A DNA stretch of 64,000 nt. Source: Patescibacteria group bacterium (GTDB taxonomy: Bacteria; Patescibacteriota; Patescibacteriia; UBA11705; JABHMO01). Location: the NCBI GenBank assembly GCA_018818405.1, contig JAHIRY010000047.1, positions 2,053-66,052 on the forward strand, given 5' to 3'. Of the stretch, positions 1 through 64,000 are shown one piece after another; the first letter of the stretch is position 1, and every line of letters starts with the position of its first letter. The position numbers were made by a program, and so were the translations under genes. The notes beneath the pieces are model-generated. The model saw only the letters and a list, made by a program, of their open reading frames with translations. It was not told where the DNA came from and searched no databases.

Positions 1-2
1 AG

Positions 3-446
3 GAATGGATTGAGAGAACATTTGATTTGGCGGAATTTCCGAGAATGAAAGTAAAAGGAGGCGTTTTAGATTTAAGTAGAACTAATGTTTCATATTTGCC
101 ACGGTTTTTGGAGATGCGCGAATTGAATATTAGTTATACGCTAAATTTAACCAGATTGCCGGCTGGAATGGTTTGTGATGAACTTTTTGCCAGAAAGAGC
201 GTGTTTGCGACATTGGAAAATATTTATGTTAGAAAGGTATTAAATATAGGTGGTAATAAAAAAATAAAAATATTGCCGGACGGTTTGGTTTTGCAAGACC
301 TTTATGCAATGGATAGCGGTTTAGAGACTTTGCCGGATGATTTGATTGTTCATAGTGAATTGTGGGTTCGTGGTTGTGCTGACTCTGTAAAACAAAAAGC
401 GCGTGAACTGCAAGCGCGCGGTCAAATCGAAAAACTTGCTTTGTAG
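3..446 (+). CDS. C-terminal fragment, cut by the window edge, of an LRR-like repeat protein. It is a paralog of the 11381..12499 product.
   Basis: Frame 3 from nt 3 reads EWIERTFDL..VSYLP, matching the middle of the 11381 ORF. The C-terminal motif LPDDLIV..GCADSVKQKARELQARGQIEKLAL matches LPNDLIVSGTLLISGCSETVKQKARELYEKGQIGTLAL. Confidence 0.6.
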   Translation, partial: EWIERTFDLAEFPRMKVKGGVLDLSRTNVSYLPRFLEMRELNISYTLNLTRLPAGMVCDELFARKSVFATLENIYVRKVLNIGGNKKIKILPDGLVLQDLYAMDSGLETLPDDLIVHSELWVRGCADSVKQKARELQARGQIEKLAL

Positions 447-575
447 ATTTGTGAAGGAATGGATTTGATTCTGGTTAGTTTAAAAAGTTGTCCTCAATTA
501 AATTGATGCGCAAAAATTTTTATTGTGGTATTATAATTGCAGGATTGCGTTTTTAAACAAAAATAAAAAGTCAGT

Positions 576-1547
576 ATGAAATCATTTGAAGTCGTGACAA
601 TAGGCAGCGCGTTGAAAGACATCATGTTTCACAGTGATGATGTCGCGTTGGTTGCGGACAAGAAGAATTTGAAAAATTTTTTCAATATAGAAGCCGGCCG
701 AAAATTTTCCATCAGCGATGTTTTTGTCAATTACGGCGGAGGCGCGACCAATGCGGCGGTCGGTCTTAATAATTTCGGCATTATAGTTTCTCCGATGATT
801 ATGCTGGGCGCGGATCAGGTGGGACAAGAATTTTACAGCTATTTGAAAAAAAATAAAATAAATACCGCGCTCATAGAAATTTTGAAAAAAGAAAAAACCG
901 GTTTTTCCATCATTCTCTCGTCAAGCAAGACCAGGGAACATGTTGTTTTTTCTTTCAAGGGAGCGAGCGATTTTGTCAGGGCTCAGAATCTGGATGAATT
1001 CAAGACTGATTGGTTTTATGTTTCCGCATTGACAAACAAAAATTGGAAAGCTGAATTTGAAAAAATAACGCGGCAAGTAAAAAGAGGTTCTCGAATAGCT
1101 TGGAATCCCGGCTTATTGCAATTGAAAGATTACAAAACATTGTTGAAGTTTTTGCCGTTTGTGGAAATATTGATATTGAATTTGGAAGAAGCGGTTGATC
1201 TTGTCTCTCGATTGAATAAAAAAGCGAAAAAGTCGCAATTGAACAAGCCGGTTTATTTATTGAAAGAATTGAGCCGGTCGGGCGCGAAAAAAGTTGTGGT
1301 GACAAAAGGAAATAAAGGAGTTTTCGCAGTGGATGAGTTGGGACAATATCATTATTATCCGTCTGTGGCGGTAACGAAAAGAGTTGTTGACACAGTGGGC
1401 GCGGGCGATGCTTTTTCCTCGGGCTTGATCGCCGGAATGATTCGTTGGGAAAATTTTTCCCGAGCGCTTCAGCTCGGCATTCGCAACAGCGCTCATGTTT
1501 TGTACCGCGTCGGCGCGCAAAACGGATTGATGAAAATAAAATTGTAA
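576..1547 (+). CDS. PfkB-family (ribokinase-like) carbohydrate kinase
   Basis: 323-aa ORF with the C-terminal PfkB signature DTVGAGDAFSSGLIAGM and an N-terminal GG-containing motif. Confidence 0.75.
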   Translation: MKSFEVVTIGSALKDIMFHSDDVALVADKKNLKNFFNIEAGRKFSISDVFVNYGGGATNAAVGLNNFGIIVSPMIMLGADQVGQEFYSYLKKNKINTALIEILKKEKTGFSIILSSSKTREHVVFSFKGASDFVRAQNLDEFKTDWFYVSALTNKNWKAEFEKITRQVKRGSRIAWNPGLLQLKDYKTLLKFLPFVEILILNLEEAVDLVSRLNKKAKKSQLNKPVYLLKELSRSGAKKVVVTKGNKGVFAVDELGQYHYYPSVAVTKRVVDTVGAGDAFSSGLIAGMIRWENFSRALQLGIRNSAHVLYRVGAQNGLMKIKL

Positions 1548-1680
1548 TTGATAAAGCGGCGGATTGCGCACTGCCGTTTTTTGTTTTGGTTGAATTGTGG
1601 TATTATGTATATAAGTTTGAAAAAATAAAAAAATTATCAATCAAAGGTGAAATTTTTTTGCCTTTAATTTATAATTTCAG

Positions 1681-2259
1681 ATGAATTATATGCCAGAAAT
1701 TAAGATTGAAGTATCCGCTCGACATGTGCATTTGACACAGCAAGATTTGGAACAATTGTTCGGGGAGAATTATGTTTTGCAGGTGGAAAAAGAATTATCA
1801 CAGCCGGGACAGTTCGCCAGCACCGATGTTGTCACATTGGTCGGACCGAAAAGACAGCTCGAAAATGTGCGTGTCCTGGGTCCGTGCCGAGGCAACAGCC
1901 AAGTGGAAATTTCTAGGACCGACAGTTATTTTTTGGGCGTACAGGCGCCGATACGATTGTCAGGCAAGATTATCGGTTCAGGTTCAATAAAATTGGTCGG
2001 ACCGGCGGGAGAAGTGGAATTGAAAGAAGGCGTGATTGTCGCCAAACGGCATATCCATCTGAATCCGACGCAAGCGCAAAAATTGAATGTCAGCAACGGA
2101 CAAAATTTAAAAGTTGCCGTCGAAGGACAGAGAGCTTTGATTTTCGATCAGGTGGAAGTGCGCGTTAATGAGGAATTTGACGCGGCCATGCATGTTGACA
2201 CAGATGAAGCGAATGCCGCCGGACTCGAGAGAGAAAGCGTTGGAATTATTATGGAATAA
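1681..2259 (+). CDS. pduL: PduL-type phosphate acyltransferase (phosphotransacetylase)
   Basis: Two PduL repeats, ARHVHL and KRHIHL, plus HVDTDEANAAGL. It sits directly upstream of acetate kinase. Confidence 0.8.
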   Translation: MNYMPEIKIEVSARHVHLTQQDLEQLFGENYVLQVEKELSQPGQFASTDVVTLVGPKRQLENVRVLGPCRGNSQVEISRTDSYFLGVQAPIRLSGKIIGSGSIKLVGPAGEVELKEGVIVAKRHIHLNPTQAQKLNVSNGQNLKVAVEGQRALIFDQVEVRVNEEFDAAMHVDTDEANAAGLERESVGIIME

Positions 2260-2287
2260 TAATTTTGTAAATTAATCCGCGCGCAAT

Positions 2288-3424
2288 ATGTCGAAACATT
2301 ATATATTGGTAATAAACGCCGGAAGTTCCAGTCTGAAATTTAAATTGTTTGATGAATTATTGCGGGAAAAAGCCGGTGGCATTGTCGAGCGAATCGGACT
2401 TTCCGGATCGTTTATGGATTTTAAATTCGGGAAAAGCGAAAAGAAAACAATGATTAGCGTGAAAAATCACACTGACGCGATCAAAGGACTTTTGCACGCG
2501 CTGGCGGAAAACCGAATTGATTTTTCTCTCATTAAAAAAATCGGGCATCGCGTGGTTCATGGCGGAGAAAAATTCATCAAGCCGACATTGCTCACGAAAA
2601 AAATTGTCGCTGAATTGAAAAATTACAACAAGCTGGCGCCGTTGCACAATCCGAATAATATCGCGGGCATTGAATCATGCATGAAAGTTTTGCCGCAAGC
2701 GAAGAACTTTGCCGTTTTTGATACTGCCTTTCATTCGACTTTGCCTGATTACGCTTATTTATATCCATTGCCTTATAGATTTTATGAAAAGCAATCCATA
2801 CGGCGATATGGTTTTCACGGTATTTCCCATCAATATGTCGCTTTGCAAGCGGAAAAGAAATTGAAGAAGAAAAAAGCGAATTTAATTACTTGCCATTTGG
2901 GCAGCGGATGCAGTATTACTGCGATCAGCGCCGGAAAATCAGTTGACACTTCCATGGGATTCACTCCGCTCGAAGGATTGATGATGTCAACTCGAACCGG
3001 AGACATTGATCCGGCGATTGCGTTTTATTTGTTGAAAGAAGGAATGACTCCGAACGAAGTGAATGATTTATTCAATTTTCAATCAGGATTGAAAGGCGTT
3101 TCCGGATTGAAAGACATGCGCGACATTATGCTCGCCAGCGGATATAAAATTCGCGGATACAAAGCGAGCATCAAATTTTCCAATGAACAAAAATATTTGG
3201 CGCGATTGGCTTTGAAAATGTTTTTTTATCGAGTGATAAAATATATCGGAGCTTACGTGGCGATCCTGGGAAAAGTCGATGCCATTGTTTTTACCGCCGG
3301 AATAGGCGAGCGAAACAAAGATATCAGAGATTTGATTATGCGCGGTCTGCGAAATAAATACAAATCATTGGTGATCCCGACAAATGAAGAATTGATGATC
3401 GCTCGGTTGATCGCCAATAAATAA
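2288..3424 (+). CDS. ackA: Acetate kinase
   Basis: N-terminal ILVINAGSSSLKFKLF, the FHGISHQY motif and a length of 378 aa. Confidence 0.9.
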   Translation: MSKHYILVINAGSSSLKFKLFDELLREKAGGIVERIGLSGSFMDFKFGKSEKKTMISVKNHTDAIKGLLHALAENRIDFSLIKKIGHRVVHGGEKFIKPTLLTKKIVAELKNYNKLAPLHNPNNIAGIESCMKVLPQAKNFAVFDTAFHSTLPDYAYLYPLPYRFYEKQSIRRYGFHGISHQYVALQAEKKLKKKKANLITCHLGSGCSITAISAGKSVDTSMGFTPLEGLMMSTRTGDIDPAIAFYLLKEGMTPNEVNDLFNFQSGLKGVSGLKDMRDIMLASGYKIRGYKASIKFSNEQKYLARLALKMFFYRVIKYIGAYVAILGKVDAIVFTAGIGERNKDIRDLIMRGLRNKYKSLVIPTNEELMIARLIANK

Positions 3425-3442
3425 AAACATTTATTTAAAAAA

Positions 3443-5068
3443 ATGTTCAAAAAATTTTTTAATAAATCAAGTTCAATAACTTCTGCCGCGGCTGTCATTG
3501 CCGCGGCAGGTTTGCTGAGCCGATTGCTCGGAGTTTTGCGCGATCGCGTATTGGCATCGAGATTCGGAGCGGGCGACGCGCTGGATATTTATTATGCGGC
3601 TTTTCAGTTTCCGGATTTGATTTTCAATTTGCTGATATTGGGCGCGCTGTCAGCCGGATTTATTCCGCTTTTTGTCGAATTGCTCAGAGATGAGGAAAAA
3701 TTAAATTTTAAAGACAACCGGCCGGCTTGGAATTTTGTTAATAATATTTTGAATATTTTGGGCGTTTGTTTGATCGTGAGCGGAGCGCTTTTGGCGCTGT
3801 TCGCTCCTTTTCTGGTTTCAAAAATCGCGCCCGGTTTTTCTCCGGAAAAATTGGCCGCAACCGCGAACTTGACCAGATTGATGTTTTTGAGTCCCGTGCT
3901 TCTGGGTTTGAGCGCGGTATTCGGCGGAATTTTGCAATCATTCAAACGCTTTCTGGTTTTTTCGCTGGCGCCTGTCCTGTATAATTTGGGAATTATAATT
4001 GGAGCGCTTTTTTTCACTGACATTTGGGGAGTTTACGGCTTGGCGGCCGGCGTTATTTTGGGCGCGGCAATGCATTTGGCGGTGCAAATACCGGCGGCAA
4101 GAAATCTTGGCTGGCGGTACAAATTTGTCTGGCTGCCGACAAACAATAATTTTTTGAGATTATTGAAAATGACCGGTCCGCGCGTCTTGTCAATGGCAAC
4201 CAATCAATTGAATTTGATAGTGATAACGATCTTGGCGTCAACTCTGACTGCCGGCAGTCTGGCGATTTTCAATCTGGCCAATAATTTGCAAAGTTTTCCG
4301 CTGGGAATTTTCGGAATTTCGTTTGCCGTGGCCGCTTTTCCGACTTTGTCGCAATATTTCGCCAAAAAAGATTTTCATGAATTCAATCGAATATTTATAA
4401 AAACTTTCAAGCAAATAATGTTTTTCATTATTCCTTTTTCCGTCGCGCTGATCATTCTCAGAATTCAAGTGGTGAGAATAATTTTGGGCTCGGGAAAATT
4501 CGATTGGAGCGATACTGTCTTGACTGCCAATTCTCTGGGAATTTTCGCCATGAGTTTGTTCGCGCAATCCCTCGTTCCTCTGCTGACAAGATCTTTTTAC
4601 GCGGCGAAAAATACGCTCGTTCCGTTTATAATTTCTTTTGCGAGCGTGGCGGTGAATTTGATTTTAAGTTTGTATCTCATAAGAAAAATCGGAGTATTGG
4701 GTTTGGCAGTCGGTTTTTCGGTCGCGGCGATTGTTAATTTCGTTTTGTCGTTTGTAATGTTGAAAATAAAAATCGAGGAGATCGGACAGCAGGGAATTAT
4801 CCGTTCATTGTTCAAAATTTCAGTCGCGTCTCTGGCAATGGGCGTTGTGATACAGCAAGTAAAATCTTGGATCGGCTCTTTTAGCGATTTGAATACTTTC
4901 GGAGAAATTTTAATGCAAGGCGCGTTCTCGGCGATTGCCGGCGCGATTGTTTTTTTGCTGGTCGGATATTTTTTGAAAATCGAAGAATTGTCGATATTGA
5001 TCGCCAGTTTGCGCGCGAGATTATTGAAGCGCGTGCGCGTCAAAGACGAATCCATTATCGAGAAATAA
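3443..5068 (+). CDS. murJ: Lipid II flippase MurJ (MviN family)
   Basis: 541-aa polytopic membrane protein with the N-terminal RFGAGDALDIYYAAFQFPD motif typical of MurJ. Confidence 0.8.
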   Translation: MFKKFFNKSSSITSAAAVIAAAGLLSRLLGVLRDRVLASRFGAGDALDIYYAAFQFPDLIFNLLILGALSAGFIPLFVELLRDEEKLNFKDNRPAWNFVNNILNILGVCLIVSGALLALFAPFLVSKIAPGFSPEKLAATANLTRLMFLSPVLLGLSAVFGGILQSFKRFLVFSLAPVLYNLGIIIGALFFTDIWGVYGLAAGVILGAAMHLAVQIPAARNLGWRYKFVWLPTNNNFLRLLKMTGPRVLSMATNQLNLIVITILASTLTAGSLAIFNLANNLQSFPLGIFGISFAVAAFPTLSQYFAKKDFHEFNRIFIKTFKQIMFFIIPFSVALIILRIQVVRIILGSGKFDWSDTVLTANSLGIFAMSLFAQSLVPLLTRSFYAAKNTLVPFIISFASVAVNLILSLYLIRKIGVLGLAVGFSVAAIVNFVLSFVMLKIKIEEIGQQGIIRSLFKISVASLAMGVVIQQVKSWIGSFSDLNTFGEILMQGAFSAIAGAIVFLLVGYFLKIEELSILIASLRARLLKRVRVKDESIIEK

Positions 5069-5082
5069 AGGAACTGAAAATT

Positions 5083-5108
5083 ATCAACTTCAATGTTGAT
5101 GATTTTTT
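5083..5108 (+). terminator. Intrinsic terminator after murJ
   Basis: Hairpin atcaacttcaatgttgatgat followed by a T8 run. Confidence 0.5.
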
Positions 5109-5235
5109 TTATGTGGATTTGGCGGACAATTTTTTTCTATTGATTTTTTGGTCAAAATAACATATTATGTGAGAAGGTTTTCGTGAACATGGAGCAAGGT
5201 AAACAATAGATTGTTTTCCTGCTTAATAATAAAAT

Positions 5236-7491
5236 ATGAATAATATAAGAAATTTTTGCATTATCGCGCACATTGACCACGGAAAGTCAACTTTGGCTGA
5301 CCGTTTTTTGGAATTCACCGAAACAGTGGAAAAGCGGCACATGAAAGCTCAGCTTCTTGATTCCATGGATTTGGAGCGTGAAAGAGGGATTACAATCAAA
5401 CTACAGCCTGTCCAAATGAACTATATGACTCGGATTTGTGAGAATAAGAATGAGTCAAAATTACTTTATGAGGATCTTACTTATAAAATAAGGGGAGCCG
5501 CTTTTAATGTTAAGAAAAATTTGGGGTTGGGGCATAAAGAAAAAATTTATCAGAAAGCGCTGGAAGCGGAATTCAAAAAACTCGGTTTGCTGTATGAAAG
5601 TGAAAAATCGATTGAAGTTTTTTACGATGACAAAAAAATCGGAGTTTACCGCCCCGATTTTATCATTGAAAACAAAGTAATCGTCGAACTGAAATCATTA
5701 CCCTTTATCGGCGAAAGAGAAAATTCACAATGCCAATCCTACTTAAAAGGTTCTGAATACAAAGTTCTAGTATTAATCAATTTTTCAAAAACAGACGTCG
5801 AATTTAAACGATTCATTTACGATAGAGCGAGAAAGTCCGCGCAGTCCGCGAAGTCCGCATATATACTTAATTTGATAGATACGCCGGGTCATGTCGATTT
5901 CTCTTACGAGGTTTCCCGCTCGCTCGCGGCAGTCGAAGGCGCAATTCTCTTGGTTGACGCGGCGCAGGGCGTTCAGGCTCAGACTTTGGCGAATTTGTAT
6001 TTGGCGATTGAGCAGGGATTGGAAATAATTCCGGTGATAAATAAAATCGATCTGCCGGCAGCTGATGTGGAAAAAGTTTCAACCGAATTGATAAATCTTA
6101 TCGGCTGTAAAAAAGAAGAAATACTTTTGTGTTCAGCGAAAACAGGGCAGGGAATTGAGGCGATTTTGGACGCGGTGGTGGAGAAAGTTCCGCCGCCGAA
6201 AATCGAACCCGGCAAACCTTTGCGCGCTTTGATATTCGATTCTTTTTTCGATGAATACAAAGGAGTGGTCGCTTATGTCAGAATCGTTGACGGAGAGATT
6301 AAAAAAGGCGATAAAATATTGATTGTCGGAACTGACACTGAAGCGGAAGTTTTGGATGTGGGAATTTTAAAGCCGTCATTGGTCTCAACTCCGAAATTGG
6401 AAACCGGTGAAATCGGATTTGTTGTCAGCGGTTTGAAGGAAATTGAAAATTGCCGGGTGGGCGACACCATTACTTCGTACAGAGAACGGGGAAATATCGA
6501 GGTTTTACCCGGTTACAAACAAGCGACGCCAATGGTTTATGCGGGAATTTTTTGCAAAGAAGGCAATGAGTACGGCGATTTGAGAGAAGCGATCGGGAAA
6601 TTGAAATTAAATGACGCGTCCTTGGTTTATGAACCGGAAAGTTCACCTGTTTTGGGTTTTGGTTTTCGTTGCGGATTTTTGGGAATGTTGCATTTGGAAA
6701 TTTTTCAAGAACGATTACGCCGGGAATTTGATTTGGATTTGGTTGTGACTGTTCCGAGCGTTGCCTACAAGGTTGTGTTGAAGCCGGGAAGTTCCATAGA
6801 ACCGCAGATCAGGAAGGAGCAGATTGTGGCTGATGACGCGTACATTATAAAAAATCCCAATGAATTTCCGGACATGAGTCAGATCGATCACATGGAAGAG
6901 CCGATCATGAATGTTGATATTGTCAGTCCAAAGGATTATCTGGGAAATATCATGAGTTTGGTGCAGGAAAATCGCGGTGAATATTTGAACACGGAATTTA
7001 TCGATCCCACGCGCGTGATTTTGCATTACCGCATGCCGCTCGCAATGTTGATCGTTGATTTTTATGACAAATTGAAAACAGTCAGCTCGGGTTATGCGTC
7101 GATGAATTATGATTTTTTCGGTTATGCGCGCGCTGAATTGATAAAAATGGATATTCTGGTTGCCGATGAAATGGTGGAAGCTTTTTCCACGATTATTTAC
7201 AAGGACATGGCATTTCAAATCGGAAAGAAAATAGTGCAAAATTTAAAAGATACAATTCCAAAACAACAGTTCGTGGTAAAATTGCAGGCAGCCATCGGCG
7301 GAAAAATAATCGCGGCGGAAAGAATTTCCGCTTTGCGCAAAGATGTGACAGCGAAATTATACGGCGGAGATTGGACGAGACGGCAGAAATTATTGGAAAA
7401 GCAGAAAAAGGGAAAAAAGAAAATGATGGCGTTCGGAAAAGGCAAAGTGAATATTCCGCCGGAAGCGTTTCTTGCGGTGATTAAACGGTGA
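5236..7491 (+). CDS. lepA: Elongation factor 4 (LepA) carrying a 144-aa in-frame insertion
   Basis: IIAHIDHGKSTL P-loop, DTPGHVDF, and LepA-specific C-terminal domains. At 751 aa it is about 150 aa longer than canonical LepA of roughly 600 aa. Confidence 0.9.
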   Translation: MNNIRNFCIIAHIDHGKSTLADRFLEFTETVEKRHMKAQLLDSMDLERERGITIKLQPVQMNYMTRICENKNESKLLYEDLTYKIRGAAFNVKKNLGLGHKEKIYQKALEAEFKKLGLLYESEKSIEVFYDDKKIGVYRPDFIIENKVIVELKSLPFIGERENSQCQSYLKGSEYKVLVLINFSKTDVEFKRFIYDRARKSAQSAKSAYILNLIDTPGHVDFSYEVSRSLAAVEGAILLVDAAQGVQAQTLANLYLAIEQGLEIIPVINKIDLPAADVEKVSTELINLIGCKKEEILLCSAKTGQGIEAILDAVVEKVPPPKIEPGKPLRALIFDSFFDEYKGVVAYVRIVDGEIKKGDKILIVGTDTEAEVLDVGILKPSLVSTPKLETGEIGFVVSGLKEIENCRVGDTITSYRERGNIEVLPGYKQATPMVYAGIFCKEGNEYGDLREAIGKLKLNDASLVYEPESSPVLGFGFRCGFLGMLHLEIFQERLRREFDLDLVVTVPSVAYKVVLKPGSSIEPQIRKEQIVADDAYIIKNPNEFPDMSQIDHMEEPIMNVDIVSPKDYLGNIMSLVQENRGEYLNTEFIDPTRVILHYRMPLAMLIVDFYDKLKTVSSGYASMNYDFFGYARAELIKMDILVADEMVEAFSTIIYKDMAFQIGKKIVQNLKDTIPKQQFVVKLQAAIGGKIIAAERISALRKDVTAKLYGGDWTRRQKLLEKQKKGKKKMMAFGKGKVNIPPEAFLAVIKR
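5428..5859 (+). other. In-frame GxxExxY / PD-(D/E)xK nuclease-like domain inserted between the G2 and G3 motifs of LepA
   Basis: Contains GHKEKIY, the GxxExxY motif, and RPDFIIENKVIVELK, a D..ExK motif. It replaces the short beta-hairpin loop present in E. coli LepA (KASDGET). The 3' junction holds the direct repeats agtccgcgc/agtccgcga/agtccgca. Confidence 0.7.
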
Positions 7492-7606
7492 TTCGCAATT
7501 TTTACGTAGAGGCGGGTTGCACCCGCCTGCCATTTCGGATTAATTAAAAAATAAATGTAAAAATTCCTAATGTTGCGATTAATATTGTTTGATTAAAATA
7601 AAAAAT

Positions 7607-7641
7607 GCGGCCGATTGATTCGTCAATCGGCCGTTTTGTTT
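7607..7641. terminator. Bidirectional intrinsic terminator between lepA and the convergent minus-strand gene
   Basis: Hairpin gcggccgattgattcgtcaatcggccg flanked by T/A runs on both sides. Confidence 0.6.
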
Positions 7642-8190
7642 CTAGCGGTTCATCTCGAGCGCCTTGCGCAAGATGCTGAAATTTTTTGAAAAGTATCGTC
7701 CGAGGATTTCCGCTTTTTTCATGATCAGCTTCAGGTTTTTTTCTTCCGCATCTTCATTTTTTTGTGAGGGTTTGTTTCGATTCTTCGCGTCGTCTTCCTC
7801 TTCTTTTGTCATCAATGACAGCTGGAAGAGCTGAGTTAGAATCAAATAGCAAAGTCTTTGAATTTGCGCTTTTTCCGCAGCCGGATTTAGCGTATTTCTG
7901 AGATAAAGATCAAATTCTTGAAGTGTGTCAGAAATGTGCTCGCCATGTTTTTGCATGGTGTCAATCAGAAGTAAAGCAGATTCAGCATCTTCAATGTACA
8001 AATTCAGCCCTCCTCGCTGCTTGGCTTCCATGAAGCTAAGTATCAGTAGTTGCATTCCTTCTTCAAAAATGCGTTTGTTTCCGACCACGAAAAAGTATGT
8101 TGCCCCGCTCCAACCGTCGTTATGGCGCGCCCCATCTTTCTTTACCCAGTTTTCCAACTTGCGGCCTTCTTTTACAGATGGATAATCCAT
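7642..8190 (-). CDS. Hypothetical protein, 182 aa from the SD-supported start (MDYPSVKEGRK...)
   Basis: Strong SD AAAGGAGG sits 7 nt upstream of the ATG at 8188-8190. The ORF-track start at 8238 lacks an SD. No recognisable domain. Minus strand, GC slightly above local background. Confidence 0.5.
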   Translation of the reverse strand: MDYPSVKEGRKLENWVKKDGARHNDGWSGATYFFVVGNKRIFEEGMQLLILSFMEAKQRGGLNLYIEDAESALLLIDTMQKHGEHISDTLQEFDLYLRNTLNPAAEKAQIQRLCYLILTQLFQLSLMTKEEEDDAKNRNKPSQKNEDAEEKNLKLIMKKAEILGRYFSKNFSILRKALEMNR

Positions 8191-8297
8191 GGTCGACCTC
8201 CTTTTGCCGGACTGCAACCTGATATAGAAATCTAACAAAAAACAAAGTTTCCGTCAAGAGAAGCCTTGTTTTTGCGATAATAAAGTTTGTTGGCGAT

Positions 8298-8387
8298 CTA
8301 GAAAATAAAACTCATTGTCCAGAAAACCATGGAAATGATGATAATGACAACTGTCACTGTCCACACGAATTTTTGAGCCTTTTTCAT
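8298..8387 (-). CDS. Possible 29-aa hydrophobic peptide (MKKAQKFVWTVTVVIIIISMVFWTMSFIF)
   Basis: Short ORF lying upstream of, and on the same strand as, 7642..8190. It encodes a single predicted TM helix. There is no homology support. Confidence 0.25.
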   Translation of the reverse strand: MKKAQKFVWTVTVVIIIISMVFWTMSFIF

Positions 8388-8470
8388 AATAAGTGTAAAA
8401 TGGTTATTAGTTTATTGGCTGCAGATTTAAAGCTGATAAGCGCGCTCAGTTAAAGGTTAACAAGTCGCTT

Positions 8471-18209: not shown

Positions 18210-18860
18210 ATGGCTGATAATGCGATGGAAAATAAATTGAATCTCAAGAGCGCGCCGATAAATTCAGCGGCCGTCAAAAAAAGCTCGAAAAAAAAGAGCG
18301 CTTTTTCGGCAAACGCGGAAATTTTCATAAAGATGTATCAGCCCATAGTGTTGATTGTTTTTCTGGTTCTGATAATTGTCGGCGCGTTTCTGCTTGTCAT
18401 GTTTTACGGCAATGACATAACCGCGCTGAGAGAAGAAAATCAACGGCAGGAAAAAATATTGGAAACAAAGCGGCAGGAATTGGACAAATTGAAAGCGGTG
18501 AAAATCGATCCCGAGGCGATGGCCGCCACCGGGCAGAAAATATTGGAAATTTTGCCGCAGGAAAAAGATTTGCCTGATATTTTTTTGCAATTGGAAGCGA
18601 TGGCGGAAAAAAACAATTTGTTCATGAATATGATCAATGTGGCTGAGGATGCGGCAATGGAAACGGAAGAAGGCGCGCCCGCGAAAATAAAGAAGTTGAA
18701 TTTAAATATGAATCTGAGCGGAGGAGATTATTTTACTTTGAAAAGTTATTTGAATGATATGGAAAAAAATTTGCGGCTGATGGATGTGCAGTCAATCGTT
18801 TATTCGCCTGAATCAAAAACTTTCAATCTGAGCGTTAACACATATTATTTGGAACCGTAA
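18210..18860 (+). CDS. pilO: PilO-like pilus assembly protein
   Basis: Short N-terminus, one TM helix (IVLIVFLVLIIVGAFLLVMFY), then a coiled coil and an alpha/beta domain. It occupies the position after pilN. Confidence 0.55.
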   Translation: MADNAMENKLNLKSAPINSAAVKKSSKKKSAFSANAEIFIKMYQPIVLIVFLVLIIVGAFLLVMFYGNDITALREENQRQEKILETKRQELDKLKAVKIDPEAMAATGQKILEILPQEKDLPDIFLQLEAMAEKNNLFMNMINVAEDAAMETEEGAPAKIKKLNLNMNLSGGDYFTLKSYLNDMEKNLRLMDVQSIVYSPESKTFNLSVNTYYLEP

Positions 18861-18867
18861 GAGAAAT

Positions 18868-19155
18868 ATGGGGAAAAAAAGCGCAACAACTTTAATTATA
18901 TTTATTTTCGCGATAGTAATCGGTCTGATTCTCTCTGACTTGTTTTATTTTCGGCGCGCGGATGAAATTTCGAACGGAGTTGACGCCAGTTCTCTCCTGG
19001 TCGCGGGAAATCAAAAAGGATTTCAGCAAATTGAAGAAAAACTTTCAGCCAATGATGTTTATAGAAGTTTGGAAAAATTCGGCGATTGGCCGTTGAAAAT
19101 AGAACCGATTGAAAAAGAAAATCCGTTTGTATCAGCTAAAACGAATATTGAATAA
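18868..19155 (+). CDS. Small membrane-anchored protein of the pilus operon, possibly PilP-like, hypothetical
   Basis: 95 aa with an N-terminal TM segment. It is translationally coupled between pilO and pilB. Confidence 0.4.
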   Translation: MGKKSATTLIIFIFAIVIGLILSDLFYFRRADEISNGVDASSLLVAGNQKGFQQIEEKLSANDVYRSLEKFGDWPLKIEPIEKENPFVSAKTNIE

Positions 19156-20918
19156 TGATAACAAAAAATCAAACAAAATTATTGGAATTTTTGCAGAAGA
19201 GAGAAATAATTCGCGAGCCGCAAGCGCAGGAAATGAAGGAATTGTTAAATACGGTGGAAGAAAAAAATATCCGCCAAGTTTTGGTTAACGGCGGATTTGT
19301 CGATGCGGAAAAATTGGCTGAAATGGAATCTGAATTTTGGAGCATTCCGTATGTCAATCTATTGAAAGAACAAATAGATGAAGCGGCTCTGATTACTTTG
19401 CCGTTGAATCTGGCTGAACAGCATTTTTCGATTTGTTTTGCCAAGGATGGAAAAAATTTGAAAATAGCTTTGTCCGATCCTGATGATTACAATGCGCGGG
19501 AATCAATTGATTTTTGGGCCGCGGGAAAAGGATTTGATGTCAGTTATTATCTGTGCTCCGTTCCCGGCTGGCAGCAAGCCATTCGAAAGTATCAAGCGTT
19601 CGGAGAGGAAGTGAAAACGGTTTTGACTGAAGTGGAAAAAGAAAAAGAATTGGAAGAGATTGAAGCCGGACCGGTGTCAACCGAAAAAATCGAAGAAGTC
19701 ATTCGCAGCGCGCCGGTGTCAAAAATAGTTGCCATGATCGTGAAGCACGCGATAGAAAGTCGCGCGTCTGATATTCACATTGAACCTTACGGCAAGGCCG
19801 GACGCGTCAGATTTCGCATTGACGGCGTCTTGCAAACTGTTTTAACTTTGCCGGCTTACATTTACGATTCGGTTATTTCGAGAATTAAAGTTTTGTCTGA
19901 TCTGAAAATCGATGAAACGCGAATTCCGCAAGACGGACGATTTAAATATGAAGCGCCGGGAATTCATTTTGATTTGCGCGTTTCCATCATGCCTCTCTCG
20001 GGAAGAGAAAAAGCGACTTTGCGTTTGCTCGATACGTCAGGAAAAACCTTGACGCTGGAACAGCTGGGATTCAGCCTCGTTATTCGGGAAATTATCGATG
20101 AAGCGTTGAAACAAACATTCGGCATGATATTGGTGACCGGTCCGACCGGATCGGGAAAATCAACCACTTTGTCATCGCTTTTGAGCAAGATGAACAAGGA
20201 AGGCGTAAATATCGCGACACTGGAAGATCCGATAGAATATAATTTGTCCGGAGTAAATCAATCTCAAATTCGTCCTGATGTTAAATTCACTTTTGCGTCG
20301 GGTTTGCGCGCTTTGATGCGCCAAGATCCTGATATTATCATGGTCGGCGAAATTCGCGACAGCGAAACAGCGGAAATGGCGGTGCATGCGGCCTTGACCG
20401 GACATTTGTTGTTTTCCACTTTGCATACCAATGATTCTGTCGGTTCGATTCCCCGATTGATTGACATGAAAGTCGAGCCGTTTTTGCTGTCATCAACCAT
20501 TAATTTGATCATCGCACAGAGATTGAGCCGCCGTATTTGTTCAAAGTGCAAAGAATCTTATGAAATTCCGGCTGATACGGCGGAGAAAATCAGAAATGAA
20601 TTATTGAAAGTTCCGGCAAAGAGTTTGCCTGAAGGAATTGATCTGCATGCTGATAAATTTCTGGGATATCGCGGAAAAGGCTGTCCGGCGTGCAAGGAAA
20701 CCGGCTATTCCGGCAGAGTTGTAATTGCCGAAGCATTGCCGATTACAGAGAAAATGCGAGTGATAATCGCCGAAGGAATGAAACACGCGGAAATGAAAGA
20801 GGAATTGGAGCAGATCGGAATGGTGACTTTGTTGCAAGACGGATTGTTGAAAGTTCTGCAAGGAATTACAACGCTGGAAGAAGTTTTTCGCGTGAGCAAG
20901 GAAGTGGAAGAAGAATAA
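19155..20918 (+). CDS. pilB: Type IV pilus assembly ATPase PilB (GspE family)
   Basis: Walker A LVTGPTGSGKSTTL, Asp and His boxes, and the tetracysteine CSKC...CPAC motif, over 587 aa. Confidence 0.9.
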   Translation: MITKNQTKLLEFLQKREIIREPQAQEMKELLNTVEEKNIRQVLVNGGFVDAEKLAEMESEFWSIPYVNLLKEQIDEAALITLPLNLAEQHFSICFAKDGKNLKIALSDPDDYNARESIDFWAAGKGFDVSYYLCSVPGWQQAIRKYQAFGEEVKTVLTEVEKEKELEEIEAGPVSTEKIEEVIRSAPVSKIVAMIVKHAIESRASDIHIEPYGKAGRVRFRIDGVLQTVLTLPAYIYDSVISRIKVLSDLKIDETRIPQDGRFKYEAPGIHFDLRVSIMPLSGREKATLRLLDTSGKTLTLEQLGFSLVIREIIDEALKQTFGMILVTGPTGSGKSTTLSSLLSKMNKEGVNIATLEDPIEYNLSGVNQSQIRPDVKFTFASGLRALMRQDPDIIMVGEIRDSETAEMAVHAALTGHLLFSTLHTNDSVGSIPRLIDMKVEPFLLSSTINLIIAQRLSRRICSKCKESYEIPADTAEKIRNELLKVPAKSLPEGIDLHADKFLGYRGKGCPACKETGYSGRVVIAEALPITEKMRVIIAEGMKHAEMKEELEQIGMVTLLQDGLLKVLQGITTLEEVFRVSKEVEEE

Positions 20919-20930
20919 AAAGTTTTCATT

Positions 20931-22133
20931 ATGCCAATATATAATTTTCGCGCGAAAAAGGTTGATGAAGAAGAATTCATCGAAGGTTCGGTAGAAGCTG
21001 AATCGGAAAGTTTGGCGTCGGAAATTTTGGAGGAAAGGGGATTGATTGTTCTTTCCATTGAACAAAAGAAAAAAAATTTGTTTGAGTTGGATTTTCTCGA
21101 GCGGGTGAATACAAAAGATTTGGTTATTTTCGCCCGACAATTGTCAGTGATGATTTCCGCCCAGGTTCCGTTGGTTCAGTCATTGAAAGATATTGTGAAA
21201 CAGGATATAAACAAAAAATTGAAAAGAGTGGTGGCTGAAGTGGCGACAGAGGTGGAAGGCGGAATAAAATTTTCCGAAGCATTGGCTCGGCATTCGAAAT
21301 TTTTTGACAATTTTTTCGTGAATATCGTGCGTTCCGGAGAATCTTCCGGCCGGTTGGAAGAAGTGCTGATGTATTTGGCTGATCAGCTGGAAAAAGATTA
21401 TGAAATGAAAGGCAAGATCAAAGGCGCGATGATTTACCCTGCTTTCATTGTTTCGGGAATGATGGTGCTCGGAATTTTTGTCATGGTTTTTATTATTCCG
21501 AAAATGACGGAAATGCTGGCGCAGACCGGAGCGGAATTGCCATTGTCCACGAGAATATTGAAAGGACTGAGCGATTTTCTGGTTCAATACGGCTGGATGC
21601 TTTTGATGTTTGCCATAATTTTTGCGGTAATTGCGAGGATGGTGATAAAAACCGAGTCAGGCAGGAGGAGCGTTGATTTGTTGAAATTGAATCTGCCGAT
21701 TTTCGGAAAATTGAATCAATACATTTTGGTGATTCGTTTTGTCCGCGGATTGCGCACTTTACTGCTCGGCGGTGTGGACATTGTGGAAGCGTTGAATATT
21801 ACGGCCGCGCTGGTGGACAATTTGATTTATCGCGATTTGATATTGGAAGCGGTGAGCGTAATTGAAGACGGCGGATCAATGTCGGAAACATTTGAAAAAA
21901 GCAAATATGTGCCGAAAATCGTTTCGCAGATGCTCAGAACCGGAGAAGAAACAGGAAAAGTTGATATGGTTTTGGAAAAGATCAGCCAGTTTTATTCGCG
22001 GGAAGTGGACAGTCTGATCGGCAATTTGATGGCGCTCATGGAACCGATAATTATGGTTGTGCTGGGCGTAGCGGTCGGCGTGATGATCGCGGCTGTTGTC
22101 ATGCCAATGTATCAAGTTTCGACAAATATGTGA
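20931..22133 (+). CDS. pilC: Type IV pilus inner-membrane platform protein PilC (GspF family)
   Basis: Two T2SS-F domain repeats, 400 aa, three TM segments. Confidence 0.9.
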   Translation: MPIYNFRAKKVDEEEFIEGSVEAESESLASEILEERGLIVLSIEQKKKNLFELDFLERVNTKDLVIFARQLSVMISAQVPLVQSLKDIVKQDINKKLKRVVAEVATEVEGGIKFSEALARHSKFFDNFFVNIVRSGESSGRLEEVLMYLADQLEKDYEMKGKIKGAMIYPAFIVSGMMVLGIFVMVFIIPKMTEMLAQTGAELPLSTRILKGLSDFLVQYGWMLLMFAIIFAVIARMVIKTESGRRSVDLLKLNLPIFGKLNQYILVIRFVRGLRTLLLGGVDIVEALNITAALVDNLIYRDLILEAVSVIEDGGSMSETFEKSKYVPKIVSQMLRTGEETGKVDMVLEKISQFYSREVDSLIGNLMALMEPIIMVVLGVAVGVMIAAVVMPMYQVSTNM

Positions 22134-22173
22134 TAAAATATATTTATTAAATATTAATTAATCGAAAAAAATT

Positions 22174-22626
22174 ATGAAAAAAATCAAAGGTTTCACCTTA
22201 GTGGAATTGCTGGTGGTAATCGGTATTATCGGATTATTGTCAGCGCTCGCAGTCGTTTCTCTGGGGAATATCAGAGAAAAAGGACGCGATACGAAGCGCA
22301 TCAGCGATGTTGACACTTTGAAAACAGCGCTCGAATTGGTCAACAGCGAACAAGGCACTTACAATTTGGGTTGCAAGGCGGGAACAGCTGTCAGCGCTTG
22401 CACCGGCGGAAATTTGGAAGAACAATTGCCGGCAATCAAAAATATAAAAGATCCGTCAGGCACGACGAGTTGCGGCACTGATTGCACCAAGCCTTGCGAT
22501 TATGCTTTTGCTCAATTGAGCGACACGAGTTATGAAGTTAGATTTTATTTGGAAAAAGGCGCCGGCATTTACAAGGATCCGGGCTGCTATGCGCTGACTC
22601 CAAAGGGAATTGAGCGAACAAAATAG
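22174..22626 (+). CDS. Type IV major pilin candidate with a class III signal peptide
   Basis: MKKIKG|FTLVELLVVIGIIGLLSA prepilin leader plus N-methylation site. The C-terminal Cys pairs form the disulfide-loop region. Confidence 0.85.
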   Translation: MKKIKGFTLVELLVVIGIIGLLSALAVVSLGNIREKGRDTKRISDVDTLKTALELVNSEQGTYNLGCKAGTAVSACTGGNLEEQLPAIKNIKDPSGTTSCGTDCTKPCDYAFAQLSDTSYEVRFYLEKGAGIYKDPGCYALTPKGIERTK

Positions 22627-22652
22627 GATTGATTAAAAATAAATATAAGATT

Positions 22653-23126
22653 ATGCGGAAAAATCAACGAGGTTTTTCACTGGTGGAAATATTAATAGTT
22701 CTGGCGATCATCGGTTTGATATTGACTGTTTTTGTTTTTGCGCTCAATGCGAACCAAAAGGATGTCAGAGATTTGAAGCGCGCGGGCGATATTCAGTCTT
22801 TGCGAACCGCTATGGCATTGTTAAAGAATGAAACCGGTTTCTATGAACGCGCTTATTGCGATTTGGGGGCAGTGAATTTGTGCAGTCAAAAACAAGATTC
22901 GGAAATGGCGCGATTTATTCCGCAATTGCAAACAATGGTTGATCCGAGCGGATCGCTGACGAGTTGCGCTGACAAAGCGGCTTGCGAATCGAGCGATTGC
23001 AATTATACTTTTACGAAAATGGAGATTGATGATTATGAGATAAGATTTCATCTCGAGCGCGGAGTGGATGATCTGCCGGTTCCGGGATGTTACGCGGCAA
23101 CGCCGATCGGAATTGTTAAGTTATAA
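22653..23126 (+). CDS. Type IV pilin paralog
   Basis: MRKNQRG|FSLVEILIVLAIIGLIL leader. The C-terminus is homologous to the preceding pilin (DPSG..C..C, (Y/F)xLE(K/R)G, GCYA(L/A)TP(K/I)GI). Start chosen at ATG 22653, inside the TTG-initiated track ORF. Confidence 0.8.
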   Translation: MRKNQRGFSLVEILIVLAIIGLILTVFVFALNANQKDVRDLKRAGDIQSLRTAMALLKNETGFYERAYCDLGAVNLCSQKQDSEMARFIPQLQTMVDPSGSLTSCADKAACESSDCNYTFTKMEIDDYEIRFHLERGVDDLPVPGCYAATPIGIVKL

Positions 23127-23135
23127 AAGAAAAAT

Positions 23136-23185
23136 TTCGGCTTGACAATTGCCGTCAAGCCGAAATATACTTTTTTCAGAACAAA
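23136..23185 (+). terminator. Intrinsic terminator of the pilus operon
   Basis: Stem tttcggcttgac aattgcc gtcaagccgaaa followed by a T-run. Confidence 0.6.
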
Positions 23186-23256
23186 AGATTAAAGTGGGGT
23201 TAAATGGCGAATAAAATTTTTTGGTTGAAAAAAGTATTTGGGATTATTAATATTAA

Positions 23257-24480
23257 TTGCGTATGGATATCAGAAGATGGATAATTTTATTATCAATATT
23301 GGCGCTTTTTCTCGGAATTTACCGAGCGGCGCACGCTGAGATTTTGGATACGATAAATGTAAATTTCGATCAGCCGACTTTGCAAAAAGGTTATACGGTG
23401 AAAAGCGTGAACAAGCAACTGTGGATTCCGATTTTTCCGAAACAATTCGAAGATAAATTGTCAGTGAGAATATCAAAGGCTGATCCGATCGCGCCGGTGC
23501 CGAATGATTTACAGCCTGCTTCGGATTTTTTCATTTACAATGTCGCAGGCGCAGGAAATGAATTGCTTTCATCGAGAATTTTATTGTCATTCGCTTATGA
23601 TTCCGTGGAAACGAACGCGAAAACGATTTATTATTATGATGAAAACAAAAAAGAATGGGAGCCGCTCGATTCGAGAATCGTTGATTTGAAGAAAAAAATA
23701 ATTCAAGCGCGAATAAATTTATCCTCAGCGCAAGTGGTTGTGCTGGAAAAAAAGCCTAATTTGCTGGCTGCCGCGGCCATTGTAATGGACAAGAAAAGCG
23801 GAAATATAGTTTTTCAGCAAAATATAAATGAGGAACGATCGCTCGCCAGTCTGACAAAATTGATGACAGCCATGGTTTTTCTGGAGCACAGTTCGGATTG
23901 GAACAAACGCGTTACAATGCAAAAATCGGATTTTGTCGGCGGTTCATCATTGAATGTTCGCGAAGGCGATGTTCTTTCCGCCAGAGATTTGTTTCATTCG
24001 CTGCTCGTCGGTTCGAAAAACAACGCGGCTGAGGCGTTGATCAGAGCGACCGATCTTTCTCGCGATCAATTTATCTGGGAAATGAACAAAAAAGCGAAAG
24101 ACATGAATTTGGCGAAAACAACATTTGTCGATCCTTCGGGACTGGATGGAAAAAATATTTCCACTGCCGCGGAAATGCTTGCGATCGCCAATGCTGCTTT
24201 TAAAAATTCCGATATTGCAAAAGCCAGTTCAACGAAGATTTATACGGTTCATCTGATAAATAGAGAATGGGCGACCGGATTTGAAAACACGAGCAGAAAA
24301 ATATTGAATTCCAGTCTGACGATTGTCGGTTCGAAGACAGGACACATCGATGAATCCGGCTACAATCTGGTGACTGAAATAAAATCGGAAAACAACGAGT
24401 TGATCGCATTGGTTTTGGGATCTGACAACAAAGCGGACAGTTATGACGAAGTTTATCGTTTGTTGAAAAAATATTTATAA
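23257..24480 (+). CDS. Serine-type D-Ala-D-Ala carboxypeptidase (PBP5/S11 family) with an N-terminal extension domain
   Basis: SLTK (SxxK), SxN and GSKTGH (KTG) motifs. N-terminal signal anchor. Confidence 0.75.
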   Translation: MRMDIRRWIILLSILALFLGIYRAAHAEILDTINVNFDQPTLQKGYTVKSVNKQLWIPIFPKQFEDKLSVRISKADPIAPVPNDLQPASDFFIYNVAGAGNELLSSRILLSFAYDSVETNAKTIYYYDENKKEWEPLDSRIVDLKKKIIQARINLSSAQVVVLEKKPNLLAAAAIVMDKKSGNIVFQQNINEERSLASLTKLMTAMVFLEHSSDWNKRVTMQKSDFVGGSSLNVREGDVLSARDLFHSLLVGSKNNAAEALIRATDLSRDQFIWEMNKKAKDMNLAKTTFVDPSGLDGKNISTAAEMLAIANAAFKNSDIAKASSTKIYTVHLINREWATGFENTSRKILNSSLTIVGSKTGHIDESGYNLVTEIKSENNELIALVLGSDNKADSYDEVYRLLKKYL

Positions 24481-24643
24481 AAAAAATCGAACTTCGCGGT
24501 TCGTGAAGTTCTTTTTTATGCGGCTGTTATTTTCATGATGTTCTTGTTGATCAAAAGTTGTCGATACTTTTTAAATAGTGTATTTTATAGATATATATCG
24601 GTCGGAAAATTTTTGCATTAAATAACTCACAAATAATATTTTT

Positions 24644-25009
24644 ATGTCAGAAGTATTAGACCGCATCAAAGAGATGCATAAAGAAATTTTGGAAGCGCAA
24701 AAAAAGAAAAAGGATTTGAGCCAAGTGATCAAGGACGGATTCGCACAATATACGGAATACAAGGATATTACCGAAGAAATGAACAAATTGCGCGAGCGCA
24801 GAAAACAAATCGAATTGCAGGTGCGTCAGGAATATTCATCCGAATACACACAATTGGAAGATATTTCGACTGACATAAAAGACAGCAAAACGGTTCTTTC
24901 CGATTTGATCTGGAATGAATTGATGAAAAACAATACGGTGGAAGTGACAGATGAATGGGAAAATAAATATGTTCCGCAAGTGACGGTGATATTGAAAAAA
25001 GAGAGATAA
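24644..25009 (+). CDS. Hypothetical coiled-coil protein
   Basis: 121-aa charged helical protein with no recognised domain. Confidence 0.45.
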   Translation: MSEVLDRIKEMHKEILEAQKKKKDLSQVIKDGFAQYTEYKDITEEMNKLRERRKQIELQVRQEYSSEYTQLEDISTDIKDSKTVLSDLIWNELMKNNTVEVTDEWENKYVPQVTVILKKER

Positions 25010-25105
25010 GGGTTTTTTGGAAAATTTAAAATGAAAAACGCCCGTTTTCTCGAGAGAAACCAGGGCTTTTTTTTGTCTTAATTTACATATAATTTAGCGG
25101 AATTA

Positions 25106-25134
25106 TTGACAAAATTGTGTTTTTTTGTTATAAT
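25106..25134 (+). promoter_or_regulatory. Consensus sigma-70-type promoter, TTGACA-17-TATAAT, for the downstream ncRNA
   Basis: ttgacaaaattgtgtttttttgttataat. Confidence 0.6.
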
Positions 25135-25138
25135 ATAG

Positions 25139-25580
25139 GTGTTCTTGGAGAACGGCCTGCCGGTGAGACCCAGCAATAAGCCGGACGATGAATCAATCGA
25201 TGAAGTTGGTAGAGGGGTGTCACCCTCGGAAATCCAGCGGAGGTTGGTTCGCGGAACTCTGAACTCGTCAATGCGGCCGGGATGACACCCGGCTGCAATA
25301 CCGCGCTTTTAAGAGCGCGCCCCGGTAGCGTCGGAAAGAATATCATAGGAAGCGAGCAGGAGATTGGGCAACACCCGCATCTTCCCACTCCCTGTTTTCG
25401 CTGAGGCGGAGAGCGATACTGGACGCGGGCCAGTGCTCTTCATTAGCGACCTATGAGAAATCATTCCGACATTGCAATAGTCCTGGGATGGACTTCGGGG
25501 GAGACTAAGGGGCAATCGTTCCCCAAGAACAGCTTCATCAGGGCGTTGATTTCACGATCGCGCCCTGAATTTTTTTTTGT
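25139..25580 (+). ncRNA. Structured ncRNA of about 440 nt, class unassigned, with paired 5' and 3' ends and an intrinsic terminator
   Basis: GC-rich island in an AT-rich genome. The 5' guucuuggagaacg pairs with the 3' cguuccccaagaac. There are many internal hairpins, such as gccgggaugacacccggc and cgcgcuuuuaagagcgcg. The terminator is cagggcg..cgcgccctg plus T9. Only short spurious ORFs are present on either strand. Confidence 0.55.
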
Positions 25581-25770
25581 AAGGACGGTTTTTTTTATTG
25601 TGATCAAAAGTTATTGAATTCAAACCATATTAGTTTCCAATCAAAGTATATTCAGAGTTAGTCATTCCCGGATCCCCGGGTTTCCAGGTTCCCGGGTCGC
25701 CGGGTTTCCGCTTCCCTGGTCCCCTGATTCAGAGCCGGCCTACTTAACAAATCAGTAAAAATGTTTTATA

Positions 25771-26922
25771 TTGAATCCAATATTTATGAATAAAAAACCA
25801 GGAAAAATAAAAGTCGCTGTCGCAGTTTCCGGCGGAGTTGATTCTTCGGTTGCTTTGGCGTTGTTGAAAAAACAAGGTTTTGAGGTTTTCGGCGTGTTCA
25901 TGCATTTCTGGAGCGAGAATATCAGCGGAAAAGTTCGCGACAATATTTGTTGTTCTCTCGAAGCGCAGGAAGACGCGAGAAAAGTTTGCCGAAAGCTGGG
26001 CGTTCCATTTTATACCATGAATATGACATTGCCGTTCAAGAAAAAGGTGGTTGATGATTTTCTCGATCAATATGAAAATTGCCGGACGCCGAATCCTTGC
26101 GTTCTGTGCAACAAGCATATAAAGTTCGGCGAGTTTATCAAAAGAGCAACGGAGATGGGAGCGGATTTTGTGGCGACCGGACATTATGCGCGAAATCCTA
26201 AATCAGAAATTCTAAATTCTAAACAAATTCAAAATCCTAAATCCCAAAATACAAATATTATCAATAAGCTTTTAATTTCAAAGGATATAGCGAAAGACCA
26301 AACTTATTTTTTGCATCAATTGAATAAAAAACAATTATCAAAAATTATTTTTCCGATTGGGAAATATACAAAGGCGGAAGTTCGCGCGCTGGCAAAGAAA
26401 TTCAATCTGCCGACCGCGTCGAAAAAAGAATCGCAGGAAGTTTGTTTTGTTCCGGGCGGAAATTTGCAGAAATTTTTTGAGAAATATTTAAAATTGAAAT
26501 CAGGAGATATTGTCGACATTGAAACGAAAAAAGTTTTGGGAAAACACAATGGTTTGGCGCGATACACCATAGGACAGAGAAAAGGAATCGGACTTCACGG
26601 CGGACCGTGGTATGTCGTCGGATTGGATAAAGAAGAAAATATTTTGCGAGTTTCTAGAAATGAGAGCGATTTTCTCAGCAATGAATTGCAAGTCAAAAAT
26701 GTGAATTGGATTTCCGGCGTTTGTCCGGAATTTCCGTTGAAAGCGAAATGCAAAGTCCGTTATTGTTCAGAAGATGCGAATTCAATAATCGAAACAACGA
26801 ATGAGAAAAATATTTTTCGCGTAAAATTCAAAAAACCGGTTCGCGCCGCAACACCCGGACAGTATTGTGTTTTTTGGAAAGGCAAGGAATGTTTGGGCGG
26901 CGGCGTAATTCAACAAAGTTGA
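25771..26922 (+). CDS. mnmA: tRNA 2-thiouridine(34) synthase MnmA with a low-complexity in-frame insertion
   Basis: The PP-loop AVAVSGGVDSSV, the catalytic Cys residues and the conserved C-terminal domain. The extra segment NPKSEILNSKQIQNPKSQNTN is encoded by aatcctaaat-type repeat DNA. Confidence 0.85.
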   Translation: MNPIFMNKKPGKIKVAVAVSGGVDSSVALALLKKQGFEVFGVFMHFWSENISGKVRDNICCSLEAQEDARKVCRKLGVPFYTMNMTLPFKKKVVDDFLDQYENCRTPNPCVLCNKHIKFGEFIKRATEMGADFVATGHYARNPKSEILNSKQIQNPKSQNTNIINKLLISKDIAKDQTYFLHQLNKKQLSKIIFPIGKYTKAEVRALAKKFNLPTASKKESQEVCFVPGGNLQKFFEKYLKLKSGDIVDIETKKVLGKHNGLARYTIGQRKGIGLHGGPWYVVGLDKEENILRVSRNESDFLSNELQVKNVNWISGVCPEFPLKAKCKVRYCSEDANSIIETTNEKNIFRVKFKKPVRAATPGQYCVFWKGKECLGGGVIQQS

Positions 26923-27056
26923 TTGCAATAAACTTTGATTTTCGCTAAAATTAAGTTAATGGAATTTGAAGGGAATAGCGCTTGCGGATAATTATAATTT
27001 AGTTGAAATAACAAAGAATATTTTGTGTGCGGCGGGTAATTAATATATGTTGAATT

Positions 27057-28445
27057 ATGAAGTACATAATAGTTAAAAATATAAACAAAAATAATTTAAG
27101 GAATTTTTCCGTGAAAATTCCTTTGCAAAAATTGGTTGCCGTTGTAGGGCTGAGCGGGAGCGGAAAATCAACTTTGGTGAACGAAGTTTTGTATAAAAAT
27201 TCTTTAAAAAACGAATGGAATATAAAAAATTTGCCGCGAACGGTCGACATACTGGAACAAAAAGTTATTCTTCCGAAAAATTCAAAAATGAGCTTGGGCG
27301 AATTTAATTTAAACAAACTGAAAACAAAATTATCCGGCATGCAAAAAAACGATTTGTTGGTTGTCGATGAACCTTGCGCGGGATTTTGCAAAAAAGAACG
27401 AGAGATGATTTTGAAATTGCTGAAAGATAAAGTCAAAAAAGGTTATTCGATAATCGCGGTCGAACACAACAAGGAAATTATTACCAATGCGGATTATGTG
27501 ATAGAGCTTGGTCCGGGTTCAGGGCGATATGGAGGAAAATTAATTTTTGAAGGAAGTATCGCTGAATTCAAAAAATCCGGCACAGTCACCGCCAAACATG
27601 TTTTTAAAATAACCGAGAATAACCGGCCGCAAGAAGATTTGAGGAATTGCAAGAAAATCGCAATTTCAAAAATATCCGCCGGTAATTTTAAGAATTATAC
27701 TTTCAGTTTTCCGCTCAAAAAAATCGTTTGCATAACCGGATGTTCAGGCGCTGGGAAATCAACTTTATTGGATGTTGCTTACAGTGCTTTATTCAAAGGT
27801 AAGAACGCTTGGAACATAAAATTGAAAACGGTCAGTGTTAAAGGAAAAGAAAATGTGCGGCGGTCATTTATTGTGCCGCAATCTCCGATCGGGACTCATC
27901 CGTCGAGCACGCTCGCGACATATGCGAAAGTTTGGGACAATATCAGAGATATTTTTTCAAAGGAAAAAATGTCAAAGCGATTGGGTCTGACAAAATCCGA
28001 TTTTATTATTTCAAAAAATATTTTGGAGGCGAAAAGCGATTTTTCAAAAGATGCTTTGAGAGTTCGCTTTCAGGGAAAAAATATCAAAGATGTTATGAAT
28101 TTTACGATTGATGAAGCACTGGAAATATTCGGAAGAGACGCTTTGATAGTACGAAAATTAAAATTTTTGCAAGAAGCTGGATTGAGTTATTTGGTGCTTG
28201 GGCAAAAATCGAATTCTTTGAGCGGCGGAGAAGCCCAGCGGGTGCGAATCGCAAAAATACTTTCAAAAAAGTTGGGTGATAGATCGGTTTATATTTTTGA
28301 TACGCCTTCCAGGGGATTGCATTTGATGGATATTCCGGTTTTGATAAATATTTTCAGAAGAATCGTTGAAAAGAATAATACGATATTAATTGCAGACAAT
28401 AGAGAAGAAATATTTGATTATTGCGATTATAAAATAAATCTGTAG
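27057..28445 (+). CDS. UvrA-like tandem ABC ATPase, half-size and lacking the UvrA insertion and zinc-finger domains
   Basis: Two Walker A sites (GLSGSGKSTL and GCSGAGKSTL) and an ABC signature LSGGEAQRVRIAK. 462 aa versus about 940 aa for UvrA. Confidence 0.6.
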   Translation: MKYIIVKNINKNNLRNFSVKIPLQKLVAVVGLSGSGKSTLVNEVLYKNSLKNEWNIKNLPRTVDILEQKVILPKNSKMSLGEFNLNKLKTKLSGMQKNDLLVVDEPCAGFCKKEREMILKLLKDKVKKGYSIIAVEHNKEIITNADYVIELGPGSGRYGGKLIFEGSIAEFKKSGTVTAKHVFKITENNRPQEDLRNCKKIAISKISAGNFKNYTFSFPLKKIVCITGCSGAGKSTLLDVAYSALFKGKNAWNIKLKTVSVKGKENVRRSFIVPQSPIGTHPSSTLATYAKVWDNIRDIFSKEKMSKRLGLTKSDFIISKNILEAKSDFSKDALRVRFQGKNIKDVMNFTIDEALEIFGRDALIVRKLKFLQEAGLSYLVLGQKSNSLSGGEAQRVRIAKILSKKLGDRSVYIFDTPSRGLHLMDIPVLINIFRRIVEKNNTILIADNREEIFDYCDYKINL

Positions 28446-28621
28446 TTCCCGCCTTTCGTAAGGTGCGAGCAAAGAAATGTTTTGCAGTAAAATGCAAACA
28501 GCGGAGTTGCGTTTTACCGGACGATTGTAGCGCTTGCTGAATTCAAAAAATCATTGTGGTTTCATTGATAAATATAAACTGGGCGGTTGTTAATTGCTAA
28601 TTATTAAATTGAAAATATAAT

Positions 28622-30442
28622 ATGACTTCAAAAGAACTTCGCGAAAAATATTTGGAATTTTTCAAGGGAAAAGAACACGCGGTGATCGCGTCCGCTTCTT
28701 TGATTCCCGAGAATGATCCGACGGTTTTGTTTACCACTGCCGGAATGCATCCGCTCGTTCCTTATCTGCTCGGAGAAAAACATCCGGCCGGAAAAAGACT
28801 GGTTGATTTTCAGAAATGCATTCGCACCGGCGATATTGACGAAGTGGGCGATGATTGGCATCTGACTTTTTTTGAAATGCTGGGGAATTGGAGTTTGAAT
28901 GATTATTGGAAGAGAGAATCGCTGGGCTGGAGTTTGGAATTTCTGACATCCGAAAGATGGTTGAATATTTTGAAAGAAAAATTGGCTGTTTCGGTTTTCG
29001 CGGGCGACAGCGACGCGCCGTTTGATCAGGAGTCGTATGACATTTGGAAAGATTTGGGAATTCCCGAAGAAAAAATTTACAAATACGAAAAATCGGAAAA
29101 TTGGTGGGGGCCGGCCGGACAGACCGGACCGTGCGGTCCTGATTCGGAAATTTTTTACATTACAGACAAAGAACCTTGCGGATCCGATTGCCAGCCGAGC
29201 TGTTCTTGCGGTCGATACGTGGAAATTTGGAACAATGTTTTCATGGAATATTACAAAGATGAAAATGGAATTTTTCAAAAAGCGGATCAGCGCAATGTTG
29301 ATACGGGAATGGGACTCGAGCGAACGGTCGCGATATTGAATAAATTGCCGGATATTTATTCTTGTCCGCACATTGAGCCGATTGTCGAGGAAGTGAATGT
29401 TTTGCGCGATTACAAAAATTTGGGAATGGAAGGCGTTTTGGGAAATGACATGTACGGGAAAAAAGATTCCGTTGATTATGAAAAAAATAAAAAAGCGATT
29501 CGCGTGATTGTCGATCATATTCGAGCCGCGACTTTTATTCTCGGCGATGAGCGGGGAATCGAGCCGTCAAATGTTGATCAAGGTTATGTTTTGCGGCGTT
29601 TGATCCGCCGTGCCGTTCGATTCGGCAGACAGCTGGGAATTCAAGGCGTTTTCACTTTTAAAATCGCTGAAGTTGTCATCAGAATAATGGGAGAAACTTA
29701 TCCGGAATTGCAGAAGAATAAAGATTTTATTGTTAATCAATTGGTGCAGGAAGAAGAAAAGTTCGCGCTTACTTTGGAAAAGGGTTTGAAAGAATTTCAA
29801 AAAATGTCCGCTGATAATTTGATTTCCGGCAAAGAAGCGTTTATTTTGTTTTCCACTTACGGATTCCCGTTTGAAATGACTGCGGAATTGGCAAAGGAAA
29901 AAGGCGTTGAAATCAATAAACAAGAATTTGACGAAGAATTCAAAAAACATCAGGAGCTTTCCCGCGCCGGAGCTGAGCAAAAGTTCAAAGGCGGTTTGGC
30001 TGATGCTTCGGAACAAACTTGCAAGTTGCACACCGCGACTCATCTTTTGCAGTCCGCATTGAAAAAAGTTTTGGGCGAACATGTACAGCAAAAAGGAAGC
30101 AATATTACGGTTGAAAGATTGCGATTTGATTTTACTCATCCGGAAAAAATGTCAGACGAACAGTTGAAACAAGTTGAAAATTTGGTGAACGATTGGATTC
30201 GGCAGAATGTGGAAGTCAAATGCGAAGAATTGCCGTATGAAACCGCGAAAGAGCGCGGAGCAACAGGACTTTTTACCGACAAATACGGCGAAGTTGTAAA
30301 AGTTTATTCCATCGGCGATGTTTCCTGCGAAATGTGCGGCGGACCGCACGCGACAAGAACCGGAGAACTCGGCCATTTCAGAATTATCAAGGAAGAAGCA
30401 ATTTCCGCCGGAGTGCGAAGAATCAAGGCGGTTCTTGAATAA
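28622..30442 (+). CDS. alaS: Alanine--tRNA ligase, lacking the C-terminal C-Ala domain
   Basis: Class II core FTTAGM, WGPxG region, editing-domain HTATHLL...CGGPH, 606 aa. Confidence 0.85.
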   Translation: MTSKELREKYLEFFKGKEHAVIASASLIPENDPTVLFTTAGMHPLVPYLLGEKHPAGKRLVDFQKCIRTGDIDEVGDDWHLTFFEMLGNWSLNDYWKRESLGWSLEFLTSERWLNILKEKLAVSVFAGDSDAPFDQESYDIWKDLGIPEEKIYKYEKSENWWGPAGQTGPCGPDSEIFYITDKEPCGSDCQPSCSCGRYVEIWNNVFMEYYKDENGIFQKADQRNVDTGMGLERTVAILNKLPDIYSCPHIEPIVEEVNVLRDYKNLGMEGVLGNDMYGKKDSVDYEKNKKAIRVIVDHIRAATFILGDERGIEPSNVDQGYVLRRLIRRAVRFGRQLGIQGVFTFKIAEVVIRIMGETYPELQKNKDFIVNQLVQEEEKFALTLEKGLKEFQKMSADNLISGKEAFILFSTYGFPFEMTAELAKEKGVEINKQEFDEEFKKHQELSRAGAEQKFKGGLADASEQTCKLHTATHLLQSALKKVLGEHVQQKGSNITVERLRFDFTHPEKMSDEQLKQVENLVNDWIRQNVEVKCEELPYETAKERGATGLFTDKYGEVVKVYSIGDVSCEMCGGPHATRTGELGHFRIIKEEAISAGVRRIKAVLE

Positions 30443-30457
30443 TAAATTTTTACGAGT

Positions 30458-30991
30458 ATGCGCGGTAATAATTTCGCTTATATTGATGGAAATAATTTAT
30501 ATAAAGGCGTAAAAAATTGCGGTTGGAGCATTGATTTTGCAAGATTTAGAAAATGGTTGGCAGATAAGTTTCATGTTGAGCGGGCATATTATTTCATTGG
30601 CATGATTTCCAAAGAAAAAGATTTATATGTTGCTTTGCAAAAAGCCGGTTTTACTTTAATTTTCAAGGAAGTGGTTTACGACGGACTGGGCAAACCAAAA
30701 GGCAATTGCGATGCGGATTTAGTATTGCAGTCGGTAATTGATGCCTTTGAAAATAATTGCGAAAATCAGATTTTGGTTTCCAGTGACGGCGATTATTCCG
30801 GATTGGCAAAATTTTTACATTCGAAAAATAAATTGAGAGGAATTTTGTCGCCGAGCAATTCTGACCGATGCTCAATTTTGTTGAAGAGATTAAATGTTCC
30901 GATTATTTTTTTGAATGATGTGAGAAAAAAAGTTCGTTTAAAAGAAAAAGCCCCCGTTAAGGACGAAACCTTAAAAGGGTCTTTTTCGTAG
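30458..30991 (+). CDS. NYN-domain (LabA-like) predicted ribonuclease
   Basis: IDGNNLY, GNCDADLV and SSDGDYSGL match the NYN/PIN-like acidic motifs. Confidence 0.65.
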   Translation: MRGNNFAYIDGNNLYKGVKNCGWSIDFARFRKWLADKFHVERAYYFIGMISKEKDLYVALQKAGFTLIFKEVVYDGLGKPKGNCDADLVLQSVIDAFENNCENQILVSSDGDYSGLAKFLHSKNKLRGILSPSNSDRCSILLKRLNVPIIFLNDVRKKVRLKEKAPVKDETLKGSFS

Positions 30992-31105
30992 TGATTATGT
31001 TAATATTATAATAGATGAGAATTATTTTGTCAAATTCAATTTATTAAGAGTATTTTTCATTACGAGTAATTTGAGTGAGGATTTATTTTGAAATAATAAA
31101 ATCAT

Positions 31106-31351
31106 ATGACGCAAAAATGTTTAAAATGCAGAGCGCCGATCAGCGGATTTCTCGGGAAGATCGCTCGGCTGGCCGGAGTGAAGCCGTCGGAGACAAAGCC
31201 GGGCTATTGCAACAAATGCGAAAATGAAGCGCCGGAAGTTTCAGCTCAGCCGCAGAATCCGCAAGCGCTTGAAAGTTCCGGAGCGATTGAATCCATTGCA
31301 AAACCCGCTCCGTTGGATTTGTTTGAAGAAGAACAAAAGAAAACGGAATAA
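31106..31351 (+). CDS. Small zinc-ribbon protein (CxxC...CxxC), hypothetical
   Basis: CLKC...CNKC pairs. The terminator hairpin gaaagaagcttctttc plus T-run follows at about 31366..31395. Confidence 0.4.
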   Translation: MTQKCLKCRAPISGFLGKIARLAGVKPSETKPGYCNKCENEAPEVSAQPQNPQALESSGAIESIAKPAPLDLFEEEQKKTE

Positions 31352-31447
31352 TGGCGATTGAAAGAAGCTGATGCAAAGCTTCTTTTTTTCTCAATCTTTT
31401 GCTAATATAATGAAAGTTATAAATAATTTTGTAATTCAAATTCGTTT

Positions 31448-34009
31448 ATGCCGGAATTCACTCCCATGCAACGGCAATACAATGAAATAAAAGAAAAACA
31501 TCCGCAAGAAATTTTAATGTTTCGCTTGGGCGATTTTTATGAAATGTTCGGCGATGACGCGAAACAAGCTTCGAGCATTTTAAATATTGTTCTGACAGCC
31601 AGGCACAAAGGTTCTGAAAATGAAATGCCGATGTGCGGCGTCCCGCATCATGCGCTTGATAATTATTTGGTGAAATTGCTGAACGCGGGAAAGCGTGTGG
31701 CCATTTGTGAACAATTCGGCGATCCGTCTTTGCCCGGAATTGTGAAGCGGCAAGTGGCGCGCATTGTGACGCCCGGAACAACGCTCAATGATTCAGTCTT
31801 GAACAATAAAAAAAATAATTTTATTATCAGTTTGTTTTTGCAAAAAGATATTTGGGGATTGGCGCTGGCTGATCTGACCACCGGTGAATTCAAAGTGGCG
31901 GAAATTTCTGATTTGAATATATTGAAAAATGAAATTTTTCGTTTTCAAATTTCCGAGGCGATCGCGCCGAGTTCGCTGGGAAATGATGAGCGGCATCGGG
32001 ATTTTATCAATTCTTTGAATAATGTGAATTTTTTTCAATTGCAGCCGTATGAAAATGCTTGTCATGGTTTGACTGAACATTTTAAAATGAAAAATTTGCA
32101 GAGTTTTGGCATTGAAAATTTAAAAGCCGGAATCGAAGCCGCCGGAGCGTTGTTTGGATATTTGAAAGAAACTCAAAAAACGAATTTGGAACATATTACG
32201 AAAATCAGCCGTTACAATTTTGCGGATTTTATGGCATTGGACGAATCAACCATTCGCAATTTGGAACTTTTTCAAAATTCTTCCACCGGCGAATACAACG
32301 GCAGTTTTATTTCTATTATTGATAAAACCGTTACCGGACTCGGAGGAAGAAGATTGCGCCGCTGGCTCATGCTTCCGCTGGTAAATTCCGAGGAAATCAA
32401 TGCGCGGCTTTCCGCTGTCGCCGAAATAATTGAAGATCATTCGTTGATGAAAAATTTGAGCGAAGAATTGTCGCAAACGGCTGATCTCGAACGGCTGATG
32501 GGAAGAATCGGCTGCGGTCGAGCGACTGCGCGGGATTTGGTCGCTTTGAAAAACAGTTTGAATTTAATTCCGAAAATAAAAAATTTATTGAAAGAAAAAA
32601 AATCTCAGCTGTTGCGGGATTCTTTGACAGCGCTGGATGAATCGCCTGAATTGTTGAGATTGTTGGAGCAAGTTTTCGTCGATGAACCGCCGGCAAGCAT
32701 TCTCGAAGGAGGAATGATAAAAGACGGATACAATCCGGCGCTCGATGACTTGCGAACAATCGCGCGCGGCGGAAAAGATTGGCTGGCGAAATTCCAATCG
32801 CAAGAAATCGAACGAACCGGAATTTCTTCGTTGAAAGTTCGTTTTAACAGCGTTTTCGGATATTACATTGAAATCAGCAAAGCGAATTTGTCTCAGGTCC
32901 CGGCTGAATATTCCCGACGGCAAACATTGGTCAATGCCGAACGTTTCATTACTCCGGAATTAAAAGAATATGAAGATAAAATTTTGGGCGCTGAGGAAAA
33001 AATTTTCGCGTTGGAGCGTCAGATATTTTTGGAAACAGTGGAAAAGACTGTGAAACATTTTGAGAAAATTCAAATGTCAGCCGATGCGATTGCCGATCTG
33101 GATGTTTTTTTGAATTTCGCTCGCGTTTCTCTGGAAAATAATTATGTTTGTCCGACGGTGACTGACGGCGGAGAGCTTGCGATAAAAAATGGACGACATC
33201 CGGTAATTGAAAAATTTCAAAAAGAAAGATATGTGTCCAATGATTTGAAAATGGATCATAAAAAAAACGAATTGCTTTTGCTGACCGGTCCGAACATGAG
33301 CGGCAAGTCGAGTTTTCTCCGGCAAACCGCGTTGATTTGTCTCATGGCGCAGATTGGTTGCAATGTGCCGGCTGATGAAGCTGTTCTTTGCGCGGTTGAC
33401 CGTATTTTCACCAGAGTTGGCGCGTCTGACAATTTGACGCAGGGAGCTTCGACATTTATGGTGGAAATGCAGGAAGCGGCGAATATTCTGAATAATGCGA
33501 CTGAAAAATCATTGATAATTTTGGATGAACTCGGACGAGGCACTTCCACTTATGACGGCGTCAGCATTGCTTGGGCGATAATTGAATATTTGCACAATCA
33601 TTTGAGAGCGAAAACATTGTTCGCCACGCATTACCATGAACTGACGGAAATAATTGATAATTTGGAGCGCGCGGAAAATTATTGCGTGGCGGTGAGCGAG
33701 TCTCGGGGAAATGTGGTTTTTTTGCACAAAATTGTAAAAGGCGCAACTTCCCGGAGTTATGGCATTGAAGTGGCGAAATTGGCCGGATTGCCGCCGGAGA
33801 TTGTTCTCAGGGCAAATAATATTTTGGAAGATTTGGAAAATTCAAAGGAAATAAAGCTGGATAAAAAGGCGGAACAAGGAGCTTTGTTTTTGCCGGTTGA
33901 TAACAAGAAGGAAAAGGAATTGGCTGAGGAATTGAAAAAACTGGATATAAATTCATTGACTCCGCTTGAAGCGTTTCAGCGGATAGTTGATTGGAAAGAT
34001 AGATATTGA
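31448..34009 (+). CDS. mutS: DNA mismatch repair protein MutS
   Basis: Mismatch-binding N-terminus, Walker A GPNMSGKSS, HTH and dimerisation C-terminus, 853 aa. Confidence 0.9.
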   Translation: MPEFTPMQRQYNEIKEKHPQEILMFRLGDFYEMFGDDAKQASSILNIVLTARHKGSENEMPMCGVPHHALDNYLVKLLNAGKRVAICEQFGDPSLPGIVKRQVARIVTPGTTLNDSVLNNKKNNFIISLFLQKDIWGLALADLTTGEFKVAEISDLNILKNEIFRFQISEAIAPSSLGNDERHRDFINSLNNVNFFQLQPYENACHGLTEHFKMKNLQSFGIENLKAGIEAAGALFGYLKETQKTNLEHITKISRYNFADFMALDESTIRNLELFQNSSTGEYNGSFISIIDKTVTGLGGRRLRRWLMLPLVNSEEINARLSAVAEIIEDHSLMKNLSEELSQTADLERLMGRIGCGRATARDLVALKNSLNLIPKIKNLLKEKKSQLLRDSLTALDESPELLRLLEQVFVDEPPASILEGGMIKDGYNPALDDLRTIARGGKDWLAKFQSQEIERTGISSLKVRFNSVFGYYIEISKANLSQVPAEYSRRQTLVNAERFITPELKEYEDKILGAEEKIFALERQIFLETVEKTVKHFEKIQMSADAIADLDVFLNFARVSLENNYVCPTVTDGGELAIKNGRHPVIEKFQKERYVSNDLKMDHKKNELLLLTGPNMSGKSSFLRQTALICLMAQIGCNVPADEAVLCAVDRIFTRVGASDNLTQGASTFMVEMQEAANILNNATEKSLIILDELGRGTSTYDGVSIAWAIIEYLHNHLRAKTLFATHYHELTEIIDNLERAENYCVAVSESRGNVVFLHKIVKGATSRSYGIEVAKLAGLPPEIVLRANNILEDLENSKEIKLDKKAEQGALFLPVDNKKEKELAEELKKLDINSLTPLEAFQRIVDWKDRY

Positions 34010-34050
34010 GTGTAATTTTAGCTATTTGTATTCATTTGGTGTTATTGCTC

Positions 34051-34079
34051 TTGACAATAATTAATTTATGTGCTATAAT
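34051..34079 (+). promoter_or_regulatory. Consensus promoter TTGACA-17-TATAAT for the downstream ncRNA
   Basis: ttgacaataattaatttatgtgctataat. Confidence 0.6.
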
Positions 34080-34085
34080 TGTTTT

Positions 34086-34520
34086 ACAAGTTCGTTGATA
34101 ATAAAAAAAAGTGGTTTGGCTCCACCGTAAGGCTTCTCTCCCAGTCCCTGTATTCTTACATGGGCGCTGGATAAGAGATGGCCATGATAACGTGATTCTG
34201 AAGGTCGCATACCTGTCACCTGGCTTTTGCGGGTGACGGGTTGAGAGCGGCAATTGAGGAACGCGGAAAGTCGAGGTCTGGTCAACCTCGGCGATGGTTG
34301 CAAATCGCACCATTCAAAAGTCACCATACTGGCACGCGGAGTTTAGCTTCGCCAGGTATGGCGTTCGGCTGGTGGGATTTAAAATCTTATCAGCTGGCGA
34401 GTAAGTTGCCATCGAGCAACAATCGACAAGCGGGGCTTCGCATGTAGCATGTCTGTGAGATGTGCGAAACGAAGACTCCGGCCGGCGCGAATCCACATGG
34501 ATGCGCCGGTTCTTTTTTTG
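34086..34520 (+). ncRNA. Second structured ncRNA candidate, about 430 nt, class unassigned, between mutS and mutL
   Basis: GC-rich island covered only by overlapping short ORFs on both strands. Extended hairpins include accugucacc..ggugacgggu and ccauacugg..[gcggag..cuucgc]..ccagguaugg. The terminator is ccggcgcgaatccacatggatgcgccgg plus T-run. It contains a catgtagcatgt motif shared with the intergenic repeat family. Confidence 0.5.
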
Positions 34521-34571
34521 TTTTAAAAAGATAAATATGTTAAATTATAGCTGTGATAATTTTATTAATTT

Positions 34572-36374
34572 ATGAGCGAATCAAGAATAAATATTTTAGC
34601 TCCGCATCTTGTCAGCCAGATTGCGGCCGGTGAAGTGGTGGAGCGGCCTGCTTCGGTTGTAAAGGAATTGGTGGAAAATTCCATTGATGCCGGAGCAAAG
34701 AATATTGTGATGGAGATTGAAAACGGCGGTTTGAATTTGATTAAAATAGTTGATGATGGAATCGGCATGAATCGGGAGGATGCGGAAAAAAGCATTATTC
34801 AGCACGCTACCAGCAAGCTTTCCAATGAATCGGATTTGTACAAAATTTCCACGCTCGGTTTTCGCGGAGAGGCGTTGGCCAGTATTTCGGCGGTAAGTGA
34901 ATTCGAACTTTTGACCAAGGATGATGAATCGGTTGCCGGAACTTCAATTTCAGTGAAAAGCAATGAAGTTTGCGTGAATGATGCCGGATGCGCGAAGGGA
35001 ACTTCGATCAGCGTGAAAAATTTATTTTATAATATTCCGGCCAGAAAAAAATATTTGAAAACAGCGATCACGGAGTTCAACCATATTGTTGATCTTTTTT
35101 TTAATTATTGTTTGGCTTTTCCCGAGATTTCCTGGAAATTGATGCACAATAATAAAGTAATTTATCATTTTCCGCCGGCAGCGTGGATTCAGCGAATCAA
35201 TGATGTTCTTGGCGAGGAAATTATTAAAAATTTGTTGCAAATCGATTTAAAATTGAACGGCATTGTTATTAACGGCTACATCGGCCGGCCTCAGATCAGC
35301 CGCAACAATCGGAAATTGCAATTTTTATTTATCAACAATCGTCCGGTAAACGAATTTGTCGTTTCAAAACAAATCAAAGACGCTTATTCGACATTGATTT
35401 CAAAAGATTTGTATCCGGTTTATCTGCTGAATTTGGAAATCGATCCGGAAAAAATCGATGTCAATGTTCATCCTCGAAAATTGGAAGTGCGATTTTCCGA
35501 ACCGCAAATCATTTATCGAACAATGTATCAGGTTGTCAGCCGAGTTCTTGATGAAAATGATCTGACAATGAGAATGGAAAGCAATGAAAATAAAACATTT
35601 ATTCCATTGAAAGAAGTTTTGGCGGAGACGCAGGTGAGAATCCCCGTGGTCAGTCGATCAATACCGCCAATATCTTGGTCAAAGCCGGTTGCCGGAAATA
35701 ATCCGTTTGTTCCGAAATCGCAAGTTTATAAGCAACCGGCTGCATTGGATTTTTCGAAAAATTTATTGAAGCAATCGGAAGCCGTTCCTGAAGTTGAATC
35801 CTGTAAAATTTTGGGACAAGCGCAGAATTCATATATTATTGTTGAATTCAAAGAAGGAATTAGAATTTATGATCAGCACGCCTGTTCCGAACGAATCCAA
35901 TATGAGAAGATAAAAAATCAATGGCAGATCGGCAAGCTCGCCAGCCAGAAAAAGTTGTTGCCTGAAACAATCGAATTGACGCCGACCGAAGCGCGATTGA
36001 TCAATGATAATCAAGAAGTATTTGAACGGCTGGGTTATGATGTTTCCGGATTCGGCGGTAATACTTTCGTGATTTCAGCGATTCCGCAGTTTTTAATAAA
36101 TGAGAATCAGAAAGAAGTTATTTTGGAAATAATCGGCAATTTAACAGAATCGGAAATTTTGGAAAATGAAATTGTCGGACCTTTGGACAAAATTTTCAAA
36201 ATGATGTCTTGCAAGAGCGCGATCAAATTCGGCCAGCCGTTGATGCCGTTGGAAATTTCCGCGTTGATTTCTGAAATTGAAAGTCTGCCGAATCATTATA
36301 CTTGCGTTCATGGCCGTCCTTGCGTTATTGAATTTTCGATGAATGAATTGGAGAAAATGTTTAAACGAAAATAA
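34572..36374 (+). CDS. mutL: DNA mismatch repair protein MutL
   Basis: GHKL ATPase N-terminus (AAGEVVERPASVVKELVENSIDA) and the C-terminal dimerisation domain, 600 aa. Confidence 0.9.
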   Translation: MSESRINILAPHLVSQIAAGEVVERPASVVKELVENSIDAGAKNIVMEIENGGLNLIKIVDDGIGMNREDAEKSIIQHATSKLSNESDLYKISTLGFRGEALASISAVSEFELLTKDDESVAGTSISVKSNEVCVNDAGCAKGTSISVKNLFYNIPARKKYLKTAITEFNHIVDLFFNYCLAFPEISWKLMHNNKVIYHFPPAAWIQRINDVLGEEIIKNLLQIDLKLNGIVINGYIGRPQISRNNRKLQFLFINNRPVNEFVVSKQIKDAYSTLISKDLYPVYLLNLEIDPEKIDVNVHPRKLEVRFSEPQIIYRTMYQVVSRVLDENDLTMRMESNENKTFIPLKEVLAETQVRIPVVSRSIPPISWSKPVAGNNPFVPKSQVYKQPAALDFSKNLLKQSEAVPEVESCKILGQAQNSYIIVEFKEGIRIYDQHACSERIQYEKIKNQWQIGKLASQKKLLPETIELTPTEARLINDNQEVFERLGYDVSGFGGNTFVISAIPQFLINENQKEVILEIIGNLTESEILENEIVGPLDKIFKMMSCKSAIKFGQPLMPLEISALISEIESLPNHYTCVHGRPCVIEFSMNELEKMFKRK

Positions 36375-36423
36375 TCAATAAATTAAGACAAAAAAATACA
36401 GTTCCGCCTGTTGACAGCAGTAT

Positions 36424-36452
36424 TTGACAAAAATTCAAGAATTTACTATACT
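36424..36452 (+). promoter_or_regulatory. Promoter TTGACA-17-TATACT upstream of the infA/ribosomal-protein block
   Basis: ttgacaaaaattcaagaatttactatact. A second candidate, ttgacataattataaaaagatatataat, lies near 36562. Confidence 0.45.
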
Positions 36453-36608
36453 TTACTTGATATTAAAAAGATTGATTTGAAACCAAAATTTATCTATTTT
36501 GGGCAAAAATTAGAGTCATTCAAATGTTATGTCAATAAAAACATAAATATATATTTAATGTTGACATAATTATAAAAAGATATATAATTAAGCTACTTTT
36601 TCATTATC

Positions 36609-36824
36609 ATGGGAAAAAATGACATTATAGAAATGAGAGGCCTTGTCGACGAAATGTTGCCGGCCGGCGCCTTTAAAGTGAAACTGGAAAATGGGCATAT
36701 CGTATTGGCTCATTTGTCCGGAAAAATGAGATTAAACAAAATTAGATTGTTGGTGGGGGATAGCGTAAAAGTAGAGCTGACTCCATATGATCTAACTCGC
36801 GGAAGAATAGTCTACCGCTATTAA
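36609..36824 (+). CDS. infA: Translation initiation factor IF-1
   Basis: 71-aa S1-like OB fold with [13 protein letters not shown]. Confidence 0.9.
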
Positions 36825-36845
36825 TTTTGCTGAGAATTCAATTTT

Positions 36846-36959
36846 ATGAAAGTAAGATCGTCTGTAAAAAAGATTTGCAAGGATTGCAAGATTGTTCGCC
36901 GAAAGCGAATAGTCAGTGTTATCTGTAAAAATCCCAAACATAAACAAAGACAAGGATAA
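36846..36959 (+). CDS. rpmJ: 50S ribosomal protein L36, not in the ORF track
   Basis: [37 protein letters not shown], 37 aa with a zinc ribbon, between infA and rpsM. Confidence 0.85.
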
Positions 36960-37003
36960 ATTCAAATTAATTAGTAAAACTGCTATTTTATAGTAAAATT
37001 CGT

Positions 37004-37393
37004 ATGCCTAGACTTGCCGGTGTAAATATACCAAATGAAAAAAGAATAGTTATTTCGTTGACTTATATTTTGGGGATTGGCTCTGCAACCGCTGAAAAAA
37101 TAGTAAAGAAAGCGAATATCGGTTTGAATGTGAGAACAAAAGATTTGTCAGAAGACGAAACTAACAGATTGCGCACCATTGTGGAAAAAGAATATCAGGT
37201 CGAAGGAAATCTTCGGCGTGAAATTTTTGCAAATATAAAAAGATTGAAAGAAATCAAATCTTATCGCGGCATTCGCCATACCAGAAATTTACCGGTACGA
37301 GGTCAGCACACAAAGACAAACAGCCGAACCGTTCGCGGCAATGTGAGACGAACAATGGGCAGCGGCCGCAAGGATATAGGTCAAAAGACATAA
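37004..37393 (+). CDS. rpsM: 30S ribosomal protein S13
   Basis: ARIAGVNIP-type N-terminus, 129 aa. Confidence 0.9.
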
Positions 37394-37433
37394 TAATTTT
37401 AATATAATGATGAAATTGACTGAAGTTTAATCT

Positions 37434-37892
37434 ATGTCAGAAGAAAATAATAAAATTGAAGCAACAACCGATAAAAAAGCACCGGAAGCAAAGGGAAAAA
37501 TCGTGAAAAAGGCGATTAAAGGAAAAAAGAAAAAAGTCCAGAAAAATGTTCCCATCGGATGCGCGTATATCAAAGCGACATACAATAATACAATTGTGAG
37601 CTTGACTGATCAGGCGGGCAATTTGTTGGCGTGGTCCAGCGCCGGTCCGAATGGTTTTAAAGGCCCGAAAAAGTCAACTCCTTATGCTGCCGGAATTATT
37701 GTCAAGGACGCAGTTGAAAAGTCAAAGGTTTTCGGACTAAAAGATGTGAATGTTTATGTCCGCGGTGTTGGCATGGGTCGAGAGTCCGCTATTAGAGCGC
37801 TTAATTCAAATGGATTAACAATTTTATCAATAAAAGACGTTACGCCGATTCCGCACAACGGATGTCGTCGCAGAAAACCGAGACGGGTATAA
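37434..37892 (+). CDS. rpsK: 30S ribosomal protein S11 with a Lys-rich N-terminal extension
   Basis: The S11 core [16 protein letters not shown] and a conserved C-terminus. Confidence 0.9.
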
Positions 37893-37914
37893 CCTTATTA
37901 AAGAAGATGAAAAT

Positions 37915-38550
37915 ATGGCAAGAAATTTAGATCCAAAATGCAAACAATGTCGGAGAGAAGGCACCAAATTATTTTTGAAAGGTGAGCGTTGTAATACTTC
38001 AAAATGCGCATTAACCAGAAGAAATTATATTCCGGGAATGCATGGCGTAAAGCTGGGAAAAGGCGGACGGTTGACCGGTTATGGCATCCAGTTGAGAGAA
38101 AAGCAAAAAGCAAAACGCACATATCGACTGTTGGAGAAACAATTCAGAAGTTATTTTGACAAGGCGATCAGTGAAGTCGGAGACACCGGTGAAAATATTT
38201 ACAAGTTATTGGAAATGCGAATGGACAATGTCATTTATCGCGCCGGATTTTGCAATAGCCGAGACTTTGCGAGACAGATGGTGAATCATGGACATTTCTT
38301 GCTGAATGGCAGAAGAGCGTCAATTCCTTCAATCAATGTAAAGGTGAAAGACAAAATAACATTCAGACCGAAAAGTTTGGAAATTGAAGAAATCAAAAAT
38401 TTGCCTGAAAAGTTGAAGAACAAAGAAATGACGGATTGGCTGGTGGTTGAACCGGAGAGTTTGACCATTACCGTTCTGGATGTTCCAAGTTCAGAGAAGA
38501 GCAAACCGAATTTTGACTTGAGGGCGATCAATGAATATTATTCCAGATAA
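37915..38550 (+). CDS. rpsD: 30S ribosomal protein S4
   Basis: CKQCRREG N-terminus, S4 domain, 211 aa. Confidence 0.9.
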   Translation: MARNLDPKCKQCRREGTKLFLKGERCNTSKCALTRRNYIPGMHGVKLGKGGRLTGYGIQLREKQKAKRTYRLLEKQFRSYFDKAISEVGDTGENIYKLLEMRMDNVIYRAGFCNSRDFARQMVNHGHFLLNGRRASIPSINVKVKDKITFRPKSLEIEEIKNLPEKLKNKEMTDWLVVEPESLTITVLDVPSSEKSKPNFDLRAINEYYSR

Positions 38551-38597
38551 TGAATTATCGAAAATATAAATTATAAAATAAATTAGGAGGACTTAAT

Positions 38598-39347
38598 ATG
38601 GAAAATTTACTATTGCCGTCAAAAATTTCCTACGAGGAAAGCAAGGAATCGAATAAAGTGACTCTTACAATAGAGCCGTGTTATTTCGGTTATGGAACGA
38701 CAATTGCAAATGCACTGAGACGTGTATTGCTATCTTCACTCCCGGGCGCGGCAGTGACCGCGGCAAAGATAAATGGAGTGGAACAAGAGTTTTCAGCGAT
38801 TCCGAATGTAAAGGAAGATGCGCTGAATATTTGTTTGAATTTGAAAAATTTGCGCTTGAAGGTTTTCAGTGAAGAACCGGTAAAGCTTGTTTTGAAGGCA
38901 AAGGGAGAAAAAGTGGTGACAGCCGCTGATTTTGAAAAGAACAGCGATGTGGAAATAATCAATGAAAATTTGGAGATTGCTACATTGACCGATGAAAAAG
39001 CTGTTTTGGAAATGGAAGTGACTGTCCAGCAGGGACGCGGTTATCTTCCGACCGAGGAACGATCGAAGGAAAGTGTTGAAATTGGAACTATTTTGATAGA
39101 TGCAATTTTTACTCCGGTTCAGAAAGTCGGTTATCAAGTTGTGCCTACTCGTGTTGGTGATATTACAAATTATGATAAATTGATGATGGAGATAGAGACT
39201 GACGGAACAATCACTCCGGCTGACGCAGTGGAACAAGCATCAAAAATTTTAATGGATCATCTTTCATTATTAATTTCAAAAAAAGAAGAAGCTGAAGCGC
39301 CGATAGCGGTTGAAGCGCCGGTGGAAGTTGAAGTAACGGAAGAATAA
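38598..39347 (+). CDS. rpoA: DNA-directed RNA polymerase alpha subunit, N-terminal domain only, with no alpha-CTD
   Basis: Alpha-NTD motifs (GYGTTIANALRRVLLSS). The protein ends after about 249 aa in an acidic tail. The SD GGAGG is upstream. Confidence 0.85.
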   Translation: MENLLLPSKISYEESKESNKVTLTIEPCYFGYGTTIANALRRVLLSSLPGAAVTAAKINGVEQEFSAIPNVKEDALNICLNLKNLRLKVFSEEPVKLVLKAKGEKVVTAADFEKNSDVEIINENLEIATLTDEKAVLEMEVTVQQGRGYLPTEERSKESVEIGTILIDAIFTPVQKVGYQVVPTRVGDITNYDKLMMEIETDGTITPADAVEQASKILMDHLSLLISKKEEAEAPIAVEAPVEVEVTEE

Positions 39348-39364
39348 AATAAATTGCAGGTTTT

Positions 39365-39718
39365 ATGAGACATCAAAAGACAAATGTAAAGTTAGGCAGA
39401 AAGGCCGGACCGAGAAAAGCATTGTTGCGAGGGCTTGCGACCAGCTTTGTGATTTCCGGAAAAATCAAAACCACTGTAGCGAAAGCAAAAGCTGTTCGTC
39501 CTATTGTGGAAAAGTACATTACAGTGAGCAAGAAAAATGATTTGGCCAGCCGCCGAAGATTGTTGCGTTATTTTTATGAGGAAAAGGCGGTAAATAAATT
39601 GCTTTCCGAACTGGGGCCGAAGTACATCGATCGCAAAGGCGGATATACCAGAATTATAAAATTAAGCAATAAAAGAAGGGGTGACAATGCTCCTCTGGCA
39701 TTGATTGAACTTGTATAA
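39365..39718 (+). CDS. rplQ: 50S ribosomal protein L17
   Basis: MRHQKTNVKLGR N-terminus, 117 aa. Confidence 0.9.
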   Translation: MRHQKTNVKLGRKAGPRKALLRGLATSFVISGKIKTTVAKAKAVRPIVEKYITVSKKNDLASRRRLLRYFYEEKAVNKLLSELGPKYIDRKGGYTRIIKLSNKRRGDNAPLALIELV

Positions 39719-39720
39719 AT

Positions 39721-40068
39721 ATGAAAAGAGAAATTAACAAAATTGACGCAACAAATAAAGCATTGGGACGTTTGTCAACGGACGCGGCGGTTTTATTGAT
39801 GGGAAAACACAAGGTTGAATACGCGCCGAATACAGACATTGGAGATTTTGTGGAGATAATTAATTGCGACAAAATAAAATTTACCGGCAGAAAATTGGAA
39901 CAGCAAAAACATTATCGCCATTCAGGCTATCCGGGCGGATTGAAAGAATTCAAATTGAGCGATGAATTCGAGAAAAATCCGGAATTGTTGGTTCGAAATA
40001 CCGTTATGCACATGCTGCCAAAAAATAAATTAAGAAAAGAACGGATCAAAAGATTAAAATTTGTATAA
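39721..40068 (+). CDS. rplM: 50S ribosomal protein L13
   Basis: IDATNKALGRLST N-terminus and the HSGYPGGLKE motif. At 115 aa it is short for L13. Confidence 0.8.
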   Translation: MKREINKIDATNKALGRLSTDAAVLLMGKHKVEYAPNTDIGDFVEIINCDKIKFTGRKLEQQKHYRHSGYPGGLKEFKLSDEFEKNPELLVRNTVMHMLPKNKLRKERIKRLKFV

Positions 40069-40071
40069 TAT

Positions 40072-40536
40072 ATGGTTGAAGAAAAGAAAATTATTCTCGA
40101 AGAGAAAGAAGAAAATACAACAACTCCATCAGCTGAAAAAAAGAAAATGGAATATTTGTATGCTGTTGGCCGCAGAAAAACTTCAGTGGCAAGAGTTAAG
40201 GTAATGAAAAAAGGAACCGGCGCCATGACTGTAAATGAAAAAGATTTTAAGAAAGTTTTTCCTACTTTGGAATTGCAACGAAAAATATTGATTGCATTGA
40301 AGATTGTGGGACAAAATGACAAATTGGATGTTGTCGCCAAAATCGACGGCGGCGGCGTATCCAGCCAGGCTGACGCGTTGCGCCATGGAATATCCAGAGC
40401 ATTGATTCTTTTGAATCCGAATTTCAAAAAACCATTAAAAAAAGCCGGATTCTTGACAAGAGATTCCAGAAAAAAGGAAAGAAAGAAACCGGGATTGAAG
40501 CGCGCTCGCAAGGCGCCGCAATGGGCAAAACGATAA
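40072..40536 (+). CDS. rpsI: 30S ribosomal protein S9 with an N-terminal extension
   Basis: YAVGRRKTSVARV and a C-terminal KKPGLKRARKAPQWAKR. Confidence 0.85.
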   Translation: MVEEKKIILEEKEENTTTPSAEKKKMEYLYAVGRRKTSVARVKVMKKGTGAMTVNEKDFKKVFPTLELQRKILIALKIVGQNDKLDVVAKIDGGGVSSQADALRHGISRALILLNPNFKKPLKKAGFLTRDSRKKERKKPGLKRARKAPQWAKR

Positions 40537-40649
40537 AACTGAAAGTTTATATAAAAAAATTCGCGTAAGCGAATTTTTTTTTTGTATTAGCGCCGAAATT
40601 GCAATTTGCTCGGAAATTTGTTATAATTCACACGATTAATTGAATTTTT

Positions 40650-42119
40650 ATGCAAGCGGTTTCAGTGACGAAAAATACGACATATTTGACGCTATCATAC
40701 ATCGGACAAAAGATTTTGTCCTTTTTCTATTTTATTTTAATCGCCAGATTTATCGGTGTTGAGGATCTGGGAAAATACGCATTCGCCTTGTCATTCACTA
40801 CATTATTCGCGGTTTTGGTTGATTTCGGTTTGACGCAAGCCTTGATTCGAGAAGTGGCAAAATATGAAGAACGGACAAAAAGTTATTTGTCCTCTGTTAT
40901 CGGAATAAGATTGCTGTTTTCTTTGCTGGTTTACGGATTGGTTGCGGTTGCCATAAATTTGATGGGATATCCGGAAGTGACGAAACAGCTGGTTTATTTT
41001 TCCGGCGTGATCATGGTAATGGATCAGTTTACTTTGTGTTTTTGGGGAATATTCCGCGGATTTCGCAATTTGAAAATCGAGTCAATCAGCGTTGTAATAA
41101 ATCAACTCATTATTGTTGCGACCGGAATTGTAATTTTACTCTTGCATTTGCCGCTTATATTTTTGTTGCTGCCATTGTTTTTCGGCAGTTTGTTCAGCTT
41201 GATTTTTTCCGCGGTTTCGGTTCGAAAGAAACTGGGATTTGATTATTCAATTAAAATTGATAAAAAGATTTTAAAAGTTTTATTTCGAATTGCGATTCCG
41301 TTTGCGCTGATTGCCATATTCAGCCGCGTTTATGGAAATATTGATTCAATCATGCTTTCAAAAATGGCGGGAGACAAAGCTGTCGGCTGGTACAGCGTTG
41401 CCATGAAAATTCCATTCGCGCTTCAATTCATTCCGGCCGCATTGGCAGCGGCGATTTTTCCGGCATTCAGCCATCATTTCATTCATGACAAAGAACAATT
41501 GCGATTGACTTTTGACAGAGTGATGAAATTTTTGACGATTATCGTAATACCCATTTCCGTGGGAATTGCCGTCCTGGCAAATTCGATAATATTGTTTTTT
41601 TACGGCGCTGATTATATGCCCGCGGTTTTGCCCTTGCAGATTTTGATTTTTGGATTGTTTTTCGTTTTTTTGAATTTCCCGCTGGGTTCTCTGTTGAACG
41701 GCTGCGATCGGCAAGTGACCAACACCGTTTTGGTCGGAATTACCATGTCGATAAATATAATCTTGAATATTTTCTTGATTCCGAAATTCAATTTTGTCGG
41801 CGCAAGCATTTCTTTTTTGTTCAGCCATTCATTTTTATTTTGCGTGTCATTGATAATTGCGAAGAATATTATTCCTTATGCGAAAATGAAATTACTGATT
41901 AATTTTTTGAAGTCGCTCGTCAGCGCCTGCATTATGGGAATTGCAATTTATTATTTGATGCCGTTGGTGCATTTTATTGTAATAATTCCGATCGGCGCTT
42001 TAATTTACGGTTTTGTCATGTTCTTGATTCGCGGATTTGACAAAGCTGACATTAAATATTTTTATCAGACGCTTTTGAGAAGGGGAGCGCCGCCGGAGAA
42101 ATTTTCCCTTGACCAATAA
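40650..42119 (+). CDS. Polysaccharide biosynthesis flippase (Wzx/MOP superfamily)
   Basis: 489-aa protein of about 12 TM helices with PST-family topology, adjacent to a glycosyltransferase. Confidence 0.7.
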   Translation: MQAVSVTKNTTYLTLSYIGQKILSFFYFILIARFIGVEDLGKYAFALSFTTLFAVLVDFGLTQALIREVAKYEERTKSYLSSVIGIRLLFSLLVYGLVAVAINLMGYPEVTKQLVYFSGVIMVMDQFTLCFWGIFRGFRNLKIESISVVINQLIIVATGIVILLLHLPLIFLLLPLFFGSLFSLIFSAVSVRKKLGFDYSIKIDKKILKVLFRIAIPFALIAIFSRVYGNIDSIMLSKMAGDKAVGWYSVAMKIPFALQFIPAALAAAIFPAFSHHFIHDKEQLRLTFDRVMKFLTIIVIPISVGIAVLANSIILFFYGADYMPAVLPLQILIFGLFFVFLNFPLGSLLNGCDRQVTNTVLVGITMSINIILNIFLIPKFNFVGASISFLFSHSFLFCVSLIIAKNIIPYAKMKLLINFLKSLVSACIMGIAIYYLMPLVHFIVIIPIGALIYGFVMFLIRGFDKADIKYFYQTLLRRGAPPEKFSLDQ

Positions 42120-42122
42120 AAT

Positions 42123-43259
42123 ATGAAACGGACGCTTCTCGTTACAATGGATTTTGCGCCGATGTTTGGCGGAGTTGCCAATTATTGGACGAATTTGAAT
42201 CATTTTTTTCCCAGTGATAATTTTGTGGTGCTGGCGCCGGAATACGATAATTCACTTGATTTTGACATCAAACAAAATTATTTGATTTACCGGAAAAATC
42301 TCCTGACGAAAAATAAGTGGGTTTGGCCGAAATGGCTGCCGTTGTTATTTGAAACGATAAAATTGGTGAGGCAGGAAAAAATTGAGAAAATTATCGTCGC
42401 CAATGTTTTGCCGGTCGGGACGGTTGCGTATATTATTAAAAAATTTTTTCGTATTCCGTACATTGTTTCGGTTCACGGACTTGATATTGCTCTGCCTCAG
42501 GCGCATACGAGAAAAAATCGGTTGATGAAAAAAATATTGAATGAAGCGGAACACATTATTACCAATAGCAATTTTACAAAAGAATTGCTGATGAAATTGG
42601 AATGTTGCGGAGCTGATTCGGTTATTATCGTTTATCCTTGCGCCAATATAAATTTTGAAAAGCCGAGGCAAAATATTCTTGATACATTGGCCAATGGAAA
42701 ATTGAAAGACAAAAAAATAATTTTGACTGTCGGCCGATTGATCGAACGAAAGGGGCAGGACAAAGTGATTCAATCGATGCCGATGATTTTGAAGGAATGT
42801 CCGGACGCGGTATATGTGATTGTCGGACAGGGAAAGCAATTGAAATATTTGAAAGAATTGGTGTCAATGTTGAATTTGGACGAAGAGGTTTTATTTTTTT
42901 GCGATGTGATGAATTATGAATTGCCGGGATTTTATGAGAGCGCGGATATTTTCATAATGCCGAGCCGAAGATTGGAAAACGGCGACATTGAAGGTTTTGG
43001 CATCGTATATTTGGAAGCGAATTATTATGGCAAACCGGTGATCGGCGGCAAATCCGGCGGAGCGGTCGAAGCGGTGGAACATGATGTGAACGGATTGTTG
43101 GTTGATCCTCTGAGCATCAATGAAATCAGCGGCGCGATTGTCGAACTTTTGAAAAATCCGGAAAAAGCGAACAGACTCGGAGAAACCGGGCGTTTGCGCG
43201 TGGCAAAAAAGTTCAATTGGTTTGAGCAAGCGAAAAAAGTGATTGATATTTTGAATTGA
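42123..43259 (+). CDS. GT4-family glycosyltransferase
   Basis: C-terminal EGFGIVYLEANYYGKPVIG (the EX7E motif region) and GT-B architecture. Confidence 0.75.
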   Translation: MKRTLLVTMDFAPMFGGVANYWTNLNHFFPSDNFVVLAPEYDNSLDFDIKQNYLIYRKNLLTKNKWVWPKWLPLLFETIKLVRQEKIEKIIVANVLPVGTVAYIIKKFFRIPYIVSVHGLDIALPQAHTRKNRLMKKILNEAEHIITNSNFTKELLMKLECCGADSVIIVYPCANINFEKPRQNILDTLANGKLKDKKIILTVGRLIERKGQDKVIQSMPMILKECPDAVYVIVGQGKQLKYLKELVSMLNLDEEVLFFCDVMNYELPGFYESADIFIMPSRRLENGDIEGFGIVYLEANYYGKPVIGGKSGGAVEAVEHDVNGLLVDPLSINEISGAIVELLKNPEKANRLGETGRLRVAKKFNWFEQAKKVIDILN

Positions 43260-43349
43260 TCTTTAATTGCCAGATGAATTGCCGGCAGTTGTCCGGAGAG
43301 CGTTTGATCTCTTGGGAATATCGGTTAATTTACATGATTTCCATTTCTA

Positions 43350-43378
43350 TTGACAGTTTTGAAAAGTTTGGCTATAAT
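43350..43378 (+). promoter_or_regulatory. Consensus promoter TTGACA-17-TATAAT for the rplJ-rplL operon
   Basis: ttgacagttttgaaaagtttggctataat. Confidence 0.55.
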
Positions 43379-43505
43379 AATCGCAACAATAAATATTCCG
43401 CAGACAGCAGGCTTTCGAAATTATTCGAAATTAAGACCTGCCGAGGATTGGAAATCTTACTTTCGAGGTAAGTTTTGATCATCTGCGGAAACGCGGATTT
43501 TTTTA
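43379..43505 (+). promoter_or_regulatory. rplJ 5' leader with an attenuator-like hairpin plus T-run, a candidate L10(L12)4 autoregulatory leader
   Basis: atctgcggaaacgcggat forms a 7-bp stem with a GAAA loop, followed by T7 at 43481..43505, about 35 nt before the rplJ start. Confidence 0.45.
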
Positions 43506-43539
43506 ATTTTTATCTAATTTAATTAACAATTTAATCAAT

Positions 43540-44061
43540 ATGGCGAAAACAAAACAGCAAAAAGAGCAAATCGTCAATGAATTGGGCGAAAAAATAAAAG
43601 GCGCCAAATCAGCGGTTTTTGCGAATTATTCCGGATTGAATGTCGCGGATATGGAGGATTTGCGTAATAAATGCCGAGAACAAGGCGTTGAATTGACTGC
43701 CGTGAAAAAAACATTGTTGAGATTGGCTCTGGCTCAGCAAGATTTGAAGAGTCCTGAATTGGAATCAATGGAAGGTTCCATCGGCGTGGCAACCAGCCCT
43801 AGCGATGAAGTGGCAGCCGCAAAATTAATCAAAGAATTTGCCAAACTGCATTCTGACGTCACATTTCAGGGAGGTTTGCTCGAAGGCGAATTGATTTCAA
43901 GGGAAATGGTTGTGTCATTGTCGAATATTCCTTCAAAATTGGAATTGTTTTCAAAAATGGTCGGCTCAATGCAAGCGCCGATTTCCGGATTTGTCAATGT
44001 TTTGCAGGGAAATTTACGCGGATTGGTTTGCGTATTAAATGCAATTAAAGATAATAAATAA
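43540..44061 (+). CDS. rplJ: 50S ribosomal protein L10
   Basis: 173 aa with an L10 fold. It precedes L7/L12. Confidence 0.85.
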
Positions 44062-44123
44062 TCAAGCATAGCGGGATAACATTTTACAGATTATCTTGCT
44101 TGAAACTTGTAAATTATAAATTT

Positions 44124-44525
44124 ATGTCAGAAGAAAAAAAGGAAGTGATCGTACCGGAGAAATTCAAATCTTTGGTGGAGGAAATCGAAAAGATGTCAGT
44201 CATTGACTTGGCTGAATTGGTAAAAGTGTTGGAAGAAAAATTCGGCGTAAGCGCAGCAGCGCCGGTCATGGCAATGGCGGCGGCTCCGGGAGCGGCAGCG
44301 GCAGTGGAAGAAAAAACCGAATTTGACGTTGAATTGACAGCTGCCGGCGAAAACAAAATCGCTGTCATCAAAGCGGTAAAGGAAATTACCGGATTGGGAT
44401 TGAAAGAATCAAAAGATTTGGTGGAAGCGGCTCCAAAAGTTTTGAAAGAAGCGGTGAAAAAAGAAGAAGCGGAAGAAATGAAGAAGAAATTGCAAGAAGC
44501 CGGCGCAACAGTAAATTTGAAGTAA
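44124..44525 (+). CDS. rplL: 50S ribosomal protein L7/L12
   Basis: The Ala-rich hinge [20 protein letters not shown] and the C-terminal domain. Start taken at ATG 44124, inside the TTG-initiated track ORF. Confidence 0.9.
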
Positions 44526-44532
44526 ATTTTAC

Positions 44533-44570
44533 AAAAAAAATTCCCGCGTTTGCGGGAGTTTTTTTTATTT
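44533..44570. terminator. Bidirectional intrinsic terminator
   Basis: cccgcgtttgcggg hairpin flanked by A8 and T8 runs. It serves rplL (+) and the convergent 44589..46658 gene (-). Confidence 0.7.
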
Positions 44571-44588
44571 GCAATGAAGTGAATTTTA

Positions 44589-46658
44589 TTATTTCAAATC
44601 AAGTTTGAACACTTTGTTTTTGGTGGCAATGTATATTTTCGATTCATCGCCGGAAACCGTGAAGTCAACAATCGGATTGTCCAATGTTTCAAATTCAAAT
44701 TGTTTGATGAATTTTCCTTCTTTGGTGAAGACGGCAATCCTGTTTGACGCGGAATCCAGAATGTAAAGATTCGCCAAGTCAGTGCCGGTATTAATTTTGG
44801 CCGGCGCTTTCAGCGCGGGTTCGATCGGATTTAAGACGAAATTCTGGATTTCTCCGGAATGGAATTTGTAAACTTCGCCGATATTTGTCAAGACAAAGAT
44901 ATTTCCGTCAATCGCCAGATCGATCGCTTGGGACAAATCCGCTTTGCCGGCATCTTTTATCCACGATTGGGTGGAGCTGAATCCAGAAGATCCGGGCGTT
45001 GATTTTAAAACTTGTTTTTTTTCTCCGACAATCGCGTAAATTTTTTCATTGTAAATTTGAAAATCGTTTATTCGTCCGCTGTCCCATCCGTTTTCCGTTG
45101 ACGCCAGTTTTTTATTCGAATAATTGTAGGTCAGCAGTTTTCCTTCCGCTGTGATGAGGAATAAATTATTTTCTCCTGAGGCGGAAAGATAAATATCATT
45201 GGAATCGGATTTCAGGAATGATACGGCGTTGTTGTCATCGATGTCAATCGCTTGAAACGAGCCGTTTTCTCCGGCAGCGAAAACATGAGAACCGAATTGA
45301 GACAATGTTTTTATTGCGCCGGTTTCATCGGATTTGATTTCCGCGATCAGCTGCGGACTGACTTTTTCCAGATGAATCAAGCGGTTTTTGATTGAGCCCG
45401 ATTGGTCGAGCAATTCATTGTAATTGGCTTTTTCATTGCTTGATTCCCTGGGCAATTGTTGAATTTTCGTTTCAGCGGCTTTTAATATTTCCAGACTTTT
45501 TGTTTCATTTCCATTGATCAGATTGACTTGGGCGCTGTTCAGATCATTGCGCAATTCTTTTATTCGGGCGGAATACGCTTCTTCCAGATCTTTTAATTCC
45601 CGACTGTGTCTCAGCCAAAAAATGCTTGAAATCAATCCGGCGATGAGAAGTATGACAACAATAATAATAATTGTGCTGGAAGCGCGCCAGCGCTTTTTTG
45701 TTGTTTCTTGATTTTCTTTTTTGTGAATTTTCCCTTTTGGACTTTTTAATTTATTTTCGTTTTTTTTGCGTTTAAGGAAGCTGAACAGATTTCTGATTTT
45801 CGCTCCGATGTCCAACGCCAGGGTCGGCGTCAGATATTTTTCCGTTGTTTCTTTTGTGGAAATGAATTGCGCAATGGATTTTTGCGAGATGGGTTTTTCC
45901 GAGGTAAATCGTTTTTCTTCCATTTTTACGAAAATCGCGCTGTGCGTTAAATACGAACTGTTTTTTACATTGTTGATCAGTCCTTTGAAATAATCGATCG
46001 CTCGGCCAAAATCATTGCTCGCCATTATTTTGTTGACTTTGTGCGCGGGAATATAATTGTTGAAAATTTCCGACGCGATATAAATGGTGTCATTGTAATA
46101 AATTTTTCCGCCCAAAATACTGGAAAATATTTTCAATCTTTCGCCTGCATTTTGCGCGGTCGGAGTGCTGTTAATAATGTTTATCGCTTTAAAATTGTTT
46201 TGTTTCGTCTTGTGCAGAATATACGCCTGAATCAATCCTTGGTGGCTGAAAAAAAGATCGATTTCCTTGGTCGCAATATGCGGTTTTGCCGCGGCGATCA
46301 GGTAATTCAAATTTTCCAGCACAAAGTTGAGATGTCCGATTTCAATCAATTCGGTCAGAGTTTCATTTGTTTTTTGCAGCGCGTGTTCAAAGATTGTTTC
46401 AATGTTTAATTTTTGCGGATCAGGCGAAGCTTTTATTTGGTCGTAATATTTTTCTTTCAAGGTGTTGATCAGCGTTTTAATTATTTTTTCGCTTTCTCTT
46501 TTCGGAGTGGCTCTCATTTCAATAATGCCGAAAAGATATCCTCCGTTTTTTTCTTTCCCTTCCGGGTAAATTATAAAATTTTCGCATGAATAATTATCAT
46601 CGGATTGTTTTGACGGAATGAATAATTCCCTGAGCGCGATATCATGTTTGATCTCCAT
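44589..46658 (-). CDS. Large hypothetical membrane protein with a cytoplasmic N-terminal domain, one TM helix and a C-terminal beta-propeller-like extracytoplasmic domain
   Basis: 689 aa. TM helix IIIIVVILLIAGLISSIFWL at about aa 330. The C-terminal half is rich in beta-strand repeats such as YILDSASNRIAVF. Minus strand. Confidence 0.55.
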   Translation of the reverse strand: MEIKHDIALRELFIPSKQSDDNYSCENFIIYPEGKEKNGGYLFGIIEMRATPKRESEKIIKTLINTLKEKYYDQIKASPDPQKLNIETIFEHALQKTNETLTELIEIGHLNFVLENLNYLIAAAKPHIATKEIDLFFSHQGLIQAYILHKTKQNNFKAINIINSTPTAQNAGERLKIFSSILGGKIYYNDTIYIASEIFNNYIPAHKVNKIMASNDFGRAIDYFKGLINNVKNSSYLTHSAIFVKMEEKRFTSEKPISQKSIAQFISTKETTEKYLTPTLALDIGAKIRNLFSFLKRKKNENKLKSPKGKIHKKENQETTKKRWRASSTIIIIVVILLIAGLISSIFWLRHSRELKDLEEAYSARIKELRNDLNSAQVNLINGNETKSLEILKAAETKIQQLPRESSNEKANYNELLDQSGSIKNRLIHLEKVSPQLIAEIKSDETGAIKTLSQFGSHVFAAGENGSFQAIDIDDNNAVSFLKSDSNDIYLSASGENNLFLITAEGKLLTYNYSNKKLASTENGWDSGRINDFQIYNEKIYAIVGEKKQVLKSTPGSSGFSSTQSWIKDAGKADLSQAIDLAIDGNIFVLTNIGEVYKFHSGEIQNFVLNPIEPALKAPAKINTGTDLANLYILDSASNRIAVFTKEGKFIKQFEFETLDNPIVDFTVSGDESKIYIATKNKVFKLDLK

Positions 46659-46767
46659 TTTTCTTCGAAATTTAGCTGTTAAAATTTATAGAGTTGACTT
46701 CCTGTCGGCAACTATAATATACTATATTATATTGAAGCTGTCCATAAGCGAAATTAGCAAATAAAAT

Positions 46768-47364
46768 ATGTTTGAACAACTATTCGGCTCGAAGACGAGA
46801 GTGAAATTAATCAGGATTTTTCTGGATAATCCGGAAAAGAAATTTTTTGTCAGAGAATTAACGCGTTTGTCCGATTCATTGATCAATTCCGTTAGGAGGG
46901 AATTGGAAAATCTGGTTAGAATGGAACTGATTTTGATCGAGGAAAACACTGAAAAGAAGCCGGCTGAGACATCAGGGATAAATTCTAAAAAATATTATTC
47001 ATTGAATCCCAGAAATTTGTTCAGGCAGGATTTGATGAATTTATTTTCAAAAGGAAAATTGCTCTGGGAAAAGAAATTCATTGAAAAGGTGGAAAATTTG
47101 GGCGATGTGAAGTATGTTTGTCTCGGCGGAATTTTCGTGGAAGATGCGAAAGCGGAAACAGATGTTTTGATTATCGGAAATGTTGACCGGAATCGCGCCA
47201 ATTCATTGTTGCAGAAATTCGAGGAAGAGGTCGGGCAGGCGATAAAGTACACGATGATGGATGAAGTGGAATATAATTTGCGCCGGGAAATCGCCGACAA
47301 GTTTTTGGAAAATATTATTTCCAATCCGCGGAATTTGGTGATAGTTGATAATTTGGGTAAATAA
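46768..47364 (+). CDS. Predicted winged-helix DNA-binding protein, hypothetical
   Basis: N-terminal KTRVKLIRIFLDNPEKKFFVRELTRL, an HTH-like segment, 198 aa. Confidence 0.45.
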   Translation: MFEQLFGSKTRVKLIRIFLDNPEKKFFVRELTRLSDSLINSVRRELENLVRMELILIEENTEKKPAETSGINSKKYYSLNPRNLFRQDLMNLFSKGKLLWEKKFIEKVENLGDVKYVCLGGIFVEDAKAETDVLIIGNVDRNRANSLLQKFEEEVGQAIKYTMMDEVEYNLRREIADKFLENIISNPRNLVIVDNLGK

Positions 47365-47383
47365 TCATTTGAGATATTGCGTA

Positions 47384-48787
47384 ATGATGAGAAATTATAA
47401 AATTTTAAAAATGCTGGCCATCGGATGGTTGGTTTTTTTTGTTGCCGGAGCGGCCGAAGCGGCTGACAAGCAAAATGTTGATTTTGAGATTTATTCGGGC
47501 GATGATTTAACTTTTGAGAAATCTTTGGATATTATTCCCGATGATTTTGGCGGTTCGGCGAGAATAGCTTTGGTAAACGGGAAAAATGAGAAAAATATCG
47601 CGGTCAGTTTCGGCAATCAGGAAAAACCGGAAGTCCGCGTTATTGACAATGACGGCAATTTGATCAGCCGTTTCAATCCTTTTGCAGCCGGATTTACCGG
47701 TGAGATTGCACTTTGCTCGGCTGATCTGGACCATGACGGCAGCGATGAAATTATTGTCGGCGCGGGAGCGGGAGGCGGACCGCAAGTCAGAATTTTCGAT
47801 ATTAATGGAAATTTGAAAAAAGATTCGGATTTTTGGGCGTATGATGAAAATTATCGGAAAGGAATCGAAGTAGCTGCCGGCGATATCAATGGAGACGGCT
47901 ACAAGGAAATCATTGTCAGCCTGATTCACGGCGACAATCAAGGTTTGTTGAGATTTTTCGATCGATTCGGAAAACAAGTTTCAGATGAAGTTGTTTTTGA
48001 TATGAAAAATGTGTTTGAACCGGCAAAAGTCGGCGCATTGGATTTGGGAAGCGATGGAATCGAAGAAATCTTTCTTGCTGCCGGAGCCGGCAATGAGCCG
48101 AAGATGAAGATAATCAGAAAAGACGGTTCTGTGATAAATGAATTTTTGGTTTATAATGAAAATTTTCTCGGCGGCGTTAATTTCACTGTTTTAAAGGAGA
48201 ATAATGAAAATTTGATTATTACCGGAGCGGGCTTTAGCGGAGATTCTCATATTCGATTTTTCGATACATTCGGCAGAACGAAGAAAGATTCGAAATTTTT
48301 CAGCTATGAAAAAGGAATCCGCGGCGGAGTCAATGTCGCGTACGGAGATATTGACGGAGACGAAAAGTCCGAATTGATCGCGGTTCCTCAGCAGTTGACG
48401 AATGATAATGAAAAATTATTGTACAAATATATTGACATTGATATTTCCGAGCAGAAATTGAGTTATTATGAAAAAGGCAGGCTCATTGATGAATTTGCGG
48501 TTTCCACCGGCACCTGGACAATGCCGACGCCGTTCGGAGTTTTCGCGATTTGGCAAAAGTCGCCGCTCGCTTATTCCGCGAAATACTCATTGTTCATGCC
48601 ATGGTGGATGTCTTTCAAACCGGGCTATGGAATTCATGAGTTGCCCGAGTGGGCTGATGGAACAAAAGAAGGAGCAAATCACCTGGGAATGCGCGTTTCG
48701 CACGGTTGTGTGCGGCTGGGAATCGGAGCGGCAAAAAAATTGTATGATTGGGCGCCGATGGGAACTTTGGTGTTTATTCATGAATAA
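47384..48787 (+). CDS. L,D-transpeptidase (YkuD domain) with N-terminal FG-GAP/VCBS-like repeats
   Basis: C-terminal catalytic HLGMRVSHGCVRLGIGAAKKLYDW. Four or more DxDxDG-type repeats (DLDHDGSDEII, DINGDGYKEII, DLGSDGIEEIF, DIDGDEKSELI). Signal peptide after the ATG at 47384. Confidence 0.75.
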   Translation: MMRNYKILKMLAIGWLVFFVAGAAEAADKQNVDFEIYSGDDLTFEKSLDIIPDDFGGSARIALVNGKNEKNIAVSFGNQEKPEVRVIDNDGNLISRFNPFAAGFTGEIALCSADLDHDGSDEIIVGAGAGGGPQVRIFDINGNLKKDSDFWAYDENYRKGIEVAAGDINGDGYKEIIVSLIHGDNQGLLRFFDRFGKQVSDEVVFDMKNVFEPAKVGALDLGSDGIEEIFLAAGAGNEPKMKIIRKDGSVINEFLVYNENFLGGVNFTVLKENNENLIITGAGFSGDSHIRFFDTFGRTKKDSKFFSYEKGIRGGVNVAYGDIDGDEKSELIAVPQQLTNDNEKLLYKYIDIDISEQKLSYYEKGRLIDEFAVSTGTWTMPTPFGVFAIWQKSPLAYSAKYSLFMPWWMSFKPGYGIHELPEWADGTKEGANHLGMRVSHGCVRLGIGAAKKLYDWAPMGTLVFIHE

Positions 48788-48795
48788 GATTTAAT

Positions 48796-49197
48796 ATGTT
48801 TTTATTGATTTCCACGGAAAATACAACTCATTTCTCTGTTGCAGCGGGCAATGAAGCGATTGAAAAAATTAAAATTGTAAAAAAGCAATACAAACATTCA
48901 GAGCTTTTATTGAAAACAATAAATGAATTGGGACATGAAAAATGGCAAGCGATTTTCGTTGTCGCCGGTTCGGGAGCTTTTTCCGCGCTCAGAATAGGAA
49001 TCGCCACGGCAAACGCGTTTTCTTTTGCCTTGAAAATTCCGGTTGTCGGCGTGAAGATTGAAAAAGATTGGAATTATTCGGATGAAAAAGAAAAAATGGA
49101 AAAAGTTTGGAGCGCGGCAGTTGCTGAATTGAAAAGGAAAAAGAAAAAAGCGGATTTTGTTATACCGTTTTATGATAAGGAACCGAATATTACGTGA
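48796..49197 (+). CDS. tsaB: TsaB (YeaZ)-like N-terminal domain protein, truncated
   Basis: VVAGSGAFSALRIGIATANAFSFALKIPVVGV matches the TsaB GPGSFTGLRIG motif. Only 133 aa. Confidence 0.55.
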   Translation: MFLLISTENTTHFSVAAGNEAIEKIKIVKKQYKHSELLLKTINELGHEKWQAIFVVAGSGAFSALRIGIATANAFSFALKIPVVGVKIEKDWNYSDEKEKMEKVWSAAVAELKRKKKKADFVIPFYDKEPNIT

Positions 49198-49198
49198 T

Positions 49199-50184
49199 TT
49201 TTTCAGGGAGCAATTAGCAAGGAGCAGGGAGCACTACTCATGTATCATATAACATGTAGCATGTAACAAAAATCGATATTGAAATCCTGAATTTCGTAGA
49301 GGCGCAAAATCTTGCGTCTGCGATTCAATTAAAATGAAATTCTAACAAAAAACCGTCCGGAGAATTATCCGGACGGGGAGCGAGCGATGCGGTTTAGCCA
49401 AGGCTGACCGCATTTTTTGCGATATTGCGGGCAACTGAATCGAGTACGAGACTAACGACTAAATGTTTGCAAGTTTCAGCGAGTTGACGCAAAAAAGCGG
49501 CTCTTTCATGATTGCGCGAATCTCTCAGTACTTCGAGCGCGTCAATCAAATTGGCGCATTGCCTCGGATAATCGACAGAACTTTGAGAAATTTCATTGAG
49601 ACGCAAAATCGTTTCTTCCACCAGATTTTGCGCTTCCTGATATTTGTCGGCCATAATGTCCCTCCGTTGTTCGTCCCTTCTAATAATAAATTTAACATCA
49701 GCCGGCATATTTTGTCAATTTATAATTTGCTTGTGATTTAGTATTTCGAATTTATAATTTGTAATTTATGATTTCGAGCTTGTTTAGAATTTCGAATTTA
49801 GGATTTAGTATTTGGAATTTGTCCCGCAGCGTGCGGGATCCCGCTCACAGCGGCGATTTAGTATTTCGGATTTAGGATTTCACCAGTGTTCCCTGATTAG
49901 TGCTCCTTGTTCCTTGCCGTAGGTTGCTGCCACCGCAGCGTGCGGGGTTCCGCTCACAGCGGGACGAATTCGCCACCGCAGCGTGCGGGGTCCCGTCTCA
50001 CAGCGGGACGAATCATCACTAATTCTCCACCGCAGCGTGCGGGATCCCGCCCGCGGCGGGACGAATTATAATTTCGCAATTTAAGATTCATATTTTGTTA
50101 CATGCGAAGTGCTCCCTGCTCCCTGCTGATTGCTCCCTGCCAAGTGCTCCTTGCTCCCTGTTCAAAAAATCTGGGGATAAACGT
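49199..50184. repeat. Mosaic intergenic repeat region R1 upstream of the mraZ promoter
   Basis: The modules, in both orientations, are a GC hairpin unit (ccaccgcagcgtgcgggg.cccgctcacagcggg, tandem x4 at 49930..50068 plus one at 49822), agggagcac/gtgctccctg units (49203-49240, 49884-49915, 50108-50160), a catgtagcatgtaaca unit (49240-49270) and AT-rich (a)aatcctaaat/tttaggatt units (49737-49880). Confidence 0.75.
49394..49654 (-). CDS. Hypothetical 86-aa helical protein embedded in repeat region R1
   Basis: SD GGAGG lies 6 nt upstream of the ATG at 49652-49654. A dedicated minus-strand terminator (ccgtccggagaattatccggacgg plus U-run) follows the stop. The track ORF extends to 49708 without an SD. 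Confidence 0.5.
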   Translation of the reverse strand: MADKYQEAQNLVEETILRLNEISQSSVDYPRQCANLIDALEVLRDSRNHERAAFLRQLAETCKHLVVSLVLDSVARNIAKNAVSLG

Positions 50185-50185
50185 G

Positions 50186-50214
50186 TTGACGCGTGTCACT
50201 CGGTGGAATATAAT
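50186..50214 (+). promoter_or_regulatory. mraZ (Pmra) promoter, TTGACG-17-TATAAT
   Basis: ttgacgcgtgtcactcggtggaatataat. Confidence 0.6.
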
Positions 50215-50222
50215 GGAGCTAG

Positions 50223-50248
50223 AGTGAACGAAAGTGGGGAGAAGTGGA
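50223..50248 (+). promoter_or_regulatory. Candidate MraZ operator: three direct repeats AGTG(A/G)(A/G) at 10-bp spacing
   Basis: agtgaacgaa agtggggaga agtggagc immediately downstream of the -10, as in known MraZ-box arrangements. Confidence 0.5.
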
Positions 50249-50298
50249 GCATTCCTCAAATTATTTTTTGTTATCTTTTTTTCATTCATTTAGCAAAT

Positions 50299-50730
50299 AT
50301 GTTTATTGGCGAATACAATTATTCTGTTGATGAAAAAGGCAGAATTGCTATTCCCGCGAAATTTAGGGCAGCACTATCAAAAGGCGCGGTTGTGACGCGC
50401 GGACTTGATAACTGTCTTTTTGTTTATACCAAGACCGAATGGACATTGCTGGCTGAGAAATTATCAGCCCTTCCCATAGGCCAGGCGAATTCCCGCGCTT
50501 TTTCCAGATTGATGCTGGCCGGCGCAATGGATGTGAAGCCTGATAAACAGGGGAGAGTGATGCTGCCGGATTATCTCAGAAAATTCGCTGATGTGAAAAA
50601 GAAAGTTGTTATTGCCGGACTTTATAACAGACTTGAAATTTGGGATGAAGAACGATGGGATTCATACAAGAAAGAAACCGAAAAAGCGAGCAATGATATT
50701 GCGGAAAAATTAGGCGATCTCGGTGTTTAG
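50299..50730 (+). CDS. mraZ: Transcriptional regulator MraZ
   Basis: Two DXXXR-containing MraZ repeats (SVDEKGRIAIPAKFR and KPDKQGRVMLPDYLR). The start is the ATG at 50299. The upstream track-ORF extension translates repeat DNA. Confidence 0.9.
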   Translation: MFIGEYNYSVDEKGRIAIPAKFRAALSKGAVVTRGLDNCLFVYTKTEWTLLAEKLSALPIGQANSRAFSRLMLAGAMDVKPDKQGRVMLPDYLRKFADVKKKVVIAGLYNRLEIWDEERWDSYKKETEKASNDIAEKLGDLGV

Positions 50731-50747
50731 AAAAATGAATATTTTAT

Positions 50748-51677
50748 ATGATAATGCACAAACCCGTATTAGTTGATGAAGTCATGAAATTCCTCGATCC
50801 GAAGAAGAATGAGAATTTTGTGGATTGCACGGTCGGAGGCGGAGGACACGCGAAAAAAATATTGGAAATGACCAAGCCTGATGGAAAATTGCTCGGACTG
50901 GACTGGGATCCGCAGGCGATCGAACGGGCGAAGACAAGATTGAGTTCATTCAAAAAAAGAGCGATTCTGGTAAATTCTTCTTACACCGCAATAAAAGAAA
51001 TTGCGGAAAGAGAAAAATTTCAGCCGATTGCCGGAGTATTGCTGGATCTGGGTTTGTCTTCCGATCAATTGCAGGCGAGCGGACGCGGATTTTCTTTTCA
51101 GACGAATGAGATATTGGATATGCGATTTTCTCCGGATGACACTCAGACTCAAGCGAAAGATATTCTGAATGATTGGCCGGAAGAAAAAATACGGGAAATT
51201 CTCTGGAAAAACGGAGATGAAAAATTCGCCAGAAGAATCGCAGCGGGAATAATCGAATATCGAAAAACAAAAAAAATAGAAACAACCTTGCAATTGGTTG
51301 ATATCATAATTCACGCGGTGCCGAGACAAAAGACGAGGATTCATCCGGCAACGCAAACATTTCAGGCGCTTCGCATCGCGGTAAACAATGAATTCAATAA
51401 TATCCGAATAGGATTGCGGGACATTCTGGATATTCTGGAGCCGGGCGGGAAGATTTCGGTAATTACATTTCATTCATTGGAAGATCGAATCGTAAAACAT
51501 TTGTTCAAGCGGGAAAGCGTTGATTGCGTGTGCGAGCCGGAAATGCCGGTGTGCCAGTGCGGACACAAAGCGCAAATAAAATTGATTACAAAAAAACCGA
51601 TATTGCCCGGCGCGGAAGAAATTTCCGAAAATTTCCGCAGCCGTTCGGCAAAATTAAGAGTAGCGGAAAAAATATAA
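50748..51677 (+). CDS. rsmH: 16S rRNA m4C1402 methyltransferase RsmH (MraW)
   Basis: HKPVLVDEV start, SAM-binding DCTVGGGGHA, 309 aa. Confidence 0.9.
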   Translation: MIMHKPVLVDEVMKFLDPKKNENFVDCTVGGGGHAKKILEMTKPDGKLLGLDWDPQAIERAKTRLSSFKKRAILVNSSYTAIKEIAEREKFQPIAGVLLDLGLSSDQLQASGRGFSFQTNEILDMRFSPDDTQTQAKDILNDWPEEKIREILWKNGDEKFARRIAAGIIEYRKTKKIETTLQLVDIIIHAVPRQKTRIHPATQTFQALRIAVNNEFNNIRIGLRDILDILEPGGKISVITFHSLEDRIVKHLFKRESVDCVCEPEMPVCQCGHKAQIKLITKKPILPGAEEISENFRSRSAKLRVAEKI

Positions 51678-51702
51678 AAAACAAAAACAAAACAAAAAAA
51701 TT

Positions 51703-52050
51703 ATGACATGTTATTCACCATGCAACGGGAAAATTTTCAATCATAATGAAAATTATACAATGACAAAGGCGACAAAAAAAATAAGCATGATTATTCTCGG
51801 CGCTTTGATTGTCGGTTCGATCGGCGCTTATCTTTTTGAAGTCAATAGAATCGCGGCTCAGGGTTTTCAAATCCGCGAATTGGAAAATCAAATTTATTCA
51901 ATGCAAGAGGAAAATGAAAAGCTGAGCATTCAAATGGTGGAAATGCAATCAATGTCAGCAGTGGAAAGCAGAATAGAAAATATGGCAATGATTCCGGTCG
52001 ATAATATCGCTTATTATGATTCAGCCAGTCCGGTTGTCGCGAGAAAATAA
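51703..52050 (+). CDS. ftsL: FtsL-like cell division protein
   Basis: Small bitopic protein with a TM helix (ISMIILGALIVGSIGAYLF) and a coiled coil, after rsmH. The start may be the internal ATG near 51760. Confidence 0.5.
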   Translation: MTCYSPCNGKIFNHNENYTMTKATKKISMIILGALIVGSIGAYLFEVNRIAAQGFQIRELENQIYSMQEENEKLSIQMVEMQSMSAVESRIENMAMIPVDNIAYYDSASPVVARK

Positions 52051-52158
52051 AATTTAAAATTTTGAAAACGCTCTGGTTGAGCGTTTTTTTTTGTTGGAAA
52101 CAATGTAGGTTGGACAAACCGTTTGCGGAAAAACAAAGAACGGATTTTTCACTAGTGT

Positions 52159-53070
52159 TTAGATGTTTCTACGTTTTTTATCTGCGATTTCCTGTTTTAA
52201 TTCTGTAATATCGATATGAGCGATTTCTTTGATAATGGCGCGTAATTCTGATGAAAGATTTTTTTTGTCCGATTCACCGCCGGAAAATTTTTTGGTTGTC
52301 AGCTTACCTTCGTCTTCTGTGACTCCGATCATGTGCGGTTGTTTGAACCACGGAATTTGCAGCGCAGGTTTTTTATATCGCTGATTGAAGAAATGTACGC
52401 CAAATATTTCAGATTGAGGATACGCCTGCGCAAATACCGCTGCGGTCGCCCGCAAAGTTTCTCCTGTCATCAAAAGTTCATCAATGATAAGTACTTTTTT
52501 TTGCAGCTTTTTGCCGTAGCGAGAACGGATTTTCTCTATCAAATCCGGATGTTTTGCTACAATAGCCAGCCAAATTTTGGGAATGTTTTTTTTTGACAGC
52601 CAAATATCATCATCAATCGCCGTTCCTTCCGCAAAATTATTTTTTTTCCAAAACCATTCATCATCTTCGGTATACGATTTTTTTTCAATTTCGTCGAGTG
52701 ATTTATACATTGCTTCACCTTCTTCGGACATTTCTTCAATGATTGTTTTTTTTCCGCGAACCTCCATTGTTCCCATGTCAATATATTTTATCTTTGGATC
52801 GCTTTGTTTGTTGTTCCAGCGTTCTTGAAACAGCCAGGACAGCGGTCTCGCGCTCTTGTCTAGGAAGATTAATTCTTCAATGCCGCTGTTTTTTATTTGT
52901 TCAATAAGTTGGTCGATTCTTTCCACCAATTCCAGCCGCCATTCGGGATTCATCAATCTTGAATACGCAAACGGCTCAGCTGATTTCATGGTGGATTTTG
53001 ATTCTTCATCTTTTTTCGGTTCATTGTTTTGGGTGCTGATTCCTGCAAATTTTTCACTTGGAATTGTCAT
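52159..53070 (-). CDS. Phosphoribosyltransferase-domain protein with a roughly 150-aa unknown N-terminal region
   Basis: PRPP-binding motif VLIIDELLMTGETLRA. Minus strand, interrupting the dcw cluster. Confidence 0.5.
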   Translation of the reverse strand: MTIPSEKFAGISTQNNEPKKDEESKSTMKSAEPFAYSRLMNPEWRLELVERIDQLIEQIKNSGIEELIFLDKSARPLSWLFQERWNNKQSDPKIKYIDMGTMEVRGKKTIIEEMSEEGEAMYKSLDEIEKKSYTEDDEWFWKKNNFAEGTAIDDDIWLSKKNIPKIWLAIVAKHPDLIEKIRSRYGKKLQKKVLIIDELLMTGETLRATAAVFAQAYPQSEIFGVHFFNQRYKKPALQIPWFKQPHMIGVTEDEGKLTTKKFSGGESDKKNLSSELRAIIKEIAHIDITELKQEIADKKRRNI

Positions 53071-53297
53071 ATTTTTTTAGAAGATTACTGGCGTAAGATT
53101 TTGCGCGCCTATCTTGAATTGTTTAACGGAGGTCTTCGCAAAAGCATTGTCCGGATTCATCTTTTTTCCATCTTTGCCAAGCGGGCGACTGTCCCTGTAA
53201 TGTATTATAGCCTTTATTTTAACTGGAAACAAAACCTTGAAAAATTTGGCTAAATATATTATAATGTTGGACAAGGAATTAATCAATTTGATGCATT

Positions 53298-54407
53298 ATG
53301 TATAAAGTGTTGAACAAGAAGGGAAAAGCCCGCAGAGGAACATTGCAGACCGCTCACGGCCTTGTGGAAACGCCTTGCTTTATGCCGATCGCGACCAAGG
53401 GAAATGTAAAAGCCATTTCAGTTGAAGATCTGAAAAAGCTTGATCCGGCGGTGATACTGGGAAACACATATCATCTCATGCTCCGGCCCGGAGAAGAGGA
53501 AATCGCTCAGCTCGGCGGAATGCATCGGCTGATGAATTGGCGCAAACCGATTTTGACCGATAGCGGCGGATTTCAGGTTTTTTCTCTGGCAAAGATCAGA
53601 AAGCTTAATGAAGAAGGCGTTATTTTCAATTCCCATATCAATGGAAAAGAATTTTTTCTTTCGCCTGAAAACGCGATTAACATTCAATTTGCCATCGGTT
53701 CGGACATTATGATGGTTCTCGATGAATGCGTGAAATTGCCGGCTGAACGGAAATATTTGCTGGAATCAGTGGAAATGACGACTCGCTGGGCGAAGCGTTG
53801 CAAGGAAAAATTTGAGAGCGAATTGGAAAAGAAAAATATTATTGGAAATAAACCGCTTTTGTTCGGAATTGTTCAGGGCGGATTGGAAAAAGATTTGAGA
53901 ATGAAAAGCGCGAATGAATTGGAGGAAATAGGTTTTGACGGTTATGCGATCGGCGGACTTTCAGTGGGCGAGAGTGAACTGGAAATGTATGAAGTGTTGG
54001 ATTATGTTGCGCCGGAATTGCCGGAAGATAAACCGCGATATTTGATGGGCGTCGGTTATCCTCATCAAATTGTGGAAGCTGTGAAAAGAGGAATCGATAT
54101 GTTTGATTGCGTTATCCCGACGAGAGAAGCCAGACACGGCCGTTTGTATTTCATGAAGAGGGAAGAATGGAAAATGGAAGATAGTGAAAAATTTTATCAA
54201 ACGATAAATATCACTTCCGAAAAGTTCAAATTAGATCAAACGCCGATCAACGAAAAAAGTTCATTTGATGAATTGAAAAATTATTCCAGAGCTTATTTGC
54301 GCAATTTGTTTGTCAATAACGATCCGGCGGCCATGCGGCTGGCGACATTGAACAATCTGGAATTTTATTTGAATTTGATGAAAGAAATCAGAACACAATT
54401 GAGTTGA
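53298..54407 (+). CDS. tgt: Queuine tRNA-ribosyltransferase
   Basis: GTLQTAHGLVETPCFMPIATKG N-terminus, DSGGFQ and LMGVGYP motifs, 369 aa. Confidence 0.9.
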   Translation: MYKVLNKKGKARRGTLQTAHGLVETPCFMPIATKGNVKAISVEDLKKLDPAVILGNTYHLMLRPGEEEIAQLGGMHRLMNWRKPILTDSGGFQVFSLAKIRKLNEEGVIFNSHINGKEFFLSPENAINIQFAIGSDIMMVLDECVKLPAERKYLLESVEMTTRWAKRCKEKFESELEKKNIIGNKPLLFGIVQGGLEKDLRMKSANELEEIGFDGYAIGGLSVGESELEMYEVLDYVAPELPEDKPRYLMGVGYPHQIVEAVKRGIDMFDCVIPTREARHGRLYFMKREEWKMEDSEKFYQTINITSEKFKLDQTPINEKSSFDELKNYSRAYLRNLFVNNDPAAMRLATLNNLEFYLNLMKEIRTQLS

Positions 54408-54434
54408 AATATCGGAAATTTATTATTTAAAGAA

Positions 54435-55181
54435 ATGTTTATGTTTTATTATGTGTTTTTCGCGGCGCTGTTCATCTTTATGATCAGCTTGCGCCAGGTG
54501 AATCAGTTTGAACGCGGCTTGTTGTTTACAATGGGAAGATTCAGCCGGATAAAAGAACCGGGCTGGCGGGTTGTTCTGCCGATTTTCCAGAGCATGACAA
54601 AAGTTGATATGCGCACCAAAGCGGTGGATGTTCCCGATCAAAAGGCGATCACAAAAGACAATATCGCAGTGACGGTGAACGCGGTTATTTATTATAAAGT
54701 CGCAGACTCGATGAAAGCGATTTTGGAAGTGGAAAATTTCTTTTATGCTGTTTCTCAGCTCGCGCAAACAACCATGAGAAATGTGGTGGGCGAGGTGGAA
54801 TTGGATGATTTACTGGGACAGCGCGACAATATTTCCGAACGAATCAGAAATATCGTTGACGCGGCCACTGATGATTGGGGAATCCGCGTTGACAATGTGG
54901 AATTGAAAGATGTTTCTTTGCCGCCGGAAATGGAGCGAACGATCGCCAAGCAGGCAGAGGCTGAGCGCGAACGCCGAGCGGTGATTATCAAGGCTGAAGG
55001 CGAGATGATGGCAGCGGAAAATATGGGAAAAGCAGCGGACATTTTGAATCAATCTCCGGGCGCTTTGCATTTGAGAACATTGCAATCCATCAATGATATC
55101 AGCTCTGATCAATCGAATACGGTTGTTTTCGCCGTTCCGCTGGAAGTTTTGCGGGCGATTGAAAGTTTCAAAAAACAATAA
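54435..55181 (+). CDS. SPFH/band-7 (stomatin-prohibitin-like) membrane protein
   Basis: N-terminal TM segment then the SPFH domain (ERGLLFTMGRF...VDMRTKAVDVPDQKAITKDNI). Confidence 0.8.
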   Translation: MFMFYYVFFAALFIFMISLRQVNQFERGLLFTMGRFSRIKEPGWRVVLPIFQSMTKVDMRTKAVDVPDQKAITKDNIAVTVNAVIYYKVADSMKAILEVENFFYAVSQLAQTTMRNVVGEVELDDLLGQRDNISERIRNIVDAATDDWGIRVDNVELKDVSLPPEMERTIAKQAEAERERRAVIIKAEGEMMAAENMGKAADILNQSPGALHLRTLQSINDISSDQSNTVVFAVPLEVLRAIESFKKQ

Positions 55182-55313
55182 TCAAAGAAAAACAAGCGGT
55201 GAAAAACCGCTTGTTTTTTGTTTGCGCGAAAATGTCGAATCTTTATTATTCGAGTGAATTTTGCTATAATCAAAACAATAAAAGCTGATTAAATCAATGA
55301 GTTTTGTTTAATT

Positions 55314-57215
55314 GTGGCGATTTTAATAAAAAAGAAACAATTGGTAAAATATCCGGGCGGCAGTTTTTGCAAGCTGAACAAGCAGGGGACTGCGGATTAT
55401 CGCTTGATCGCGTTGTCTGTTTTTTTTATTTTGTTTTTTGGTTTGATCGTTGTTCGATTATTCAAGGTTCAAGTGTTGGAGCACAATTATTATATTACTC
55501 TCGCGTCGGATCAGCATGAAATTTTTCGCCAGCTTTATCCTGTTCGCGGAAATATTTTTGTGCAAGAAAAAAAAGGAAGCTTGGTCAGCAACAGCAAATA
55601 TTATCCGCTGGCAACAAATAAAAACATGAATTTGCTTTACGCGATTCCGAAAGACATCAAAGATCCGGATGCTGTTTTGGAAGTTTTGAAAGAAGTGTTT
55701 GAAATCGAAGAAAGCGAGGAAGAACCGCCGGGCGAGAATGAAGGAGTGGAAAATGCAGATGTAAATTTGACGCCCGAACAATTGCAACAAAAGAAAGATG
55801 ATGAATTGATTGAGAAATGGCGCGTTCAATTGGCAAAAGAAAATGATCCGTATGAACCGTTGAAACATCTTGCGTCCGATGAAGAAATGGAAAAAATAAA
55901 TTCATACAATTTGGAAGGAATTACCTCGATAAAGGAAATTTCCCGATATTATCCGGAAAAAAACAATGGCAGTCAGCTCCTCGGATTTGTGGGAAAACAA
56001 GCGGAAAATAATATGCCCGTGGGATATTATGGAATTGAAGGCTGTTTCAACAAAACATTGTCAGGCGAAGCCGGATTTTTGCGTTCCGAAATGGATAATT
56101 CCGGACGCTGGATCGCGATCGCGGGCAAGGATTTCAGTAAAGCGAAAAACGGACAGGATTTGGTTTTAACGATTGACAAATCCATTCAATATTTTGTCTG
56201 CGATGAGCTGAACAAAGCGGTGAAAGATCATTTGGCGGAAAACGGTTCGGTCATTATCATGGAGCCGCAAACCGGAAAAATTATTGCTTTGTGCAATTCT
56301 CCTGATTTTGATCCGAATAAATACAATGAAGTTGAGGATATTCAAGTGTTTAATAATTTGGCATTAACAGATACTTACGAACCGGGTTCGGTTTTCAAAG
56401 CGATAACAATGGCAGCTGCGCTTGATTCCGGAAAAATCGATCCGTTCAGCGGATATGAAGACACGGGCGAAGTTGTAATCGGCAAGGATATTATCAAAAA
56501 TTCGGACAGCAAAGCTCATGGCTGGCAGACGATGACGCAAGTTTTGGAAAAATCATTGAATACGGGAACCGTATTTGTCGCCAATAAAATTGGAATTGAT
56601 GAATTCAGGCGTTATGTTAAAGCATTCGGTTTTGGTTCAAAAACAGGTATTGATCTTTGCAGTGAAGGTGAAGGAAATATCGGTTCATTGGAAAGAGGCG
56701 GAGAAATTTATTTGGCCACCGCTTCGTTCGGACAGGGACTGACAACCACAGCGCTCCAATTGTTAAAAGCGTATGGCGCCATTGCCAATGAAGGGAAATT
56801 GATGGAACCGTATGTGATCGATTCGATTCTCGATGAAAATGGAGATGTGGTAAAACAGAATTCGCCGAAAATAGTTGGACAGGTAATTTCTCCGAATTCC
56901 GCGCGTCTGCTAGGAAGTATGCTGGTATCAGTGATAAAAAACGGACATGGCGCAAAAGCGGGCGTTCCGGGCTATATGGTAGCGGCCAAGACCGGAACCG
57001 CGCAAATGGCTGATCCGGTGAAAGGCGGTTACAGCGAGAAAACAGCGCACACGCTCGTCGGATTCGCGCCGTACAATAATCCTCGTTTTGTCATGGTTGT
57101 AAAGATAACCGCGCCGAAAAATGATCAATTCGCCGAAACTTCAGCTGCGCCGCTTTTCGGCAAAATCGCGAAATTCATGTTGGATTATTATGATGTGCCG
57201 CCGGATTTGCAATGA
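55314..57215 (+). CDS. ftsI: Penicillin-binding protein 2/3 (FtsI-type transpeptidase)
   Basis: N-terminal TM segment, a PBP dimerisation domain, and transpeptidase SVFK (SxxK), SDS (SxN) and KTGT motifs. Confidence 0.85.
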   Translation: MAILIKKKQLVKYPGGSFCKLNKQGTADYRLIALSVFFILFFGLIVVRLFKVQVLEHNYYITLASDQHEIFRQLYPVRGNIFVQEKKGSLVSNSKYYPLATNKNMNLLYAIPKDIKDPDAVLEVLKEVFEIEESEEEPPGENEGVENADVNLTPEQLQQKKDDELIEKWRVQLAKENDPYEPLKHLASDEEMEKINSYNLEGITSIKEISRYYPEKNNGSQLLGFVGKQAENNMPVGYYGIEGCFNKTLSGEAGFLRSEMDNSGRWIAIAGKDFSKAKNGQDLVLTIDKSIQYFVCDELNKAVKDHLAENGSVIIMEPQTGKIIALCNSPDFDPNKYNEVEDIQVFNNLALTDTYEPGSVFKAITMAAALDSGKIDPFSGYEDTGEVVIGKDIIKNSDSKAHGWQTMTQVLEKSLNTGTVFVANKIGIDEFRRYVKAFGFGSKTGIDLCSEGEGNIGSLERGGEIYLATASFGQGLTTTALQLLKAYGAIANEGKLMEPYVIDSILDENGDVVKQNSPKIVGQVISPNSARLLGSMLVSVIKNGHGAKAGVPGYMVAAKTGTAQMADPVKGGYSEKTAHTLVGFAPYNNPRFVMVVKITAPKNDQFAETSAAPLFGKIAKFMLDYYDVPPDLQ

Positions 57216-57545
57216 AGATTTGGCATGTAGCACACTTCCCCTAGATGCGACTCGGGACAGGCTTTCAGGCTCAGTGTGACAATTAATAAATCCTAAATCC
57301 TAAATACGAAATACTAAAAAAAATTACAAATTCGAAATTTCAAATACCAAGTAAATTATAATTCGTCTGCCCCGCACGCTGCGGCGGTGGCAATTTAAAT
57401 CAAGTAAATCAGTAGCAGATCAGTATATCACATGGAATGTCTCATGTGATAAAAGTTCAAATGGCTAATAAGCTAAGAAGCTACAAGCTAATAAGTCAAT
57501 CTTGTAAAACCGTGCAAAACTGATATACTGAATTTCATTAAACCA
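57216..57545. repeat. Mosaic intergenic repeat region R2 between ftsI and murF
   Basis: Contains the catgtagcac unit, aatcctaaatcctaaatacgaaatactaaa, accaagtaaattataattcgtctgccccgcacgctgcggcggtgg (the inverted GC unit), gctaagaagctacaagctaataag, a palindrome atcacatg..catgtgat and a murF promoter candidate. Confidence 0.7.
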
Positions 57546-58847
57546 TTGAAAAAATTACATAATATGAAAAAAATATTGGAAAGAATATTGGCGTCATGCG
57601 CCGAATCGATTTTGAAAAAATATCATCCGCGAGTGATCGGCATTACCGGCAGTATTGGCAAGACTTCGGCCAAGGAGGCGATTTATGCTGTGTTGAACAC
57701 CAAATTTAATGTTCGGGAAAATAAAAAAAATTATAACAATGAAATCGGCGTTCCGCTGACCGTTATCGACGCTGAGTCAGGCGGGAATTCAATTCTTGGT
57801 TGGATGAAAGTTTTTCGAAAAGCGATCAAATTGATTTACGGAGAAAATAAAAATTATCCGGAAATATTGATCATGGAAATGGGAGCGGATAAGCCCGGAG
57901 ATATTGAATATTTGGTGAACATTGCGCCTTGCAATATCGGAGTGGTGACGACTATCGGGCCGACGCATTTGCAAGCTTTCGGAACAGTGGAAAAAGTTGC
58001 CAGAGAAAAACAAAAAATTGTGAGCCATCTGAACAAAGACGGCGTCGCGATTTTGAATTATGATGATTTGTTGGTTCGGAAAATGGCGGAAAAGACAAAA
58101 GCGAAAGTTGTTTTTTTCGGTTATTCGGAAAAAGCGGATATTCATTCGGTTGATCTGGCGAATCATGGCGTGACAATGGATTTGCAAGGAATAAAATTTA
58201 AAATTTCCGACGGCCGAAGTTCTGTGCCGGTTTTTCTGCCCGGAGTGGTCGGCATTCATCAGATTAATTCCGCGCTCATTGCCGCGGCTGTGGGAAATTC
58301 CCTCGGAATGAATTTGATCGATGTTTCCATCGGATTGAAAAATTATCGGGCGCCAAAAGGAAGAATGAATTTGATCGAAGGAATTGAAAACAGTTTGATG
58401 ATTGATGATACTTACAATTCATCGCCAAAAGCGGCGGCAGCCGCGTTGGAAACCTTGGCAAAGTTGAATATTTCCGATGCTCGGAGAAAAGTGGCGATTT
58501 TGGGCGATATGCTGGAACTGGGAACTTTTTCAGAACAAGCGCATTATGAATTGGGAAAATCTGTGGCGGATTTGAAAATAGATTTTTTGATTTGCGCGGG
58601 AAATATGAGGCACAAAATAGTTCAGGGCGCAATGGAAAACGGTTTTTCCGGCGACAATATTGTTGAATTCCGCGATTCGGTCGAGGCTGGACAAACCGTG
58701 CGAAATTTGATAAAGTCCAATGAATTGATTTTGGTAAAAGGCTCGCAAGGCGCAAGAATGGAACTCATTGTAAAAGCGTTGATGCGCAATCCGGAAGACG
58801 CGAAAAAATTGTTGGTGAGGCAGACGGGAGAGTGGATTAAGAGTTAG
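57546..58847 (+). CDS. murF: UDP-MurNAc-tripeptide--D-Ala-D-Ala ligase MurF
   Basis: Mur ligase P-loop GITGSIGKTS plus the middle and C-terminal Mur ligase domains, 433 aa. Confidence 0.85.
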   Translation: MKKLHNMKKILERILASCAESILKKYHPRVIGITGSIGKTSAKEAIYAVLNTKFNVRENKKNYNNEIGVPLTVIDAESGGNSILGWMKVFRKAIKLIYGENKNYPEILIMEMGADKPGDIEYLVNIAPCNIGVVTTIGPTHLQAFGTVEKVAREKQKIVSHLNKDGVAILNYDDLLVRKMAEKTKAKVVFFGYSEKADIHSVDLANHGVTMDLQGIKFKISDGRSSVPVFLPGVVGIHQINSALIAAAVGNSLGMNLIDVSIGLKNYRAPKGRMNLIEGIENSLMIDDTYNSSPKAAAAALETLAKLNISDARRKVAILGDMLELGTFSEQAHYELGKSVADLKIDFLICAGNMRHKIVQGAMENGFSGDNIVEFRDSVEAGQTVRNLIKSNELILVKGSQGARMELIVKALMRNPEDAKKLLVRQTGEWIKS

Positions 58848-59069
58848 TTGCCACCACCGCAGCGTGCGGGGCAGGCGAATTATCTTTTGTGATTTGTGAT
58901 TTCGAGCTTGTCCCGCAGCGTGCGGGATCCCGCTCACAGCGGTGATTTAGGCTTTAGTATTTAGAATTTAGGATTTTAATTGTGCTACATGTTATATGTT
59001 ATATGAGCAGTGTTCCATGATTAGTGTTCCCTGATTAGTGCTCCCTGACAAGTGCTCCCTGAAAATCAC
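58848..59069. repeat. Mosaic intergenic repeat region R3 between murF and tRNA-Glu
   Basis: Two GC hairpin units (58852-58875 and 58907-58940), the AT-rich tttaggattt units, gtgctacatgttatatg and gtgctccctg x3 units. Confidence 0.7.
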
Positions 59070-59144
59070 GGCCTCATCGTCTAGTGGTTAGGACGCATGG
59101 TTCTCATCCATGTAACCGGGGTTCGATTCCCCGTGGGGCTACCA
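59070..59144 (+). tRNA. tRNA-Glu (anticodon CUC)
   Basis: A manual cloverleaf fits. Acceptor GGCCUCA/UGGGGCU (two G-U pairs), D-arm GUCU-AGUGGUUA-GGAC, anticodon loop UUCUCAU, T-arm CGGGG-UUCGAUU-CCCCG, and an encoded CCA. It is followed by a hairpin plus T-run terminator at 59148..59176. Confidence 0.8.
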
Positions 59145-59272
59145 AAAAATCATCATCGCGAGATGGTGATTTTTTGTTATTTAGGAAATTAATTTGAGTT
59201 ATCCACATTTAAATTTGCCGTTCGGTTTTTGTTTGGTATAATGAAGTTAGAACCGAACAGAAAGCGAACGTT

Positions 59273-59311
59273 AGTGAGTAAGAGATTGAGAGAATAAGAG
59301 ATTTAGAGATA
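59273..59311. repeat. Left arm of the inverted repeat flanking the four-helix-bundle gene, a degenerate (aagagatt)n array
   Basis: gagtaagagattgagagaataagagatttagagataaag. Its complement, (aatctctt)n, occurs at 59783..59825. Coordinates are approximate. Confidence 0.6.
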
Positions 59312-59429
59312 AAGTCAGAAATTCAATTTCGTAGATTCTAAGTCTCTCAGTTTCTGTCATTTTATCTAACTATTCTAAAGAATGAAGCATTCATATAAAT
59401 AATTAAGAATTTGGCAAAAAGGATATGAG

Positions 59430-59783
59430 TTGTTGATGAAAATTTATGAGGCAACTCGAAATTTTCCACAGGAAGAACGATTTGGATTGATATCAGATAT
59501 TAGACGATCGGCGAATTCCATTATCGCAAATATTGCAGAAAGTCATGGACGTTATTACTATCTCGATAAAATTCGTGTTTTATACATTGCTCGAGGTGAA
59601 ATAGAAGAAGTTAGTAGCCACCTCGCGGTTGCAACCGGTTTGCAGTATCTATCCATAGCGGAATCAACGGATTTTTTACAAGAATATGAAGGTTTACAAC
59701 TCGGATTAAATGATTTCATTGCGAGTTTATTACATCAATCAACTGCAATAAAAAAAAGTTCTAAAAAAAATAATTCCCAATAA
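59430..59783 (+). CDS. Four-helix-bundle protein (23S rRNA intervening-sequence / S23 / bAvd family)
   Basis: Family signature ...ATRNFPQEERFGLISDIRRSANSIIANIAESHGR...YIARGEIEEV. 117 aa, coordinates taken from the ORF track. Confidence 0.75.
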   Translation: MLMKIYEATRNFPQEERFGLISDIRRSANSIIANIAESHGRYYYLDKIRVLYIARGEIEEVSSHLAVATGLQYLSIAESTDFLQEYEGLQLGLNDFIASLLHQSTAIKKSSKKNNSQ

Positions 59784-59825
59784 CTCAATCTTCCAATCTC
59801 TCAATCTCTTAATCTCTTAATTATT
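59783..59825. repeat. Right arm of the inverted repeat flanking the four-helix-bundle gene
   Basis: ctcaatcttccaatctctcaatctcttaatctcttaatt, the reverse complement of the (aagagatt)n left arm. Confidence 0.6.
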
Positions 59826-59840
59826 CTAATATAATCACTT

Positions 59841-60446
59841 ATGACTAAACTAACCAAACGCCAAAGCGAAATACTCCGATTCGTCACCAACTTCGTAAAG
59901 GACTACGACTACGCTCCCAGTCAACGCGAGATTGCTGAGAATATGGGATTATCTTCACCGGCCACGGTTCACCAGCACTTGCAGCTTTTGAAAAGTAAAG
60001 GATTTCTCAAATGCGATCCTGATGTGCCGCGAGGAATCGAACTTACCAGCAAAGTTTTAAAACTGGGAAAAACAATTGAATTGCCGCTTGTCGGATTGAT
60101 TACAGCGGGCGAACCGATAGAAGCGATCGAAGAGAAGGAAACAATGGCTGTGCCGGCTGATCTGGTTTCCGATGAAAGTTCTTATGTCTTGAAAGTAAAA
60201 GGAGAATCAATGATCGAAGAAGGAATTTTGAGCGGAGACTATGTGATTGTTGAACGCAATCATTATCCGAAAAACGGAGATGTGGTAGTCGCTCTGTTGA
60301 ATAACGCTTATGCCACTTTGAAAAAGTTTTATCGCGAGACAAACAGAATCAGACTTCAGCCGGCAAATGCGACAATGAAACCGATTTTTTGCAAAGATGT
60401 GGCCATCCGCGGAGTGGTGAGAGCGATTATTCGCAAGTTCGCATAA
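59841..60446 (+). CDS. lexA: LexA repressor
   Basis: N-terminal winged HTH (LTKRQSEILRFV...SQREIAENMGLSSPATVHQHL), cleavage-site region, S24 peptidase Ser (GESM) and Lys (TLKKF), 201 aa. Confidence 0.85.
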   Translation: MTKLTKRQSEILRFVTNFVKDYDYAPSQREIAENMGLSSPATVHQHLQLLKSKGFLKCDPDVPRGIELTSKVLKLGKTIELPLVGLITAGEPIEAIEEKETMAVPADLVSDESSYVLKVKGESMIEEGILSGDYVIVERNHYPKNGDVVVALLNNAYATLKKFYRETNRIRLQPANATMKPIFCKDVAIRGVVRAIIRKFA

Positions 60447-60960
60447 TAAAATAAAAAAAGTAATTCATAAAAAGGCGCGGGAAAGAATTGTTTGTGACAA
60501 AAGCATGGACAAATAATCCTTTCCTCAGCCAAAAAAATTAATCTTATGTCAAAAAGAAAAGTTCGATCAATAGTAAGAAAATTTACCGGATTTTGGGAGG
60601 ATTTGACGATTAATGTGTGAGTTGTTGCAAGGAACAATCAGCAAGGAGCAGGGAACACTAATCATGTAGCATGTAACAATTCGCAGGGAGCAAGGAGCAC
60701 TAATCAGGGAACCCCGCCCTTCGCGAAGAGCGGGGGAACACAATTTAATTCCTAAATCCGAAATTCCAAACACCAAGTAAATTATAATTCGCCTGCCCCG
60801 CACGCTGCGGTGGCAGCAACCTACGGCAAGGAACAAGGAACACTAATAGGGGATCACAATATCAAATAGTTCGAAAGGTTTATAAATAGCTAAGAAGCTA
60901 TTTATCCCGCCCGCGGCGGGAATGAGCTACAAGCTAAAAAGCTAATTCGTAACAATTATA
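60447..60960. repeat. Mosaic intergenic repeat region R4 between lexA and the dinB-coupled ORF
   Basis: 60625-60690 is about 85 percent identical to 49203-49270. 60768-60815 is the same segment as 57336-57385. 60797-60847 is the reverse complement of 49897-49945. Also present are cccgcccgcggcggg and gagctacaagctaaaaagcta units. Confidence 0.75.
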
Positions 60961-61069
60961 TGAAAACAAACAACAAAGGAAAATTTATTATCACTTATTA
61001 TCCGCAGAATCAAAAATCAATCGGCATGTTCGTATCAATCAAAAAGTCATAACAATCAATTCAATCAAT

Positions 61070-61318
61070 ATGTATGAAACAATAGGACAACAAGTTGAAG
61101 TATTAGTCGCTTTTATGCGCGATCGCGTTTTACCTCTTTCGTTTCGGTGGAACAATAAAAAATATTCCATCAATAATGTAAATTTGGCTTATTACGATCG
61201 GGAAGGCAGGAAAAAATGCTATCATTATTCAGTGACCAGCGATGGCAGTTGTTTCAAATTGAGTTTTGACACGGAAAGCAATCAGTGGTTTTTGCAAGAA
61301 GCGTTTTATGCAGCTTAA
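61070..61318 (+). CDS. Hypothetical 82-aa protein translationally coupled to dinB
   Basis: It overlaps the dinB start by 11 nt. No recognised domain. Its position matches that of accessory proteins often found upstream of Y-family polymerases. Confidence 0.45.
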   Translation: MYETIGQQVEVLVAFMRDRVLPLSFRWNNKKYSINNVNLAYYDREGRKKCYHYSVTSDGSCFKLSFDTESNQWFLQEAFYAA

Positions 61319-62525
61319 AAGAATTATTCTGCATTTGGATATGGATTCGTTTTTTGCAACGGTTGAACAGCAGGCAAATCCGTTTTTACGGGGAAAGCCG
61401 ATTGTTGTTTCCGGAAAGGAAGGATCTCGCAGTGTAATTGTCGCTTCTTCGCGGGAAGCGAAAAAATGGGGAATCAAAACAGCCATGCTTCCGAGAGAAG
61501 CGAAAAAATTATGTCCGACATTGATATTTGTCGAGCCGGACGGAGTCAAATATGAATATTTAAGTCGAAAGTTTATTGAAATTTTGAAATTGTATACTGA
61601 TAAAGTTCAAGTGTTCAGTATTGATGAAGCATTTTTGGACTTGACCGGATTTGTCGCGGATTTTAACGGCGCGCGCGAGATTGCGCTTGAAATTAAGCGG
61701 AAATACAAAAATGAACTGGGCGATTGGATCAGTTGTTCCGTGGGAATCGCGGGAAATAAGTTGTTGGCGAAATTGGCATCTGATTTGGAAAAGCCGGACG
61801 GTTTGGTAATTATTGATGAAAAAAATAAAGAACAAATTTTAGATAAAATAAAATTAACGGATTTTTGCGGAATAGGCAGACAGCTGGAAAAAAGATTGGA
61901 TGCTTTGGGAATAAATTCGGTCTCCAAATTGAAAGATTATCCTCTTCATAATTTAATTAACGAATTCGGAAATGTTGCCGGACATCGGCTTCATGACATG
62001 AGCTTTGGCATTGATTTTGATCCGGTTGTTTCTTATCTCAATGAGTATGAACCGAAATCAGTGAGCCGAGCTTATACATTGCCGCGCAATACTTGGGAAA
62101 TTGAAGAAATTTTGGCTGTGCTCATGCATTTGTGCGAAAAAGCGGGCAGAGAACTTCGCCGAAAAAAATTGTCAGCCAAAACATTAATATTTTATTTGCG
62201 CTATGCTGATTTTTCTCATGGCGGCGCGAGAAAAACATTGCCGCGTTATGTGAATGACAGTTTTGAAATTTATCAAATAGGGGAATGTCTGTTAAAAAAA
62301 ATCAATTTGAAAAAGCCTGTTCGTTTGATCGGGCTTTGGCTCACTAATTTATCTCCGAGCTCTCAGCAGATTCCGCTCTGGCGAGAAGAAAGAAAAAAAC
62401 AAAAACTGATTCCTTTTTTGGATAAAATAAACGATATTTACGGAGAATTAACCATCAAGCCGGCATTTTTGTTAAAATTGAAAAGACTGAGGAAAAAGGT
62501 CGGCGGATTTAAAGTGAAAGACTGA
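61308..62525 (+). CDS. dinB: DNA polymerase IV (Y-family)
   Basis: ILHLDMDSFFATVEQ N-terminus, the catalytic SIDEAFLD motif and a little-finger domain. Start taken at ATG 61308. Confidence 0.85.
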   Translation: MQLKRIILHLDMDSFFATVEQQANPFLRGKPIVVSGKEGSRSVIVASSREAKKWGIKTAMLPREAKKLCPTLIFVEPDGVKYEYLSRKFIEILKLYTDKVQVFSIDEAFLDLTGFVADFNGAREIALEIKRKYKNELGDWISCSVGIAGNKLLAKLASDLEKPDGLVIIDEKNKEQILDKIKLTDFCGIGRQLEKRLDALGINSVSKLKDYPLHNLINEFGNVAGHRLHDMSFGIDFDPVVSYLNEYEPKSVSRAYTLPRNTWEIEEILAVLMHLCEKAGRELRRKKLSAKTLIFYLRYADFSHGGARKTLPRYVNDSFEIYQIGECLLKKINLKKPVRLIGLWLTNLSPSSQQIPLWREERKKQKLIPFLDKINDIYGELTIKPAFLLKLKRLRKKVGGFKVKD

Positions 62526-62566
62526 TGTGTTATAATTTAATTATTAACAAATAAACAAAAAATTTA

Positions 62567-62638
62567 TGGCATGCGGATGCAAACCAAAAGCAGGCTGTTG
62601 CAAGCCAAAAGCGAAAAAAACGGCTAAGAAAAAATAGC
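62567..62638 (+). CDS. Possible 23-aa Cys/Lys-rich peptide (MACGCKPKAGCCKPKAKKTAKKK)
   Basis: Short ORF followed by a terminator hairpin gtaagccgaacagggcttac plus U-run. No homology support. Confidence 0.25.
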
Positions 62639-62751
62639 AGAATAAGCATTTTGAAGCGAAAAACAAAAAAGTAAGCCGAACAGGGCTTACTTTGTGTTTT
62701 TCGCACAGTGTTGTTTCCTGATATCTGAAAATTCTGGTATAATTTATTTGT

Positions 62752-63732
62752 ATGGATCTGGGAGAATTGCAAAAATTTGTGGAAAACTTGCTGAGCGATA
62801 ATATTGTTTACGCGCCGATGAAAAAAGAGGCGAAAGTTTTTGTTTCTCCGATAAATAATTTTGCTGAGATTGATTGGACATCTGAGTTGCCGGCAAATTC
62901 ATTCAAATCGGTTTTTCTTCCGCCCGAGGAAATTTTGTGGAAAAATGCGGGCAAGAAATTTAAAACCGCATTTGCTTCAAAAAAAACAATCGCGCTTGCT
63001 ATGAATGTATTGGATCTGCAGGCGTTTACTTTATTTGAGCATGTTTTTGAAAAGGATATTTATTATCAGAGGAGAAGACAAAATACGTTTGTTGTCGGAT
63101 TTACCGCCGGACTGCCGGATGATTTTCGCAAATACAAAATTTTTCACGCTGATTATGAGGAAAATGTTTTGGAACATTTGATTTTTGATATTTTCATCGA
63201 AAAACAGAAAAATGGGAATTTCATATTTTTTTCCGGATCGGAAAAAGGACAGAAATTATTGGAGGAAAATAATGTCAAGGATTATGAGCATATAGAATTC
63301 GCCGGGTTGGTTCCCGAGTCCGGCATGAATCCTCGGCTGATTGCCAATAGAAAAGCTGTTGAACTGAGTTTTAACGACAAACTCTGGGACGAATTGGCGG
63401 AAATATGTCTGGCTTGCGGAAAATGCTCGGTTGTTTGCCCGACTTGTTTTTGTTTTAATTTGGAAGATGATCCGCAACTGAACGGCGTTGAGAGAAAAAG
63501 GCAATGGACGAGTTGTTTTTATCCGGAATTTTCAAAGATTTGCGGAAATAAAAAAGAATTGGCTGAGGTGAAAAAGAAATTATATTTTTGGTATTATCAT
63601 AAATTTGTCAGAATTCCCGAAGAATTGTCATATTACGGATGTGTCAGCTGTATGCGCTGTTTCAATGTTTGTCCTGTGGGAATAAATATTGCAGCCAATT
63701 TGCAGAGATTGGCGAAAAATCAACAAAAGTAA
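62752..63732 (+). CDS. 4Fe-4S dicluster oxidoreductase subunit (sulfhydrogenase beta / AsrA-like)
   Basis: Two ferredoxin-type motifs, CLACGKCSVVCP and CVSCMRCFNVCP. It precedes an FAD/NAD-binding subunit. Confidence 0.6.
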   Translation: MDLGELQKFVENLLSDNIVYAPMKKEAKVFVSPINNFAEIDWTSELPANSFKSVFLPPEEILWKNAGKKFKTAFASKKTIALAMNVLDLQAFTLFEHVFEKDIYYQRRRQNTFVVGFTAGLPDDFRKYKIFHADYEENVLEHLIFDIFIEKQKNGNFIFFSGSEKGQKLLEENNVKDYEHIEFAGLVPESGMNPRLIANRKAVELSFNDKLWDELAEICLACGKCSVVCPTCFCFNLEDDPQLNGVERKRQWTSCFYPEFSKICGNKKELAEVKKKLYFWYYHKFVRIPEELSYYGCVSCMRCFNVCPVGINIAANLQRLAKNQQK

Positions 63733-63735
63733 TTT

Positions 63736-64000
63736 ATGAAAAATAATTACGCTTACGAATTAGCGAGGGTCATAAAGGTTGTTCGCGAGAATCCTATAAC
63801 CAATACTTTGCATTTGAAATTGGCAAATCAAAAGCGTTTTCAATTTCTTCCTGGACAATTCGTGCAAATAGGAATTCCGGGGTTTGGCGAATGTCCGATC
63901 GCGATTTCTTCCGCTCCGCAGGATGCGGGTAAATTTATTTGTTTGACAATAAGAGGAGTGGGAGAACTGACGAAAAAATTGCTGACTTTGAAAGCGGGCG
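63736..64000 (+). CDS. FAD/NAD(P)-binding oxidoreductase subunit (sulfhydrogenase gamma / AsrB / PyrK-like), N-terminal fragment cut at the window end
   Basis: FLPGQFVQIGIPGFGECPIAISS FAD-binding barrel motif (RxxS-like). Partial. Confidence 0.55.
   Translation, partial: MKNNYAYELARVIKVVRENPITNTLHLKLANQKRFQFLPGQFVQIGIPGFGECPIAISSAPQDAGKFICLTIRGVGELTKKLLTLKAG

Follow-up and report, generated by a model that had tools for sequence, protein, structure and literature searches.

A four-helix-bundle gene between complementary octamer arrays in the lexA leader of a Patescibacteria genome and its probable likeness to rRNA intervening sequences

The four-helix-bundle (4HB) gene upstream of lexA in a Patescibacteria (CPR) MAG probably belongs to a class of small cassettes that is widespread, and is by now a decaying resident with the architecture of an intervening sequence (IVS) placed in the leader of lexA. 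In this class, a 4HB (S23p/Avd-like) ORF would form the loop and complementary arrays of 7-8-nt units would form the stem, the whole being carried inside a host transcription unit. The window, namely, the whole 64-kb stretch of DNA that was analyzed, is part of a 125.8-kb contig of this MAG. The features that are relevant to the cassette are as follows, in order of position:

59070-59144: tRNA-Glu(ctc)
59143-59176, + strand: predicted intrinsic terminator after tRNA-Glu, with a 15-pair stem followed by a T run
59215-59242, + strand: sigma-70-type promoter-like site, with TTGCCG and TATAAT separated by 16 nt and a TG extended -10
59255-59269, + strand: conserved, operator-like direct repeat GAAC-N7-GAAC, immediately following the -10 element
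59273-59315, + strand: left arm, a degenerate 8-mer array of approximately 4.5 AAGAGATT-like units (repeat finding and inverted-repeat alignment)
59322-59381, + strand: inner segment, in which the right arm and its 3' flank are repeated in diverged, direct form (direct-repeat and orthologue alignment)
59382-59402, + strand: ancestral 4HB start, MKHSYK and then an in-frame TAA at 59400-59402 (orthologue alignment)
59430-59783, + strand: 4HB ORF, PF05635/TIGR02436 (Pfam and NCBIfam profile matches)
59783-59821, + strand: right arm, (AATCTCTT)-like 8-mers that complement those of the left arm (repeat finding and alignment)
59841-60446, + strand: lexA (LexA_DNA_bind and Peptidase_S24)

The cassette between tRNA-Glu and lexA

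The ORF at 59430-59783 matched the Pfam family PF05635 ("23S rRNA-intervening sequence protein"; E 3.9e-25, 88.6 bits, cut-off 33.8) and the NCBIfam family TIGR02436 ("four helix bundle protein"; 86.2 bits, cut-off 24), both well above the cut-offs, which bears out the family assignment made in a preliminary description of this DNA. The sequence RRSANSIIANIAESHGR is present in the ORF. Direct reading recovered the motif core RxxxSxxxNxxE (as R-SAN-S-IIA-N-IA-E) and only this core, the full motif of the family being GxxRxxxSxxxNxxE (PMC3936711). The remaining ORF encodes 117 aa from the TTG at 59430, or 115 aa from the ATG at 59436. From an upstream ATG (59382), the frame reads MKHSYK-TAA-LRIWQKGYELLMKIY, with the TAA as codon 7, and is colinear with full-length homologues starting with MxxSFxxLxIWQKGYELL. 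The window has TAA at 59400, whereas the syntenic orthologue in Falkowbacteria UBA11705 (locus L003) has GAA at the matching codon; an independent assembly (L002) is identical to the window at the premature stop, with the same base. Coverage of the four helices is incomplete, with profile positions 1-13 located upstream of this TAA, as are W11 and G14, which are invariant in the subfamily. Judged from these alignments, the ORF as annotated is N-terminally short, with a nonsense codon relative to its orthologue, and the window 4HB gene may be non-functional. The orthologue protein is similar in sequence to PDB 2gsc (E 1.1e-11), the structure of the homologue XCC0516, which is a homopentamer of four-helix bundles (PMC4990558).

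Complementary 8-mer arrays are present around the ORF, as the preliminary description had stated. Tandem Repeats Finder detected arrays of period 8 upstream (59279-59314, 4.5 copies) and downstream (59775-59821, 3.4-5.2 copies, complementary to the former), and the right arm begins at the stop codon of the ORF. The arms form an inverted repeat of 37 nt with 78% complementarity (59279-59315/59783-59819), including a core of 26 nt with 88% complementarity (59285-59310/59796-59821). Local alignment of one flank against the reverse complement of the other scored 37, as compared with 15.9 ± 2.6 for shuffled sequences (z = 8.2; a score of 37 was reached in 0 of 1000 shuffles), and the direct-repeat control scored 19. 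The exact sequence AAGAGATTNAGAGA was found only in the two arms within 64 kb; with up to two mismatches, it had 10 matches in the window vs. 2.5 expected. In the whole window, no site matched the left arm by Watson-Crick pairing as well as the right arm did (37 vs. 28 or less elsewhere). When G-U pairs were allowed, other window sites reached approximately -35 kcal/mol as compared with -37 for the true partner, and an alternative local partner of the left arm at 59337-59369 gave -28.6 kcal/mol. Terminal inverted repeats of at least approximately 20 bp thus surround the ORF, and the predicted MFE and centroid folds of 59260-59840 both close the cassette with the arm stem, in agreement with the enclosing stem that had been proposed earlier. 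The inner copy of the right arm and flank spans approximately 59322-59384, and both copies end with TAAnTATTCTAA..ATG. This segment pairs locally with the left arm and is absent from the orthologue in L003.

The neighboring genes had been correctly named as tRNA-Glu (59070-59144) and lexA (59841-60446), and the lexA ATG lies 19 nt past the right arm. The tRNA unit is separated from the unit containing the cassette and lexA by the predicted terminator at 59143-59176. The promoter-like site at 59215-59242 was the best of the region (10/12 matches, TG present) and was conserved in alignments with two syntenic loci, L003 and L057. The arrangement of these signals places the cassette, as we infer, in one transcription unit with lexA, behind a conserved promoter, and not in the tRNA-Glu unit. 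LexA would then be expressed from a leader that carries a 550-nt structured insert and a decaying gene. The GAAC-N7-GAAC repeat sits within a hairpin (59219-59237/59252-59270). It has what we take to be the alphaproteobacterial SOS-box form of a LexA site, and its position and conservation are also consistent with a putative LexA-binding operator. Because the pattern had 4 matches across the window vs. 1.5 expected, and none upstream of dinB in a window-wide search for it as an SOS box, it is from conservation that we infer this operator.

The history of the lexA site was reconstructed from related loci. In L003, the gene order is murF, tRNA-Glu, ..., 4HB, lexA, orf82, ..., dinB; its 4HB ORF is intact, and its proteins are 72% (LexA), 62% (4HB), and 55% (MurF) identical to those of the window. 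A metagenome scan with LexA for empty sites yielded four loci, one of which (L057) was informative. The LexA of L057 is 82% identical, the promoter and the GAAC-N7-GAAC repeats are as in the window, and the promoter lies approximately 125 nt upstream of lexA. Between the repeats and the lexA ATG, L057 contains only a 90-nt hairpin (-24.3 kcal/mol, z = -4.6, 0 of 200 shuffles) without an ORF. Three related genomes thus show three states at lexA: an intact ORF, an ORF with a nonsense codon (the window), and a hairpin without an ORF. In the alignments, the related loci have the promoter and the operator-like repeats in common, as well as the two arms and the start of lexA, and the cassette is therefore considered an old resident of the lexA leader. 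No clean empty site was found at lexA, where the closest ORF-less relative (L057) keeps the hairpin. No target-site duplication was recognizable at the window cassette; the right arm and its flank are directly duplicated.

Recurrence of the layout across phyla and operons

The layout of a 4HB gene within a stem of repeat arrays recurred across phyla, cultured organisms included, with repeat units that differed. A second 4HB copy, 32% identical to that of the window, was located on the same contig just outside the window, between the gene encoding the NiFe-hydrogenase large subunit and hypA. Its arms consist of (CATATAA/CATGTAG)n and the complement (33 nt, 88%), and the (CATGTAG)n arm type recurs between genes at four further places in the window. 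Within approximately 70 kb of the genome, other array types recurred, and the AAGAGATT arrays were found at a single site in the window.

A genome scan collected 54 loci with proteins that were 45-64% identical, from CPR, Pirellulales, Phycisphaerae, Gammaproteobacteria, Deltaproteobacteria, and Elusimicrobia. An inverted repeat between the flanks (z > 4) was present in approximately 40 of 52 loci, with direct-repeat scores at background. Inverted-repeat scores of at least 26 were obtained for 72% of 50 homologous genes drawn from CPR, Planctomycetota, Proteobacteria, and Elusimicrobia, as compared with 3.9% of 203 control genes, which were other genes of these loci (Mann-Whitney p = 9e-22); the top "control" matches were PF05635 paralogues or transposases. 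The right arm started at the stop codon in approximately 20 loci, and the left arm ended 0-45 nt before the start. The arrays comprised 3-5 units, with a period of 8 (22 upstream, 19 downstream) or 7 (5 on each side); 14 of 15 loci had the same period in both arms, and no shuffle reached the threshold. The median score of an arm with its own partner was 32, vs. 17 with foreign partners, and MFE folds contained at least 12 long-range pairs closing the cassette in 55 of 63 related loci. Further units that were found with their complements among the loci included GCTAATAG, CTCGATA, and AAGATTT.

In cultured cyanobacteria, the units found with complements were GGGGTGT, TAGGGAG, ACAGGTG, and GAGGAGATAA. 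The arms were (GGGGTGT)n/(ACACCCT)n in Nostoc punctiforme and (TAGGGAG)n/(CTCCCTA)n in Nostoc edaphicum, the latter perfect over 34 nt, and inverted arrays were also present in Anabaena sp. 90 and Picosynechococcus PCC 7003. The exceptions were Pseudanabaena, in which the arrays were direct, and Nostoc PCC 7120 gamma, which lacked complementary arrays. Xanthomonas, Stenotrophomonas, and Luteimonas have the order accB-[4HB]-accC, in which the 4HB gene is that of XCC0516, the crystallized protein. The arms at accB-accC in Xanthomonadaceae were (GGGAATC)n and its complement, which fill the spacers exactly. This recurrent layout would tie the 7-8-base repeat arrays of bacterial genomes to the 4HB gene family.

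The cassettes sat tightly between genes that are functionally linked and co-oriented, the arrays taking up the spacers. Their sites included rpsL-rpsG, smpB-tmRNA, GAPDH-rpe, DnaB-YbaB, and TsaC-KsgA, transport genes (membrane-fusion protein-AcrB, MacB-MacB, and ABC permease-ATPase), as well as histidine kinase-response regulator, cas6-cas4, cas10-cmr3, and ACAD-HAD pairs. Both neighbors were co-oriented for 33 of 43 4HB genes vs. 88 of 158 other genes (p = 0.014). The order tRNA-Thr-[4HB]-rpmG-...-tRNA-Trp was shared by seven CPR genomes, one of which carried two cassettes with different units. What occupies the rpmG-tRNA-Trp slot varies: some loci have a 4HB cassette there, and others a GIY-YIG ORF, inverted arrays without an ORF, or just a short spacer. 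Both gain and loss therefore occur. Genes for 23S_rRNA_IVP have been described inside cas loci (PMC3936711). The 4HB genes look like promiscuous operon residents, and their presence in cas, accBC, str, or tRNA operons should be read with caution as a sign of functional partnership.

Readings of the cassette and their support

Under the IVS-type reading, the cassette would be co-transcribed with lexA from the lexA promoter, and the 4HB ORF would be translated off the nascent RNA. Once the right arm had been made, the arms would pair into a duplex of approximately 26-37 bp, which RNase III may cut as in the rRNA IVSs of Coxiella and Leptospira. It is proposed that, through this cut, the insert would be tolerated in an essential transcript and would ride the host promoter. 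The ORF would be dispensable and would erode, with the stem staying in place. This reading is supported because the experimentally studied 23S IVS of Coxiella has tandem heptamers in the 5' arm of a stem that is cut by RNase III (PMC4990558). An IVS-like architecture outside rRNA, as put forward in the preliminary description, thus finds support in the layout of most homologues across phyla and in the Coxiella precedent. Rfam searches identified no rRNA in the window, and hence no insertion into an rRNA helix, as well as no known RNA in the cassette at gathering and E-value thresholds. A search of 70 kb of the genome for an rnc signature gave no match.

Tests of the arms for RNA-level signals were null. 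No excess of G-U was observed among arm mismatches (57 of G-U type vs. 55 of A-C type), the duplex energy had no strand asymmetry (sense -35.9 vs. antisense -36.2 kcal/mol), and no arm co-evolution was detected in orthologous groups (own partner 34.2 vs. species-swapped partner 32.6, p = 0.13). From the lack of co-evolution it follows that the complementarity could be maintained at the DNA level, or that the unit sequence could be constrained. Because all of these results were null, readings based on a DNA-level element or on protein binding stay alive.

The arrays may possibly be the terminal inverted repeats of a small mobile or recombining cassette that acts at the DNA level, and this is the alternative to which we give some, albeit limited, credence. 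The array ends would then provide multiple binding sites or form cruciforms, the ORF-less array pairs would be non-autonomous derivatives, comparable to the relationship between RAYT genes and REP/REPIN, and the 4HB protein would be a nucleic-acid-binding accessory factor. The complementarity is Watson-Crick-symmetric without G-U excess, the unit motifs are conserved per lineage rather than freely covarying, and the 45-64%-identical subfamily has members at a wide variety of operon junctions in distant phyla, all of which would suit such an element. The variable occupation of the rpmG-tRNA-Trp slot and the direct duplication of the right arm and flank on both sides of the window ORF point in the same direction. 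So does the dispersal of the units, with four additional intergenic occurrences of the second-copy arms in the window, and the Xanthomonas arms being the genome's own dispersed GGGAATC arrays, of which 70 are in convergent pairs (PMC4692102). On the other hand, no near-identical copies were observed, the two copies on the contig being only 32% identical, and the AAGAGATT arrays are unique in 64 kb. The cassettes are also old residents at orthologous sites, namely, at lexA (two genomes), at accB-accC across Xanthomonadaceae, and at ACAD-HAD across Pirellulales. No target-site duplication, clean empty site, or associated transposase was found, and the enrichment for co-orientation with the neighbors is not predicted by a DNA-level element. 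We know of no catalytic activity of the 4HB protein, which also counts against it.

An improbable alternative is that the arrays are cis-regulatory and serve as binding sites for the pentameric 4HB protein or a host factor, with approximately one unit per subunit, in autoregulation or in the control of the downstream gene (lexA), and that their complementarity is secondary. TRAP, which binds triplet repeats, is a model for one unit per subunit. The number of units (3-5) would be compatible with a homopentamer such as XCC0516, the unit motifs are conserved within protein subfamilies, and the arms lie right next to the start and stop codons, with the stop codon marking the beginning of the right arm in approximately 20 loci. 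However, a sequence-specific single-strand binder would see only one of the two complementary arms, and the ORF-less hairpin in L057 has outlived the gene. Furthermore, Avd proteins are reported to bind nucleic acid without sequence specificity, which is unfavorable to this alternative.

It is very unlikely that the gene encodes an orphan Avd of a diversity-generating retroelement (DGR) whose reverse transcriptase (RT) and repeats are elsewhere. The 4HB protein resembles bAvd in its four-helix-bundle fold family and in a weak HMM similarity (PF22296, E 2.7e-5, below the cut-off). In contrast to bAvd, it failed the DGR-Avd equivalog NF033474 (21.5 bits vs. a cut-off of 80), it has no RT or TR/VR beside it, it is enclosed by inverted arrays, and its homologues are located in housekeeping operons. 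No RT was detected among the Pfam-matched called genes within approximately 10 kb on either side or in 10 further ORFs, and no TR/VR-like direct repeats were present, the direct repeats of the window being intergenic mosaics only. The absence of both features, which had been pointed out before, was thereby confirmed, and the locus is not considered a DGR because no RT was found. A scan of viral contigs revealed no relatives.

That the arrays are chance or generic low-complexity, purine-rich tracts unrelated to the gene was rejected by the shuffle test (z = 8.2, 0/1000), the restriction of the motif to the two arms, and the locus comparison (72% vs. 3.9%); we regard this as the least credible reading. 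In its favor, other sites pair almost equally with the left arm when G-U is allowed, and the genome is full of 7-8-mer arrays. The preliminary description had named arrays without pairing partners as a refuting case, but those of this genome do have partners.

Relation to known systems

A PDDEXK_3 (GxxExxY) domain within lepA, the other IVS-associated family that had been reported for this window, was confirmed. No inverted repeats flank this insert, and it is therefore not the same kind of cassette.

REP/REPIN elements and RAYT form a system in which a single gene is flanked, in inverted orientation, by a repeat type of which further copies are scattered over the genome. Unlike RAYT, the 4HB protein is not a transposase, and recent identical copies as in the RAYT/REPIN system were not observed. 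Intergenic repeats of the Correia/ERIC type are stem-forming inserts that are co-transcribed with host genes and cut by RNase in the mRNA.

The cyanobacterial STRR, Xanthomonas GGGAATC, and Beggiatoa TAACTGA arrays resemble the arms of the cassette in their period of 7-8, their intergenic location, and their frequent occurrence as convergent pairs, of which 70-75 have been counted for the heptamer arrays of Xanthomonas and Nostoc (PMC4692102). The arrays beside 4HB genes in Xanthomonas and Nostoc are known heptamer-array types (PMC4692102, PMC4679880). In contrast to the window cassette, most heptamer arrays are not adjacent to a 4HB gene. A G-quadruplex or regulatory role has been assigned to such arrays, both those of Xanthomonas and Nostoc (PMC4692102) and those of Beggiatoaceae (PMC4679880), and neither of these papers mentions the 4HB/S23 family. 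Our literature search, which was of incomplete coverage, found no report on inverted arrays around non-rRNA 4HB genes.

A broader and more speculative proposal is that 4HB cassettes are the gene-bearing members of families of 7-8-nt arrays (STRR, GGGAATC, and the CPR arrays). Each paralogue might have its own unit, the ORF-less convergent pairs might be derivatives, and the rRNA IVS might be the rRNA-resident special case of transcript-resident elements. If true, this would explain the abundance of genes annotated as "four helix bundle," "S23 ribosomal," or "23S IVS protein" outside rRNA, the origin of rRNA intervening sequences, and the identity of the heptamer and octamer arrays (STRR, GGGAATC). 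The proposal is testable in culture, in Xanthomonas at accB-XCC0516-accC, for which a crystal structure and published RNA-seq are available, as well as in Nostoc, Anabaena, and Picosynechococcus.

The closest counterparts of the cassette are the ORF-bearing 23S IVSs of Coxiella burnetii and Leptospira. In the Coxiella IVS, RNase III cuts the bordering stem of 28 bp, and 3-4 tandem heptamers (GACAGAT) immediately precede the S23p start. The 5' cleavage site is at the first of these repeats, the copy number of the heptamer differs among strains, and the ORF is eroding (PMC4990558). The cassettes differ from these IVSs in having a host transcript other than rRNA: that of the window sits in the lexA leader, and the others in spacers of operons, in tRNA operons, or between smpB and tmRNA. 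Their arms are longer arrays on both sides, and cleavage by RNase III, which has been demonstrated for the IVS, is predicted here. On the other hand, both have a sense-oriented ORF of the S23p family, and the window ORF, like that of the 23S IVS, is the loop of a stem formed by terminal inverted repeats. Tandem 7-8-mers are located directly before the start in both, with 4.5 copies of an 8-mer in the window. In both, the ORF erodes, the stem persists, and ORF-less forms exist.

Intergenic mosaic repeats and inverted copies around whole genes

The window harbored a family of mosaic repeats in intergenic regions (49198-50160, 57285-57500, 58847-59062, and 60622-60940), which were composed of REP-like GC hairpins (CCCGCAGCGTGCGGG and CCCGCTCACAGCGGG) and arrays of 7-8-mers with the units GATTTAG, AGTGCTCCCTGATT, CATGTAG, and GCTAAKAA. 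Direct copies in the window were 72-84 nt long and shared 79-84% identity, and copies in opposite orientation bracketed whole genes:

57353-57393 and 58848-58888: inverted mosaic copies around murF (41 nt, 90%)
57288-57318 and 58946-58976: further inverted mosaic copies around murF
58847-58888 and 60779-60820: inverted mosaic copies around tRNA-Glu, the four-helix-bundle (4HB) protein gene, and lexA (42 nt, 90%)

An inverted repeat of 44 nt (89%) at 49204-50139 had arms formed by GGGAGCA and CATGTAG arrays. The approximately 850 nt between these arms contained several REP-like hairpins and one ORF, for which a Pfam search returned no match:

49394-49708, minus strand: ORF of 104 aa

Other repeats and inserts in the window

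Repeats were also detected within and next to coding sequences. The mnmA coding sequence contained an in-frame (AAATCCT)n array of about eight units (26193-26255), which shares its unit type with the CTAAATC/GATTTAG arrays of the intergenic regions, and the 761-nt gap upstream of mnmA carried a GC-rich (CCGGGTTT)n array (25665-25724). A 435-nt intergenic gap included a 70-nt near-perfect palindrome (15606-15640 and 15641-15675, 97%), together with a related arm at 15515-15543. A paralogous pair of ORFs (354 and 372 aa, within 10226-12499) had no match in a Pfam search; the second, 372-aa ORF contained a 117-nt tandem repeat in 3.8 copies (11912-12361).

The GxxExxY domain that the preliminary description placed in lepA (5236-7491) was confirmed by a match to the nuclease-like PDDEXK_3 family (residues 80-193, E 1.3e-31). 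This insert is in frame and lies within the GTPase domain of LepA, and no flanking inverted repeats were found.

4HB genes at other loci

A second 4HB gene was located on the same contig, between the gene for the NiFe-hydrogenase large subunit and hypA:

17273-17845 of L001, equivalent to window positions 67113-67685 and outside the window: second 4HB gene

Its arms were (CATATAA/CATGTAG)n arrays on both sides, an array type also present at four other intergenic sites in the window. Small inserts have a hotspot in CPR genomes, the stretch tRNA-Thr..rpmG..tRNA-Trp, as seen in L015 (3949-5047), L007, L021, L031, L032, and L050. The inserts were 4HB cassettes, singly or in pairs, ORFs of the GIY-YIG type, or (AAATCCG)n/(GATTTAG)n arrays in inverted orientation that lacked an ORF.

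In Xanthomonadaceae (L067, L069, and L071-L073), the gene of the type encoding the crystallised protein XCC0516 was found between accB and accC, with inverted arrays of the heptamer GGGAATC on both sides. This heptamer has been described as the "G-quadruplex repeat" of Xanthomonas, with no reference to the XCC0516-type gene (PMC4692102). On a Pseudanabaena plasmid (L063, 1390-1960), the 4HB gene that lies between cas6 and cas4 departs from the inverted layout: the long heptamer arrays on its two sides, (GCTAAAA)x13 and (GCCAAAA)x10, are direct.
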